This document shows, one piece after another, positions 1 through 64,000 of a stretch of 64,000 bases of DNA (positions are counted from its first letter, which is position 1; each line of letters begins with the position of its first letter). The notes beneath the pieces are model-generated. The model saw nothing but the letters and a program-made list of their open reading frames with translations. It ran no database searches and was not told the origin of the DNA. Both the position numbers and the translations under genes were made by a program. The stretch comes from Basidiobolus meristosporus CBS 931.73 (taxonomy: Eukaryota > Fungi > Basidiobolomycota), in assembly GCA_002104905.1 (NCBI GenBank), contig MCFE01000208.1:1-64000 (forward strand), given 5' to 3'.

Positions 1-1368
1 TTTCTCACCTAAACCTTTCAATTTTGTACTTCAGACTAACTTTACACAATTCATATCAATATCGGATTAGAAACAAGACAAATGTAAAGATCAAGATTCC
101 ACCTGTTGATGATTTTCTCCTTCCTCTTCTCGCATCTATGAAGACACTTATAGCAAATGGGCATATGATAGGGATGTCAGCAAAACAACAGCAAATATCC
201 AAGCTCAGAATTTTTGCTAGACAAAGGAGCTTTTGCAGTTTTAATAATCCCAAATATTTCGACTTCCCCGTATTTTTCTGTCAGCAAAGGAAGTAATGCA
301 AACTTTTCATAGATACTTCTCCCTTCACCTTCGTTCATAACAATTCTTTAGTTGTGATACAATTCATGAGTCTGATTTAATGCCACGAGTGAGTCTAAAC
401 TTCCTGAACCTTATCAATATTTCCAGATCAACCGGAACCACTAGGAAGTCACAGTGAACTCTAAGATTCTCCGCAGGGTAAATGTTGTTTTCAATCTTCC
501 GCGAAAAGATCAATTCAGGAACCATGATATCAAGTCATCCAACTCGACACTAAGCTTTTACTTGCAACGCATTTTAATGAACTCATAGTTTCAGCAGCCC
601 CACAACGGATGATAATGAGGATTATATGGCCAGCTCATTTGAAGGCCATCATGGGTTGATCAACCAATCTGGGGAATGGATTTGAAAGGATAGTAGCCTT
701 GTCGATTCTACTAGAAACACCACTGCATGTGTGTGATCAATGCCATTAAATAACTCGCTAGTTATCGAATCAAGTATTGCACAGCGATTTCCATTGGCAC
801 CGCCAACATTAGTATCTCAACTAACTTTAAGCCAAGATTTACATAGCTTAGATCCATCACATGGCTGAGATTGGGTTTCCAACATCACAGGTCAAATCAT
901 CATCTATTCCAATCTAACAATGGGATTTGTTTAATTGGTCCAGCAAGCTTAAGGAAATTAAGCGATGCTTTATGGCCAAGGAAATTCATTTGAAAAATTG
1001 GTGTCGATTTGACGATTCCTTGCCTTTGATTACTTATCAAAAGCTTAAGGTTTCTCTGTTCGCGACACAAAGGCGGCTTAAATCAAATTCCAACTGTATC
1101 GTTACCTAAAAACCAAGCGTATTTCTTCATTACTAGGGGCAATTCCACCGCCTAGACTCACTTCTAAAGCTTTCCAAATTATAACGAGCTAACTATTGCT
1201 TCTCATCCATCCATCCAATACTTGAATCAATTTAATTCATACTAAAGAATCCCCTGGAGTTTCGTATCTGGGTTGGAAACTTGAGCCGGTGCTTTGAGTT
1301 ACCAAGATAAAAAAATCCTCTTTACCAATTCCGTAGCCAATAACCTTCACAAACCTAAACGACCCGTC

Positions 1369-4300
1369 ATGTCTATCATCACAACTACTAAACGCCATAG
1401 CATATTGAGTAATATCGGTAATTCCACCGGAGGTTCTGACATTGAGGACTCGGGCAGGAACCTAGCCCGCACCGTAACTTTAGCAGCTGCTCAAGGGCTT
1501 CCCGTGAATGATCAAGATTTACCAACTACCTCTGGCGAGCTACGACAGAGTCGCAGATACTCCGTAACTGCCTTGTATTCGATGGCAGCTGAACAAGATG
1601 TAGAGGTGGAAGATGATTTGTCCAAAGGTAAGACTTGGGTGCGTTACCATTTGTATATATATTTGTTAAACTAAGATATTGTCATCTTTCACAAGCCCAA
1701 AAGCGTTTGAGGCAACTCAAAATCAGTATCTCTACCCTATCAAAGAAAAACTTCACTCTCGAAAGAGATGTGCGATACCTAGATGGTCGCATCGCACTAT
1801 TAATCCAAAATCACATGGCTTTAGAAGAAGTGAAGGTAGGCGGTCGATAGGGTGCTGTGTTGGCTCTGCAACTCAACTCAGAAATTCCGAATATATATAT
1901 AGCAAGAGGTTTCTTCGCATCTTTACGATATTGAAGTTACAGAGGGAAGTTATCCAGATGACAGAAAGATGCAGGTAAATCCTACACAACTCGCAATGAC
2001 GACATTAAAGCCCAAAGGGATCTAGTTAACACCGATTTCTGTCTAGCAATACGGAGGGTTGTTTTTTCTTCTGCAGACCGAGCCTCGTCACATTGCCACT
2101 CTTGTTAGACTTGTGAGCTTGAGTGAAATCGACACTCTGCTGCAAACAGTCATGTTTACGTTATATGGCAATCAGTACGAATCCAGAGAGGAGCACCTGT
2201 TGTTGACCATGTTTCAGGTTTCTTCATTTACTCTGCAGCTATCAGTGAGATATCGTTATTAAGGAAATGCTTCTAGTCGGTGTTAGCCAGCCAATTCGAT
2301 AGTGCTACAGACTTTGGAGGGTTACTACGAGCTAATACGCCGGTCTCGCGAATGATGAATACATACACAAGGTAGGTTGAATGAAGGCTAACCTGGCTCT
2401 TGCGCGCATCGGTTAATCCCCACAATGTTGTATCTAGGCGCGGCCCTGGCCAGTCGTACTTGAAAAGTGTTCTCTCTGGCTGTATCAACCAAGTCATAGA
2501 AAACTCCGAGTTGAATTTGGAAATCAATCCGCTCAAAGTGTATGAGCAAATCATCTCTGACATGGAAGACAAAGCGATGGTTGTTAGTTTACCTCGAGGG
2601 ATTTCTGCTGAGGAAGCCCAAGCTAATCCCCAAGTTCAAGAAATCTTGAGACCAAGAATCGGCCAATTGATCGAGATTGCCAACACATTCTTGACAACCA
2701 TCATCAACTCTATTGAACTTGTTCCTTATGGGATTCGGTGGATTTGCAAACAAATCCGCTCTCTCACTAAGGTGTGTAGACGTGTGCTAGTATTGAGCTC
2801 AATGGTCCGAGTGCTAATCTGTTCCTCTAGCGAAAATACCCGGATGCTACCGAAATGAGTATCTGCTCGTTGATCGGTGGATTTTTCTTTCTTCGTTTCA
2901 TCAACCCAGCCATTGTTACGCCCCAGGCCTATATGCTAATTGAGCAAAACCCGTCTAGACACCCCCGACGAACGTTAACTCTGGTAAATAGCCGTCAGCT
3001 GGAGGTGGATTGAGATGCATTAATCTAAGTTGATCAACAGGTGGCAAAAATGCTTCAAAACCTTGCTAATAAGGCTTCGTATGCGAAAGAAGCGTACATG
3101 ATGTCGCTAAACCCGTTTGTAGAGGGTAACAAAGCCAGGATCAATCAATTCTTCAACTCTCTTTGCGAAGTGGGGGATTTTTACGAATCATTAGAAGTAA
3201 GCGCTTCGACATACCACTCACTTGCGGGCAGATATTCAACCTCATTTGAACACTAGATGGATCAATATATGGCGTTGTCGAAAAAGGATCTGTGCCTGAA
3301 TATTACACTAAACGAGTTATATGGCACTCATGCATTGTTGGTCAAGCACCAAGACGTTTTGGTAGGAACAAGTGCTGGATAGATATGACTGACACGTGTT
3401 GTACTGACATGGATTCTTCAGTGTCCAAACAAAAATTCCCATTTGCGCATGTCCCTCGAAGAACTCGGGAATTCCCCATCTCAAGTCCCCCGAAACGCAA
3501 ACTGCTCCATTGAGCTTCCGCTTTTTAGTCGCTGGAAGAACCCATTGACAGGTATGTGACTTGCCAGCCAAACGCTTTGTGATGCCAAAAATGCTTATTA
3601 TCGCTTGAAGATATAGAAAATTCGAGAGAAAACGGCGAAGTCATCAGTCAAAATGATATACTGTATATGGAAGCGAAATCACTTCTCGTACGAATAATCA
3701 GAAGCCTTCCACACCTTGCCTCAAAGCCGATTACATCGCTTTCCGACATCATTGATACCGCTACTGACAGTAAGGACAGCTCATTAGTGAGGAAGGGGAT
3801 TAAAGCCCAAGAGATGTTGACTGAGCTAGTTACGAACGGAGTGATCGACCCAGTAGATAACTTTGCATTGATGACTCAAGAAGTCAACCAGGTACAGTGA
3901 TATTTGACGAGCTTGGATGTGTCGCTGCTTACTCACATATATTCCTTCAGGAATTGGTACACCTGGGAAATACTCGCGATCAAGTTCTGATTGAGATGGA
4001 ATCACTTGAAGGTGTCTACAAGACCATATGCGACCATAATAACTACCTTCGAATGCAACTAGAATCATACAAGGCGTATTTACAAAACGTCCGGATGCAC
4101 TCCGGGGGAAAGAAAGAAAAGACCCACCACACCTCTGGACCCCTAAAGTTTTCCCACCATCAGCTTGAACGTGATGGTGTTATCTTTGAATGCAATGTTC
4201 CGGAGTCAAGGTTGGTTTTATTTCCCCCTCCCAAATGCACAGACTTTTCTAATACAAGCCGTACGATTTTAGAAGGAACAATATTTTCTTTAACATCGTG

Positions 4301-4614
4301 TCGCCCATCCCTGGAACTTTTGTTATATCATTACATTATAAAGGTACGTTGGACGATAGATTCTCGGGTCTTCGTATCGACATACTCACGCTAGGTTTAC
4401 AGGTCGGGAAAAGCCGATTTTGGAGATGGATCTCAAACTCGATGATCTATTGGAGAAGGTACGTGCTACAGTGGTTTTGTCCTCTCCACAGGCCGAACTA
4501 ACCTTGCGCTCATATTAGCAACAAGATAATGTCCAACTGCTAGATCTTGAATACGTTCAACTGAACGTTGTTAGACTGCTTCATCTCTTAAACAAGTATT
4601 TCAACAAACGATAA
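1369..4614 (+). CDS. gap1: Ras GTPase-activating protein, S. pombe Gap1/Sar1-like (RasGAP + RasGAP_C); multi-exon
   Basis: Spliced reading gives [10 protein letters not shown]...[25 protein letters not shown]...[20 protein letters not shown]...[19 protein letters not shown]...[10 protein letters not shown]...[16 protein letters not shown] (RasGAP FLR signature)...KMLQNLANK...[17 protein letters not shown]. Many GT-AG introns join the fragment ORFs 1294-1674, 2059-2262, 2400-2858, 3041-3256, 3667-3900 and 3897-4394. Confidence 0.92.
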
Positions 4615-5349
4615 TACTTGCGTTGCGGTTTAAGTTTACCACGTTTTTCTAATACTGAGGATTCCATGCGTGCTTTCCACACCTTTAATACCATATTTTC
4701 CGTATTGTACCTTTTCATTAATACTTTCTCTATAAATCAAATATACGCTTCCATGAAAGATGTCTTTGAAGGGCTGTTCCACGTGACGTGTACGCCTGAT
4801 TACCTGCTATTTATTGTTTGTGATGATCCTTCAGATCATGCATGCCGACTAAACACAAACGCTACATCACCTAGGGCATCCCTAAGTGCTTGTGCTTAGA
4901 TCACAGCATTTGCTATGTTTAGGGCATCCCAGTTTTATAATATCAAGCATATTTATATATGTGAATTATCTGGTTTCTCATCTGTTGGTAATCTGTGCAC
5001 GTACCAGTTACGCCTGCAGACTGCTCCTCGTTGTGCTGCACCAATAGAAGGCGGTGGTTGTGAACAAAGCGGTCACACATGGAACGCTAATGCATGTAAG
5101 TATTTAGTTGGTGAGGGATGTGGCGCATACGCTTAAGCACGTTCCAGGTGTGGTTTACCCTTAATACATAAAAAAACAAATGCAGGTGAATTTAGGTTTG
5201 ACTATACACTAGTCAAACAAGGTTTGAAATTGATACTACTGGGTTACCCAATAGTATTGAGTGTCATCAGTATTTATATGGAGGGAGGGATACTGATACA
5301 ATGTGGCTCAACCATCCTACATCCTCTCAATCACCACTTCGCTTCTGCA

Positions 5350-5733
5350 ATGAAACAATTCGCATTCGTCGCTTTGGTCATTGCTGCCTTTGGCTTTAAT
5401 GAAGTAGCTTCAAGTCCGTTCTTCTTCGGGAAGGGTATTTTCGGCGGAGGTGGTGGCGGCGGTGGTAACGAAGGCGGAGGAGGAGGTGGAAGTGGAGGTG
5501 GTGGTGGTGGTACCAGAGTTGTGTATTGTCCAGGTCCTGAATGCCCATTCAACAATAATGGATATCCTGGTGGCTCGTATGGTCCAGGTGTTACTGTCTT
5601 TAACAACAATGGTGGTGGTGGTGGAAACAGCGGCAATGGTGGTGGTAGTGGTGGTGGTGGTAGCGGTGGTGGTAGTTCAAATACTGTTGATGGCGATCCT
5701 ATTGTCTCTTACCTCATGAGCCCCCACACGTAG
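5350..5733 (+). CDS. Secreted glycine-rich protein G1 (127 aa, intronless)
   Basis: ATG 5350 gives a signal-peptide-like MKQFAFVALVIAAFGFNEVASS, then PFFFGKG, poly-Gly, a TRVVYCPGPECP two-Cys motif and Gly/Asn/Ser runs. AATAAA elements lie downstream. Confidence 0.85.
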   Translation: MKQFAFVALVIAAFGFNEVASSPFFFGKGIFGGGGGGGGNEGGGGGGSGGGGGGTRVVYCPGPECPFNNNGYPGGSYGPGVTVFNNNGGGGGNSGNGGGSGGGGSGGGSSNTVDGDPIVSYLMSPHT

Positions 5734-6124
5734 GAGCATGTTGCTCTATTACTATACAAGCTATCTTTGGTGACAAATACAATAAAATCCTATTGAATAG
5801 TGAAGAATAAACCACCATTGTTTCTTTATGTTTAAGCTAGGATAGCTATTTGAAAAAAATGGGCCTTAATATGAAGGATCACAAGATAAGTTGAATAACT
5901 GGTATTTTTCAATTGCACTGCGATATATTCGTATAGGGAAAGACCGGGAATTGCATGGAATCACAACTGTCCGTTACATCACCAGAATGCCTGTCTGGCT
6001 GCAGAGAATTTTGAAACACCGTCATATATCTCCTGATATTTACATTTTTTTCGTCATTGTGTCAGAAATTTACAAGGGATGAAACATTGGCGTGACTGTT
6101 GGAAAATGCTCGCATATGTTCACC

Positions 6125-6131
6125 TATAAAA
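6125..6131 (+). promoter_or_regulatory. TATA box of G2
   Basis: TATAAAA 105 nt upstream of ATG 6230; equivalent spacing in G3 (101 nt) and G4 (105 nt). Confidence 0.6.
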
Positions 6132-6229
6132 ATGTACTTAAGAGACAATGTCTCGATACTCGTGGACACGCCACTAGCTCCTCCTTCGCCTTTTCCGCCC
6201 ACCTTACCAAACGCCCGCTACTAGGTATA

Positions 6230-6925
6230 ATGAAGAGTCTTATCTGCTTAGTAATTGGTGCGACAGCCCTGAACCTTGTCTCTGCTATTCCTAATCCGGA
6301 GCCTATCTTTGGCCTCTTTGGACACAAGGGTGGTCTTTTTGGTGGCGGCGGCGGTGGGGGTGGTGATGGAGGTGGCAATGGGAATGGTAATGGTGGTGGT
6401 GATGGTGGTGGTGGTGGTGGACAGACAATTGTTGTAGTCAATGGTTGTGGTCCAGGAGGACGCGGTAAATGCCCAGGTGGATGGTCAGGAGGATTTGGCG
6501 GATGGAACGGAGGTCCAGGTGGTGGCTTTGGGGGTCCCGGTGGTGGCTTTGGTGGCCCTGGTGGTGGCTTTGGAGGTCCCGGTGGTGGCTTTGGGGGTTC
6601 AGGGGGTCGTGGAGGAGGACCAGGGGGTCCTGGTGGTGGCTTTGGGGGTTCAGGGGGTCGTGGAGGAGGACCAGGGGGTCCTGGTGGTGGCTTTGGGGGT
6701 TCAGGGGGTCGTGGAGGAGGACCAGGGGGTTCCGGTAGTGGCTTTGGGGGTCCAGGGGGTCCTGATGGTGGCTATGGCGGTCCCGGTGGCCCTGGTGGAA
6801 GTTCTGGCGGGGATCCCAGTGGACCACCTACTGGGGGCTCGGATGGATCGGGCGGAGGGCCTGCTAACACCAGTCCAATGACAAATGATTACGGCAAGGG
6901 TGATTCTGCTACAATTCCATGGTAA
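6230..6925 (+). CDS. Secreted glycine-rich protein G2 (231 aa, intronless)
   Basis: Signal peptide MKSLICLVIGATALNLVSA, then IPNPEP, IFGLFGHK, poly-Gly, TIVVVNGCGPGGRGKCP, GGFGGPG repeats, ending DYGKGDSATIPW*. Confidence 0.9.
   Translation: MKSLICLVIGATALNLVSAIPNPEPIFGLFGHKGGLFGGGGGGGGDGGGNGNGNGGGDGGGGGGQTIVVVNGCGPGGRGKCPGGWSGGFGGWNGGPGGGFGGPGGGFGGPGGGFGGPGGGFGGSGGRGGGPGGPGGGFGGSGGRGGGPGGPGGGFGGSGGRGGGPGGSGSGFGGPGGPDGGYGGPGGPGGSSGGDPSGPPTGGSDGSGGGPANTSPMTNDYGKGDSATIPW
6518..6733 (+). repeat. Coding tandem repeats in G2: 3 x 21 bp (GGFGGPG) followed by 3 x 51 bp (GGFGGSGGRGGGPGGPG)
   Basis: The 51-bp unit ggtggtggctttgggggttcagggggtcgtggaggaggaccagggggtcct is exact at 6581 and 6632 and near-exact at 6683. 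Confidence 0.9.
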
Positions 6926-7424
6926 ACTCGCATCCAGGGATCTTATCCGATGTTCAGGAATATAGTGGTATTCTACTGTCAGTGTGATATTCATCATTTC
7001 TGTAGTAATACAGCAGTGTCTGGCATGTCAGTATCTTACATTTCCTCTCCCTTTGCTTTGTTCAATAAACTCAAATGCAGCAATATTGATATTTTAAATT
7101 TGTCTTTACGCTGCTGTAATGTCTATAATTCAGTTCTTTCTGAGTGGGTTCATAAAGCCACGTGCTACTGTTGGAATTCTAAGCAACTACTGAAACATAT
7201 ATGTGATGCGATAGCGAATTATTGCCTAGGTTAGCATATCCTTGAAAGCAAAAAATCATGGCAATCCGAGAGATTTAGTGTCAATCAACATCAATCTCTA
7301 TTCATTTGTTTCATCCTTGATTGTACGTCATTTTGAAACGATGTCACATAGTGCACTAATATGCATCAACGTAGCCTAAAGGGATGACACAAACCATGTT
7401 TGGAAACGTGACCCAAATGCTGTC

Positions 7425-7431
7425 TATAAAT
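7425..7431 (+). promoter_or_regulatory. TATA box of G3
   Basis: TATAAAT 101 nt upstream of ATG 7526. Confidence 0.6.
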
Positions 7432-7525
7432 ATAGAGTAGCTAGACATGAGTAAGTCACTCGTGGACCTTCCACTATTTCATCCTCTCCTTCCATTCACC
7501 CTACCGACACCAGCTACTAGGTATA

Positions 7526-7948
7526 ATGAAGAGCCTTATCTGCTTAGTGATTGGTGCTACAGCTTTGACCTTGGCTTCTGCTGCCCCTAATCCTGAGCCT
7601 ATCTTCGAGCTGTTTGGTAAGGGGGGAGGAGGAGGTGACGCTACTCCTCCTCCTCCTCCTCCTCCTCCTAACCCAACCATTGTAGTAGTAAACGGTTGTG
7701 GTCCAGGTGGACGTGGCAGATGTCCAGGTGGATGGAGAGGAGGATACGGTGGATGGAACGGCGGTGGCTATGGTGGATGGAACGGTGGCTATGGTGGATG
7801 GAATGGCGGCTCTGGTGGATGGAATGGCGGCTCTGGTGGATGGAATGGCGGCTCTGGTGGATGGAGTGGTGGCTATGGCGGATGGAATGGTGGCGGCCCT
7901 GGTGGTTATGACGATTATGGCAAAGGTGGTCACGGAGTAGCCTGGTAA
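7526..7948 (+). CDS. Secreted glycine-rich protein G3 (140 aa, intronless), paralog of G2
   Basis: MKSLICLVIGATALTLASA-APNPEP-IFELFGK, poly-Gly, Pro8, TIVVVNGCGPGGRGRCP, GGWNGG(Y/S) repeats, ending DDYGKGGHGVAW*. It shares gctactaggtataATGaagag start context with G2. Confidence 0.9.
   Translation: MKSLICLVIGATALTLASAAPNPEPIFELFGKGGGGGDATPPPPPPPPNPTIVVVNGCGPGGRGRCPGGWRGGYGGWNGGGYGGWNGGYGGWNGGSGGWNGGSGGWNGGSGGWSGGYGGWNGGGPGGYDDYGKGGHGVAW
7772..7894 (+). repeat. Coding 21-bp tandem repeat in G3 (GGWNGGS/Y, about 6 units)
   Basis: ggtggatggaatggcggctct is exact at 7793, 7814 and 7835, with variant units on each side. Confidence 0.9.
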
Positions 7949-8380
7949 ACTGATCTCAGCTCAACTCTACTGCTCCTTTCTTTGCATTGGGTCCCTCTTA
8001 ACCACAAAGAGTCAATCACGCAGTAAAGACAGAAATTACTCAGTTCTCTGGGTTTCCTGTATTATTGATTTGAAATGCAATAAACCATTGTTATGGAAGA
8101 TTTGGGTTTTTGAAATTATATATTTTCAATACTGCTTAAAAATATCTGATGATGGAATAGAAAGCAAGCATTCAGCTATGGGCCTATTACCGTCTCTTCC
8201 ATGATACAAATTAACATGTAACGCAACCGTAAATAGAAGGGAATGAATCTCTGTTATTTCAATTCGTAAAATGTCTATCCATAGCTGATATCTCTAGAGA
8301 CACATTTGGCACAATCTGTGACATCTTTAAACAAATGAAACGTATTTGCACACGTTTTCAAACACCGATAGGCGAGTATC

Positions 8381-8387
8381 TATATAA
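8381..8387 (+). promoter_or_regulatory. TATA box of G4
   Basis: TATATAA 105 nt upstream of ATG 8486. Confidence 0.55.
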
Positions 8388-8485
8388 GGACACCTCTTGT
8401 GGTCGAGAAATATGTTCGTGAACCTCCCAACATCTTCTTCTTCACATCCCCTTCCATTTGCACCACAAAGGACAAGCTACACGGT

Positions 8486-8776
8486 ATGATGAAGAGTTTT
8501 CTCTGCTTAATAATTGGTGTGGCTACCCTGAACCTCACTCTGGGAGCACCAAGCCCAAACCCAATGTATTTTGGTAATGATGAGGACGCCATTGGAAAAT
8601 GGGATTATGATAGTCCTGGTGGGTTCTATGGGGGTGGAGTAGAGGGTTGGTATGGAAGTGGACCAGGAGGATGGTATCGAGGTGACTCAACAGGATGGCA
8701 TGGAGGTGGCTTGGGCGATTGGGATGATGCTTGGAGAGGATATGGTGGTGGCCCAGAGGCGTTTTATGGTTTATAA
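8486..8776 (+). CDS. Secreted Gly/Trp/Tyr/Asp-rich protein G4 (96 aa, intronless), divergent paralog of G2/G3
   Basis: MMKSFLCLIIGVATLNLTLG-APSPNP-MYFG, then ~8-residue xGW(Y/H)GxG units. The signal peptide is clearly homologous to G2/G3. Confidence 0.85.
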   Translation: MMKSFLCLIIGVATLNLTLGAPSPNPMYFGNDEDAIGKWDYDSPGGFYGGGVEGWYGSGPGGWYRGDSTGWHGGGLGDWDDAWRGYGGGPEAFYGL

Positions 8777-9975
8777 ACACAGCTACCTGTTTGAGTACTT
8801 CACCTGCCCAGTAGAGCAATTTATACTTATTGTAATGTCACTCGAAAATAAAGTACTCATTGTTAGTAACATCAAAAGAAACCAATGCTATCATTAGAAA
8901 CATATGTAATCTATATAGTAATCCACTTTGGGACCTCAATATGGCATTCTAATTTAATATATTTAAAATATTTCAGCACAACAGAGTATATGAGCTGCAT
9001 CAGATTAAATATCAATATTCTGAAGCTACAAGGCTCAAATTTTATATAAAATTCATTGGTACGTCTGTGTAGATCACTTCATCCTTGTTATCGTTTCAGT
9101 AAAGGATATTCACAATCTCATATAACTTCACCACGTTATACCCTCATATATCATTTTCTATTTGATCATCTTCAAACCTAAATCTTACAACATATGGGGT
9201 AAATGCGAGAAGTCAGATCATGAAACATCATCTAGAGGATTTTACAAGCAACTTCAAGTACCTTTCAGAGAAGATAATTTCCCCAGATTAGTATTTTAAC
9301 TCAAAAACCGATAATGACAAAGAGGGTACTAATAATTTGGTGAAATTGGTACTTGATAAGAAAATTTTCGTATTTGTATGTAATTACATTTACATCTAAG
9401 CTCAGATATTTGTACAAGTTGTTAGTGTATATCTCGAGCTATAAGCACATCTAAAATTTATCAATTCTGAATAATCAGTGAACGGATCTCAAAAATAGTT
9501 CAAATTATTCAATGACCCCAGATTCCACAAATCTCTATACTCCTTGATAACACACTTGATTTTACAGTTTTGTATAGCTCCACAACTATCACGGCCATAT
9601 TTCAACGCAAAACTTCTGTAAGTGGAATCCCACTTCCACTCCTATATCACTAAATAATCTCCAGGCACCAATTTTATGTGCTTCAGGCTATATATGGCTA
9701 TTGCTGTCTTGAAAAGTACAAATGCTGCGGATCAAATTGGTGAGCCAAATGGAATCCGGGTAGTCTGACATTATACTCGCAACAGCTAACTCATTTTCTG
9801 GGAAAACAATAATAGGATACATGTAGAAATCAGTAATACAGCAACCCACCTAAAGTTGATGATTGCATATTTTGTGAAGTGGTTGGGATTCTACTCAGCC
9901 TGAAGATCGTAATATTTCCAACGAATTTGAAGAATAATCAAGCACCTCTTAACCATTAAACCGACAAATCTCAAC

Positions 9976-10897
9976 ACTGCTTTAATGGTACTTCTCAGAA
10001 ATCATTTCCATACATTGTGATATGACAAGGCAGCAGTAGTAATAATCTAGCCAATGCAATTCGGCTGATTTCCTCAGTGCACACACTCACAAACACACAC
10101 ACACACACACACACCCAGCACCAAAAATAGTTACAATGCTCCCACCACAATACGCACCATTGCCATTGATTCTTCTTTAGGCGAGATGCATGGATGTGGT
10201 TTAGAAAGTCGTTCAATGTCCACGTCATCTCAGTGGAGTGTGCAGATGAAGCACATCAACCATGTACCTTCTCCGAAACATCATGGCTTTTGGTGCTTAG
10301 TGTCAGGCACTGGGTGCTGGGTGCATGGTGGTGGGTGCTGGGTGCTAGCTCTCACCCAGTCGGACACACCAAATCACCACCCCATTGGTCTCGTGTCAGG
10401 TTACACAGCTGCTGCACCGGTGGATACGAAGCTTGGCACATGAGGCATCCCATCCACCACCATTCTCATCCTCATGATCAACTTCCCTTGCTAAATCGGT
10501 CGTTTCACACTACCCTTGTCACAAGTCCGACACTGATGACCTTGGTGATTGGCAGCGGAGTTGAGCCAACCCTGATGTGCAGGTGAGGTCGCGGGGTGAG
10601 ACAGGGTGTGGGAACGGAGTAGTGCAGTGCTGGAGGCGTACTGAGCAGAGTCATTAGTTGACCTGGCCGAGTGGCTCAACTCCACTGGCTCGGTGTCCCA
10701 GCCTTGCACCAAGCCACTGAGCTCCTTCACTTCCATCCTAGTCGCCTCATCAACACCACCGGCCACTCCAACTCCCACTTCCATTGTCCCTGTAGGCTCT
10801 CATATCTGCCTGGTCAGCCTATCGCCATCAGTATTATATCAGGGTACTCGATTTTTCTCACCCAGAGGGAACGAGAGCAAGAGGGAGAGAGAGGGTG
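9976..10897 (+). repeat. Inverted repeat arm A (922 bp), non-coding and microsatellite-rich; possibly a non-autonomous mobile element fragment
   Basis: Reverse complement of 17957-18933. By-eye alignment: 10 substitutions plus length differences in (AC)n (11 vs 14 units), TGGGTGC heptamers (5 vs 4) and the GA run (13 vs 69 nt). Confidence 0.95.
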
Positions 10898-12307
10898 TCA
10901 AAAAATTCGAAGTGAGAACCACATTTCACAGATATATCATTCTGAAACTTGGGCATATTTTCACTATGTATAGCTAAAAATAATATCAGCAGATTCAGAT
11001 TTTGTACTTCGAGAATTTCCAAGTTTTGAAGTGTATCCACAATGACTCGGTATTTTGACTTGCGAATCCCTTCTACTGATGATTAATATAAGGATCACCG
11101 AGAAGTTCACCGGAACTACTTGCTACCTTAATCAACACGGTCTTGCACTTGAATCAAATTCCAAACTATTTGGCAATGCTCATACTATGGAATTCTATTT
11201 CATTTTATTCTCGCCCTACCTCTATCCATATTTTCTGTGATCTAAACTCATGTCTAGACTGCAATCAGGTTGAATGAGTGCCAAGATCTACCTAGACAAA
11301 GAGTCCTCATTAGAAACCTCGCTACTGCTGCTTCATGTCTAATCAGGAAGTACATCGCTTATGTATTTTAATCGTGATCACTAGGGCAATAAAAACTGAC
11401 CATGCGATCGATAAGCATCGCTCGTGGATGTAGGCTTTTAGCAACCTGAAATTGCTGTATGAAGTTAGAATCATTCTCTACGCCCTGTTGTATCTCTCCG
11501 CATCCTGATCATGCAACTGGTTTTGCAGAAGTGAAAGGCGATACAAACCATGGGACATACTTTTGAGTAAACAGTATTGGTAAATAGATAATACAAAACT
11601 TCCGTTTCTCCGATTCAGAAATAATCCTTTTGAAACTGCAGATTAGGGTCATGTAGGATTTGTTCTATATGAACGCCAAATGCCACTATTCGTGCATGTG
11701 ATTTGGCTGAATTTGATCGGGGAACCCCAATTTGTTGGTAGGAATTGAAACCGATGATTTTTACTTGGCATCAACAAAATGGTTTAATCAAAGATCCGGG
11801 GTTAGAGTGAGGGTTTTTCTTGGTCAAAGTAGAATGGATAGAAGCCATTGACAGGATATTTCTTCCCGGGAGACACCCCAATCGCCAAAGCCAACCTCTC
11901 TTTCATTGGTAAAGGGTGGTTGGACTTCTTGGGCTAGTGCCACCGATTTTTACCGAGTATTTCATTAATCAAGCTCTGGTTAACTAACAACTAATGTTAC
12001 TGCAGCCAAGCCTTGTTTCAGCTCTCTGAGGTCGCCTGCTGTGCTTAGGCACTGCGTCAAGCCGAAGATTTATTAGCAAAGGCAAGTAAAATTGCGATGT
12101 AAATCTATATTAAATACGGACATATGATAAAACTGATATCCTCAGCCACTGGCCCTACCAATGTGATACCCTGATCGGAGTGGTTCTACAGTATGTTCAA
12201 TCCAAATATTCACCAAGAACTTGTTGCGATTTTTCATATAAGAGTAGGCTAGCACTACTGGTGCCCTTCCTTACCTGTCTGACCGATTATTTGGAGCTCA
12301 TCAGATA

Positions 12308-12754
12308 ATGATTGTTAATGGGCCTCGACCTTTACATCGCCGAAAGACTTCTCACATCATTTGCATAGCCTGTTGCAAGTCATTCAACCGCAAAGATAAC
12401 TATCTTCGTCATTTTCGAACCCACATTGGTGATTTTCCTCACCCTTGTCCTTATGAACGCTGCGATCAAGGCTTCACTAGAAGTGACCAACTTGCTAGGC
12501 ATTTTGCCTCCAAACACACAGATATCGCAGTCTCTTTCCCCAATGACAACGGGCCATATTATGACAGTATCTCCACTACAACACACAACTCCTCTACATC
12601 CAGACGCAGTTATTCCAATGGTTTAGATAGCCACTTACCAAGTACGAATCATGGTCTAGCTTCGGCAATGGACATGCAAAGTCTGGATAGTGTTAGTATT
12701 CTCGATTCCCCTCGATTTTCATCTAGAATGGAATTGACGTACTTGCTGAATTAA
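12308..12754 (+). CDS. Two-finger C2H2 zinc-finger transcription factor ZF1 (148 aa, intronless)
   Basis: [52 protein letters not shown]; C-terminus [10 protein letters not shown]; TATAAG 71 nt upstream. Confidence 0.9.
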
Positions 12755-15519
12755 TTTTGGAAATCCATTGAATTTCATGTAATGTTCTACGCTCAATTTG
12801 TACTTGGTATAAACCTCGTGGCAATGTAAATGTATATAGCCCAGTATCACTACCTTGCCTTTCTGATGCAATGACCATAAAGGTAGCTGTCTGTTTTGGA
12901 CAGGCACACAGCCTGACCGTATTGTAGTAGATCTAGTGATCAGAAAGGTCGTTGGACGGACTTTGATTTTCATATCCGTAAATGCTTGTCTTGAATAGAA
13001 AAAGGAACTACTGAAAATTGAAGAACACTTCCATACTGAGGATGACCGGTATGTTAGTAGTGCTCACATAACGAAATTGGTAGTCTTTCATGCTTAGAAC
13101 TTTCACCTCTCCTGGAATATCAATGAAACAGATCAATTCTGTCTTTAGAATTCCAAAAAATCCTCAATCATGAAGAAAACGAGCGAAGGAGGAGCAGAAC
13201 AGTATCTAAGGAATCATCCACACTTCCCTAATCTACCGGTGATTTCCATAAACAAGCTGAAACTTCTATCACTTTGCAAGTTGGTCAATTTCTGATGTGT
13301 ATCTTATCATAAATGACTGAACATAGCTTTTGGTTTCAGCTGACTGATTGGCAAAGTCGGGTTTCAGGATGGACTTCGATGTCACCTTATCGGTAGGTTG
13401 ATGGTGCTTTGATAATGATTAGCTAATATACTGCCTTGGTGCTTTGTCGAATAGTTATGATTACGCGAGATACTGTTTCAACTAAGCTGTGGCTATCTAT
13501 CCAATCGCACCTAGTAGCACTTGGTGCCACATGACCATGATCACGAACCTTCTGTATTTAGGTTAGTGCATTTTGCTTAATCGGCTTCAAGGATATACCA
13601 CAAACTAACCACAAATATTGACCATATAGTTGAAAGAACTTCCAAGAATTTCCTGATTTAGTCGGGTGTGAGCCAGTTTACACAGATTATCATCATGTGG
13701 TTACTACAGCTGGGAATTGACCTCGACTTGAGTTTGCACAGATATAAGTGGCTGGCATGGTTCGCTTAAACTTTTATTCGACAGCTACTGCACCAATCTT
13801 ATGCATCTGTTCGATATACAATTGATGTAGTAAACCATTGTAGAAAATTGTGAAAAGGCACAGGGGACAAAAACATCATATTCATCAAGTGCATCCAATC
13901 TAACTAGTTGAAAGAAATGGTGGCATTTTTAGCTTTGGTGCACGTATTCTACTCCAGAGTTATGGGCTATCCAGAACTTCCCAGATCAATCAATTCTAGG
14001 GTATTACCCATTAAGATTGGCTTTGACTTCTCGGTAATATCTGGGTTTTATCTAAATAAGCATTAAAAACGTCACTGTCGATAAAAGTTTCAATATATAG
14101 ATCCAATTCTCATTTTGAATATAAAACCTCTACTACTAAAAAGCACTCATTTACATTGTGGTCAGGACACTTGGTGCCAGAATATATCAATATGATGATC
14201 TTTACATTAATGTGATAAGCATACTGGCGAATATCAGTAGGAAGGAGCTCTCAGCTTCAGGATACACGATCTCCTAGTATCTAGAAAGCCACATGGCACG
14301 TTTTTATTAGTATAGTCAACTACATAAGGAAATGCGAACCAACGGTTAGCTTTTGCTTTTTCTAACCAATTATATGAACTACACTTGTGGAGCATTCGCG
14401 CCTCCAGTTTTGAATATTAATATCATTCCAGATACTCATCCCTTTGAGGATTTATTTCTTGCTGAAATAGAACATCACTATGGTCTAGCATGGCTACCTT
14501 AAGCTGGCTATTGATTTGAACCTTGGAAATGTATATTTATAATATCTCGGCTCAAGTGATCCATCAAGGCTTATCTGGGCGATGATTTCAGATACGTAGG
14601 AGTGCAATTTAGTGAACCCTCGTTAGATATATGGATCAATTGTCCAATCTAAAATGGTTTCAAAGTAACTGGTATTCCCGCATCATTCTCTCAGGAAGTA
14701 GATTGGCGTTCAGTGCCTGATTCAAATGTATATATTTATATAATTTGATTGCGATATAATAAATCGGATCCTCCAATATGCTTATATCAGGCAACCATGG
14801 TTAAGAAATAGTAAAGTCAATGGCCCTAAATATCAACTAGCTCGACTCCGTGTACAAATGGCGAGGCTTGACTACGTGAATACCATTCGACAAATGATCC
14901 CATATAGTCATGCAGTCCTAACCAGTACAGGAGTACTCAAAATATAAAAGCTATACCAGTGTTACATTAAGCTCGGCGATGAGTCCTGGAAGAATGTCCT
15001 TGGTCATGGACCTTCCATTTCGTATACCCATTTGGCTAACATTTTCTCATCACTATGTAACAATAACCCATAAACTTGTTTATTCGTGGTATAATTGGTA
15101 TTCACCGGCTGTCACACTTGGCCTTAATTGATTCTCTCAAAACTATTTGAGGGAAATCGAGAACTCGGATCACAAAGATCAACACTTTAAACTTTTCCAT
15201 GATAGAATAGAGCGAGTATTAAATGTATGGAAACCACAGCCTAATGGAGGTGGTGTAGAGGGCGGAGCTAGTTACGGATCATACTAATTTGGTAGTTTGA
15301 CTCTGTAGATTTTCTGCTGTACTCGATCGTTGGGGTATCACCTATGAGACTTTTGATCGATGTGAAACATTCATCTTGACGAATCACAAATCATCAACGT
15401 CATTTCAGTTATTCAAATAGGCTTGGCTAATGTGTCAGGATTTTACACTTATAAGCGAAAGATTTCATCCGTTCATTCATTCAAGTCAAATTATTCTCTT
15501 CATCGTCTTACTCGCCATA

Positions 15520-15963
15520 ATGAAAACTCCCACTCGTTCTACTTATCGCAGAAAACCTATCCATATTACTTGTACAGTTTGTCGAAAGTCTTTCAACCGA
15601 AAAGACAACTTCATGCGTCACTTTCGTAACCATTCTGGGGAATTTCCACACCCATGCCCACATACGGATTGTGGAAAGGGATTCACTCGCAGGGACCAGT
15701 TACTAAGACATTTGAATTCGAAACATTGCGACCAGCTAGGCAGGCAAAGTTCGCCTCATAGCGATTGTGGATCTGCCTCTTCTGAAGACTCTCTCTTGAC
15801 CTTAAACGATCATCCTAGCATGGCTTTTGCCAAAAATATTCTATTCTGCGACAAGAAGGATGCTATAGAGTCTACAATGAGCATCGGAAACCTGATAAAT
15901 AATGCCTCATGCAAAGCATTTCAGGCTAAATCCCGGATGAGATTGAGTTTCTTACTGAACTGA
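15520..15963 (+). CDS. Two-finger C2H2 zinc-finger transcription factor ZF2 (147 aa, intronless), paralog of ZF1
   Basis: ATG 15520 (MKTPTRSTYRRK); [52 protein letters not shown]; ends SRMRLSFLLN*; TATAAG 70 nt upstream. Confidence 0.9.
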   Translation: MKTPTRSTYRRKPIHITCTVCRKSFNRKDNFMRHFRNHSGEFPHPCPHTDCGKGFTRRDQLLRHLNSKHCDQLGRQSSPHSDCGSASSEDSLLTLNDHPSMAFAKNILFCDKKDAIESTMSIGNLINNASCKAFQAKSRMRLSFLLN

Positions 15964-17956
15964 ACTATCCAGCATATACTTCCAAAGCTTCATACAAACC
16001 TTACCATAGAAAGCAGTTATTGTACATTAGTGCAACTAGACGTCATGAATTCAATTTTCCTCGCCTCCTTTCAATTAGATCGTACTTGTTCAATTCTAGA
16101 ATTTGTCACAGTGTAAATATTTATTTATCGATATTAAATATGTCGGAGTTCTCCATTATGAGTCACATACTGTTGGTACAAATAACTTGAAGTCACTTTT
16201 GATGGGAGGATACCTGCACCACGAAGTGCCCTGATATGTAAAGAAAATCCTTAATGGTATAGATAAACCAGTAAATTTCTCAAGGAGTGGTTTTTCTATA
16301 GTTGGTCCAAGTATCATTTTAGGTGAAAGGGTGGTTAGTCAATTTTAATGGCATATCCGGAAGATCCTGCTGCGGCCTCGAGTACAAATAAATACCATCA
16401 GGCTCGAATCGATCTTCCGGTGATGTTTACTCAAAGGGAATTAAATCTGAATATATAATTTGTGATCTACTTGAATAAGAATAGCGAGTATCAATAGTTC
16501 TACCAGAAGAAAATCCCAGCCATTATTGAGCATTTGTGAAGAAATTTGATGGTGTACATAGCATCCGAGTCTATATTTGGAATGATTGGTATTTCATATT
16601 GTTCACTGTTACACGAAAAAAGGCAATATAGCTCTGGCGCGTTGATGGTTTCCTACCTGCTTAGAAATGAACATTCTCCTTGTACACATATCAACCTTGA
16701 TCTCAGAAATATTACCGAGGTAGCTGGGAAGCTATGTGGTGACACTTGATAAATCTTTATCCGTACCTTCAATGATCGGTACCGCAAAGAACGGGATGCC
16801 AAGTGGCACAGATCGCCATTTGTAGAGACCAATAATTACAAGCACCGATAACCAGATTTGTGATATAGACGGGCATAATAAAGTAGACTACATCAAATTC
16901 TAACGAATTCACACACTGACTCCTATTTTTCCTTTTACCCTTCTACTACCTTCCTTTAGATATGAGGGTACTACGATGGGGTTATTCACGGCAATCCGTC
17001 TACAAAATTTTTCGATATCAATAAGGGATAATTGACAACAAACATTAAGATATTGGATGTGCACCTTTCACGTCAAGGGTGCTGGCCTAATGCTCATGGG
17101 TGGCATACCTCACAAAGGCATGCATTCATCAGTCATTGCGACTCAAGCAACCGGTTTGTGATAAGAATAGGCTTTTAATCCTTAACATAGTGGGCAAGCC
17201 AGCCTCTTGTGAAACTGGCGAGTTCTAACACACTCCCACTTCCACTCACACCTAAAATGTTAGCTCACGGTTGTATTTTTATAATCATTCATAGCCCCAC
17301 TCTCCCGTCGCCAAGAACTGGCTCACCATATACTCGAGTTGCTGAAGCTACCCATAGATATGGGGTACAGTGGTGAGGTGAGTGGAGGGAAGGGTGCACA
17401 GTATCATATGGAACCCCATTCAATGGATTCCATTCACCAGGTCAAGCGATTTGTTTGGACTGACGTTCATCCACCAACGTCATCAAGTGTGTACAGACCA
17501 TATTTATACCTGGATACAGACTGGATGAGTCTAGTCAAGCCCTGGCTCCTAACTAGATAGATTCCATGTGGGATCCCAGTGACCAGTAATGCTGCGCGCC
17601 ATTTACTCTTACCTCCTATCTTGTATGGCTTCATTGGCCAGTGAGTGGGTGGGTATGAGTGGGTATGAGTGTGTGTGTGTGTGTGTGTAGGTTGAGATAG
17701 ATGAAGAGGTAGGAGCTACTGCCAGGAGGACTGGCGTTCTTCGGTACAACACACCAGGAACAGTACACCTCACTATCACCAGTATGTCAGCGGCTTTCCC
17801 CATATTAGTCAGGCCACATTTCTCACATGATCTGGGTAATTTGGGTAAAAGGCAGGGAGTAGGGGGTAGGGGCAAGGAAAGGAAAAGAAAGGAACGGGAA
17901 AGGAGGAGAATGGAGGGGGCGATGCACGAGGTGTTCAAGTCCAACACACACACGCG

Positions 17957-17960
17957 CACC

Positions 17961-18032
<72 letters not shown>

Positions 18033-18788
18033 CTCTCGTTCCCCCTGGGTGAGAAAAATCGAGTACCCTGATATAATATTGATGGCGATAGACTGACCAG
18101 GCAGATATGAGAGCCTATAGGGACAATGGAAGTGGGAGTTGGAGTGGCCGGTGGTGTTGATGAGGCGACTAGGATGGAAGTGAAGGAGCTCAGTGGCTTG
18201 GTGCAAGGCTGGGACACCGAGCCAGTGGAGTTGAGCCACTCGGCCAGGTCAACTAATGACTCTGCTCAGTACGCCTCCAGCACTGCACTACTCCGTTCCC
18301 ACACCCTGTCTCACCCCGCGACCTCACCTGCACATCAGGGTTGGCTCAACTCCGCTGCCGATCACCAAGGTCATCAGTGTCGGACTTGTGACAAGGGTAG
18401 TGTGAAACGACCGATTTAGCAAGGGATGTTGATCATGAGGATGAGAATGGTGGTGGATGGGATGCCTCATGTGCCAAGCTTCGTATCCACCAGTGCAGCA
18501 GCTGTGTAACCTGACACGAGACCAATGGGGTGGTGATTTGGTGTGTCCGACTGGGTGAGAGCTAGCACCCAGCACCCAGCACCCAGCACCCAGTGCCTGA
18601 CACTAAGCACCAAAAGCCATGATGTTTCGGAGAAGGTACATGGTTGATGTGCTTCATCTGCACACTCCACTGAGATGACGTGAACATTGAACGACTTTCT
18701 AAACCACATCCATGCATCTCGCCTAAAGAGGAATCAATGGCAATGGTGCGTATTGTGGTGGGAGCATTGTAACTATTTTTGGTGCTGG

Positions 18789-18819
<31 letters not shown>

Positions 18820-18933
18820 TGAGTGTGTGCACCGAGGAAATCAGCCGAATTGCATTGGCTAGATTATTACTACTGCTGCCTTGTCATATCACAATGTATG
18901 GAAATGATTTCTGAGAAGTACCATTAAAGCAGT
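17957..18933 (-). repeat. Inverted repeat arm B (977 bp)
   Basis: Reverse complement of 9976-10897. Similar microsatellite-rich sequence ((GT)n, GAGTGGGTAT repeats) continues to about 17600 with no counterpart in arm A. Confidence 0.95.
17961..18030. repeat. (CT)n/(GA)n microsatellite, 70 bp with one interruption
   Basis: Directly visible; the source of the spurious RERERE and SLSLSL ORFs. Confidence 0.95.
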
Positions 18934-21398
18934 ATTTGTTTTGTGGAAGCTCCGAGAACCCGTAACTATTGTATGTGAGTGCATAGATGATGGAGAATAC
19001 ATACCTTGGGAGTTACACAAATTCGGAGCAACCTTCAGGAGGTGACATGACTTAGTACCAACTTAATATGTGAAACAGCAAAGCCTCTGAAATATCACAT
19101 TTGTGATCCTGTGTGAGTGTCGGTGAAAGAAGTCTATTTGGCCAAGATTTGTTGATCAATATTTTCTCAAGTCAGTGAACACCATCAGGATAGGTTCTAA
19201 TACTACCTCAGGCAGTATTTAAGCATATTGGTATATATAATCAGGAATGCTAAACTAACTTCTGTATGATTGAATATTGTGCCATTAGCTGGTCTTGTAC
19301 ATGAGCATTTCTAACAGACGAAATAAGGAATGTGTATGCTTGACCTGGTAATATCTTTAAAGATCCAGATTTCAGAAACCTGAAAACTGTTAGGTCTCCA
19401 TTCCAAAGGAAGCATAGAAAGCAGGACTAGGTATCCCACAATTGATTAATAATGGAGACTACTTGTGATACTTTTTGGTATGTATCAAGATTGATTTGGG
19501 TTGCGAGGTAGGTATCTCTGGGTCAATAGAAAATGCTCGATAAATAAAGTACCATAATATATCATTACCTGTCAAAGTAACTTCAACTGATCAACATGAA
19601 CTAACAATAATGCCTAATTGTGGCAGTATGATTGTTATCGAGTGTTACCAGACGTACTAAAAGCCATTCTCATGCAAATTGATAAAATGAACTGCTCTAA
19701 GTAATATTTAGTATTTGAAAATAGCCCATTGCACTCCTAAAATTTCCACATAAAGCGTTGCTTTGATTGTCGATATCCTTAAAGCCGCATAACAGGGCCA
19801 TATCCATGTGGGATTAAAGTATCAATATAAATAAATATTCTTTCAAGTGAGCGGTTGTTTCTGCAAAGCTCGAGTTAACTAATAATAGCTGATCTGTGAT
19901 ATTGCACGGAATAGTGCAAAATTAGACTTGCTATTTATAGATTGACTAATATAGAGTGGCAAACCGCGAATGCATAGGTAGCGATTCAAACAAATAGCAT
20001 TTCGCTAAGCCATAAAAACGATATGTAACTTCTATGGTGAGGGAAATATTAGTCACATCATATATGACCATTAGATATCCCACGGTCTCTGGTAAACCAT
20101 TTCGTATAATATACAGCATTGTATGCAAATCTGGCAAGAAATTTTCCGGCATAAAGTCAAACGCTGAAAAGGAGCATCGAGAAACAAAAGATGGGGCTTG
20201 AAACTGGTTAGGTCTATACTATTCCGATCGATATGGTGTTATTACAGATCGGGAAATTGTCAGAGAATGATCCGTGTATCGCTGCAACCGGAATTAAAAT
20301 GGGTTTTCCTTGCGAGCTATTATTAGAATACATGCGATGTGGACAATAATTGGGAAAAATCATCGGTATTACCCGGTCCTGCTATTGGTACCACATTAAT
20401 AATAACAGCAACCTCTCCTAGCCTCGACAACGTGCCAAATGGAATCGGTCGGTATGAAGTAATTAAAATTGGAGCCTGCATAAAACACCATCTCCAAAGT
20501 AATGCAGGCCAAGCTTACCACATGCCTATACAGTGTTTCCAAAATATACCTGGTGGCCTAATGAGGATAGGGAATTTACACATTATCCACACCATTCCAC
20601 ATTGACGATGATGTCGGTTGCCGTAATCCCAGCAACAAGATCCCCGGCTATCACTGGGATTATTATTCCGCACAGTCTGGATCCCGAGTAGATCTTGCAC
20701 AGATGGTATTGTATCCGAGGGTTGCTAGCAGGAAGAATAATGGGGTTTTCACAAGATAGACTGAAATGTTCATAACCAGCTTTCCATACGAAATATCGGG
20801 ACTCTTAAATTCTTGTGCAATATAAGGAAAAATGGTGTCCACCAAAAGCTGGCAAAGATGCATCTGATCGATAGATGTTTGTTTCCACAAATGGGAGTCA
20901 TTTCTATTTCCACTGCCATATCAAGGCATTACCCAAAGTGTGAAGATATTCTAGAAACTCCGCAATTTCATTGGAGGCCCTATGCTACGGCTGAAAAAAT
21001 ATCTACAAGCGCCGGAGAAGCGACTCAAAGAGTAGGTTAGCAACAAAAATCCGTGCTACCAATCCGATCAGGGGCATCAAAACAAGTAATCCTGCCTCAG
21101 TGCGTACGGGCCTTCCTGCGCTCAGGGGTGGATACCAAGACTCCGATTTAGGCGATTATACTAACCCTCAATCCAAACCTCGGAAGGCATCACTAACGCC
21201 AGCAAGTTGCGGGGAAAGATAGGTGGATTTATTCGACATTATATACAGTAAACAAGAATACACCCAGACAAAATATAAATAAGGTCCGTTCAACATACGA
21301 TCCCGTTGACCACTTGGAGGGAAACCTAAAGTTCACTGGACGAGATGAATGATTGTTCTTGTCGGAGTTGGTAAGGTTCACAAGATAGCGGAGTAACC

Positions 21399-21944
21399 TC
21401 AGTTCAGCAGGAATGTTAGATCCATTTGTGATGAGCCTTCGGTATCGGAGGAATGCACGGTTGTGGAACAGTGTGTATCTTCATGCTGATTGAACGGATC
21501 AAAGTCGAAACCTGCTTGGTCCGGCCATGATAAGGCCGTAGTCGAGATTCCGGATATATCGCTGCTACATGAGCTAGTATTCCCGTCCATCTGTGTATTA
21601 TATTTCGAGTGTAGGTAGGAGTTTTCCAGACAAAACTGATACTTGGTCTCTGAAGCATTGCTTGGCTTGGCACTCTGTGCTTGACTCTGAGCCATGTTGG
21701 TGTGCGTGACTTGATGCCTAGCTAGCTGGTCACTTCTTGCAAAGCATTTGTGACAACTGGGATATGTACAAAAGTAGGGCCGTTCACCGGTGTGGGTTTT
21801 GTAATGGCGTTTTAGGTTGTCTAACCGACCAAAGGTCTTATGGCAGACAGCGCATGGATATTGGCGACGGGTGCGCTGGGTTGACTTTCTTGGTGAGGAG
21901 GGTTTCTGGGGATCGGGGCTTGGTGATTGACCAATTATCTGCAT
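21399..21944 (-). CDS. Two-finger C2H2 zinc-finger transcription factor ZF3 (181 aa, intronless)
   Basis: [51 protein letters not shown] with a canonical TGERP linker; ends SQMDLTFLLN*. Confidence 0.92.
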   Translation of the reverse strand: MQIIGQSPSPDPQKPSSPRKSTQRTRRQYPCAVCHKTFGRLDNLKRHYKTHTGERPYFCTYPSCHKCFARSDQLARHQVTHTNMAQSQAQSAKPSNASETKYQFCLENSYLHSKYNTQMDGNTSSCSSDISGISTTALSWPDQAGFDFDPFNQHEDTHCSTTVHSSDTEGSSQMDLTFLLN

Positions 21945-23984
21945 CTGATTCGAGTGACGGGAAGAGGATAAGGATTCAAAGGGAAAGACTATAGCTCAGA
22001 AGTTCGTCATGCACAACTTCCAAGCGTACCAGAGCCAAATATATATCCACTTGGATGATCGACTTCAGGTTTGCCCCGATCACCCACTGATGCCAAAAAT
22101 GTTTGATCGTGTAACGAATTCTGAAGAATTTAATGTTATGCACCTTTTCCATTTTGGCTTGGCACGCTTAAACCCACAATCCTTATCACGGTGGGGTACC
22201 AGGTATTGATCGCTCCGCTACGTTTGAGATTTGGAATTAGAATACCGAACACCGAATCCCAATCTCTATTCTGCTGTCGCACAAATATGGCTCAACCTAG
22301 AAATCATCAGGAAACTCAAAATAAAATCCATCTATATGACATAAAGATCGTGCCATCATCGTCATTTGCCAGGAGTGATTCTGAGGGCATTTCCGAAAAC
22401 GATCCAATGGCAACCCCAATAGGATACCTCCCAAGCTTTGTACTCCCTTCAGAGGCTGGATCTCATGAATCCATAAATCCCCATTTAATAGAATAGCGGA
22501 GAATGGAAGCGATCCGAGTGGTCTCTTGAGGATCTAAGCCCATTTCCAATAACCTGCTTACCCAAATGTTGTTACTGAGCAAATAGGTGCCCACCTTCAG
22601 AGTAACGTATGGTCTGTGCGAGAATGGTCAAGTACAGAGTGGCGGATCTATTGAGGTAATTAGCTGAATCCAACAGCTACATTCCAGTTGGTGCGCCGTG
22701 CATCCGAAGGAGTGCAAAGCAGTATCAAACGCTGCGTTCGCAACTGCTCAGATGCCTGCTGCTGTCGTCCAGGATGGCTATTAGCATATATCCTGGACGG
22801 AGCGAAGCTAATAATATGCGCTATTTGGCAGCTTTCCTTTTCTTGAGTGTTCAAGCAAAAGCCTTAAACAAGTTTGGATCTCTTCAACGCATCCTGGAAC
22901 TTTCCACCCGATCATCCATTATACTTGTCTGTGTTTTGGTGTTTTCGCCAAACCTAAAACAGGCACCAACAAGTGAAGCCAAGGGCATTATCAGGTTGAG
23001 GTAGCACATTACATGTAGTGATCGACGACTCTTTAGCAGGGCTATAGTAGCCCCGATCAGGTGTGTCGCCACTATTCCAGTTATATCCAGGATTCAATTT
23101 CAACCATTCTCTACATTGTCCACACATGGTGGGGGGATGTTCGCTTATGGGGAATAGGCCAAACCAACCAGGATTCTCACCTCAGTATCCCCATAGTTAT
23201 ACTGATCGGTTTTTCTAAACCTAACTTAAAGCAACAATACACACTTGATTGCTACCCTAGCCTGGCCATAATGATATTTCTGTCCCACAGGGTTGCAGAC
23301 AACGTCACTTTGCATTTGCCTCAAATCCTATATGGTTTATAGTTGACTACTCCTGGAAATTCTACTTACACCAATACTATTAAAACTGAAGCTGCACCTT
23401 CAAAATCTATGCAGGTTAATGTACTGACTGAAGTTCTCAAACCTAAGCTCAGTTGGAGGTTAGGGTCAGGAAGACTTGGTTAGTTGGAAATTGCTAGGCA
23501 TGGCTCCAGGCCTACCTCAAGTAATAAATACTTGGATTTCATGGTCTATGGTCTGAGCCTAGAAAGCCACCTTAACCTAATGAATATGGAGTATATGTTG
23601 ACTTGTGATATGTTCCAAATTGGCATTGATGGACGGGGCCATGAGTTTAAATATGAATATGGCTCACACTTCTCAATTTCCTACAACACCCATGTTCTCA
23701 TGTTCAGAATGGAGGTTAATTGGATTCGAGGCTATGGGCATTTGAAGATACTTATTTGGGTCATCACATAGCCATCTTTGGATTGCAATACATGATTTCG
23801 TTTGGATGGGCAACTCGAGTTGAAGCCTATAATTGGTTTGGAAATTGGCTTAGTATACTTGCGCCAAACGATTGATTACACTGGTTAAATTAAATTGAAA
23901 GGACGGCGTTTAATGAGCTAATATACAGGTGAAAAAGGCTACCAACCGCTCTTGTAGAATAAGCGTTTCAACACTTTGGAAAAA

Positions 23985-25411
23985 ATGGCGAAGCCAACCT
24001 TACCTCGTACTAAATACAAGCTTTTCTCTCGTTCATATCTGCTTTCTTGCGGATGCAGAGCGCTCACATTAACTCTCTCCCTTGTCATTCTGATTGTTAT
24101 CGTGACGCTTATCAAGTACCATGCCACTCCCACCACTGACGACTACTCCAAGGTCACTTTTGACTGGAAGGTTGACCCTACAAAATACCTAAGGCCATAT
24201 AACTCCACTTTTGGAACATACAACATTCTACTGGATGGGCACACACATACCGTGTACTCAGACGGGAAGCTGACCCCAGAGCAAATCATTCAACTTTCAA
24301 TAGGTAAACTCGAGTAACGTTGGGATGAGGGTTCAAGTGTGCTGAAATATGCCTTTCTCTAGCCAATGGGTATAATGCCGTCGTTGTTTCGGACCACAAC
24401 ACCATTAAAGGTGGTTTGGAGGCTCAAAGAATTGCTCTTGAAAAATACCCCAATCAAATTGTGGTTATACCTGCCCAAGAATACAGGTATTTGTTATACT
24501 TCTCTTAATCCTGAACACTTTATTGACTCTGAGCGTTGGGGTTTTTCAGTTCATGCCGTATCCACATGAACTTTCTAAATATCAACGAGACCGTTCCGTT
24601 TGGACCGCCTTTCCCCACCAATGAAGATTTACGAAAAACTATAGATCGTGTCCACGAGCTAGGAGGCTTGGTGGTGGTCAATCATATACCATGGTCAAAT
24701 ACAACTACATATGGGTATCAGGTAGCTACACTTCCCGACCATCCCTCACGAGAAGAACTGATGGATTTGGGTGTTGATGGGATCGAAATAATCAATGGCA
24801 ACACATTTGATTACCAAAGCATTGAATTCATGAACGAACATCCTGGGCGTTTCTTTGCTATCACCGGTGGGGACGTCCACTATCCCGATGCTGCCTATGC
24901 TTGGACAACAGTGAACGTAGCCAACTTTACGGCTGGTGCGGTTATAAATGAGCTGAAAAACCGCAGAACATCTTTTCTATTCGACCCAACAGGCACTCGG
25001 CCGCGCGTTTATGCACCTATTAACCCGGCGTTTGAAAGAGTGGCGCCGTTGGTGTACTTGGGAGAGTACTTTGGGAATTTCTATGACGATAACCGCGGGA
25101 TGTATTCATTCCAAGGAAGCTTTTGTCAGCCTTCACAGTTTACCGTGTACAGATCGATGTTTGGATACTTCGTCCTCTATGTATTAGTTTTCTTCTTAGG
25201 ATTTGAAGTGATTCGGGCTGGAGTCATAGCAGGAGCAGTATTTAGTGGAAACAAGATCAAGAGCTGGTATCGTAGACGCAAACATAGAAGTGCTCCGATC
25301 ATCGAGGGTCGCACTCATGACTCGCTCTTAAACAACCCAGAGGCCTCAAAATCCCCCACCACCCTGACCTCCGCGCCCAACTCGCAGCTCTCCCCCGAAC
25401 AGAGAGTCTAG
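23985..25411 (+). CDS. Membrane-anchored PHP-family (polymerase/histidinol phosphatase-like) metallophosphoesterase; 3 exons
   Basis: N-terminal TM (LTLTLSLVILIVIVTLI), then DGHTHTVYSDG, spliced SIANGYNAVVVSDHN, QEY, IHMN, VNHIPW, GIEIING and GGDVH metal-ligand motifs, and a C-terminal TM (FGYFVLYVLVFFLGFEVI). Two GT-AG introns restore the frame. Confidence 0.85.
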
Positions 25412-28097
25412 CAACAAGATACACTCTATCCCAGTAGTTACCCACACCATCCTTAATACTCTTGTGAAATATCCTGACTGCTCAGTAAAAAACGATGCAT
25501 CCTTGGCTAACAGCCAAGGGATTAAATGGCTTACGGTTGGCTAATCATAATAACTTGTGAATCCAAAACTACATCTCCTGGGGCGCAATCAACCCGTTGG
25601 CAAACCATACTATTGCTACAACCCATGCGCACTCAACCCCCAACCCCAACCCTAACCCTAGATGTTGGTGCTTGATCTCCTGAATTACCCTCAGCTCAAC
25701 TGTAATAAATTCCTGAATGGGCATGATTGAAGCAATAGAGCGAGCGAGCTTGATTGGTGCGGAGAGTATATTACTTGATGTTCAAACCGCATATTTCCAA
25801 GTAGAAAGTATTGTATACAGGAACACCGTTGTGTCAAGCCTAAAATACCACCAACCCTTGGCGCAATTAACCATTTGCTACCCACCCTTGTTGACGGAAT
25901 AATGAATGCTCAGACATGAGCATGGGAATCACCAATGCATATACTTAATTATGGCCACATGCTTAGTTTAATGCAAGTATTGAATAAATCTCTACGGTGA
26001 ATCAGTCCCGGTATAGATAATGAAGGATAACATGACTCGGGAAGCCAACGGATGATGTAGAATATGCAGAACCTGGGGCCCGGGTGTTTTGTTCAATTGT
26101 AAAAACAAGCATGTCAGTTAGGATTACACCAATCGAGAATACGAGAGGCCCTCTGGCCGTCCGTTGTTGCTCAACCTGCACCTAAAAAACATTCCCATCC
26201 ATCAGCTTCTGGGAACAGGCAGTCTGTCCCCTGATTGGGTCATCACGCATCGCAATCTTCTCAGGAAGCCATCTCGGTACTATTTAGCGCCGAACCTACC
26301 CGTTTGGAACAATGGCATGGTGTTTGTAAGAAACGGAATACTGCATGTAAACGTGATGATGAGCGCTCTCGTCCACAAGTAGACTTCGTTTGAGCCTTTT
26401 TAGGGCGGTTCCTGTACTGGTCATGTCCAGCAAGAAAGCTTAGTTGGAATTTTAATCATCTGAGTCAGTGGAGCCACAGCATACATACAGACCGGCCAAT
26501 GGCAGCGGGTCGCCTCAGGGATAGATGACTACCCTCATCAAAAGCTTTGGATTTCCAAGTCAGATGGCAGCGGGATAGGATCCATTATTAGAGAGCTCCA
26601 GATCCTGAACCGGAAAATACAGGTTTTGAGTTTGATATTGGGGTTTGAAGGATACACAAACCTAAATTTGACAACTGGACTCATCACATCATTTCTGGGG
26701 TGCGGGATCACTCTCCTTGGATTTGTATGAGAAATATATCAGCGATAATCAAGCATTGCGACCACGAAATCAACGCTGTTAGCTAGCTGTATTACCTCCG
26801 AGTCGACAAATCCCATGATTACTCGTGAACGCACCATAATTACATGCAGGCACGAGATGGAATCAGCGAAGATCTAGAATGTCTGATTCACTCACTTGGG
26901 GTAGGTGTGGGTCAACTGAGTTTGCGTATCAATGTTTCACGGCGTAGGAGTGCACTTGATTTGACGCCCACATGCGGTACCGTTGACAATACCACGAAGG
27001 AAGCCCAGTATTGCTTCGTGCCAGATGGGCCGCTCGTGGACATTGCCATAACGGCCGATCTGCATCGCAGCTCAGCATGGCGAACGGGCGCTGAGCTGAT
27101 TGTTTCCCAAGCGCTGGCAAAAATGCCCAGGCTGCCGTTACCGAGCAAATCACACGCACGTAAGCTAAACTCTGGTTCTCGTGATTGAATTGCGCAACAT
27201 GCATTTAGCTTCACCGCTTTACCAAATCGAGCGCTGCAGAGATTTCCCATTCAGTTGATTTAAGCCGTGCCATTCCAAACCCACTCGACAATGGAGTCGG
27301 TCTGGCGGGCATCGTATTGGCCAGCATGCGATAACTCATCAAGGATAGTGAGATGAGAGTTTGCATCAGCTCGTGGATCGATTTTAATTGCGATTTGTGT
27401 AAATAACTTACGCACGCATCATTCACCTTACGTATTAGGAGATATCGAGGTTTGTTTAACAGAAAACGGGCTAAATTGGTGTCAATTCCCTGTAGTCTTG
27501 AACCGGAGAACAATCCAATAGATCAAGAGTAAGGCTCATTTTGAAGTCGAGTAAATTGGCAAAAATACTTTCTCCTGATTACCTATCAAAGGTGAGGCTG
27601 ACCCGGTTCGTTGTACTCGGTTACTCAGTTCGTTGCTGATGATCTGTATAATTTTCATGTAGATTGTGCACATTTTCAGGCTGGTACAGTCTCTACAATT
27701 TAATCTTTGTACCCTCTTGATATTCCTCAATCTTCCAACTATGATCACTTATATAAGAAGCTGAAAACCTGTAAATTCCTCGAATCTTACTTTTGGATTT
27801 TTCCCTTCCCTTTATAACCGCCAGATTTCCTGTTTGCAACATCATTGAATCTTGGACTTTCCAGCATCAGCATTGACGTTTCCTTTCCTACTTGAAACCT
27901 TACATCTTTTTGTCAATCCAATAACTCGGAATTCTCTTTACCTGTTCCTCCATATTTTCGCGTAGCATTTTCGCGCCAATTTCTTTTGTAAAGATAGCAC
28001 CCTTTTGATCACTACCAACCATTGAACACTATTCGACTCTGCTGAGCAACTTTGACTCCAGCCAACAGACACCCTACCCCAACGCTGATAACATTAC

Positions 28098-30109
28098 ATG
28101 GTCAACATTGAGCGACATTACATTTCTCACCCGTCAGGTGCGTATTTGCTCGAATCCTTCAATACTCCAACCCTCGCTAACGAAGTACTCTCCAAAAGAC
28201 GATTTCAGCAAGCACTCGACCAAGAACTTTGCCCAATTTCCATACATGAACACCAATTCACAATATGGGAATTTCCAGCAGCATTTTCAAGGGGTTGATT
28301 CACGGTTGGCGGTTCTTTGTAGCCCTGATGTCCCGCAGATGAGATACTAACCTTTGGAATTCTAGCCACAACATGGTGCATCAGTATAAAGGTGAACCGA
28401 TGTTCTCCGATGCTGGTCAACAACACACTCTACTAGGCCATCACCAAATGCTGAACCAGCACTCACTGCCGTCTGTCACAAATGCGCAGCTGAGCTCTTA
28501 CGGTGCCCCCATGCAGCACCTTAGCAATGGCCATGGAAATCAGCCACAGCACCAAGAGATGCATATGCATCAACATATGGGCCACCCTTCGCAATACAAC
28601 CAGTCCCCTCCACTGGAAAGCCTGTCGAATCAAGAATCCCAATTTGGACTGAATCCTGGTTCACCGCCATCAGGCGTACCAGTAAATTCCAACTCGTATG
28701 TCCCTCCAACTTATTCGTGGTATCTGATCTTATGACTGATCGGTCTTGTTTCCCTGATTGCCAGAAACCTCCGCTTCAATATCAGCCTAGAAGCACAAAC
28801 CGCTGCAGCGCAGCGAGTTGACGAGACTCCATTAACATATTTGAACAAGGGTAATTTACTGAGGGAACCTGCCGTGACGACGGGGAATTAAGATTTGTTC
28901 AACCTCCAGGACACTATTACGCCATTTCACTGTTGGACGGTGAACGTACAGATGCCGATTTAACAAGTACGCTCAGGATGACTTTTCACGATGACGCGCA
29001 TCGAAAGCTTGCTGGGACCTATTGGCAATTCTGGTTTTCCCAGCAGAACTCTCCCAAAACTGCTAGAGCCTTGGATATTGGTATTAGACTACTAGTGATC
29101 TATTTGTGTCGCAGCCATGGTCTAAAAGTGCTTGCTCATTCCAGATAAGGCTGCATCTACGGGGATCAAAAACGTTGAATGTAATTCTTTTGACCGAGTC
29201 TCTTTCCAGTGGAATGGAAGGAAGAGCGCCAAGATTTACGTGAAGTTCAACTGCCTGTCAACCGATTTCTCTCGGATCAAAGGAGTCAAGGGCATACCCT
29301 TGCGAATAACCATGGAGACCAAAACCGAGGACAATAACGTGAGCGCCGAAAAGGCTTTCGCCAAAGTAAAGCTTTTCAGAGATAAGGTGGGTGGGCTCCT
29401 AGTCTTCACGAGATTTTCCCTTGTAATTAAGCATTGTTCACAGGGTGCTGAGAGAAAGAACAAGGATGATCAAAGACACCTTGAAAAGATCTGGGAAAAG
29501 ATGCGAGGCAAACAACAGGATGCCAACCCGCTACTGATGATGTTTGCCCCCGTCACTCAGACCACAGTCTTTGTGGAGACTCCGGCAAAGGATTCCGCCG
29601 ACAATGACGAGGAAATCGTCTTCACAGGCCTCGGTATTGAAGGTGGAGAATCCGATCCAGCTCTATTGGCGAAAAGAAAGCGGCTCGAGGCGATCGGGTC
29701 GGAGTTTTCGGAGAGTATCGGCATAGATCCTACTTACACGCCTCTGGCACGAAAAAAACGGGCTGGTATGTAATTCGTTGAGTACCGCGAACTGCAATTG
29801 CATTGTGTGGAACTAACGGATGTTGGAATTTCAGTGCTCTGCATTTATGTGAAACTAGTAGGTGAGAATGTTCATCGCGCCGTGTATCTCGAGCGTCTTG
29901 TGGTTCAGGATTTGATCCAAAAGTTGACTGATAAAATGGGTATCCCCGCCCAAAACGTGTATTCAGTGGTCCGAGTTACCAGCAAAGGACTACAGGTACG
30001 TGTCGACGATACAGTGATAACTCAGATGAACGATGAGCAAGATATGGAGGTCGAATACGAAAGAGAGGAAGGCAACGAGGACAGCATCACTTTAAAGCTT
30101 AGATTCTAA
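28098..30109 (+). CDS. Grainyhead/CP2-family transcription factor; multi-exon
   Basis: Gln/His/Pro-rich N-terminus, then NLRFNISLEAQTAAAQRVDETPLTYLNKG...WQFW...FQWNG...VKFNCLSTDFSRIKGVKGIPLRITMETK...AKVKLFRDKGAERKNKDD (CP2 DNA-binding domain) and a C-terminal ubiquitin-like dimerisation segment. The start codon is less certain than the domain. Confidence 0.88.
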
Positions 30110-30981
30110 ATCGCTCCCGCTTGAGTAATTTATATTAACATTTTGACCAGGCCACTATAACATACAAGATGCTCTATACATATGCCATATTGCCCTCCAT
30201 ATACTGTTGTACACATTCACCACCTAATGGTTTCTTCTCTTTCAATATATCTTCCAATATCCCTAGCCTTCGCCCTTAATTGGCGGTCCGATTGGGCATA
30301 CTAACATCACTTCGAAATTGTGTACATAACATAGTTGATTCTATTATAATTTCCCTAACCCCTAATAAACCTCTGCTGATACGGTACATGCTGGACTACC
30401 CTGACCCTTGTGATCCCCGACTCAACCTGAAAACAGCCAGTGAGTACCGTGCTTGAGTGCTGCTGTACGCAATCTTGTAAAGATCACTGCGACGGTGGTA
30501 CTGTGAAATAGTTTGATTGGGACTGTGATGAGAACCCAAGCCGTATCACGAAATGTCAATATATCAACTGAATGAGCTAATCCAACATTCAGGTTTGAAC
30601 ACGTTTCGCTCCAACCTTTTGAATATGGATCTCAAGATGCCGGTTTGGTTGGGAGCCGTGCATGTGTTTGTGATTGTTATCAGCCGCATCGATCTTCCCA
30701 CTTGCCTATAACCGCTGATGCCTAGTGGAACCTCAGTCCTATCGAAAATGCCCCCAGATGAAACTGAGATCTGATGTGTTTCCCACCATGCACTTGGCTG
30801 ACGGATGTTCCATCTGTGGATCTAGAGAAGGTTCATTCTGATGTAAGAATTGGACCTGATGATCCGGGATCAAGTGGCCTTGGACGAAAATAGGCGTGCT
30901 TGCAAGGGAAGGATCACACAAGATGCCATTGGCGAGGGAATGTTATGGCAAGACTCGTTTATTTCAACTTCAGCATTGATT

Positions 30982-31686
30982 TTAACCAAGGAAAGAGAGA
31001 CCCTTTTTTAGAATGCTATACCCGTAGCCCCCAAGTCTTCTGAAGAACCCAGGCCTAGGCTTGTCTTCCTTTGGCGGGTCATAGCTTGAGGGTAGTTGAT
31101 ATGTGTAATCGTTAATATATGTGTGATTTTGAGGGATGTAGATGATTGGGTTGTTTCTCCAATTCATAAACTTATATTCCTCCTCTTCTGATGGACCCCC
31201 ATACCCTGCAGGGAACGGCTGCGGTTTTTGGGGCGGTATGAAATACCCACCACCTGGATAGCCCCCATTAGGCCCTGGGTAGCCACCGTTTGGTCCAGGA
31301 TATCCACCATTAGGGCCTGGATAACCGCCATTAGGTCCCGGAGGTCCCGGGTACCCGCGGCCTGGTCCCGGATAGCCACCATTAGGACCTGGATAGCCAC
31401 GGTTTGGTCCTGGATAACCACGGTTTGGTCCCGGATAGCCACCATTAGGCCCCGGGTATCCATTCGGAGCTGGATATCCACCAACTAGCGGAACATTGTA
31501 AGGGTTGAACCCATTCCCTTTTGCGTAACCAGGCTTGTTCACTGGACCTAAATAACCGGGCTGACCGTTCATTTGGAAAGTCTCTCCGCCAAGACCATAT
31601 CTTGGAATGCCATAGGGTCCGTCGGCATCCGACATACCCAACAGAACAATAAGGCCAATAAGGAAGCTAATCTTCTCCAGGAACAT
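30982..31686 (-). CDS. Secreted Gly/Pro/Tyr repeat protein G5 (234 aa as a single exon)
   Basis: Signal peptide MFLEKISFLIGLIVLLGMSDA, about 10 (G/R)GYPGPN heptads, and an acidic then basic tail. A short 3' intron replacing the last codon cannot be excluded. Confidence 0.85.
   Translation of the reverse strand: MFLEKISFLIGLIVLLGMSDADGPYGIPRYGLGGETFQMNGQPGYLGPVNKPGYAKGNGFNPYNVPLVGGYPAPNGYPGPNGGYPGPNRGYPGPNRGYPGPNGGYPGPGRGYPGPPGPNGGYPGPNGGYPGPNGGYPGPNGGYPGGGYFIPPQKPQPFPAGYGGPSEEEEYKFMNWRNNPIIYIPQNHTYINDYTYQLPSSYDPPKEDKPRPGFFRRLGGYGYSILKKGLSFLG
31245..31482 (-). repeat. Coding 21-bp repeat array in G5 (GGYPGPN/RGYPGPN)
   Basis: Repeated ccgggaccaaaccgtggttat-type units with synonymous variation. 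Confidence 0.85.
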
Positions 31687-32401
31687 AGCGACTTGACAAA
31701 CGAACGGGGTGAAATGGATTCCTTTCCATGAACCTTTTTATCGCCTGACCGCTGGTGAATTCCAAACGGTGTAATAGAATGAAACACTTCAGTGTGCAGA
31801 TCTCAAACGAGAGACCTGTTGTAGTTGCAACACCCGCATTAAAATCGGCGAGTGTGGCTCCAGACTGATCAATACATTGAATTTAATTTACAAGAAATGT
31901 CTGAACCCTCTGAACACGCTCTCCTCGTGATTTTTGAGGAGAGAGCTCTAAAAGATCCAATTAAATCTATTGTACGGGAATCACACAACCTTCATAAGAA
32001 GTCGCGAAGGTCGTGTACTTTATGTACAAAAAGTAGATACTGTCACATTGTTGAGGGCGATGGTTTATATTGTGGATTTCATCTCCGCTGATATTATGGG
32101 ATTTCCAGAATTTTGGTGAATGGCTTACTACATCCTCAATCATCGAGGAGGTGTTGGGCCAACAGCAATTGGCAGCCGATTGGGTCACCGTGTACATCGA
32201 GTCAATTGGTGTTCATATTCATATTGGTAAAGAATCTTATTAAATAATGGTTGAATTTCACAGAGCAGAATTACATATTGTTGAAGAGGCAAGTGCCATT
32301 AGTTCGTAAATCACAAATCTCGGTCCTCGTCAAACGTATCCAAGATCGCAGGTCGAGTATAGTAACAACCGCATACACTCTCTTGGCCAGACAGATTTTT
32401 T

Positions 32402-33543
32402 TTACACTACTCTGGTTGGGGTTTCGTTAGACCTTCCTGGAGTAAAGGATTGCTCTTCCGTTTCATTTTCACTGCCACCGCCAGGATGTACCTTCGACCA
32501 CAACTTAGATAGATGTTCTCATACTCCATAAAAATTCATGCTCTTACCGATCTGTTCAAAATCATCGTTTTCAGCTCCTCTACGTCATAGAAAAAGGTCG
32601 GTGTTAGCAATGGAATACCAATACAGCAGCATCTCTGATAGCAGAGTACCGAATTTCTGGTCAGATAGCTTATTAAATCTGATGGAGCTTGAGCCTTGGT
32701 GGTCTCCATAAAGGTTAGAGTCCATGACCGAATACTCAGCGCAGTTTTTCGCGAACTCCGCAAACACCTCCGGTTTGTTGCGATACCTGTAGTATGGAAG
32801 GGCGCTGTGAGTCTGGGTTTGCGGGTGGGGAGTAAGTATTACGCCATTACATCAACCAAGCTTCTTGATTTGGGCAATTATGCTGCTGGAGGTTATCGAG
32901 AACTGATTTTTTGAACGAACTCTTGATATAGTGTAGTATATGCGAGATAAAGTCTTTGTGTGGGGTCCACTGCGGAAAACGCTGCTTCAGGGAAAACCGA
33001 CGATATACATCCACAAGTGGGTGGAATACATCGTTGATAAAATCAACGGAGGGTGCCTTGTCAGGATACGTAAGCATGGTTAAGGAAAAGGTGAGGCCGA
33101 GTGGGTAAGCAAACAAGTCCGCCATTTTCAAAAAGGATATTCTTGCGGGATAGCGATTTTGAACTTGAAGATCCCATTTCTGTAATAGCCCTTGTGTACA
33201 AAGATCGACCCGTACCAGACTGAGTTGTTCACGAGGAACTATTAATGGAGGATAGGGCAAAGGAAGATGGCAGCAAAAGAATACCGTTCATATTGTCTAA
33301 AGAGGGCATGATGTAGATGCCACTTGGGCAGTGACTTGGGTTGCGAAGGTTGGTGAATTCAATCATAAGCTCATAACGTTTGAAGTATTGCGAGTAAAAT
33401 TGGGGCCGCTTCTTCTGGACAGTTCGCTCCGAAGCAACCTCGGAATCCTCCTGTTCGTATGAGGCATTATCCGACTTGGTGCTTCTAGTTGCTTGAATGG
33501 ACAACGAGGCGCTCTGCCTTGGACTACCATTATTGGACATCAT
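32402..33543 (-). CDS. AKTIP/FTS-like ubiquitin-conjugating enzyme variant (UEV); multi-exon
   Basis: YFKRYELMIEF...PSGIYIMPS...FVHKGYYRNGIFKFKIAIPQEYP...APSVDFINDVFHPLVD...FSLKQRFPQW...HILHYIKSSF. No catalytic Cys after HP. The 3' exons were inferred from splice sites. Confidence 0.82.
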
Positions 33544-34639
33544 AATACACGCAGGTTTAGTAGAGTTGAAGGAACCTTAACAACAGCCCTAGAGAAATCT
33601 TAATGCAAGGCTTTGTACAACACACATATGATAGAATTGGGAGTAAATTCAGGAGAAAACTGCTGCCATGTTGCATCAATAAATCAGTGAATTTATTGGC
33701 GTATCAGAAAGTGAGATGTAAATGACAAATTGAGGTTAAATATTTGCACAAATTGATCAAAGTTGTGGATTTGGCCATGGTGATCAACTTTCTGTGAAGA
33801 TAATCACGGAAGTTGATTGATGATGGACGCAATGGATTTCAAGAGGTATGGGGGACATCAGCTGCCAGCGTTATAATGCAGCAGACGTTAGATAACTCTG
33901 GAACAGCTCGTGCGGCTGACTTGGCTATCTGAATTCTGAAAAGGCTGCCACCAAAATCGGCCCTCTCGTTACTCTGATGAATGAATGGAAAATCCGGCTG
34001 ACGATGTAACTGTACAAATTAAATGATAACATGATTAGATCCAATAGGCGGTCTTCATCGATTGGATCTCATCATGTATTACTAATCTAATACCATAGTC
34101 CCTTGTGGAATCAACATCTAAGAACCATTCAACAACGGACCGCTAGAAGCATCGTAGAAATACAAGGAGGCTTTGTATGATAATCAACCTTTATTGACTT
34201 GTGGTCGAATGAGAATTTACCACCAAGGGGTTCAAATGATGTATAATGTAGAATCAGCTACATTTGCTCTTCAAATCTTAGCAGATTCAAACGGCGCCTA
34301 TTCAAGCGCTAGGAACATCATTGGCTTGATCCGAGCAGGTGTATTGAAAATGGAATCTAGGTGGAAAGTCGTCACTCAGAATAAAAGAATGGGCCAAATC
34401 GTTCGATGTTGAGTTGATTGGCTAGATACTACTGTTTACATGATTTCTGAGACTTCTTCTCGGAATAAAGTTCTGTTACCCTAGCCTGATTGGTATAATC
34501 GTTGTTTTGTTGACACAGAGATGGAAGAGTCGCTAAGATTAATGACTCTGCAAGTCCCGTGACTTTGTTTGCCACTTTCACTATATAATTTGCCATGCCT
34601 TCCATGCAAGCACCATTCACCAAATATCTTGTAACATAA

Positions 34640-35974
34640 ATGCCTGAAGTTATCTCCATTCACGTCGGCCAAGCCGGTGTTCAAATTGGTAATTCTTGCT
34701 GGGAGCTATACTGTTTGGAGCATGGCATACAGCCGGATGGCTTCAAGAATGACGCTGCCGTCGAGAATTCTTGCAATACGTTCTTCTCTGAAACCGGTTC
34801 GGGAAAATATGTTCCCCGCACTGTGTTTGTGGATCTTGAACCTACCGTGGTAGATGAGGTACGCACAGGCACTTATCGCGACCTGTTTCACCCGGAGTTT
34901 CTAATTACTGGCAAAGAGGACGCGGCCAACAATTACGCTCGTGGGCATTATACGATCGGTAAGGAAGTCATCGATAGCGTGTGCGACAAGGTTAGGAAAC
35001 TGGCAGATAATTGCTCTGGCCTTCAGGGCTTCATGGTGTTCCACTCATTTGGTGGAGGAACAGGGTCTGGCTTCGGGGCACTATTGATGGAGCGGTTGTC
35101 CACCGACTTCGGGAAAAAATCCAAACTGGAGTTTTCAATCTATCCCGCTCCGCAGGTTTCTACTTCTTGTGTTGAGCCCTACAATTCGGTTTTGACCACC
35201 CACACCACTCTGGAGCATTCGGATTGTTCATTCATGGTTGACAACGAGGCTATATACGATATCTGCCGTCGCAACTTGGACATCGAGCGCCCAACCTACA
35301 GCAATTTGAACCGAATCATTGCTCAGGTGGTATCTTCCATCACCGCCTCGCTTCGTTTTGAGGGATCTCTTAATGTGGACTTGGCAGAGTTCCAAACAAA
35401 TCTGGTCCCATATCCCCGAATCCACTTTCCACTAATCACTTACGCTCCAATAATCTCAGCAACCCGCGCCTACCATGAGCAATTATCTGTGTCTGAGATC
35501 ACCACGGCTTGCTTCGAGCCGAACAATGTAATGGTGAAATGTGATCCACGCCATGGCAAATACATGGCCTGCTGTCTCCTGTATCGTGGAGATGTTGTTC
35601 CCAAAGATGTTAATGCTGCCATCTCAGCCATCAAGTCAAAGCGCACCATTCAGTTTGTAGACTGGTGTCCTACCGGCTTCAAAGTCGGTATCAACGGCCA
35701 GCCACCCACGGCCATACCCGATGGAGATTTGGCCAAAGTCAACCGTGCTGTATGCATGCTGAGTAACACCACCGCCATTTCGGAGGCATGGTCCAGACTA
35801 GATCACAAGTTCGATCTGATGTATTCCAAGCGGGCCTTTGTTCATTGGTATGTTGGCGAAGGCATGGAGGAGGGTGAGTTCAGTGAAGCTCGCGAAGACC
35901 TTGCAGCTTTGGAAAGGGATTATGAGGAGGTAGGCATGGAGTTTGCAGATGAGGAGGAGGTTGATGAATATTAG
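34640..35974 (+). CDS. tubA: Alpha-tubulin, intronless and divergent (444 aa)
   Basis: [78 protein letters not shown] and an acidic tail ending EY. TATATAA at 34582. Confidence 0.97.
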
Positions 35975-36777
35975 GCGGGTCTTCATTTTATTAGCGATTT
36001 GTGCCAGTTTTGTATAGTATAGAGAATATATTTGTAGACAAGTTACATCTGAGCAATGTTGGTATCAGCGTAAAATAAACCTTGTTCCATTTCGAAATTG
36101 ATTGGTATTTGAAGGTTTTACTGACTGAAAGGGGTATCAAAAAATTTCAAGCATTACGGCATGTATTTGACGGTTGGGAATGCTCATACAGACAATGCTT
36201 TTATTGAATTTCCTAGTAGAAATCATTGTACTGTAACCAGTAATTACAGGTACCTACCAGGGCAGGTTCAATTGCTTATGTGTGGCCTTTTCAACCTTTC
36301 ATGGTTAGTACTCACACACTGAGTTTTCATAGACTAACCATATAAAATGCACAGCAGGCATGGCAATTCATCAGACAGCTCGCCTGCACCTGAAACTGTT
36401 ACAGACACTGGAAAGAGAGTAGGCAGTTGGAATAACGTCCAACCGTATTGTAAGGAAATCGTAAACGCAAATTGTGGAGGCCTCATATTCCATTATATTT
36501 ACATTTGCTCGGTCGCTCGACCGAGAAAAGGTTGCTGTACATGCCAAGAACGCATTCACGGACGGATTCGTCAAACAGTCATTCACTTATACCCCAACGA
36601 CTAATAAAACCACCGTTGCTATTTGCCCTGTCCTGCGAGTGAAAGGTACACCCAGACACACTCATCAATCGATCATGGTATCTGCCAATGACTGCAAGTG
36701 GGTATTTATTGACATAGATCAGTTCATAACACATCCCGAGTCCATCCAAATCCAGATGGTGGAGTCTTTATGCCAGC

Positions 36778-38244
36778 TTATAGCCGGTAAGTAATGATAT
36801 TGAGATTATTCTGGTGGACGCTCCAAGCAAATCGCTCCCCCAATTCTATAGCCACCTGGGTCCAAAAAAGATTGGATTGAAAGGTGAAGTCGATCTTCAA
36901 TTGTTTCAATCGTTTCTTGGCTCCAAGTTGACGAATCACCAGTGGGGTGACAGCGGTGTGACCCAAATCCAAATATTGCAACTCCTTCCATATGTTGATG
37001 ACTTTAAGGAGGGTTGCCTCTGTTAGGTATGGGTTGCTCTCCTGTGGGTGACCAAGCTTAAGCCTCTGCAGACGAACGCATCTACTCGCCAGCAGCTCAA
37101 GATCGGTAAGGGTGAAGGTGAGAAGACTGAACCCGAAATCTATCAGATTTGGACAGTGTTCCACCAAGGTAGTGACCAGCTCAGTTTGTAGTTGAGTGCC
37201 CGCAGAGATGTTCAAGGTTTGCAACTTCTCCCCGGCCCTTTTGCACAGAGCTGCCACCTTCGAATTGGTGATCGCAGTTTCCCGTAGAAGGAGATGTTGA
37301 AGAGATTGAAAGGTCCCCTCTGGCGTTGGAACCCCCTCATTTCCAAAATGGCGGCAATGGGTGATTTCCAGCCACTCCAGTCGGGGAAACAAGCCCATCT
37401 CTCTCAGAGAGCTAAGCTGCTCACACCACATGAATTTTATTACCAGTAGACTATGTTTATGCTGTATCAAAAGTTCTTGGATGGTTTGTTCAAAAGTGGT
37501 TTCTTGGGAGTTTTCTATCACGAGTTCTTGGAACGAGCTCGGGGCTTGTTGTTTTATGAGAAATGCTAGGTCCGTGTCCGTGAAGGTGCTTTTGGCCCGG
37601 ATGTGTAGTATTCGTAAGCTGTGGCAACAGTGAGCGATATCAAGGAGATTTTGGGTGGTTATCACGGCCCGCTGCCTTCTATCAAAATGAATCTCTAGGT
37701 GCTGAAGTTTACCGTATTGGATCTCCTCTTCCAACGAAAATAACTGTTTGAGAAATCCATATTCGTCGCAAATCAGGGTTTCCAGACGCGGAGCGTATCT
37801 GAACGTCTCAAACACACTCCATTGGATCTTATCCTTTCCGTAATGTCCGTACGTGGAGGTGAATTCCTCCCACAAGAAGCGTATGGAGAGGAAGTCCAAC
37901 TGATGCAAGCAGTTGAGATAGCCGATCCTTTTCCCTTGCTGCCTGCGAGACTCGTCGCTAACAAGGGTGAGGATCAACAGCTGCACTCTGAATGAAATAT
38001 CTACAGTGTCTTCCTCCAGTTGAAACCCGTCATAAGGCTCGGGCCCACTTAGTGAACGCAAGAAGTCAAATGGCCTAGCATACAACACTTGTAAACCTCG
38101 TTCGCACCACTGTCTGTTAACCTGGCAGCAGGTGTTCAAACTTTTGCAGTCTAACTGAAGCCATTTAAAAACCAGATCGAGCGTGTCGGAAGAAAGTTGG
38201 ATTGGGCTCTTCCGCGGGCGGTGGAAACAGGATGAATACAACAT
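36778..38244 (-). CDS. F-box-like / leucine-rich-repeat (RNI-like) protein, intronless (488 aa)
   Basis: First real ATG at 38244. LSSDTLDLVFKWL...SLNTCCQVNRQWCERGLQVLYARPF is F-box-like, followed by LxxLxL repeats (LRILHI, LEWLEITHC, LQHLLL, LQTLNIS, LQRLKLG, LQYLDLG). Confidence 0.8.
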   Translation of the reverse strand: MLYSSCFHRPRKSPIQLSSDTLDLVFKWLQLDCKSLNTCCQVNRQWCERGLQVLYARPFDFLRSLSGPEPYDGFQLEEDTVDISFRVQLLILTLVSDESRRQQGKRIGYLNCLHQLDFLSIRFLWEEFTSTYGHYGKDKIQWSVFETFRYAPRLETLICDEYGFLKQLFSLEEEIQYGKLQHLEIHFDRRQRAVITTQNLLDIAHCCHSLRILHIRAKSTFTDTDLAFLIKQQAPSSFQELVIENSQETTFEQTIQELLIQHKHSLLVIKFMWCEQLSSLREMGLFPRLEWLEITHCRHFGNEGVPTPEGTFQSLQHLLLRETAITNSKVAALCKRAGEKLQTLNISAGTQLQTELVTTLVEHCPNLIDFGFSLLTFTLTDLELLASRCVRLQRLKLGHPQESNPYLTEATLLKVINIWKELQYLDLGHTAVTPLVIRQLGAKKRLKQLKIDFTFQSNLFWTQVAIELGERFAWSVHQNNLNIITYRL

Positions 38245-39015
38245 ATAAAGGACATAAAGGTTGGTGTACACAATGAAGGCTGAGTAGTGAACTATCACCA
38301 AGTTAAACCTGTAAGGCCGGTGTTGAGTACTCCTAGGTTTCGTACAATTCAGGAGTTGACAATGCACAATAAAACGCTATGCAACACGGCAACCAATACC
38401 TGCTCTGAAAAGTATCATACCGATCTTAAACGATTCATCTCATGCTTACCAGAACAGCGCTCGGTTCCAATAATATGGAAGTAACGCCCTGAGAATCGGC
38501 AGTACAGATAAAGCCGAAGGAAACCCGTGCAACACATGGATGGCTGGGTAGACCGGTCAGTCTGACAAAACCGTATCGCTATCATTCGTCACAAAATAAG
38601 AAGCCATATATGGTTCTCATTGGGAAGCACTTTGGCTTACACGTGTCAGACGGGCTCGGGCGGGAGCATTAGATCCGATATCGAAGATGCCCATCTATAC
38701 GCTCAACAAGGAATCACTCCCCTATAGGTCGAACTTACAAATCTTGCATGTGAAACATTTGAAGGCGGAACAAGCCATTTATTGTGTTATGGTGTTGAAT
38801 GAGTAGCTTCCTTCGTCTCTAAACTGTCGGGCAATGATGGGAAGCCAATCTCAACCCTGTGAGCAAAGCTATAAAGGAATAACTTGATGGATTTATACAC
38901 AGCTCTGCAGACTCTGAATAAATGGAGTATCAAGCTTGGGGGTATGCAAGCCCCCTTGCTGTGGTCTTAATTAATGTTGGCGGCCCGCATGCCAAGCTCA
39001 AGTCACCCACAAGGC

Positions 39016-40919
<1,904 letters not shown>

Positions 40920-41609
40920 GAGGGAGCAAGATATTGGAGAGGGGAAGTGTGAACTAAGGCGGCAACATTTACTGGGAATTTAATTTTGGATGTATGTGAA
41001 TTAATCAAGAAACCATCCAGCAGGAATACATCCAAGTGTCAGCTCTCCACCAATGGGTTTGTGCATGATATTACTATTATTGATGATGTTTGCCTATTTA
41101 CACTGCTCGGGTACAATTCGCGATTCTTGAAAGAATAGTACGCTACGATGGGTGACTTCACTGGTATACTCAGAATGCCTGGTGGCTGTATGCAACACAA
41201 AGCGACCGATCTTGCACTCAGTATGAATTCCATTGCCTCCATCAGTTCTCATACTACTTCATTGAGTATATACTATTAACGGATATCTAAAATGGATTTT
41301 TATGGAAATGTACAATTCAGGTGGCTCTCATTAAAAATCATCCATTTAATGTGCATATCCAATCAAGTGTCTCCTGAGACAATCCATGATCCTTTCCGAC
41401 CATGATAGAATATGACTACGATCGGCCAAATGAGGTAAAACGGTAAGTTTGGTCCATTCTTTTTTGCTGGTGTTTTATTCGGACGTGTAGTTCATGTGAC
41501 GGTACAGTAACTGGGTACAGTTGTACGGATGAGATATTGATAAAGGGGAGCTAAAAGCTAATGGAGAGAAAAGATTTACACAGGAGTGGTGATGCTACAA
41601 CCATGGTTC

Positions 41610-43724
41610 TTATGTGTAAGAGTACTGTGGGCCGCCGCCACCTTCAGGGACAGTCCAATCAATATTCTGTGAGGGGTCCTTAATGTCGCAGGTCTTGCAG
41701 TGTAAACAATTCTGTGAGTTGATTTGTAGTCGCTTTTGACCTGGGTTGGCATCGTCATCAACATATTCGTAGACGTTGGCCGGGCAGAAACGATTCTCTG
41801 GGCCGTCAAAAACCTTCAGGTTGCGTTCAACAGGAACTTCCTTGTTACGAAGTTTCAAATGAACAGGTTGGTTCTCAGCATGATTGGTTCCACTGCGAGC
41901 CAGATTCTCGAGCAACTCGAAAGAGATCACACCATCAGGCTTGGGGTAATCGATAGGCTTACAGTCTTTAGCAGGCTTGAGCATAGCATAGTCGGGTCCG
42001 GGGTGTTTGAATGTCCACGGGACTTTTCCTTTCAAGAATAAGGTATCCAAACCGGTATAGATGGCGCCACCAAAGACACCCAGTGGGTTGTGGAATGAGG
42101 GGCGAACGTTACGAACCTGGTAGAGCTCATCCCATACCCACGATTTCTTGATGTTATCTTCGTAGTTGGTAAGGGTAAGAGGATCTGTGACCTCGTCGTC
42201 CTTTGAAAGAGCTTCAAAGGCGGCCTCGGCGGCCAACATGCCACTCTTCATAGCGGTATGCGTTCCCTTGATTTTGGGAACATTCAGGAACCCAGCTGTG
42301 CAACCGATCAATGCACCACCGGGGAACACCAACTTCGGGATCGATTGATAACCTCCCTCATTCAGGGCTCTAGCGCCATATGAAATACATTGGCCACCTT
42401 CGAGATACTTTCTAATAGCTGGATGTTGCTTGAATCGCTGGAATTCCTTATATGGGCTAAGGTATGGGTTTTCGTAATCAAGGGCTACCACATACCCGAT
42501 GCTGACAAGGTTGTTTTCCATATGGTACACGAATGAACCACCATAGGTTTTGTAGTCAACTGGCCAGCCAATGGTATGAAGTACTAGACCTGGCTCATGT
42601 TTGGCAGGGTCTATTTCCCAGACTTCCTTCAAACCAATCGCGTATGTTTGAGGCTCCGAATTTTCACGCAAATTGAATTTGCTGAACAGTGTCTTGGTTA
42701 GAGAGCCATGGCAACCTTCAGCGAACAAGGTGACTTTGCCATGTATTTCCATTCCTCGTTCAAAACTATCCTGTAGTAGAGAAGTAGATTAAATTGAGGC
42801 CTGGTGAAACGTACGACAATCGGAAAATAGTACCTTTGGTTGGCCATTCTTATCCAATCCAACATCATTGGTAGCAATGCCCTTGACACGGCCCTCCTCG
42901 TCATAGATAACCTGATGATGAGAATTTAATATCTGAACCGACATTAAGCATTAAAGAATGTTGTATAATACCTCGCTAGCGGCAATACCGGGATAAATGT
43001 CAACGCCAAGTTCCTCTGCTTGCTCTCCAAGCCACTTGGTGAAGTTGTTGAGACTTATAATGTAATTTCCTTTATTGTTCATCTGAGGTGGATGAGGTAA
43101 AGGAATGGCATATTTCTCGGTTAGGAAACACATTTTGTCTTTGAGGGCAGGTTGATTCAATGGAGCCTATATGGTATCAATTCGATTAGGAAATGTGTGC
43201 ATCGTCACATCTTGCTAGTCACCCATACCCCTTTCTCGGACCAGTCTGGAATAAGTTCATTGAGTGCTCTTGGTTCAAGCACGGCACCAGACAAGGTATG
43301 GGCACCTTTGATGGAGGGTCAGGTTGGTTGTTGATATCAATAAATACTTGTTCTGGATATAGCACTAACCAATCTCGCCGGCCTTCTCAACAACTACTAC
43401 CTTGAGCTCTTTATCAGCTTCATTTGCAAGTTGCTTGAGTCGAATGGCAGCTGATAAACCTGAGGGGCCTCCGCCAACAATGACAACGTCAGCTTCATCA
43501 ACAAAGCGTTCGGCTTTTGTGGGATCTTCCTCATCTTCGGCGGTGGCAAAAGCACGGACTGGAGTGGTTGAAAAGGCACGAGTAGAGAGTTGTAGCAAGG
43601 ACTTCGTAGGTAGAGTGGGTGTAGCAGGACGGACAAGAAGGCTTGTAGTGGAAAAACGACTAGCATTCAGAGCTCTTGTCAAAGCTATTCTAGTGAAGCC
43701 CCTTTGGAGACGAAGGGAAGCCAT
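41610..43724 (-). CDS. ETFDH: Mitochondrial electron transfer flavoprotein-ubiquinone oxidoreductase; multi-exon
   Basis: Mitochondrial presequence, [21 protein letters not shown] (FAD binding), [42 protein letters not shown] and [14 protein letters not shown] (4Fe-4S), ending GGGGPQY. Confidence 0.97.
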
Positions 43725-45687
43725 CGTGCGAATATTTACCAACCAATAATCAAAGAAAATTAAGATTTAAGGGATGTCTACTCACAAGAAGCAACGAAGT
43801 GGACTAAATGGATAAAGGAACCAGCTCAGTCAAGTAAATATTTATAGGCTGGAGAAAGTCGGAGCATCAATGCCAATACGCAATAAATGCGTGCTCAGCT
43901 CAGAATGTCAAGGAGTATCATGATTCAGACGAAATTTTCTCACGATGCTAATGACAGTGGAATAAATCATCTCACCAATAGGAATAATCTAGTACGAAGA
44001 TTGCAATGGATTTATGGAACTTGCCCTCCACAACAAAAATCACACGAAAGAAAAACTAGTACATCAGAGGCACAGCTAGACATGGGAAGAAAGGAGTATG
44101 ATGCACAGAAACACTGATTATGATTTTTGTGGGCAGTGAAACTTACGAACCTATCCGCCGAATTACCACAAACCCTCCCAACTGGACTTGAGAGTGCTAG
44201 GATGGTGGATGCAGTATTGAAATCGCATAATAACAAGAAGCAATCCTCTCCACATAATTACAAGCTTCCCCATAAAATTTCTATATATCAAATAAAGCTG
44301 GATGTAAATACCGTGCCAGAAGAAATCAACCGAGTACAATATAGTAGATTCACCTGATCCAACGGGTGTCACCATTCAGTTAACCAGTTGAAAAATATTG
44401 CTTACCAAAATCAATCTGCCCACGGAGTTGCTCGAACAGCAACCGGCCCATTACACGTGATTTTCAAGTACGTCAACTCCTGTCTGTTTGAAAGCAACAT
44501 GTTGTAGCACAACACAAAAAGATTTCAACAGGAGTGATTGGACAGGTTGAACCAAGGAATATAATAGTCATGCTAAGGAGGGGGCTTTACAAATTTGTGT
44601 ATACGCGATGATTCATGGTATATATATATGTGCTGGGCTCCAAACTTCGTGTTATACCCAACACTTGGGCTAAATGCCGAAAAATGTGTTAACACACCAT
44701 CTCTATAGTTATGCTAAACCCACGGATCTGCTATCTGACACGTTTCCGTAACATAAAAGAAGAATGTGTATTACCCTACGGGTCGTTGAAGTGTCGATAG
44801 CGCTGAGTAATTCTTAGTAATTGCTGACAATTATCCATATTTCTTTAGGAAAGCGATCATCATGACTCTTTTTGCTTTAAAGAGTCCACTTCTCGGTGAT
44901 CTTGTTAGCAGAAGTGGCTCGTAGCTAATGTTTGTTGGGCTTCAAGCATATCAGTCGTATCAGTGTTCTCTAAAGAGATAAGATATACCCCTTTTCTAAA
45001 TCGGAGTCATTTAAACTTTGTGCTCCAATTTGGATATAGGCCGCTTATAATCATGCAAATTGATACTCTATTAGTGTTCTGCGTTATATAAAAGGCGTGA
45101 ATGTCGATGATTGGTAATAACATGACTCATCTTCTTCCTGATTAATGCGTCCTCTCTACTTTAGGAAATTGTCTCAAGAGCTCTGCTCATCGTCGAATAA
45201 TTTTATAGGGAAGCATGGACCGCAATCTCATGACTGTCAGTCTCCTGATTTCTGAGGAGACAGGTGTAGTAGGTAATATGAGCGTTGCTGAACACATGAT
45301 AGCAATGATGCCTAATCTTGGAGTAGGTGTTGGAACTGACTTGGAGTTTGTACAAAATATCCGTTACCAGCAACAGGGGCAAGGGGCTGGTTGTTTGCAT
45401 AAGCAGCGTATCCGAGATTTGATCAACAGGCGTTTATACAATAATGAAACCGAGTTCGGTTTGATGGCTACATCGATCCTAATCAACTTTTAGTCGATGT
45501 TTAATTTTGCTCAAAGTGATTAAAAATTTCCATGAATCTCGAACGAAAAAAACCCAGTCCCATCGCCCACGAATAAGCATTGATTAAAAGATTTCTGCAA
45601 CTGCGGTGTGGATAAAATTTTTTAGAAACTTCATATTGAGTTTTGTCTGTAGCCACTTTATTCCTGTGTACTAGAGCGGAGTTCACG

Positions 45688-47705
45688 ATGTCTTTCTTGA
45701 GACTTACACCTAGGCATCTATTGAGAACTCGGTTCGCCTCAATCAATATTCACTCCCGCTTGTATACGCAAGTCAGAGATACAAATATTGCCGTGAAAGC
45801 TGTAAATTCTTCTGTTCCATCCAATGTTGACGAAGTGCCCATCAGTGAAGAAGAACTCTCGGAGGTTTACGAGTCTCTGAATCAACCCTTACCAAAACCT
45901 CGGAGTGTCGCAACCAAAATTAGCCCCAAGTTTTTGGATGAGCTCGGTGTAACGTATCTCGATACTCGCTCCTTGAATGATACAGAAGCCGAGGAAGCAA
46001 TTACTCTGAAGAATGAGAGCTCGGTTTTGGAGCTTAATTTGAAGCGCTTCAATCAGGTTATATATGCCAACGCCCTAGCTAAGCGACCGAAGGAAGCTGA
46101 GGAGGCCTTTGCCCTGCTCAAAGAATCCAATATCCAGCCTGACGTCCGCACTTTCAACCATCTTATGGATGCATATGCTAATGTCAATCAACTCGAAAAG
46201 GTGGTTAAAACCTTCAAGCTTATGGAGGAGTTTAACATCGAGCCTAGTATCCATTCGTACGGAACTTTGATCAAGGCTTATACTCGGTCAAACCGAGTAT
46301 ACGACGCATTTAAAGTTTACGACGCTATGAAGCTCAAGAATATCGTCCCATCTCAGCCTATATTCACTACTTTGATCAGTGGTTGCATCAAAGACAAGAA
46401 CCTTACTCGTGCCTGGCGTACTTTTGATCATATGCGCTTGGAAATCTGCCGCCCAGATGAGGTGTCGTACTCACTCATGATCCATGCTTGTGCACAAAAC
46501 CAGGAAGTCGAGCGTGCCCTAAATCTATTTGACGAAATGGCAGCTGCAGGCCTTTATCCAACTGATGTCACTTTCAATAGCTTGATCAATGCTTGTGCCA
46601 AGCGCGAGGATTACTACAATGAGGGCTTTGAGTTGCTGGAGCAAATGCAAGAGCAGGGATTCAAGCCGGATATCTACACCTTCAACTCTTTGATATTTGC
46701 ATGCTCAAAGAAAAATGATCTAAGCAGGGCCCGTCTTCTCTTTAGGGATATGATCAAGTCTGGTGACGACTTTTTGAAGCCGAATGAAATTACATACACC
46801 AATCTCATGTGGGTATATGCCTCGTATAAGCCACCTAACCGTCCCAGCGGTTATAAGGCTTTGAATGGCTCGGAAGTTGAGGGGAAACAATCCCTTGAAG
46901 TGGTGGAGGATACTTATCCACTTCTTTCTCACGAGCCGACGAACAAGACTGAGTTCCTACAAGAGGTGGATAACATTTTCAATTATGCCGTCGAGACCGC
47001 CAGCCATCGGAAAGAGTCTGTTTCACTCCGTTTAGTCAACAGCTACTTGGCTCTTTTTGTCAATAAGCGTGAGGTCGACAGAGCTATTGACGTCTATAAT
47101 AATCTGCTACCTAAGCTTGACCTTGAACCTAATGGCTGGACATACAAATCAATGCTACAACTCTGTGACCGAGAGCGTCGCCTGGACACTGGCAAAGAAG
47201 TCTGGGAACGAATGTCTAAATGGAGCAGGTCTCTCGAAGAAACAAGCACCAAGCGAGGTCGTGAGCGGGAAATGGAGCGTGTGTTCCAAGGCAGAAACCC
47301 TCCCGAAGAATATGCATGCTACAGATACATGATTAGTGCATACGCAAGGTATATCTCTATATTTCTCCATCAATCTCAAGCAGTATCTAACTTCAGTTCC
47401 TTTCAAGATGCAACGATGTCGATTCTGCATTGGAGCTCCTAAACGAGTTGGCACACAACTCGATAACTGGACACAGACACCGACCAAGACTTCCGGACTT
47501 CCAACTCCTTTATACCAGATGCGTAGAGTTAGAGGATAACGTTTCGAAGGTCAAGTTGATCGAACTTTGCCCCAATGGTAAGGACAATGTCTCTCGCACC
47601 AAGGATGAGCTACGTAAGAAATGGGCTGGGATGAAGAAGCCTTGGGATATCAGTGATAAGAAGAGACATCAGCTAGTCGGTGCATACAAGGGCAAGTTTG
47701 AATAG
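45688..47705 (+). CDS. Mitochondrial pentatricopeptide-repeat (PPR) protein, Ccm1-like; 2 exons
   Basis: Presequence MSFLRLTPRHLLRTRFAS; at least 7 tandem 35-aa PPRs (e.g. TFNHLMDAYANVNQLEKVVKTFKLMEEFNIEPS, TFNSLINACAKR, TFNSLIFACSKK). One intron near 47350-47409. Confidence 0.88.
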
Positions 47706-48550
47706 TCAAAAAGTAGAGCAACCTCAACAGAAATATTTTCCGTATCACCCTGTACACTCACCTCTATCACATCATTCATTGATAGAACAATGTACTCTAT
47801 TACTTTGTCATATTTGGTACCATATCAGAGTATTCATGTCTGGTAATTTAATTTTCACACTTCAACGTAGAATGTTTAGTAAAGTTTCAAGTTAATTGAT
47901 AACGAACTAGAGTTTACGGAGATGATTTTCGGATGATAAGCATCGTGGTGATTTTTACGAACCACCATTGCCGTTCATCCACATCCACCTCACGCAGCAA
48001 GTGGAGCCAATGCGAATCAATGCTCGTCGCAATGCGCCACATACCAGCAACACGCATTAGGAAGGAGATCAATGCGACATTCCATTTGTGCTGCGAATTG
48101 GTTACTGGCACTTGCCAGCGTTCTTGATCGACGATTACGTGGTGGCTGCACCACTGTCCCGGGAACAGCCTACGGCCCGCAAAACTAGTATCTAGGGGCA
48201 TTCCACCGTGTTGCCAAGTCCGCCAGCGACAGAGCCTGCAACAAAGTCCTAATGCCTTGCCGGTAAGATCATACAAACCAAACTTGGATATGCTCACCAG
48301 TATCTCCGAAGATTAACGTCAATTCTGCGTGGAGCGCTCGGCTATTGATGCGTCGTGGGACAAATGCACTCAAATAACTACTGGAATAATCATTTCCCAC
48401 ATCATAGTCGTCCTGAAAGAATCCAATTAGTGATCTGATTGGCAAAATATGAGGATTGTTGTGTTTTAGTCTGTATTGGGATTGAAGCACTTCTTATCTC
48501 TCACCAAACTGAGTGCCTCACACAAGTATTTTCCGCGTTTACGCTCGGTC

Positions 48551-49427
48551 ATGTCTACGAATAGCCACACTGCCCAATTGTTGTTCACACTTAATTTCGC
48601 TGCACAAAAGCATGCGACTCAGAGACGCAAGGATCCTGAACAGACCCGTAAGTGCTGAATGCCTTGCACCATTCATAGCTTCGACTTCTAACTTTCGATG
48701 TTTTGATAAGCGTACATCAATCACCCCATAATCGTAGCCAATGCCTTAGCCGAAGCTGGAGTAGACGATCTTGCTACCTTACAAGCAGCCATCCTCCACG
48801 ATACTGTTGAAGATACCGAGACTACTCTAGATGAGGTATCGTCTTTCTCACCTGATACAGATTATGAAACGTTTCTGACAGCCTCAATGCCAGCTGACAA
48901 AAGTATTTGGTGCCGAAGTCAGTAAATTAGTAGAAGAATGCACTGATGATAAGCACCTCTCCAAGGACGAACGCAAGCGTTTGCAAATCGTCACAGCCAA
49001 AAGCAAATCTGAGAAGGTATTAGTTGTTGCTCAATCCTTATCTGATGCACTCGTCGGTTATTGACTCCTCATTAGGCAAGGAGGGTTAAACTGGCTGATA
49101 AGCTCAGTAATCTCCGCGACTTGCAGCGTGTTGCCCCTGTCGGATGGTATGGTTTAATATTTCGTCTTCATTGTCACGATGTACTCAAGTAGTGGGATTA
49201 TCTAGGACTAAGGAGCGCGTACAGGAGTATTTTATCTGGGCCAAAAATGTCACTGATGGTTGGTTTATTTCCCCACTTGTTCAGCTTGCAATCATGCACT
49301 AACATATGTGTCTGTAGAATGCGCTGGTGCTTGTCCCAAGATTGAGGAGCAGTTGAAAGAAATTTACGCTGGTACTTTTAGGTACAACGGGTCGGATTAT
49401 AGATGTATCCCCAAAGATATGGAATAA
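48551..49427 (+). CDS. HDDC3: MESH1/HDDC3-like HD hydrolase ((p)ppGpp hydrolase / NADPH phosphatase family); multi-exon
   Basis: [24 protein letters not shown]...[19 protein letters not shown]...[21 protein letters not shown]...[13 protein letters not shown]...[13 protein letters not shown] matches the Mesh1 motif order. Confidence 0.9.
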
Positions 49428-49871
49428 CCATAAGCACAAAGAAGTAAATAAAAGCATCCAACTGATGTGTGGATTGAAATTTTTGTGTGCAATCCTCACC
49501 AGAAACCCCGACTGTAGGATTCATTCACGACATTCAGAGGTTTGGTTTACCACGTTCTCTACAGGTAATCATCCCGAAGTAGATGAATACTAGTTCGGAT
49601 TTAACTCCATTGATTTTCGTGCGGATCTCTGTTCTTGACTTCTACGCTATACACCGAAGGGCTAATACATTACCATAATGAAGCATAATGGATGTAATCA
49701 ATTTTCTTTTACGTAATGAAAGTGGTGTTTGCTCCGAAGTATGACCCTGAAGTATGATGTGGCTTGTACCAGATTCCACTCAGCACGTGATCTGAAATAT
49801 CATCGCTTCAAGGCCAAGCATACCTGGCATTTTTCGCAATCGCTCATCGGCAACTATTCTCACCGTAAAGG

Positions 49872-51149
49872 ATGCGTATTCTATTTGCATTAATACTCAC
49901 ATCGTTCATGGTCTGGCATGGCCTGGCGAAGAAGGCACTATCAACATCCGGGCTACTGGCTGCCAGTTTCGTTGGACTCATCACTTTCTCTAGTGACGAG
50001 TATGTTTTTGGGGTGATACTTTTGACTTTCTACCTGTCTTCATCTCGTTTTACTAAGGTAAATCAATGGAAAGGTTTGTTTGCTCATCCGCGATCGCACA
50101 GCTAATCCAGCAAATCATAGTTGAAGGCAGAATTAAAGAAACAATTGGAGGAGGACTATCTCGAAGGTAATCGGCAGGTGTGCACCAGCTTGTTGTCGGA
50201 TCTCCTGATCCCAACTATTGTATATTGTAGGTGGGCAAAGAACAGCTACACAGGTGTTCTCCAACGCTTTGACCGGAACTGTTCTTGTACTTGTTTTCGG
50301 TTACTTCTCAAATGGGGAAGAATTCTATTTCGGTAGAAGCTTTGAGCAGACCATCGTTTTGCTTATGTATATAGGGTGGCTAGCTTTTTGATTTTCCTTG
50401 GTTAGCAGCGTCGACGACTAACATCTACTTTTTGACTGAAGCCATTATGCTTGCTGTTGTGGAGACACGGTAGGACAGATTGCTAACGGGGACTTAAACA
50501 TGCGTGGTCTAACTCCAGTATATTTAACTTAAAGTGGGCTAGTGAACTCGGCGTTCTTAATACTGACTGGCCCATTCTCATCACTAACTTCGAAAGAGTA
50601 GTTCACGCACCATTAGCAGTTGGAAAACAACGAGTCATCGCTAACACTTGAAACATCACTAGGTTCCCCCTGGTACCAACGGTGGAATCAGTCCAATTGG
50701 TACCCTGGCTTCACTCTTAGGTGGTAAAACCATTGGAATTGTAGCTACAATTACACTAGCTATCCAGCATAATAGTAGCAAAGCTCCATGGATTCTAATT
50801 GGGGTTGGCATCATTGGTGGCTTAGTTGGCTCTCTGGTATGCTCTAATCATAGAAGATGCATGTCATCTGGACTAACAGTTCTTGCCATCATCATTGCAG
50901 ATCGATTCGTTCCTTGGCGCAACAGTCCAACGTACTTACCTTTCAAAGTCCCACAAGATTGTCAACCAAGTCAGACCTGGCTTAAAGGTTATCGCTGGTT
51001 ATGATATCCTCGACAATCACCAAGTAAGAGCTGTGAACAATCTCCTCGAAGTGGGCTCCACTCACCGGTTACATATTTAGGTTAATTTCATCTCCTCCTT
51101 GGCCACTAGCGTCTTGATGGGTGCCGTGGGCTACTACATGCTTGCTTGA
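49872..51149 (+). CDS. TMEM19: TMEM19/DUF92 integral membrane protein; multi-exon
   Basis: KKALSTSG...FYLSSSRFTK...GQRTATQVFSN...HYACCCGDT-WASELG...VPPGTNGGIS...DSFLGATVQ...LDNHQVN. Confidence 0.88.
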
Positions 51150-51741
51150 GGTGATGAAAGAACCTTTTGGCTGAAATGCGCATAAAGCCTCCACAAATCG
51201 TTCCACGTCGTAACTTATATACACCAGGCAGCTTCTTCATCAATATTACTGGCGGTACATTCTAATTTATTCGATTCAATAATACCGATGTCTGTGAGGA
51301 GCATGGGCTAGCCACTCTACGCAAACCTTGTAACCTGAATTAAATTGATTAAACCGACAGGAAAGTCTAGAAGCAGCCCCATCATGCCATCCCACCAATC
51401 CCACCCCATCAATGGTATATCATCAGAATTCCCCGGAACCGCCCCCCATAGAACCATCGGTTCAGCCACCAAACATTTAGAGAAGTAGTGCTGGTTATTC
51501 GGAGAGAAGGGTCGGTTAGCAATTTATTGAGATTCGTTACAAAGTTCTAAAGAGGTATATATACGCCAGTGGAAATGAAAGAAGTTCATGTAGACTGTAG
51601 TGAAAGGACTTTTGCAAATGTACCAGAGCACCCGAAAATCATTAAAATATACAAAACAGTGGTTTAAAATCAGTTCATTAAAATTATTTCTTGGCAGAAT
51701 AGTAGGCCATCTACCCTAATCGACTCCATGTCATACAATTC

Positions 51742-53283
51742 TTATTGAGTAGCCACACAACTCAAGAACCTACTCATGATTTGCGCTTTCTCTTCCGATG
51801 TATCGGCAAAGAAATGGTAAACCTCATTGGGAGAGAACTCTACTCTAAAACTGTTGGGGATTAGCACTTCGCTTCGTGCATCCTCAATACGGTTGATCCC
51901 GACACCGAGGTCAATGCTGGAGAGTGGGTATTTGTCCTTGGCATCGCGGTACAAGTACAAAGTGTTGCCACGAAGTGCGAACCATCTGCGTTTCCAGAAC
52001 TAAGCCTTAGTGTTAGTGACGATACGCCAAGATTAGAGCATGACTTAGTAACTTACATAGACGCCGCCACCTTGTACAGTGATATATCCGGTCAAAGAGG
52101 TTCCCTAGAGTACCGAAGATTATGGTGGTTAGCGCCACTCGAAAGCGCAGTCATCCAATTCCAAATAAACCTACGTTTCCTAAATTCTCGGACTCTAAGA
52201 CCTGGTTCATCAAATCCTCTCGCTTCTTCAGGTTTTCTTCCAAAATTCTATCGGTCTCCAAAGACTTGGGATCCTTGGTCGGTTCTTCAGGTATACCAGC
52301 TCCATTGGGTATGGCTTGTTGGCTGCTGTTAGGGGTATCGTCGAGGGATCTAGATTCTTGCGAAACCTCCTGCTCAATAAAATGCTCAGACTGATTATCT
52401 GGGGTTAGTGCTTCCACTGGAGAGACAAACTCCTCCTCAGCGTCTTCAGCCTCAACGTCGTCACCTGGACGAGGTGCAGGGATAGGGGGTAATTCGGTGG
52501 TTGGGGCGGCAGCAGAAGCTTTTTCGATCTCTGGAGGTGCTTCTACTTGAGGTGCCACAGGAGGCTCCTCAACCGTGTTTGAGGCAACCTCAACAGGTGG
52601 CTGACTCTCGCTATTGTCGGGAGCCAACTCAGCGCTTTTTGGGCGGATACGTGCGAGTATGTTGCTTTCAGTCAAGTCTGCAAGACTCGAAGCAGTGAAA
52701 TATACGTCATGCTTCTAGATGGTGGTATTATGTTAGATTTCTATGCGTTAAACAGAGCATATGATTTATCTCACGCTCAGCATAGTAGCAACATGCTTGC
52801 CGTGAACAAAAGCACGTGCTATAAACGGGATATTATTAGTAGTGAAGGCGGTGCAAGCAGTACTTGCGAAGACACCACAAGGCTGTACCTCTACGGATTC
52901 CACTATACACAATAGAATAATATAAGCCACAAATATAGAGAGGTCGCTTGAATCCCAAGGAAGCTATGAATAGCCAAAGTTACCTGACGTTCTCACTGAT
53001 GTAAGTAACAAAGATGAGGTTGTTTTCGAAGTTGAGGTAACCATAGAGAACCTCGTCGGTAAGATGAGCCTTGAACTCCTCTAGGCCGCCAGCTCCCTTG
53101 GTGTATAGAGATATTGTGTCTCTACTATCATGGTATCCGAGTATCAACCTAGAGACAACAAGCCAGATAAGTTACGTACAAGCATAGGTAGACACAAGCA
53201 CGTACGTACCAGTTGGCGCCTTGGCCTGTGGCCACCTCTTCATAAGCGGGTGCTATGGCTGGGTCAGATAAGTCGCAAGACAT
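51742..53283 (-). CDS. Actin-associated protein: N-terminal ADF-H domain, acidic Pro/Glu linker, C-terminal PH domain; multi-exon
   Basis: Spliced MSCDLSDPAIAPAYEEV...NWLILGYHDSRDTISLYTKGAGGLEEFKAHLTDEVLYGY...FVTYISENVSGIRRARAFVH (drebrin/Abp1/coactosin-type ADF-H); then LSGYITVQ...FWKRRWFALRGNTLYLYRD...PNSFRVEF...YHFFADTSEEK (PH). Confidence 0.82.
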
Positions 53284-54105
53284 TTGAGATGGTTTTAAGA
53301 TAAGATGTGTATAGGTTGAAGAATGCTTTATCTTTCATATGTATGCTATATCTGAAACTAGGTAAATGATCCCCTGGATAACTCCCTACGACTCCTCAAA
53401 ATCAAATCACATCGAATAGAATGTAGTCCAATACAGCGTCGGTGACCTTCTATTCTTAAAAACCGCTTTGGTGGTCTTAATCCTCTGTGATACCAGATGG
53501 CAGGCAGATCAGGATGATTAATCCGCCATTGGGATATTTAAGGTAACCATAATTACCCTCGTTGCATGACCCAAATGAATACTATTGTGACCATAATCTA
53601 AATGAAATCATTGATTTGTGCTTGCACTAAGGATGACCATCACCAAAGTGCCAGCACCCTTGGGTCCCACGAGTGAACGGCAATTGGATGCCTGGGATAT
53701 CAGGCAATCTCCGCTTCAGAATGGGGTGGTGCTGAGATGCGTTGTGACCGCTGCTATCGAGCGATCCGCACCTGAGCACTGCGGGGGGACGAGAGGATCG
53801 TTGTTAACGAGTCGCTGGCAAATCATGGTTGCTCACAACTGATTCCAAGGCATCTCAGCATTGTTTGGCAATTTCGGGAAAAACCAAACAATCACTTCAT
53901 GATCTCCACCACCATAGCAGATAATTTTTCTAGTCTACCCATTTGGGCCAATTTCAGGCGAGGACGTCAACATAAAAGTAAACACTGAAAAAACGCCATT
54001 GGTCCTATAAAAATTTGAAAAATCATTCAACAATAGCCTCTCCTATATACTCGGACAGTTCTTTGTTTTGCCAACAACACTCAGAGCGCGCACCTCCAGG
54101 ATACA

Positions 54106-54991
54106 ATGAGTATCGTCAACATAACCAATGTCCAGGTGTTGGACAATCCCACCTTGTTTCGCAATCCTTACCAGTTCGAAGTTACCTTCGAGTGCATCGC
54201 TCCTTTACAAGATGGTATTTTGTTTCCCAGACTTCTCTGAGCTTTGCATCACATCACTCACTTTACTCTGTCAAGACCTCGAGTGGAAGCTTATCTATGT
54301 GGGCTCGGCGGAGAACCTTCAGTTCGATCAAGTTCTTGATTCCATTCTTGTTGGCCCGGTTCCGGTAGGCGTCAACAAGTTTGTATTCCAGGTAAACCAC
54401 CACGTAGTATATTGTACTGTGCCCAGGCCTGACTGTTGTTGCCATGTTTTTAGGCTGAACCACCCAAACCCGAGCTCATCCCACACGAAGACATTCTTGG
54501 CGTCACAGTTATTCTTCTGACCTGCTCATACCGAGAGCGCGAGTTTGTCCGCGTTGGCTACTATGTGAACAATGAATACATGGATGAGGAGCTGAAAGAG
54601 AACCCCCCAGAGAAGATTGAGTTCGACAAACTCTACCGTAACATACTCGCCGAGAAGCCGCGTGTCACTAGGTTCCCTATTGCATGGTTGGTGGTTCTTT
54701 ATTGATCTTCTTGAAACGTAGGCTAACCGTTTGTACAGGGATAATCCAGAGGCTGAGGTCTCTGAAAAGCCGGAAGAAAACGGGGAGAAGATCGAAGAAG
54801 CCAGTGGCCTAGACGAGGATCCCATGGAGGAGGAGGAGGAGATCGAGGAAGACGAAGAGGAGGAAGAGGAGGGAGAGGACGCCGAAGAGGAGGAATTAAT
54901 AGACGAGGAGGATATCGAGGAGGAGGAGGACCTCGATGACGACGAAGGCGCTGATGGGGAGCCAAGTAAGGACGAGCCTTCCCAGGAATAG
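54106..54991 (+). CDS. ASF1: Histone H3/H4 chaperone Asf1; multi-exon
   Basis: [15 protein letters not shown]...[26 protein letters not shown]...[22 protein letters not shown]...[21 protein letters not shown]...[16 protein letters not shown], with a long acidic tail. Confidence 0.97.
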
Positions 54992-55649
54992 ATCTTTAGT
55001 TTTCTTCATTTTTCAACTTCGTATACTAGCCAACCTCAAATTAATCTCTTTTTAATGTACAATTTTTCCTGCCCCGATGGTCTTTGATACACAAAATTTG
55101 ATGACTGTTCCCCACTACCAAATATATATCGTTTGACTGAATCACGCTGTGGCCCAACACAGGCTCGTAGCTAGCGATTACGCCGAATTCTTGTTCAGGG
55201 TTCGCATGGGTGGTGGTGTCTGGCTTACGGGCTTCATGGGTGCTGATACATCGGATGGAGCACATGGGTGCGTGCCACGATCTCTTACTCGCTTAGAGGG
55301 AGTGGCCTTTACGGGCATGGAATCAGACCAGAGATATTCGATGCTCCGATTCGAGGCAGCTCTGGATATGCCCTGGTTGCTGCATATCCAGCAACACAGG
55401 GTGGGAATGCTGGCCTGCTTGAGCAGCACACGCCTGAAATGAGCGGCCGCCCTCGTATAAGAATGGTGTTTGGTTCGGCACAGTAGGCAGGCCTGTAGTG
55501 TTTATTTTGCCAAGAATATACATTCGTTGCACGATGATGATGGTCCTGATGGTCGGCTGAGGAACGGACTTGGGATTGTTTGGTTCCGTCGTGCCTGAGA
55601 CGAGACACGGAATGTGAGCAACGGTGTGGGTAGAAAGCAGCCCACGTAT

Positions 55650-57670
55650 CTAGTAATTTATCCAGAAGCTCTTCGGAAACAGCTCTCGCATCACCTTCCA
55701 GTGCTCCCACGACGACGTTGTCTGCAGGTTAGGCAGTGGGTTGGAGCGGTCGGTGATGATGCTTACAAAGTTGGAGTCATACGTGGTGTCGACTTTCCAG
55801 CGGGGGTTGTACCGCAGCTGGCTCATCATCTCCGCCCGCATGTTGATTGGGTCATCCTCCTGGATATTCTTGCGCCATCTCAGAGGGTATTGTGATCCGA
55901 AGTAGACCTTCAGAGGGGAGTTTGCATGTTAGCCAGGTCCAGCCGTGAGTCATCACTTTGCCACTCACCAGATTATGCAATGTGTGCCTTTCCTCCCCTT
56001 CGGTGAAGCACAAGATCTCGGGAAATACCTGCTTTAGAGTGTGGGTAATATGGGCCATAGTTAGATTGCCGGGTGCACTAGGCGAGCCTACAAAATTCTT
56101 CATCGATCCGGTCAACCGACACTCAGAACAACGATGACTGGTTGGGTGTGCACTTACCAACGCTAGGATCCCATCAGGCTTCAAGATCCGTTTGATATGT
56201 AACAGCGCCTCTTGAGTGAATAGGCTGGGGGGCACCGAGCCGCCAGTGAAAACGTCGTGAAGAACGTAGTCATAATGGCCGGTTGGCGCGGTTTCAATGA
56301 AGCCTCTACCGTCTTGAAGATATACTTGGGTGGGGGTTGGTAATTGGAAGTAGTTTCTGGCGTATTGATAAACCGTTGGGTTGATCTCTACAACATCCAC
56401 TTCAACTCCTTTTTGTAGCAGCGAAGAGGCGGACACGCCTATTCCTAACCCGCTGAGGTAGGCTCCGTTAGCAACAGTATCCATAAGCGAACTATTGATG
56501 GGGTTTGCGCATGAAATATCACTCACATCTGAAGTGCCTTTTCCTGGCCTGATTGGGGGCGCTTCAAATCCAGAGCAGCTACACAAAGACGTTAAGTTGA
56601 GGCTGGCTGGTGGGTGCATCAGGGAAGCCTAACCAGTACCTTCCATGAAGTAGAAGGAGCCAAAGATGGATTCGTTGGTGTTCAAGTAAATTCCGCCGAT
56701 CAGAGAATGTCCAGCCTTCATGACCCGGATGTTTCTATCCTTCGGTTCCTCTACTACCGATACCCAGCCGAAGTTATTTTCTTCTCTGGCGACAATGCTC
56801 CACTCGGATTCGGGTCGGTTGTGCAGCGTCTAAACGCAAGATTAGATGTGGGAACAGACAGAAGATGATCGCATTACTAACTTCAGATACACCACGTTGG
56901 CATTGTGCTACGTATGAGTTTGTGTAGTATATTGAGGAGATTGCTAGAATGGTCCCTGCCAACAGGAGTCCTTTCTTCATAAGACTTGCTGGCTTTTTCG
57001 GTGCCGTGGCAATATTTGAGGGCCCCCATTTCAATACCAGCGACAAAAAGGTGGAGATTGAAGCAAGTAACAGCGTTCTGTCGCAAGTCGTGTCAAAGCG
57101 AAACAGGTCTCCCCATTTGTTGATCAAGATCAACACGCCCCATAAGTACAATATACTCTTGAACATTTCCATCGATGGACTCAGCAAGTGTGCGAAAGTG
57201 CGTCCTCCAGAAGACGAAGTTAGCCCCACCAAGAAGCAGATGGGATAGACAAAAAACGCTTGATATACGTGAGGTGCGATCCAAGGCCCAAGGGTGTCTG
57301 CCTCACTCAATAGCAGCAAGCCGGGGGTATATGTGCAGCTCAGGAGTACTCCTATCAACGAGTAGCAGTATGGTATAGAGCTTCCTTTAAATTTGGAGAA
57401 GTAGCCAAGAGCAAAGCCTCCGACTAAGCAGGACAAGGTCACTTCATTGTATAGATGCCTTGAGAAGATATTCCCATACAAAGGCTCAGTGTAGCTTGCT
57501 CCTCTTCTAGAGATAAACGTTAAAGTTGCCAGGTTCACTAGAGTGACCAGGGCCAGAGAGGTATTTGACAGAAGTAGCTCGGGGTCTACTTGCACAGCTC
57601 TACGTTCAGCGGGTGGGGTAGGTTTGATTTTGGTGTCGACTTGCTCCTTACGTTGCTTTCGGTTGCTCAT
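55650..57670 (-). CDS. Multi-pass membrane protein with a C-terminal spermidine-synthase-like SAM-dependent methyltransferase fold; multi-exon
   Basis: About 7 hydrophobic segments, then GLGIGVSA...VDVVEINPTV...DGRGFI...YDYVLHDVFTGGSVPPSLFT...IKRILKPDGILALNFVG, ending HWKVMRELFPKSFWINY*. Confidence 0.8.
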
Positions 57671-58209
57671 ATCTAGAATAAAGACCAGGTTATGCCAGCA
57701 ACTTTTCAGATTGTCAGTGGTTTCTTTTATAATTCGCAATTTTGTCATACCGACATTGAACATTGGCATAATATCTCATCTTGATTGCACTGACCCAATC
57801 TGAATTTGCCTGCTACACTGTGCTCCATCAATTTCTCAAGTGTTCGGCCGAATGGTGATCAATGCACAGTCCACGTGTGCTCAGTTAAGGTTTGTTCTTC
57901 GATCAAGCTCCCAAACGGTTCATCACGCGTTATTAACGGGTGGGCAAGTGAGTGACTCAAAAGAAAGCAAAGAACATTGAGTATACCATACATTCCCTTT
58001 ATAGCAATTGAAGACCTGAATGAGGAATTTGACTGCATCTTAAGCAATACGGTATCTGGCATGGTAGGTCTATTGGCCGCCATGAGATGCCACCTTTGAC
58101 GCTTTAGAATTAATGTGGCATCTGACGCAAGCTTAATTACAATGACATGATTTTCCATACTATTGAGGAACAGTTTGTAACATCTGTTCCGAGTATGCTA
58201 GGGTCCTAA

Positions 58210-58781
58210 GAGTAACTTGGATCTATTAGGAGTGTGACTTTTAGATTTGTTGAGTAAAGTATTCAAACAGTTGGCACACATACATGAAGCCATGATGAGA
58301 ATGCTTTATGTACGGCCTTGGGAATTTCCAGGGCTTTCACTTCTAGCCAAGGAGCTTGTGAGCAATATATGAGCTTTTTGGGGATACTGAAAGTGACTGC
58401 ATGATCTAGTAGACCATTTGACTTTTATCAAGATGTGGTCAAAGGAGCTTGAAAGCAATTTGATGTATAACATCAAGAATGTTGTGTTCACTGGTTAATT
58501 GTACAAGCTGAGGCACAGTGTTTATTCTTGTGTGCAGATAGAGATGCATTCAAAGATATCCCTAGAAGCAGTGGGAGATATTCAGAGTCTTTTGCCATCA
58601 CACAATCTCTTAGCAAAAAAGATTTCCTAAACATTGACAAAATGCACACATAATACCAGTAGAAATCCAATTTTCTTTATAGCTGCAACTCTCAGTATAG
58701 GAAGTTTGAGAACAAGCAGATATATATTCTATATGTCACAAGTCATTTATTTATTATTGTATGTAAAGTAGCTGTAGATAC
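58210..58781. repeat. CpG-depleted degenerate sequence left of the Copia element; probable older repeat, unidentified
   Basis: Almost no CpG; the minus strand gives a stop-riddled, protein-like frame. The left boundary is approximate. Confidence 0.35.
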
Positions 58782-59130
58782 GGTTGTAAAAACTTGTAAT
58801 TCCACATAAATATTCACCTAACTTAGTCACTTAGATCATTACCCTCAAATCCTAGAGAATACTAACCAAATTCCTTGTTGGGATTTACTTAGAATATTTT
58901 CTCCAAAATACCAGGTACCCAGAACATAAAAATTCTCAAAGTTGTCCAAACAGCCCCAAACTTTGCACACATGCTCTTGGGACCTTCCTTAAACTATTCT
59001 ATGTGTTTTTAATGCCAAGATCATGTAAAAGTATAAATACTACTTTTACATTCAATAAATCCTTAAGTAAAAACCACATAATCTACTTGTTCTCCAAATC
59101 ACTTCCAATATCTCCAAGACTCTTACAACA
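58782..59130 (+). repeat. 5' LTR (349 bp; initial TG mutated to GG, ends ACAACA)
   Basis: Aligns without gaps to 63117-63465 with about 23 mismatches by eye. Confidence 0.95.
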
Positions 59131-59142
59131 GGTTATGAGCCC
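59131..59142 (+). promoter_or_regulatory. Primer-binding site complementary to the anticodon stem-loop of initiator tRNA-Met
   Basis: GGTTATGAGCCC abuts the LTR. It complements GGGCUCAUAACC of fungal tRNA-iMet, the known Ty5/Drosophila copia priming mode. Confidence 0.88.
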
Positions 59143-62100
59143 CAAGCTGTCACTCTCTGCAATGTCTACTACTGCTATTACTGGAATTTTTCCCTCTGCT
59201 GAAAAGTTGGATGGATCCAACTACCAAGTGTGGAAGGTGAAGATGACGATGCTGCTACAAGAAAGAGGCCTTTGGGATATTGTCATGGGAGAAGAATGCC
59301 CTCCTAAAAATGTGGGAGAGGAAGCCTTAAAGTAACAGAAGAAAGAACAAAGTGCCTTTAACTGCATTTGCCTTAATGTCAAGGACAAATTGCTAATTCA
59401 ATGCTCAAGAGCAAAAACGGCAAAGAATGCCTGGAAAGCATTAGAAGACACCTACCAGTCATGTTCAGCTGCCAAGAAGATGTATCTGAGACAAAAATTC
59501 TTTACTACAAAGATGCTGCCAGGAGAAGAAATGAAATATCTAATTGACAGAATTACCCTGCTGGTAGATGAGATGGAATCTGTGGGCGTACCAACTACTG
59601 ATGAGGATGTGATAGTTACCATCCTGAATAGCCTGACAGACAAGTTTCAGGGCCTTTTATCAGCCCTAGAGTCCAGAACTGAAGATTTGACCTTAAATTA
59701 CGTATATGGAAGGCTCCTGGATGAAGAATTAAGAAAATCAAGCGCCAATAAGAAGGAAGAAGAAAATGCTTTAATAAGCAATGATAACCAACAAAGGAGG
59801 TACCCAAGACCCTACACAGGCAACAGCAACCTGCTTTGTAACTACTGCAAAAGGAAAGGACACACATCAGACCGGTGTCTCAAAAAGAAAGATAATCAGC
59901 AAAAGAAGCCTGAATATGGAAATGCTGAAACAACTGAAGATAGACTATTCATATCTGCACTAAATATGACCGCAAACAAGGACTCTCAGATGTGGTATAT
60001 TGACTCTGGAGCATCTCAACACTTTACACACCAAAAAGAACTTTTTACCCAATATCAAGAAATTCCAATTAAGAAGGTTTTCATGGGTGACAATAGAACA
60101 CTTGATGCAGTGGGAGAAGGAACTATCCAAGTAAACCTTAGAAGCAGTGAAGGAAGCCATACACTGACCTTTAAAGAAGTACTCTATGTACCAGAAATAG
60201 CCAAGAACCTACTCTTTGTAAACAAAGCCATAGCAGAAGGACTCAGTTTCAGTTTTGACAATTCTGGATGCAGGATCATGGATCAAAATGGTGCCCATAT
60301 TGCTTTGGGCATCAGAGATCAGAATCTATACAAGTTGACTTATATTCCATCATATCTGGAAGCCAATATAAGTAACTTAAATGAAGAATCACCAATGCAT
60401 TGGCACAGGAGATTTGGGCACATCAATTTTGATTATTTGCACAAAATGATCAAAGATCAGCTAATTTCTGGAGTGAAAATCAATCCCCCAACTAATTTGG
60501 AGCACTGTGAAGCCTGCATATATGGGAAACAAGCCAGACAACCGTTCAAGAGCTTTGGGTTAATCAAAACCAAGAAAAAATTAGATCTAATTCACTCAGA
60601 TCTGTGTGGACCTATGAAAAATTTATCCTTAGGTGGGATGAAGTATTTAATCACTTTTATTGATGATTATACAAGATACACATGGGTCTACTTCATGGAG
60701 AGAAAGGAAGAAGCTCTGTCTAAGTTCAGGGAGTTTAAAGCCATGGGGGAGAGAGAAACTGGTGAAAAAATCAACAAAATACGCTCTGACAATGGTGGAG
60801 AATATACCTCAAAACTCTTCATCCACTTCTGCAAAGTTCATGGGATAAAGCAAGAGACTACTGTACCATACTCCCCACAGCAAAATGGAGTAGCAGAACA
60901 AGCTAACAGATCAATAACAGATATGGCAAGATCTATGATCCATGATCAAAAATTATCCTATGATTTTTGGGCGGAATCAGTTGCCACTGCTGTATACCTT
61001 AAAAATAGGAGTTATAACAGAATACTTTGTGATTCTACTCCATTTGAAGCATGGCATGGATACAGACCAAGTGCAGAACATCTAAGATTATTTGGGTGTA
61101 CAGCATATGCCAAAAAATTGGCCGGAAATTGGTCAAAATTTTAGCCAAAAAGTATAAAATGCATATTTTTGGGTTACTGCAATGAGAGTAAGGCATACAG
61201 ACTCTACAATACCAAAGCAAAGAAGCTGATCAAGTCCAGGGATGTGTTATTTGATGAAAATTCAAAATTTTCACAAAAAATGACATCAGATGATGACAAA
61301 AATTTGATCTCAAGTCCACCAATTGTCAGAATTGAATCAGAGCAAAACAATGAAATTTTTTTCACTCCAGAGGACTCTACAACCGTGGTTCAGCCTGAAT
61401 TAGTGCCCAAGAATATCCCCAAAGTGATCATTCCAGTATCAAATGCCTGGAGATCCAATTGGACAAGCAATAGCCCAAATTACTATATCAATGAGGGTAC
61501 AAACTTAGCCTATGCCTATTCAGTCCGTATTGATGAGCCCCAGACTGTAAAAGAGGCCCTAAATAGCCCTCAGACAAAGTTTTGGAGATCTGCAATGACT
61601 GAGGAATATCAGGCCCTAATGGAAAATCAAACTTGGAACTTGGTCAAATTACCAATCAACTAAAAATCAATTGGATGCAGATGGGTCTTCAAGACAAAAT
61701 GCAAGGCTGATGGTCCAATTGAAAGATACAAAGCAAGACTTGTAGCCAAAGGATACTCTCAAACAAAAGGACTTGACTATACTGAGACCTTTGCACCGGT
61801 AGCCAAGTTTAATTCCATCAGATTAATATTGGCTATTGCAGCCAAATATAAGTTTTTTATTCATCAAATGGATGTAAAAACTGCATTTTTGAATGGAGAA
61901 CTTGATGAGGATGTGTATATGGACCAGCCTGATGGGTTTGTTGACCTAGATAACCCCCATTTGGTCTGCAAGCTTAAAAGGTCACTATATGGTCTCAAAC
62001 AATCACCAAGAGCCTGGAATTGCAAGATAGATTCTTATTTGGAATCTTTGAGTTTCAAAAGGAGTAATGCTGACAATAGTATATACTATAAGCCAGATAG

Positions 62101-63105
62101 AGCAAATCCAGTCTTATTAGCTCTATATGTGGATGATCTTATTATAGCTGCCAATAACCTAGAAACATTGGAAGAGACTAAATCCAGCCTATCTAAGGAG
62201 TTCAAGATGTCTGATCTAGGAGAATTTAGTTACTACTTGGGGATTAAGTTCTCCATAGACAGAAGTACCCACACTATCACCCTAAGCCAATCCAAGTATA
62301 TTCAAGATATACTAAAGAAGTACCAAATGGAAGACTGTAAACCAGCAGCTATCCCAATGGAGACAAACATTAACTTGGTCAAAACTCAACCAAATCAAGA
62401 GAGCTTGGTGCCATCTGAAAGCCCTGACTTTCCTTGTCAATCTATGATTGGCAGTCTGATGTATATCATGCTTGAAACACGTCCAGATATCTCTTATTCA
62501 GTAGGAGCTGTCAGTCAACATAATCAGAACTATGGATCTGATCATTTTGCAGCAGTTAAGTGGATTTTTAGATACCTAAAAGGAACTGCTGATATCTGCC
62601 TAAGATACACTTATAAGGATTCAGAACAGGATCTTGTGGGATACTCTGATGCTGATTGGGGACCAAAATTGGAAGACAGAAGATCCACCACAGGATACGC
62701 CTTTCTTTACTGTAAAGGAGCAATTTCATGGAATTCAAGAAAGCAACCAACCGTAGCACTTTCCACCACAGAGGCAGAGTATATGGCAGCCTGTGAAGCT
62801 ACAAAAGAAGCAATGTGGCCAAGAACACTTTTTACAGATTTAGGCCTATGTCAAAAAATGCCTATTACTTTATTTCAAGATAATCAAGGATGTATACAAT
62901 AGGTAGAAATCCAACTTTTCATGCTAGAACCAAGCACATAGATATTAGACATCATTTCATATGTGAAGCTATAGAGAATAACTTAGTAAGCTTAGTTTAC
63001 TGTCCTACAGATGAAATGATTGCAGACATATTCACCAAACCATTAGCTAGAGACAAGTTTGAATATCTTAGGTCAAAATTAGGACTAGTCAGTATGGACA
63101 TTTAG
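59135..63105 (+). pseudogene. Copia gag-pol polyprotein with 3 in-frame stops and 1 frameshift
   Basis: Gag LDGSNYQVWK; zinc knuckle CNYCKRKGHTSDRC; protease WYIDSGASQH; integrase WHRRFGH/CEAC, HSDLCGP, SDNGGEY, QNGVAE; [25 protein letters not shown]; RNase H YSDADW, TEAEY, KHIDIRHH, ADIFTKPL. Stops at 59333, 61142 and 61661; frameshift near 62900. Confidence 0.95.
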
Positions 63106-63107
63106 CT

Positions 63108-63116
63108 GAGTGGGAG
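63108..63116 (+). other. Polypurine tract
   Basis: GAGTGGGAG immediately before the TG of the 3' LTR. Confidence 0.85.
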
Positions 63117-63465
63117 TGTTGTAAAAATTCATATTTCCACCTAAATATTCACCTAACTTAGTCACTTAGATCATCACCTTCAAATCCTAGAGAATACTGA
63201 CCAAATTCCTTGTTGGGATATACTTAGAGTATTTTCACCAAAATACCAGGTACCCAGAACATGAAAATTCTCAAAGTTGTCCAAACAGCCCCAAACTTTG
63301 CACACATGTTCTTGGGACCTTCCTTAACCCATTCTATGTGTTTATAATGCCAAGACCATGTAAAAGTATAAACACTACTTTTACAATCAATAAATCACTA
63401 AGTGAAAACCACATAATCTACTTGTTCTCCAAATCACTTCCAATATCTCCAAGACTCTTACAACA
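63117..63465 (+). repeat. 3' LTR (349 bp, TGTTGT...ACAACA)
   Basis: 6-bp terminal inverted repeats TGTTGT/ACAACA; direct repeat of the 5' LTR. Confidence 0.95.
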
Positions 63466-64000
63466 CACACATGCCACAATTGACATACTTCTATCTCCTC
63501 AACCTTACGGCTTTTTAGTGTGATACTTACAAAGCTGCCATATACCTTGTACTGCTGGTAACATATATATCTTTAAAACAAATGCTTGGTTGCCACCACT
63601 TCAGCCATCATTACCTTTTTAATATCTGCAAAGAACTTTTCAGTATTTAGCCAATATATTCCTTTTCCCTGCAGGATTCTAGTCCCCCTTATAGGTGTGC
63701 TCTGGCTCTTGTTTGTGTGAACTCTGTATTGAATGGGGTAGAAATTTGCTTGTGACCAAGAGAAATCCAGCATACCTGGGTAGAGTTTTCCTAATGAAAA
63801 TTAGTTGCTTATTGCACCCAACCCAACTTTGCATTGTTTAATTGATTACCCACACATTGGGGTTGCTTAGCTACTTAATGCTATAGCCATACGTGTCTCC
63901 ATGTGCACATCTGTCCTAGGTATTTTCCAACTCTTCATGGCTGTCCTCCATGTGCCAACTCATTACATCCATGAGGGACTAGAAGGTAATATTCTTAATG
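63466..64000. repeat. CpG-depleted degenerate sequence right of the Copia element; probable older repeat or pseudogene, unidentified
   Basis: Two CpG in ~530 bp. A minus-strand frame stays protein-like for over 130 codons but carries several TAG/TAA stops. Confidence 0.35.

Follow-up and report, generated by a model that had tools for sequence, protein, structure and literature searches.

Four small genes, G1–G4, form a compact row in the fungus Basidiobolus meristosporus CBS 931.73, and we tentatively propose that their products are secreted, intrinsically disordered glycine/aromatic repeat proteins and candidate components of an extracellular matrix, coat, or adhesive. The row lies in the window analyzed here, the first 64,000 nt of contig MCFE01000208.1, and all coordinates below are on the plus strand of this window unless stated otherwise. 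The evidence supports the assignment of G1–G4 as genes for secreted glycine-rich proteins.

Results

Gene layout and expression signals

Four open reading frames (ORFs) without internal stops were found: G1 (5350–5733, 127 amino acids), G2 (6230–6925, 231 amino acids, 50% glycine), G3 (7526–7948, 140 amino acids), and G4 (8486–8776, 96 amino acids, with an alternative start at 8489). The initial annotation had described four intronless genes on one strand, and the ORF list and translations agree with it. Each protein starts with M-K followed by a hydrophobic core (Kyte-Doolittle 2.7–2.9 over 11 residues) and small residues at −3/−1. Signal peptides were inferred from these features together with an AlphaFold helix at G3 residues 2–18, and cleavage sites were placed by the −3/−1 rule; the predicted signal peptides of G2, G3, and G4 are encoded at 6230–6286, 7526–7582, and 8486–8545, respectively.

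TATA boxes are located upstream of G2 (TATAAA, 6125–6130), G3 (TATAAA, 7425–7430), and G4 (TATATAAG, 8381–8388), with the ATG 105, 101, and 105 nt downstream, respectively; no TATAWA was found in the 200 nt upstream of G1. The conserved G2 5′ UTR (6158–6229; ACTCGTGGAC ... GCTACTAGGTATA ahead of the ATG) aligns by blastn with a counterpart at 7458–7525 in G3 and, in part, at 8447–8485 in G4. Identity between G2 and G3 is 72% in the 5′ UTR compared with approximately 53% in the 3′ UTR and in the region from −150 to −76. The TATA spacing and 5′ UTR sequence common to G2–G4 would allow co-regulation. All four genes have an AATAAA 48–139 nt past the stop codon (G1, 5781–5786; G2, 7064–7069; G3, 8079–8084; G4, 8847–8852). 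Proline-rich ORFs on the minus strand were rejected as genes: they simply mirror the GGN repeats of the opposite strand and lack both a signal peptide and suitably placed gene signals.

Kinship among the four genes

G2 and G3 are paralogues produced by tandem duplication. Their DNA is 79% identical over 164 nt (blastn, E = 2e-31), and dN/dS is 0.087 at a dS of 0.86 over 66 alignable codons, a value that is biased downward because it was computed on alignable blocks alone. Purifying selection in this pair maintains the signal peptide and (X-Pro)3 run as well as the IF.LFG.K start, the two-cysteine core, and the DYGKG...W tail. Both proteins carry the TIVVVNGCGPGGRG[KR]CPGGW core and the tail; the latter had been noted in the initial annotation and was recovered here, with 43 of 5000 shuffles not beaten.

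G4 reuses the 5′ UTR, signal peptide, and (X-Pro)3 module ahead of a different Gly/Trp/Tyr body. Its 5′ end, comprising the end of the 5′ UTR and the signal peptide, is 83% identical to G2 across 60 nt (E = 6e-13) and 77% identical to G3 across 75 nt (E = 1e-8; both blastn). Composition-corrected BLASTP returned no alignment between G4 and G3, and the mature part of G4 could not be aligned. G1 is a neighbor gene of similar design whose kinship to G2–G4 is unproven: blastn detected no DNA similarity to G2–G4, and composition-corrected BLASTP against G2 gave E = 0.9. The two-cysteine motif previously attributed to G1–G3 stands as the core of G2 and G3 but not in G1, where the core level was attained by 3180 of 5000 composition-preserving shuffles. 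Likewise, the aromatic N-terminal motif proposed for all four proteins is retained as IF.LFG.K in G2 and G3, but the G1 N terminus was equaled by 664 of 5000 such shuffles. A single family of four was too broad a description; kinship can be demonstrated for G2, G3, and the G4 5′ module but not for the mature part of G4 or for G1, which is no more similar than composition-preserving shuffles.

An X-Pro run follows the predicted signal peptide

Translation of G2–G4 reproduced the arrangement first reported for them, i.e., a predicted signal peptide followed by X-Pro dipeptides. The run is IP-NP-EP in G2 (6287–6304), AP-NP-EP in G3 (7583–7600), and AP-SP-NP in G4 (8546–8563), in each case directly after the predicted cleavage site (VSA/IP, ASA/AP, and TLG/AP, respectively). 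G1 has a single S-P dipeptide (5413–5418), with possible cleavage at VAS/SP. The proline codons of the run are synonymous across G2/G3/G4 (CCT/CCG/CCT, CCT/CCT/CCT, and CCA/CCA/CCA), while the X residues differ (I/A/A, N/N/S, and E/E/N). The run contains no Pro-Pro and gives way to I-F or M-Y, at which a dipeptidyl aminopeptidase would stop. G2, G3, and G4 therefore all present what characterizes a substrate of the Ste13/DPP4 type, an in-register X-Pro run at the predicted post-signal N terminus.

Because the three prolines are kept by synonymous codons while X varies, the (X-Pro)3 run fits either a candidate substrate of a Ste13/DPP4-type dipeptidyl aminopeptidase or an N-terminal cap that would protect the protein. 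The first of these had been suggested previously, and it is strengthened by the proline conservation and by fungal precedents. Ste13 XP/XA motifs provide a precedent for dipeptide trimming (PMC9769878), and in the Yarrowia alkaline protease, X-Ala/X-Pro dipeptides are found immediately after the presequence (PMC10095220). Outside fungi, promelittin is cut stepwise by DPP IV, according to the passage of PMC5778000 that cites Kreil (1980).

Composition and predicted structure of the mature proteins

The G1 body consists of FFFGKGIF, poly-Gly, TRVVYCPGPECP (5512–5547), and a Gly/Asn/Ser tail. G2 has IFGLFGHK, the Cys core (6425–6484), GGPGGGF plus 17-amino acid repeats (6512–6798), and the tail NDYGKGDSATIPW. 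In G3, IFELFGK is accompanied by poly-Pro, the Cys core (7676–7735), approximately eight GGWNGG[SY] heptads (7727–7894), and the tail DDYGKGGHGVAW. The G4 body is acidic, rich in Gly/Trp/Tyr, and contains no Cys. Tandem-repeat periods are 21, 51, and 102 nt, every one a multiple of three; the glycine repeats of G2 and G3 grow and shrink in frame. Trp, Phe, and Tyr are regularly spaced, with an aromatic at about every seventh position within glycine spacers.

The predicted mature proteins are 70–206 residues long. Counts of K+R versus D+E (G1, 3/5; G2, 8/8; G3, 6/5; G4, 4/11) give a net charge of about zero or negative, and so the net positive charge of a cationic antimicrobial peptide was not found in the mature products. 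None of the four proteins contains a dibasic site. No hydrophobic C-terminal GPI signal was seen on inspection by eye of the C termini (...SATIPW, ...HGVAW, ...EAFYGL, and ...LMSPHT).

The mature proteins are predicted to be disordered. In the AlphaFold model of G3, the signal helix (residues 2–18) is the sole structure, and the remainder has a pLDDT below 50; mean AlphaFold pLDDT values were 50 and 45 with no fold, and the Atlas model had a pLDDT of 0.52. A polyproline-II or polyglycine bundle of the snow-flea antifreeze type was rejected for now, given the lack of a fold in AlphaFold and a repeat period of 7 residues rather than 3. Mimicry of a GW/WG "Argonaute hook" by G3 is a remote idea without support.

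Searches for relatives

Pfam returned no family at E ≤ 1, and an HMM profile of G2/G3 residues 1–95, run against 1.84 billion representatives, matched no protein at E ≤ 0.001, which bears out the earlier statement that no named family could be assigned. Word searches with G3, G4, and G1 were blank except for one low-complexity match. No relative was detected in metagenomes scanned with protein patterns and a degenerate Cys-core pattern, nor in a scan of prokaryotic genomes, and the PDB yielded nothing beyond artificial GGGGS linkers and one chance match to myosin. In a protein language model atlas, the nearest clusters were arthropod Gly-rich and cuticle-like ones, all with scores below 0.9. 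G2 and G3 are defined by (X-Pro)3, IF.LFG.K, and the TIVVVNGCGPGGRGxCP core, and they lack an acidic pro-region, a KR site, a CxWGC end, and a cationic tail. Separately from these searches, strong matches to PPR, copia, and LRR had raised the possibility of a plant origin, a reading that was set aside in favor of a fungal one.

Discussion

We propose that signal peptidase would expose X-Pro-X-Pro-X-Pro as the new N terminus, after which a Ste13/DPP4-type dipeptidyl aminopeptidase could take off the three dipeptides and halt at the hydrophobic Ile-Phe or Met-Tyr. Alternatively, the X-Pro run may remain in place and shield the N terminus from other aminopeptidases. The mature chains would be near neutral, with one disulphide loop in G2 and G3, and most likely bind each other or the wall, giving an extracellular matrix, coat, or adhesive and not classic cationic killing peptides. 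Near-neutral or acidic charge, disorder, the lack of dibasic sites, and regular aromatics in glycine all favor self-associating extracellular material over a cationic antimicrobial peptide. This material role is read from composition alone; the hydrophobic N terminus IFGLFGHK, exposed only after trimming, would suit a membrane-active peptide equally well.

Several known systems resemble parts of this design. Ste13/DPP4-trimmed precursors, such as yeast alpha-factor, the XP/XA KEX2-processed repeat proteins, and the Yarrowia lipolytica AEP, have X-Pro dipeptides at an N terminus exposed by an earlier cut, as predicted for G2–G4 (PMC9769878; PMC10095220). In AEP, as in G2–G4, the dipeptides directly adjoin the presequence (PMC10095220). 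Unlike these precursors, G2–G4 have neither Kex2 dibasic sites nor repeated core peptides, and the predicted product is a whole 70- to 206-residue glycine-rich protein instead of a short peptide or an enzyme. A KEX2-processed repeat protein (KEP) precursor, in which core peptides are separated by KR/RR, was rejected because there is no dibasic pair in any of the four proteins. Structural glycine-rich proteins (plant class I/II GRPs and arthropod cuticle/cement proteins) also have a signal peptide and then GGX-type repeats with Tyr/Phe/Trp, but the likeness is in composition only, with no Pfam match or HMMER relative.

The Caenorhabditis NLP/CNC (caenacin) products are likewise small, secreted, rich in Gly and aromatics, encoded in tandem clusters, and subject to fast repeat turnover (PMC2453101). 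In a defense reading, a dipeptidyl aminopeptidase could strip the X-Pro pro-piece to expose a hydrophobic N terminus and release Gly/Trp/Tyr/Phe-rich antimicrobials against competing microbes, convergent with NLP/caenacin. We consider this unlikely, although the clustering in tandem of genes for small secreted products recalls the glycine-/tyrosine-rich nlp-29 and cnc clusters (PMC2453101), the GGYGGWNGG repeats of G3 are similar in composition to nlp/cnc peptides, and the pro-piece design is that of promelittin as described in the relevant passage of PMC5778000. The proteins described here belong to another kingdom and are larger, with a charge that is near neutral or acidic. Neither the HMM profile search (no protein among 1.84 billion representatives) nor the word searches (one low-complexity match) revealed NLP/CNC homology. 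The pro-piece, six residues long and carrying no more than one acidic residue, can mask little. The antimicrobial analogy drawn initially is weakened by the charge, length, and disorder of the mature proteins and their lack of dibasic sites. A still bolder version, in which melittin-style X-Pro activation and caenacin-like composition evolved independently in an early-diverging gut fungus and the products shape its bacterial neighbors, seems improbable to us.

A role as effectors directed at a host or vector, or as spore adhesives, is similarly improbable; in that reading, sticky secreted proteins would fix conidia onto insects or gut surfaces or disturb a host process. The proteins are secreted, disordered, and aromatic-rich with fast-evolving repeats; the glycine-rich secreted protein Rbf1 is required for a host interface in Magnaporthe (PMC5053420), and Basidiobolus produces spores of several kinds, in different niches (PMC7466969). 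However, G1–G4 have no targeting or uptake motif and no adhesin or effector homology by Pfam or profile search. The chance that the ORFs, chiefly G1 and G4, are young or decaying and make no functional protein, with GGN-rich DNA being open in several frames by chance, appears lower still. Five or six frames are open across the glycine-coding stretches, G1 has no TATA box in the 200 nt before it, no relative could be aligned to the mature part of G4, and the G1–G4 proteins were not found in the public protein collection searched, whereas the tubulin and the GYPGPN protein encoded on the same contig are both in it. Against this, purifying selection is strong in G2 and G3, the (X-Pro)3 module of G4 is kept through synonymous changes, and each ORF has in one frame a signal-peptide start, multiple-of-three repeats, and a non-repetitive tail, followed by AATAAA.

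Taken alone, a four-gene cluster is of moderate importance. If expressed, these genes would add to the fungal secretome a lineage-restricted family not represented in the public protein sets that were searched, and they would belong to the part of that secretome that standard gene callers and homology searches overlook. N-terminal dipeptide processing has so far been demonstrated chiefly in yeasts and, lately, in mushrooms; the (X-Pro)3 module, placed before unrelated bodies in G2/G3 and G4, offers a simple, testable case, in an early-diverging fungus, of an N terminus that may be trimmed or capped.

Four secretory-type ORFs with gene signals

G1 (5350–5733), G2 (6230–6925), G3 (7526–7948), and G4 (8486–8776) are intronless plus-strand ORFs of 127, 231, 140, and 96 aa, respectively, and none contains an internal stop; G4 has a second Met at 8489. 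Each product begins with M-K, followed by an 11-residue window at a Kyte-Doolittle value of 2.7–2.9 and small residues at −3/−1, and residues 2–18 of G3 form a helix that is the sole structured element in its AlphaFold model. A TATA box precedes the start codon of G2, G3, and G4 by 105, 101, and 105 nt, respectively, AATAAA lies 48–139 nt 3′ of the stop in all four genes, and the intergenic spacers measure 497–600 nt. These features show G1–G4 to be ORFs of predicted secretory type that carry gene signals. The ORFs seen over them on the opposite strand and in other frames are a common by-product of GGN repeats.

Both G2 (6148, +) and G3 (7447, +) have an out-of-frame ATG ~23 nt past the TATA box, from which a 9-codon uORF starts in G2, whereas in G3 the resulting ORF runs for 47 codons and overlaps the main start. 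This ATG either lies just 5′ of the transcription start or represents a conserved uORF.

Genomic setting

Exons of an IQGAP-type RasGAP gene (2400–2858 and 3897–4394, +; Pfam RasGAP, E 2e-32; RasGAP_C, E 2e-17) are located directly upstream of the glycine-rich cluster. The window also holds ETF-QO exons and a complete 444-aa tubulin (34640–35974, +), whose gene is intronless because it is a single uninterrupted ORF. On the minus strand, a 234-aa protein (30982–31686) contains roughly ten copies of GYPGPN(G/R) as well as a tail rich in Tyr and Pro; it is secreted-looking, of the resilin-like Gly/Pro/Tyr repeat kind, belongs to no Pfam family and, unlike G1–G4, is in the public collection (NCBI/UniRef/EukProt). 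A 599-aa pentatricopeptide-repeat (PPR) protein encoded by a single ORF (45643–47442, +; PPR_2, E 6e-61) has very strong, plant-like matches, which is unusual for a fungus and initially raised the idea of plant ancestry for the sequence, since dropped. The gag, integrase, and reverse transcriptase of a copia-type LTR retrotransposon (59390–62902, +) are split over three ORFs, so frameshifts or stops have probably disrupted the element.

A paralogous pair, a shared 5′ module, and a similar neighbor

The initial annotation treated G1–G4 as one family of four, with an aromatic start in every member and a Cys motif in G1–G3. G2 and G3 are 79% identical over 164 nt of DNA (E 2e-31) covering the 5′UTR, the signal peptide, and the start of the mature part. 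They share the two-cysteine core TIVVVNGCGPGGRG[KR]CPGGW and a C-terminal DYGKG...W tail, the similarity of which was matched by 43 of 5000 shuffles. Sequence comparison thus makes them clear paralogues. Over 66 alignable codons, dS is 0.86, dN 0.074, and dN/dS 0.087; judged on these alignable blocks only, the duplication is old and under purifying selection. Identity in the 5′UTR is 72%, versus ~53% in the 3′UTR and in the region −150 to −76, and the 5′UTR is better kept than synonymous sites, 51% of which differ.

At the DNA level, G4 matches G2 (83% over 60 nt, E 6e-13) and G3 (77% over 75 nt, E 1e-8), but this tie is limited to the DNA from just 5′ of the ATG through the signal peptide, and its mature part does not align to theirs. 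G1 has no DNA similarity to G2–G4 and gave E 0.9 in composition-corrected BLASTP. Its FFFGK start and its TRVVYCPGPECP motif compare with the G2 motifs no better than shuffled G1 (observed scores reached in 664 and 3180 of 5000 shuffles, respectively), so the common aromatic start was not borne out and the Cys motif is retained for G2/G3 only. On the basis of the DNA and protein comparisons and the shuffles, the proposed family resolves into a pair (G2/G3), a third gene in which the 5′ module of that pair recurs (G4), and a neighbor of similar design (G1).

X-Pro dipeptides after the predicted cleavage sites

Three X-Pro dipeptides, (X-Pro)3, directly follow the predicted signal cleavage sites (slash) of G2 (VSA/IP-NP-EP, then IF), G3 (ASA/AP-NP-EP, then IF), and G4 (TLG/AP-SP-NP, then MY); G1 possibly has one (VAS/SP, then FF). 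The X residues of G2/G3/G4 differ (I/A/A, N/N/S, and E/E/N), and the Pro codons of G2, G3, and G4 are CCT/CCG/CCT, CCT/CCT/CCT, and CCA/CCA/CCA, respectively, a pattern expected if selection sees Pro at every second position. The comparisons show reuse of a 5′ module with (X-Pro)3, with at least G2/G3 kept by selection.

[quoted passage not shown] The part of PMC10095220 that cites Matoba and Ogrydziak 1989 places X-Ala/X-Pro dipeptides directly after the presequence of Yarrowia lipolytica alkaline protease, and promelittin is the classic animal case of such trimming in the passage of PMC5778000 citing Kreil 1980. The (X-Pro)3 run has no internal Pro-Pro and is bounded by a dipeptide that an enzyme of this kind leaves in place. 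In G2–G4, it may either be removed or be retained as a cap against other aminopeptidases.

Search for relatives

The view that no named family applies was upheld: G1–G4 hit no Pfam family at E ≤ 1, and an HMM profile of G2/G3 residues 1–95 had no match at E ≤ 0.001 among 1.84 billion representatives. Word searches with G3, G4, and G1 returned a single low-complexity match, and JGI metagenomes had none for the protein patterns or the degenerate DNA pattern of the Cys core. Prokaryotic genomes gave no match and, hence, no pointer to a bacterial origin. The PDB yielded engineered GGGGS linkers only; Atlas feature neighbors, all <0.9, were arthropod Gly-rich or cuticle-like clusters. The Atlas contains an identical G3, possibly no more than an entry from this very genome. 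The exact G1–G4 sequences are absent from a 15-billion-protein collection that includes the tubulin and the GYPGPN protein of the same 128,668-bp contig; therefore, public sets lack the products in the present reading. Secreted proteins with glycine-rich repeats are already known, as are X-Pro pro-pieces; the family described here is without detectable kin or an entry in public protein collections.

Product properties and proposed role

Gly makes up 26–50% of residues in G1–G4. In G3, the heptad GGWNGG[SY] recurs about eight times, G2 combines GGPGGGF heptads with a 17-residue unit, and G4 has Trp/Tyr at 8- to 10-residue intervals. The tandem repeats have periods of 21 nt in G3 and of 21, 51, and 102 nt in G2, where identity reaches 96%; all are multiples of three, so the repeats grow and shrink in frame. 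Mature G1–G3 each contain two cysteines and G4 none; outside the signal peptide, G2 contains one N-x-S/T site, and the sole such site of G4 is within its signal peptide. A GPI anchor is unlikely because the C-termini, judged by eye, are not hydrophobic. AlphaFold gave no tertiary fold (mean pLDDT 50 for G3 with a four-sequence alignment and 45 for G1), and the Atlas model of G3 has a pLDDT of 0.52.

Defense peptides activated like melittin, as originally proposed, would fit a hydrophobic N-terminus exposed by trimming, but the charge of the products (basic/acidic residues 3/5, 8/8, 6/5, and 4/11 in G1–G4) and their size make this unlikely. An effector or spore-adhesive role seems somewhat less probable again, and we give slightly less weight still to some members, especially G1 and G4, being non-functional. 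Since the products are long, uncharged, and repeat-variable, with no cutting sites (the four proteins contain no dibasic sites), we tentatively favor a self-associating extracellular material, such as a matrix, coat, or adhesive. The predicted products would be exported, their N-terminus would be trimmed or capped, and they would act as disordered chains in which glycine spacers separate aromatic "stickers".
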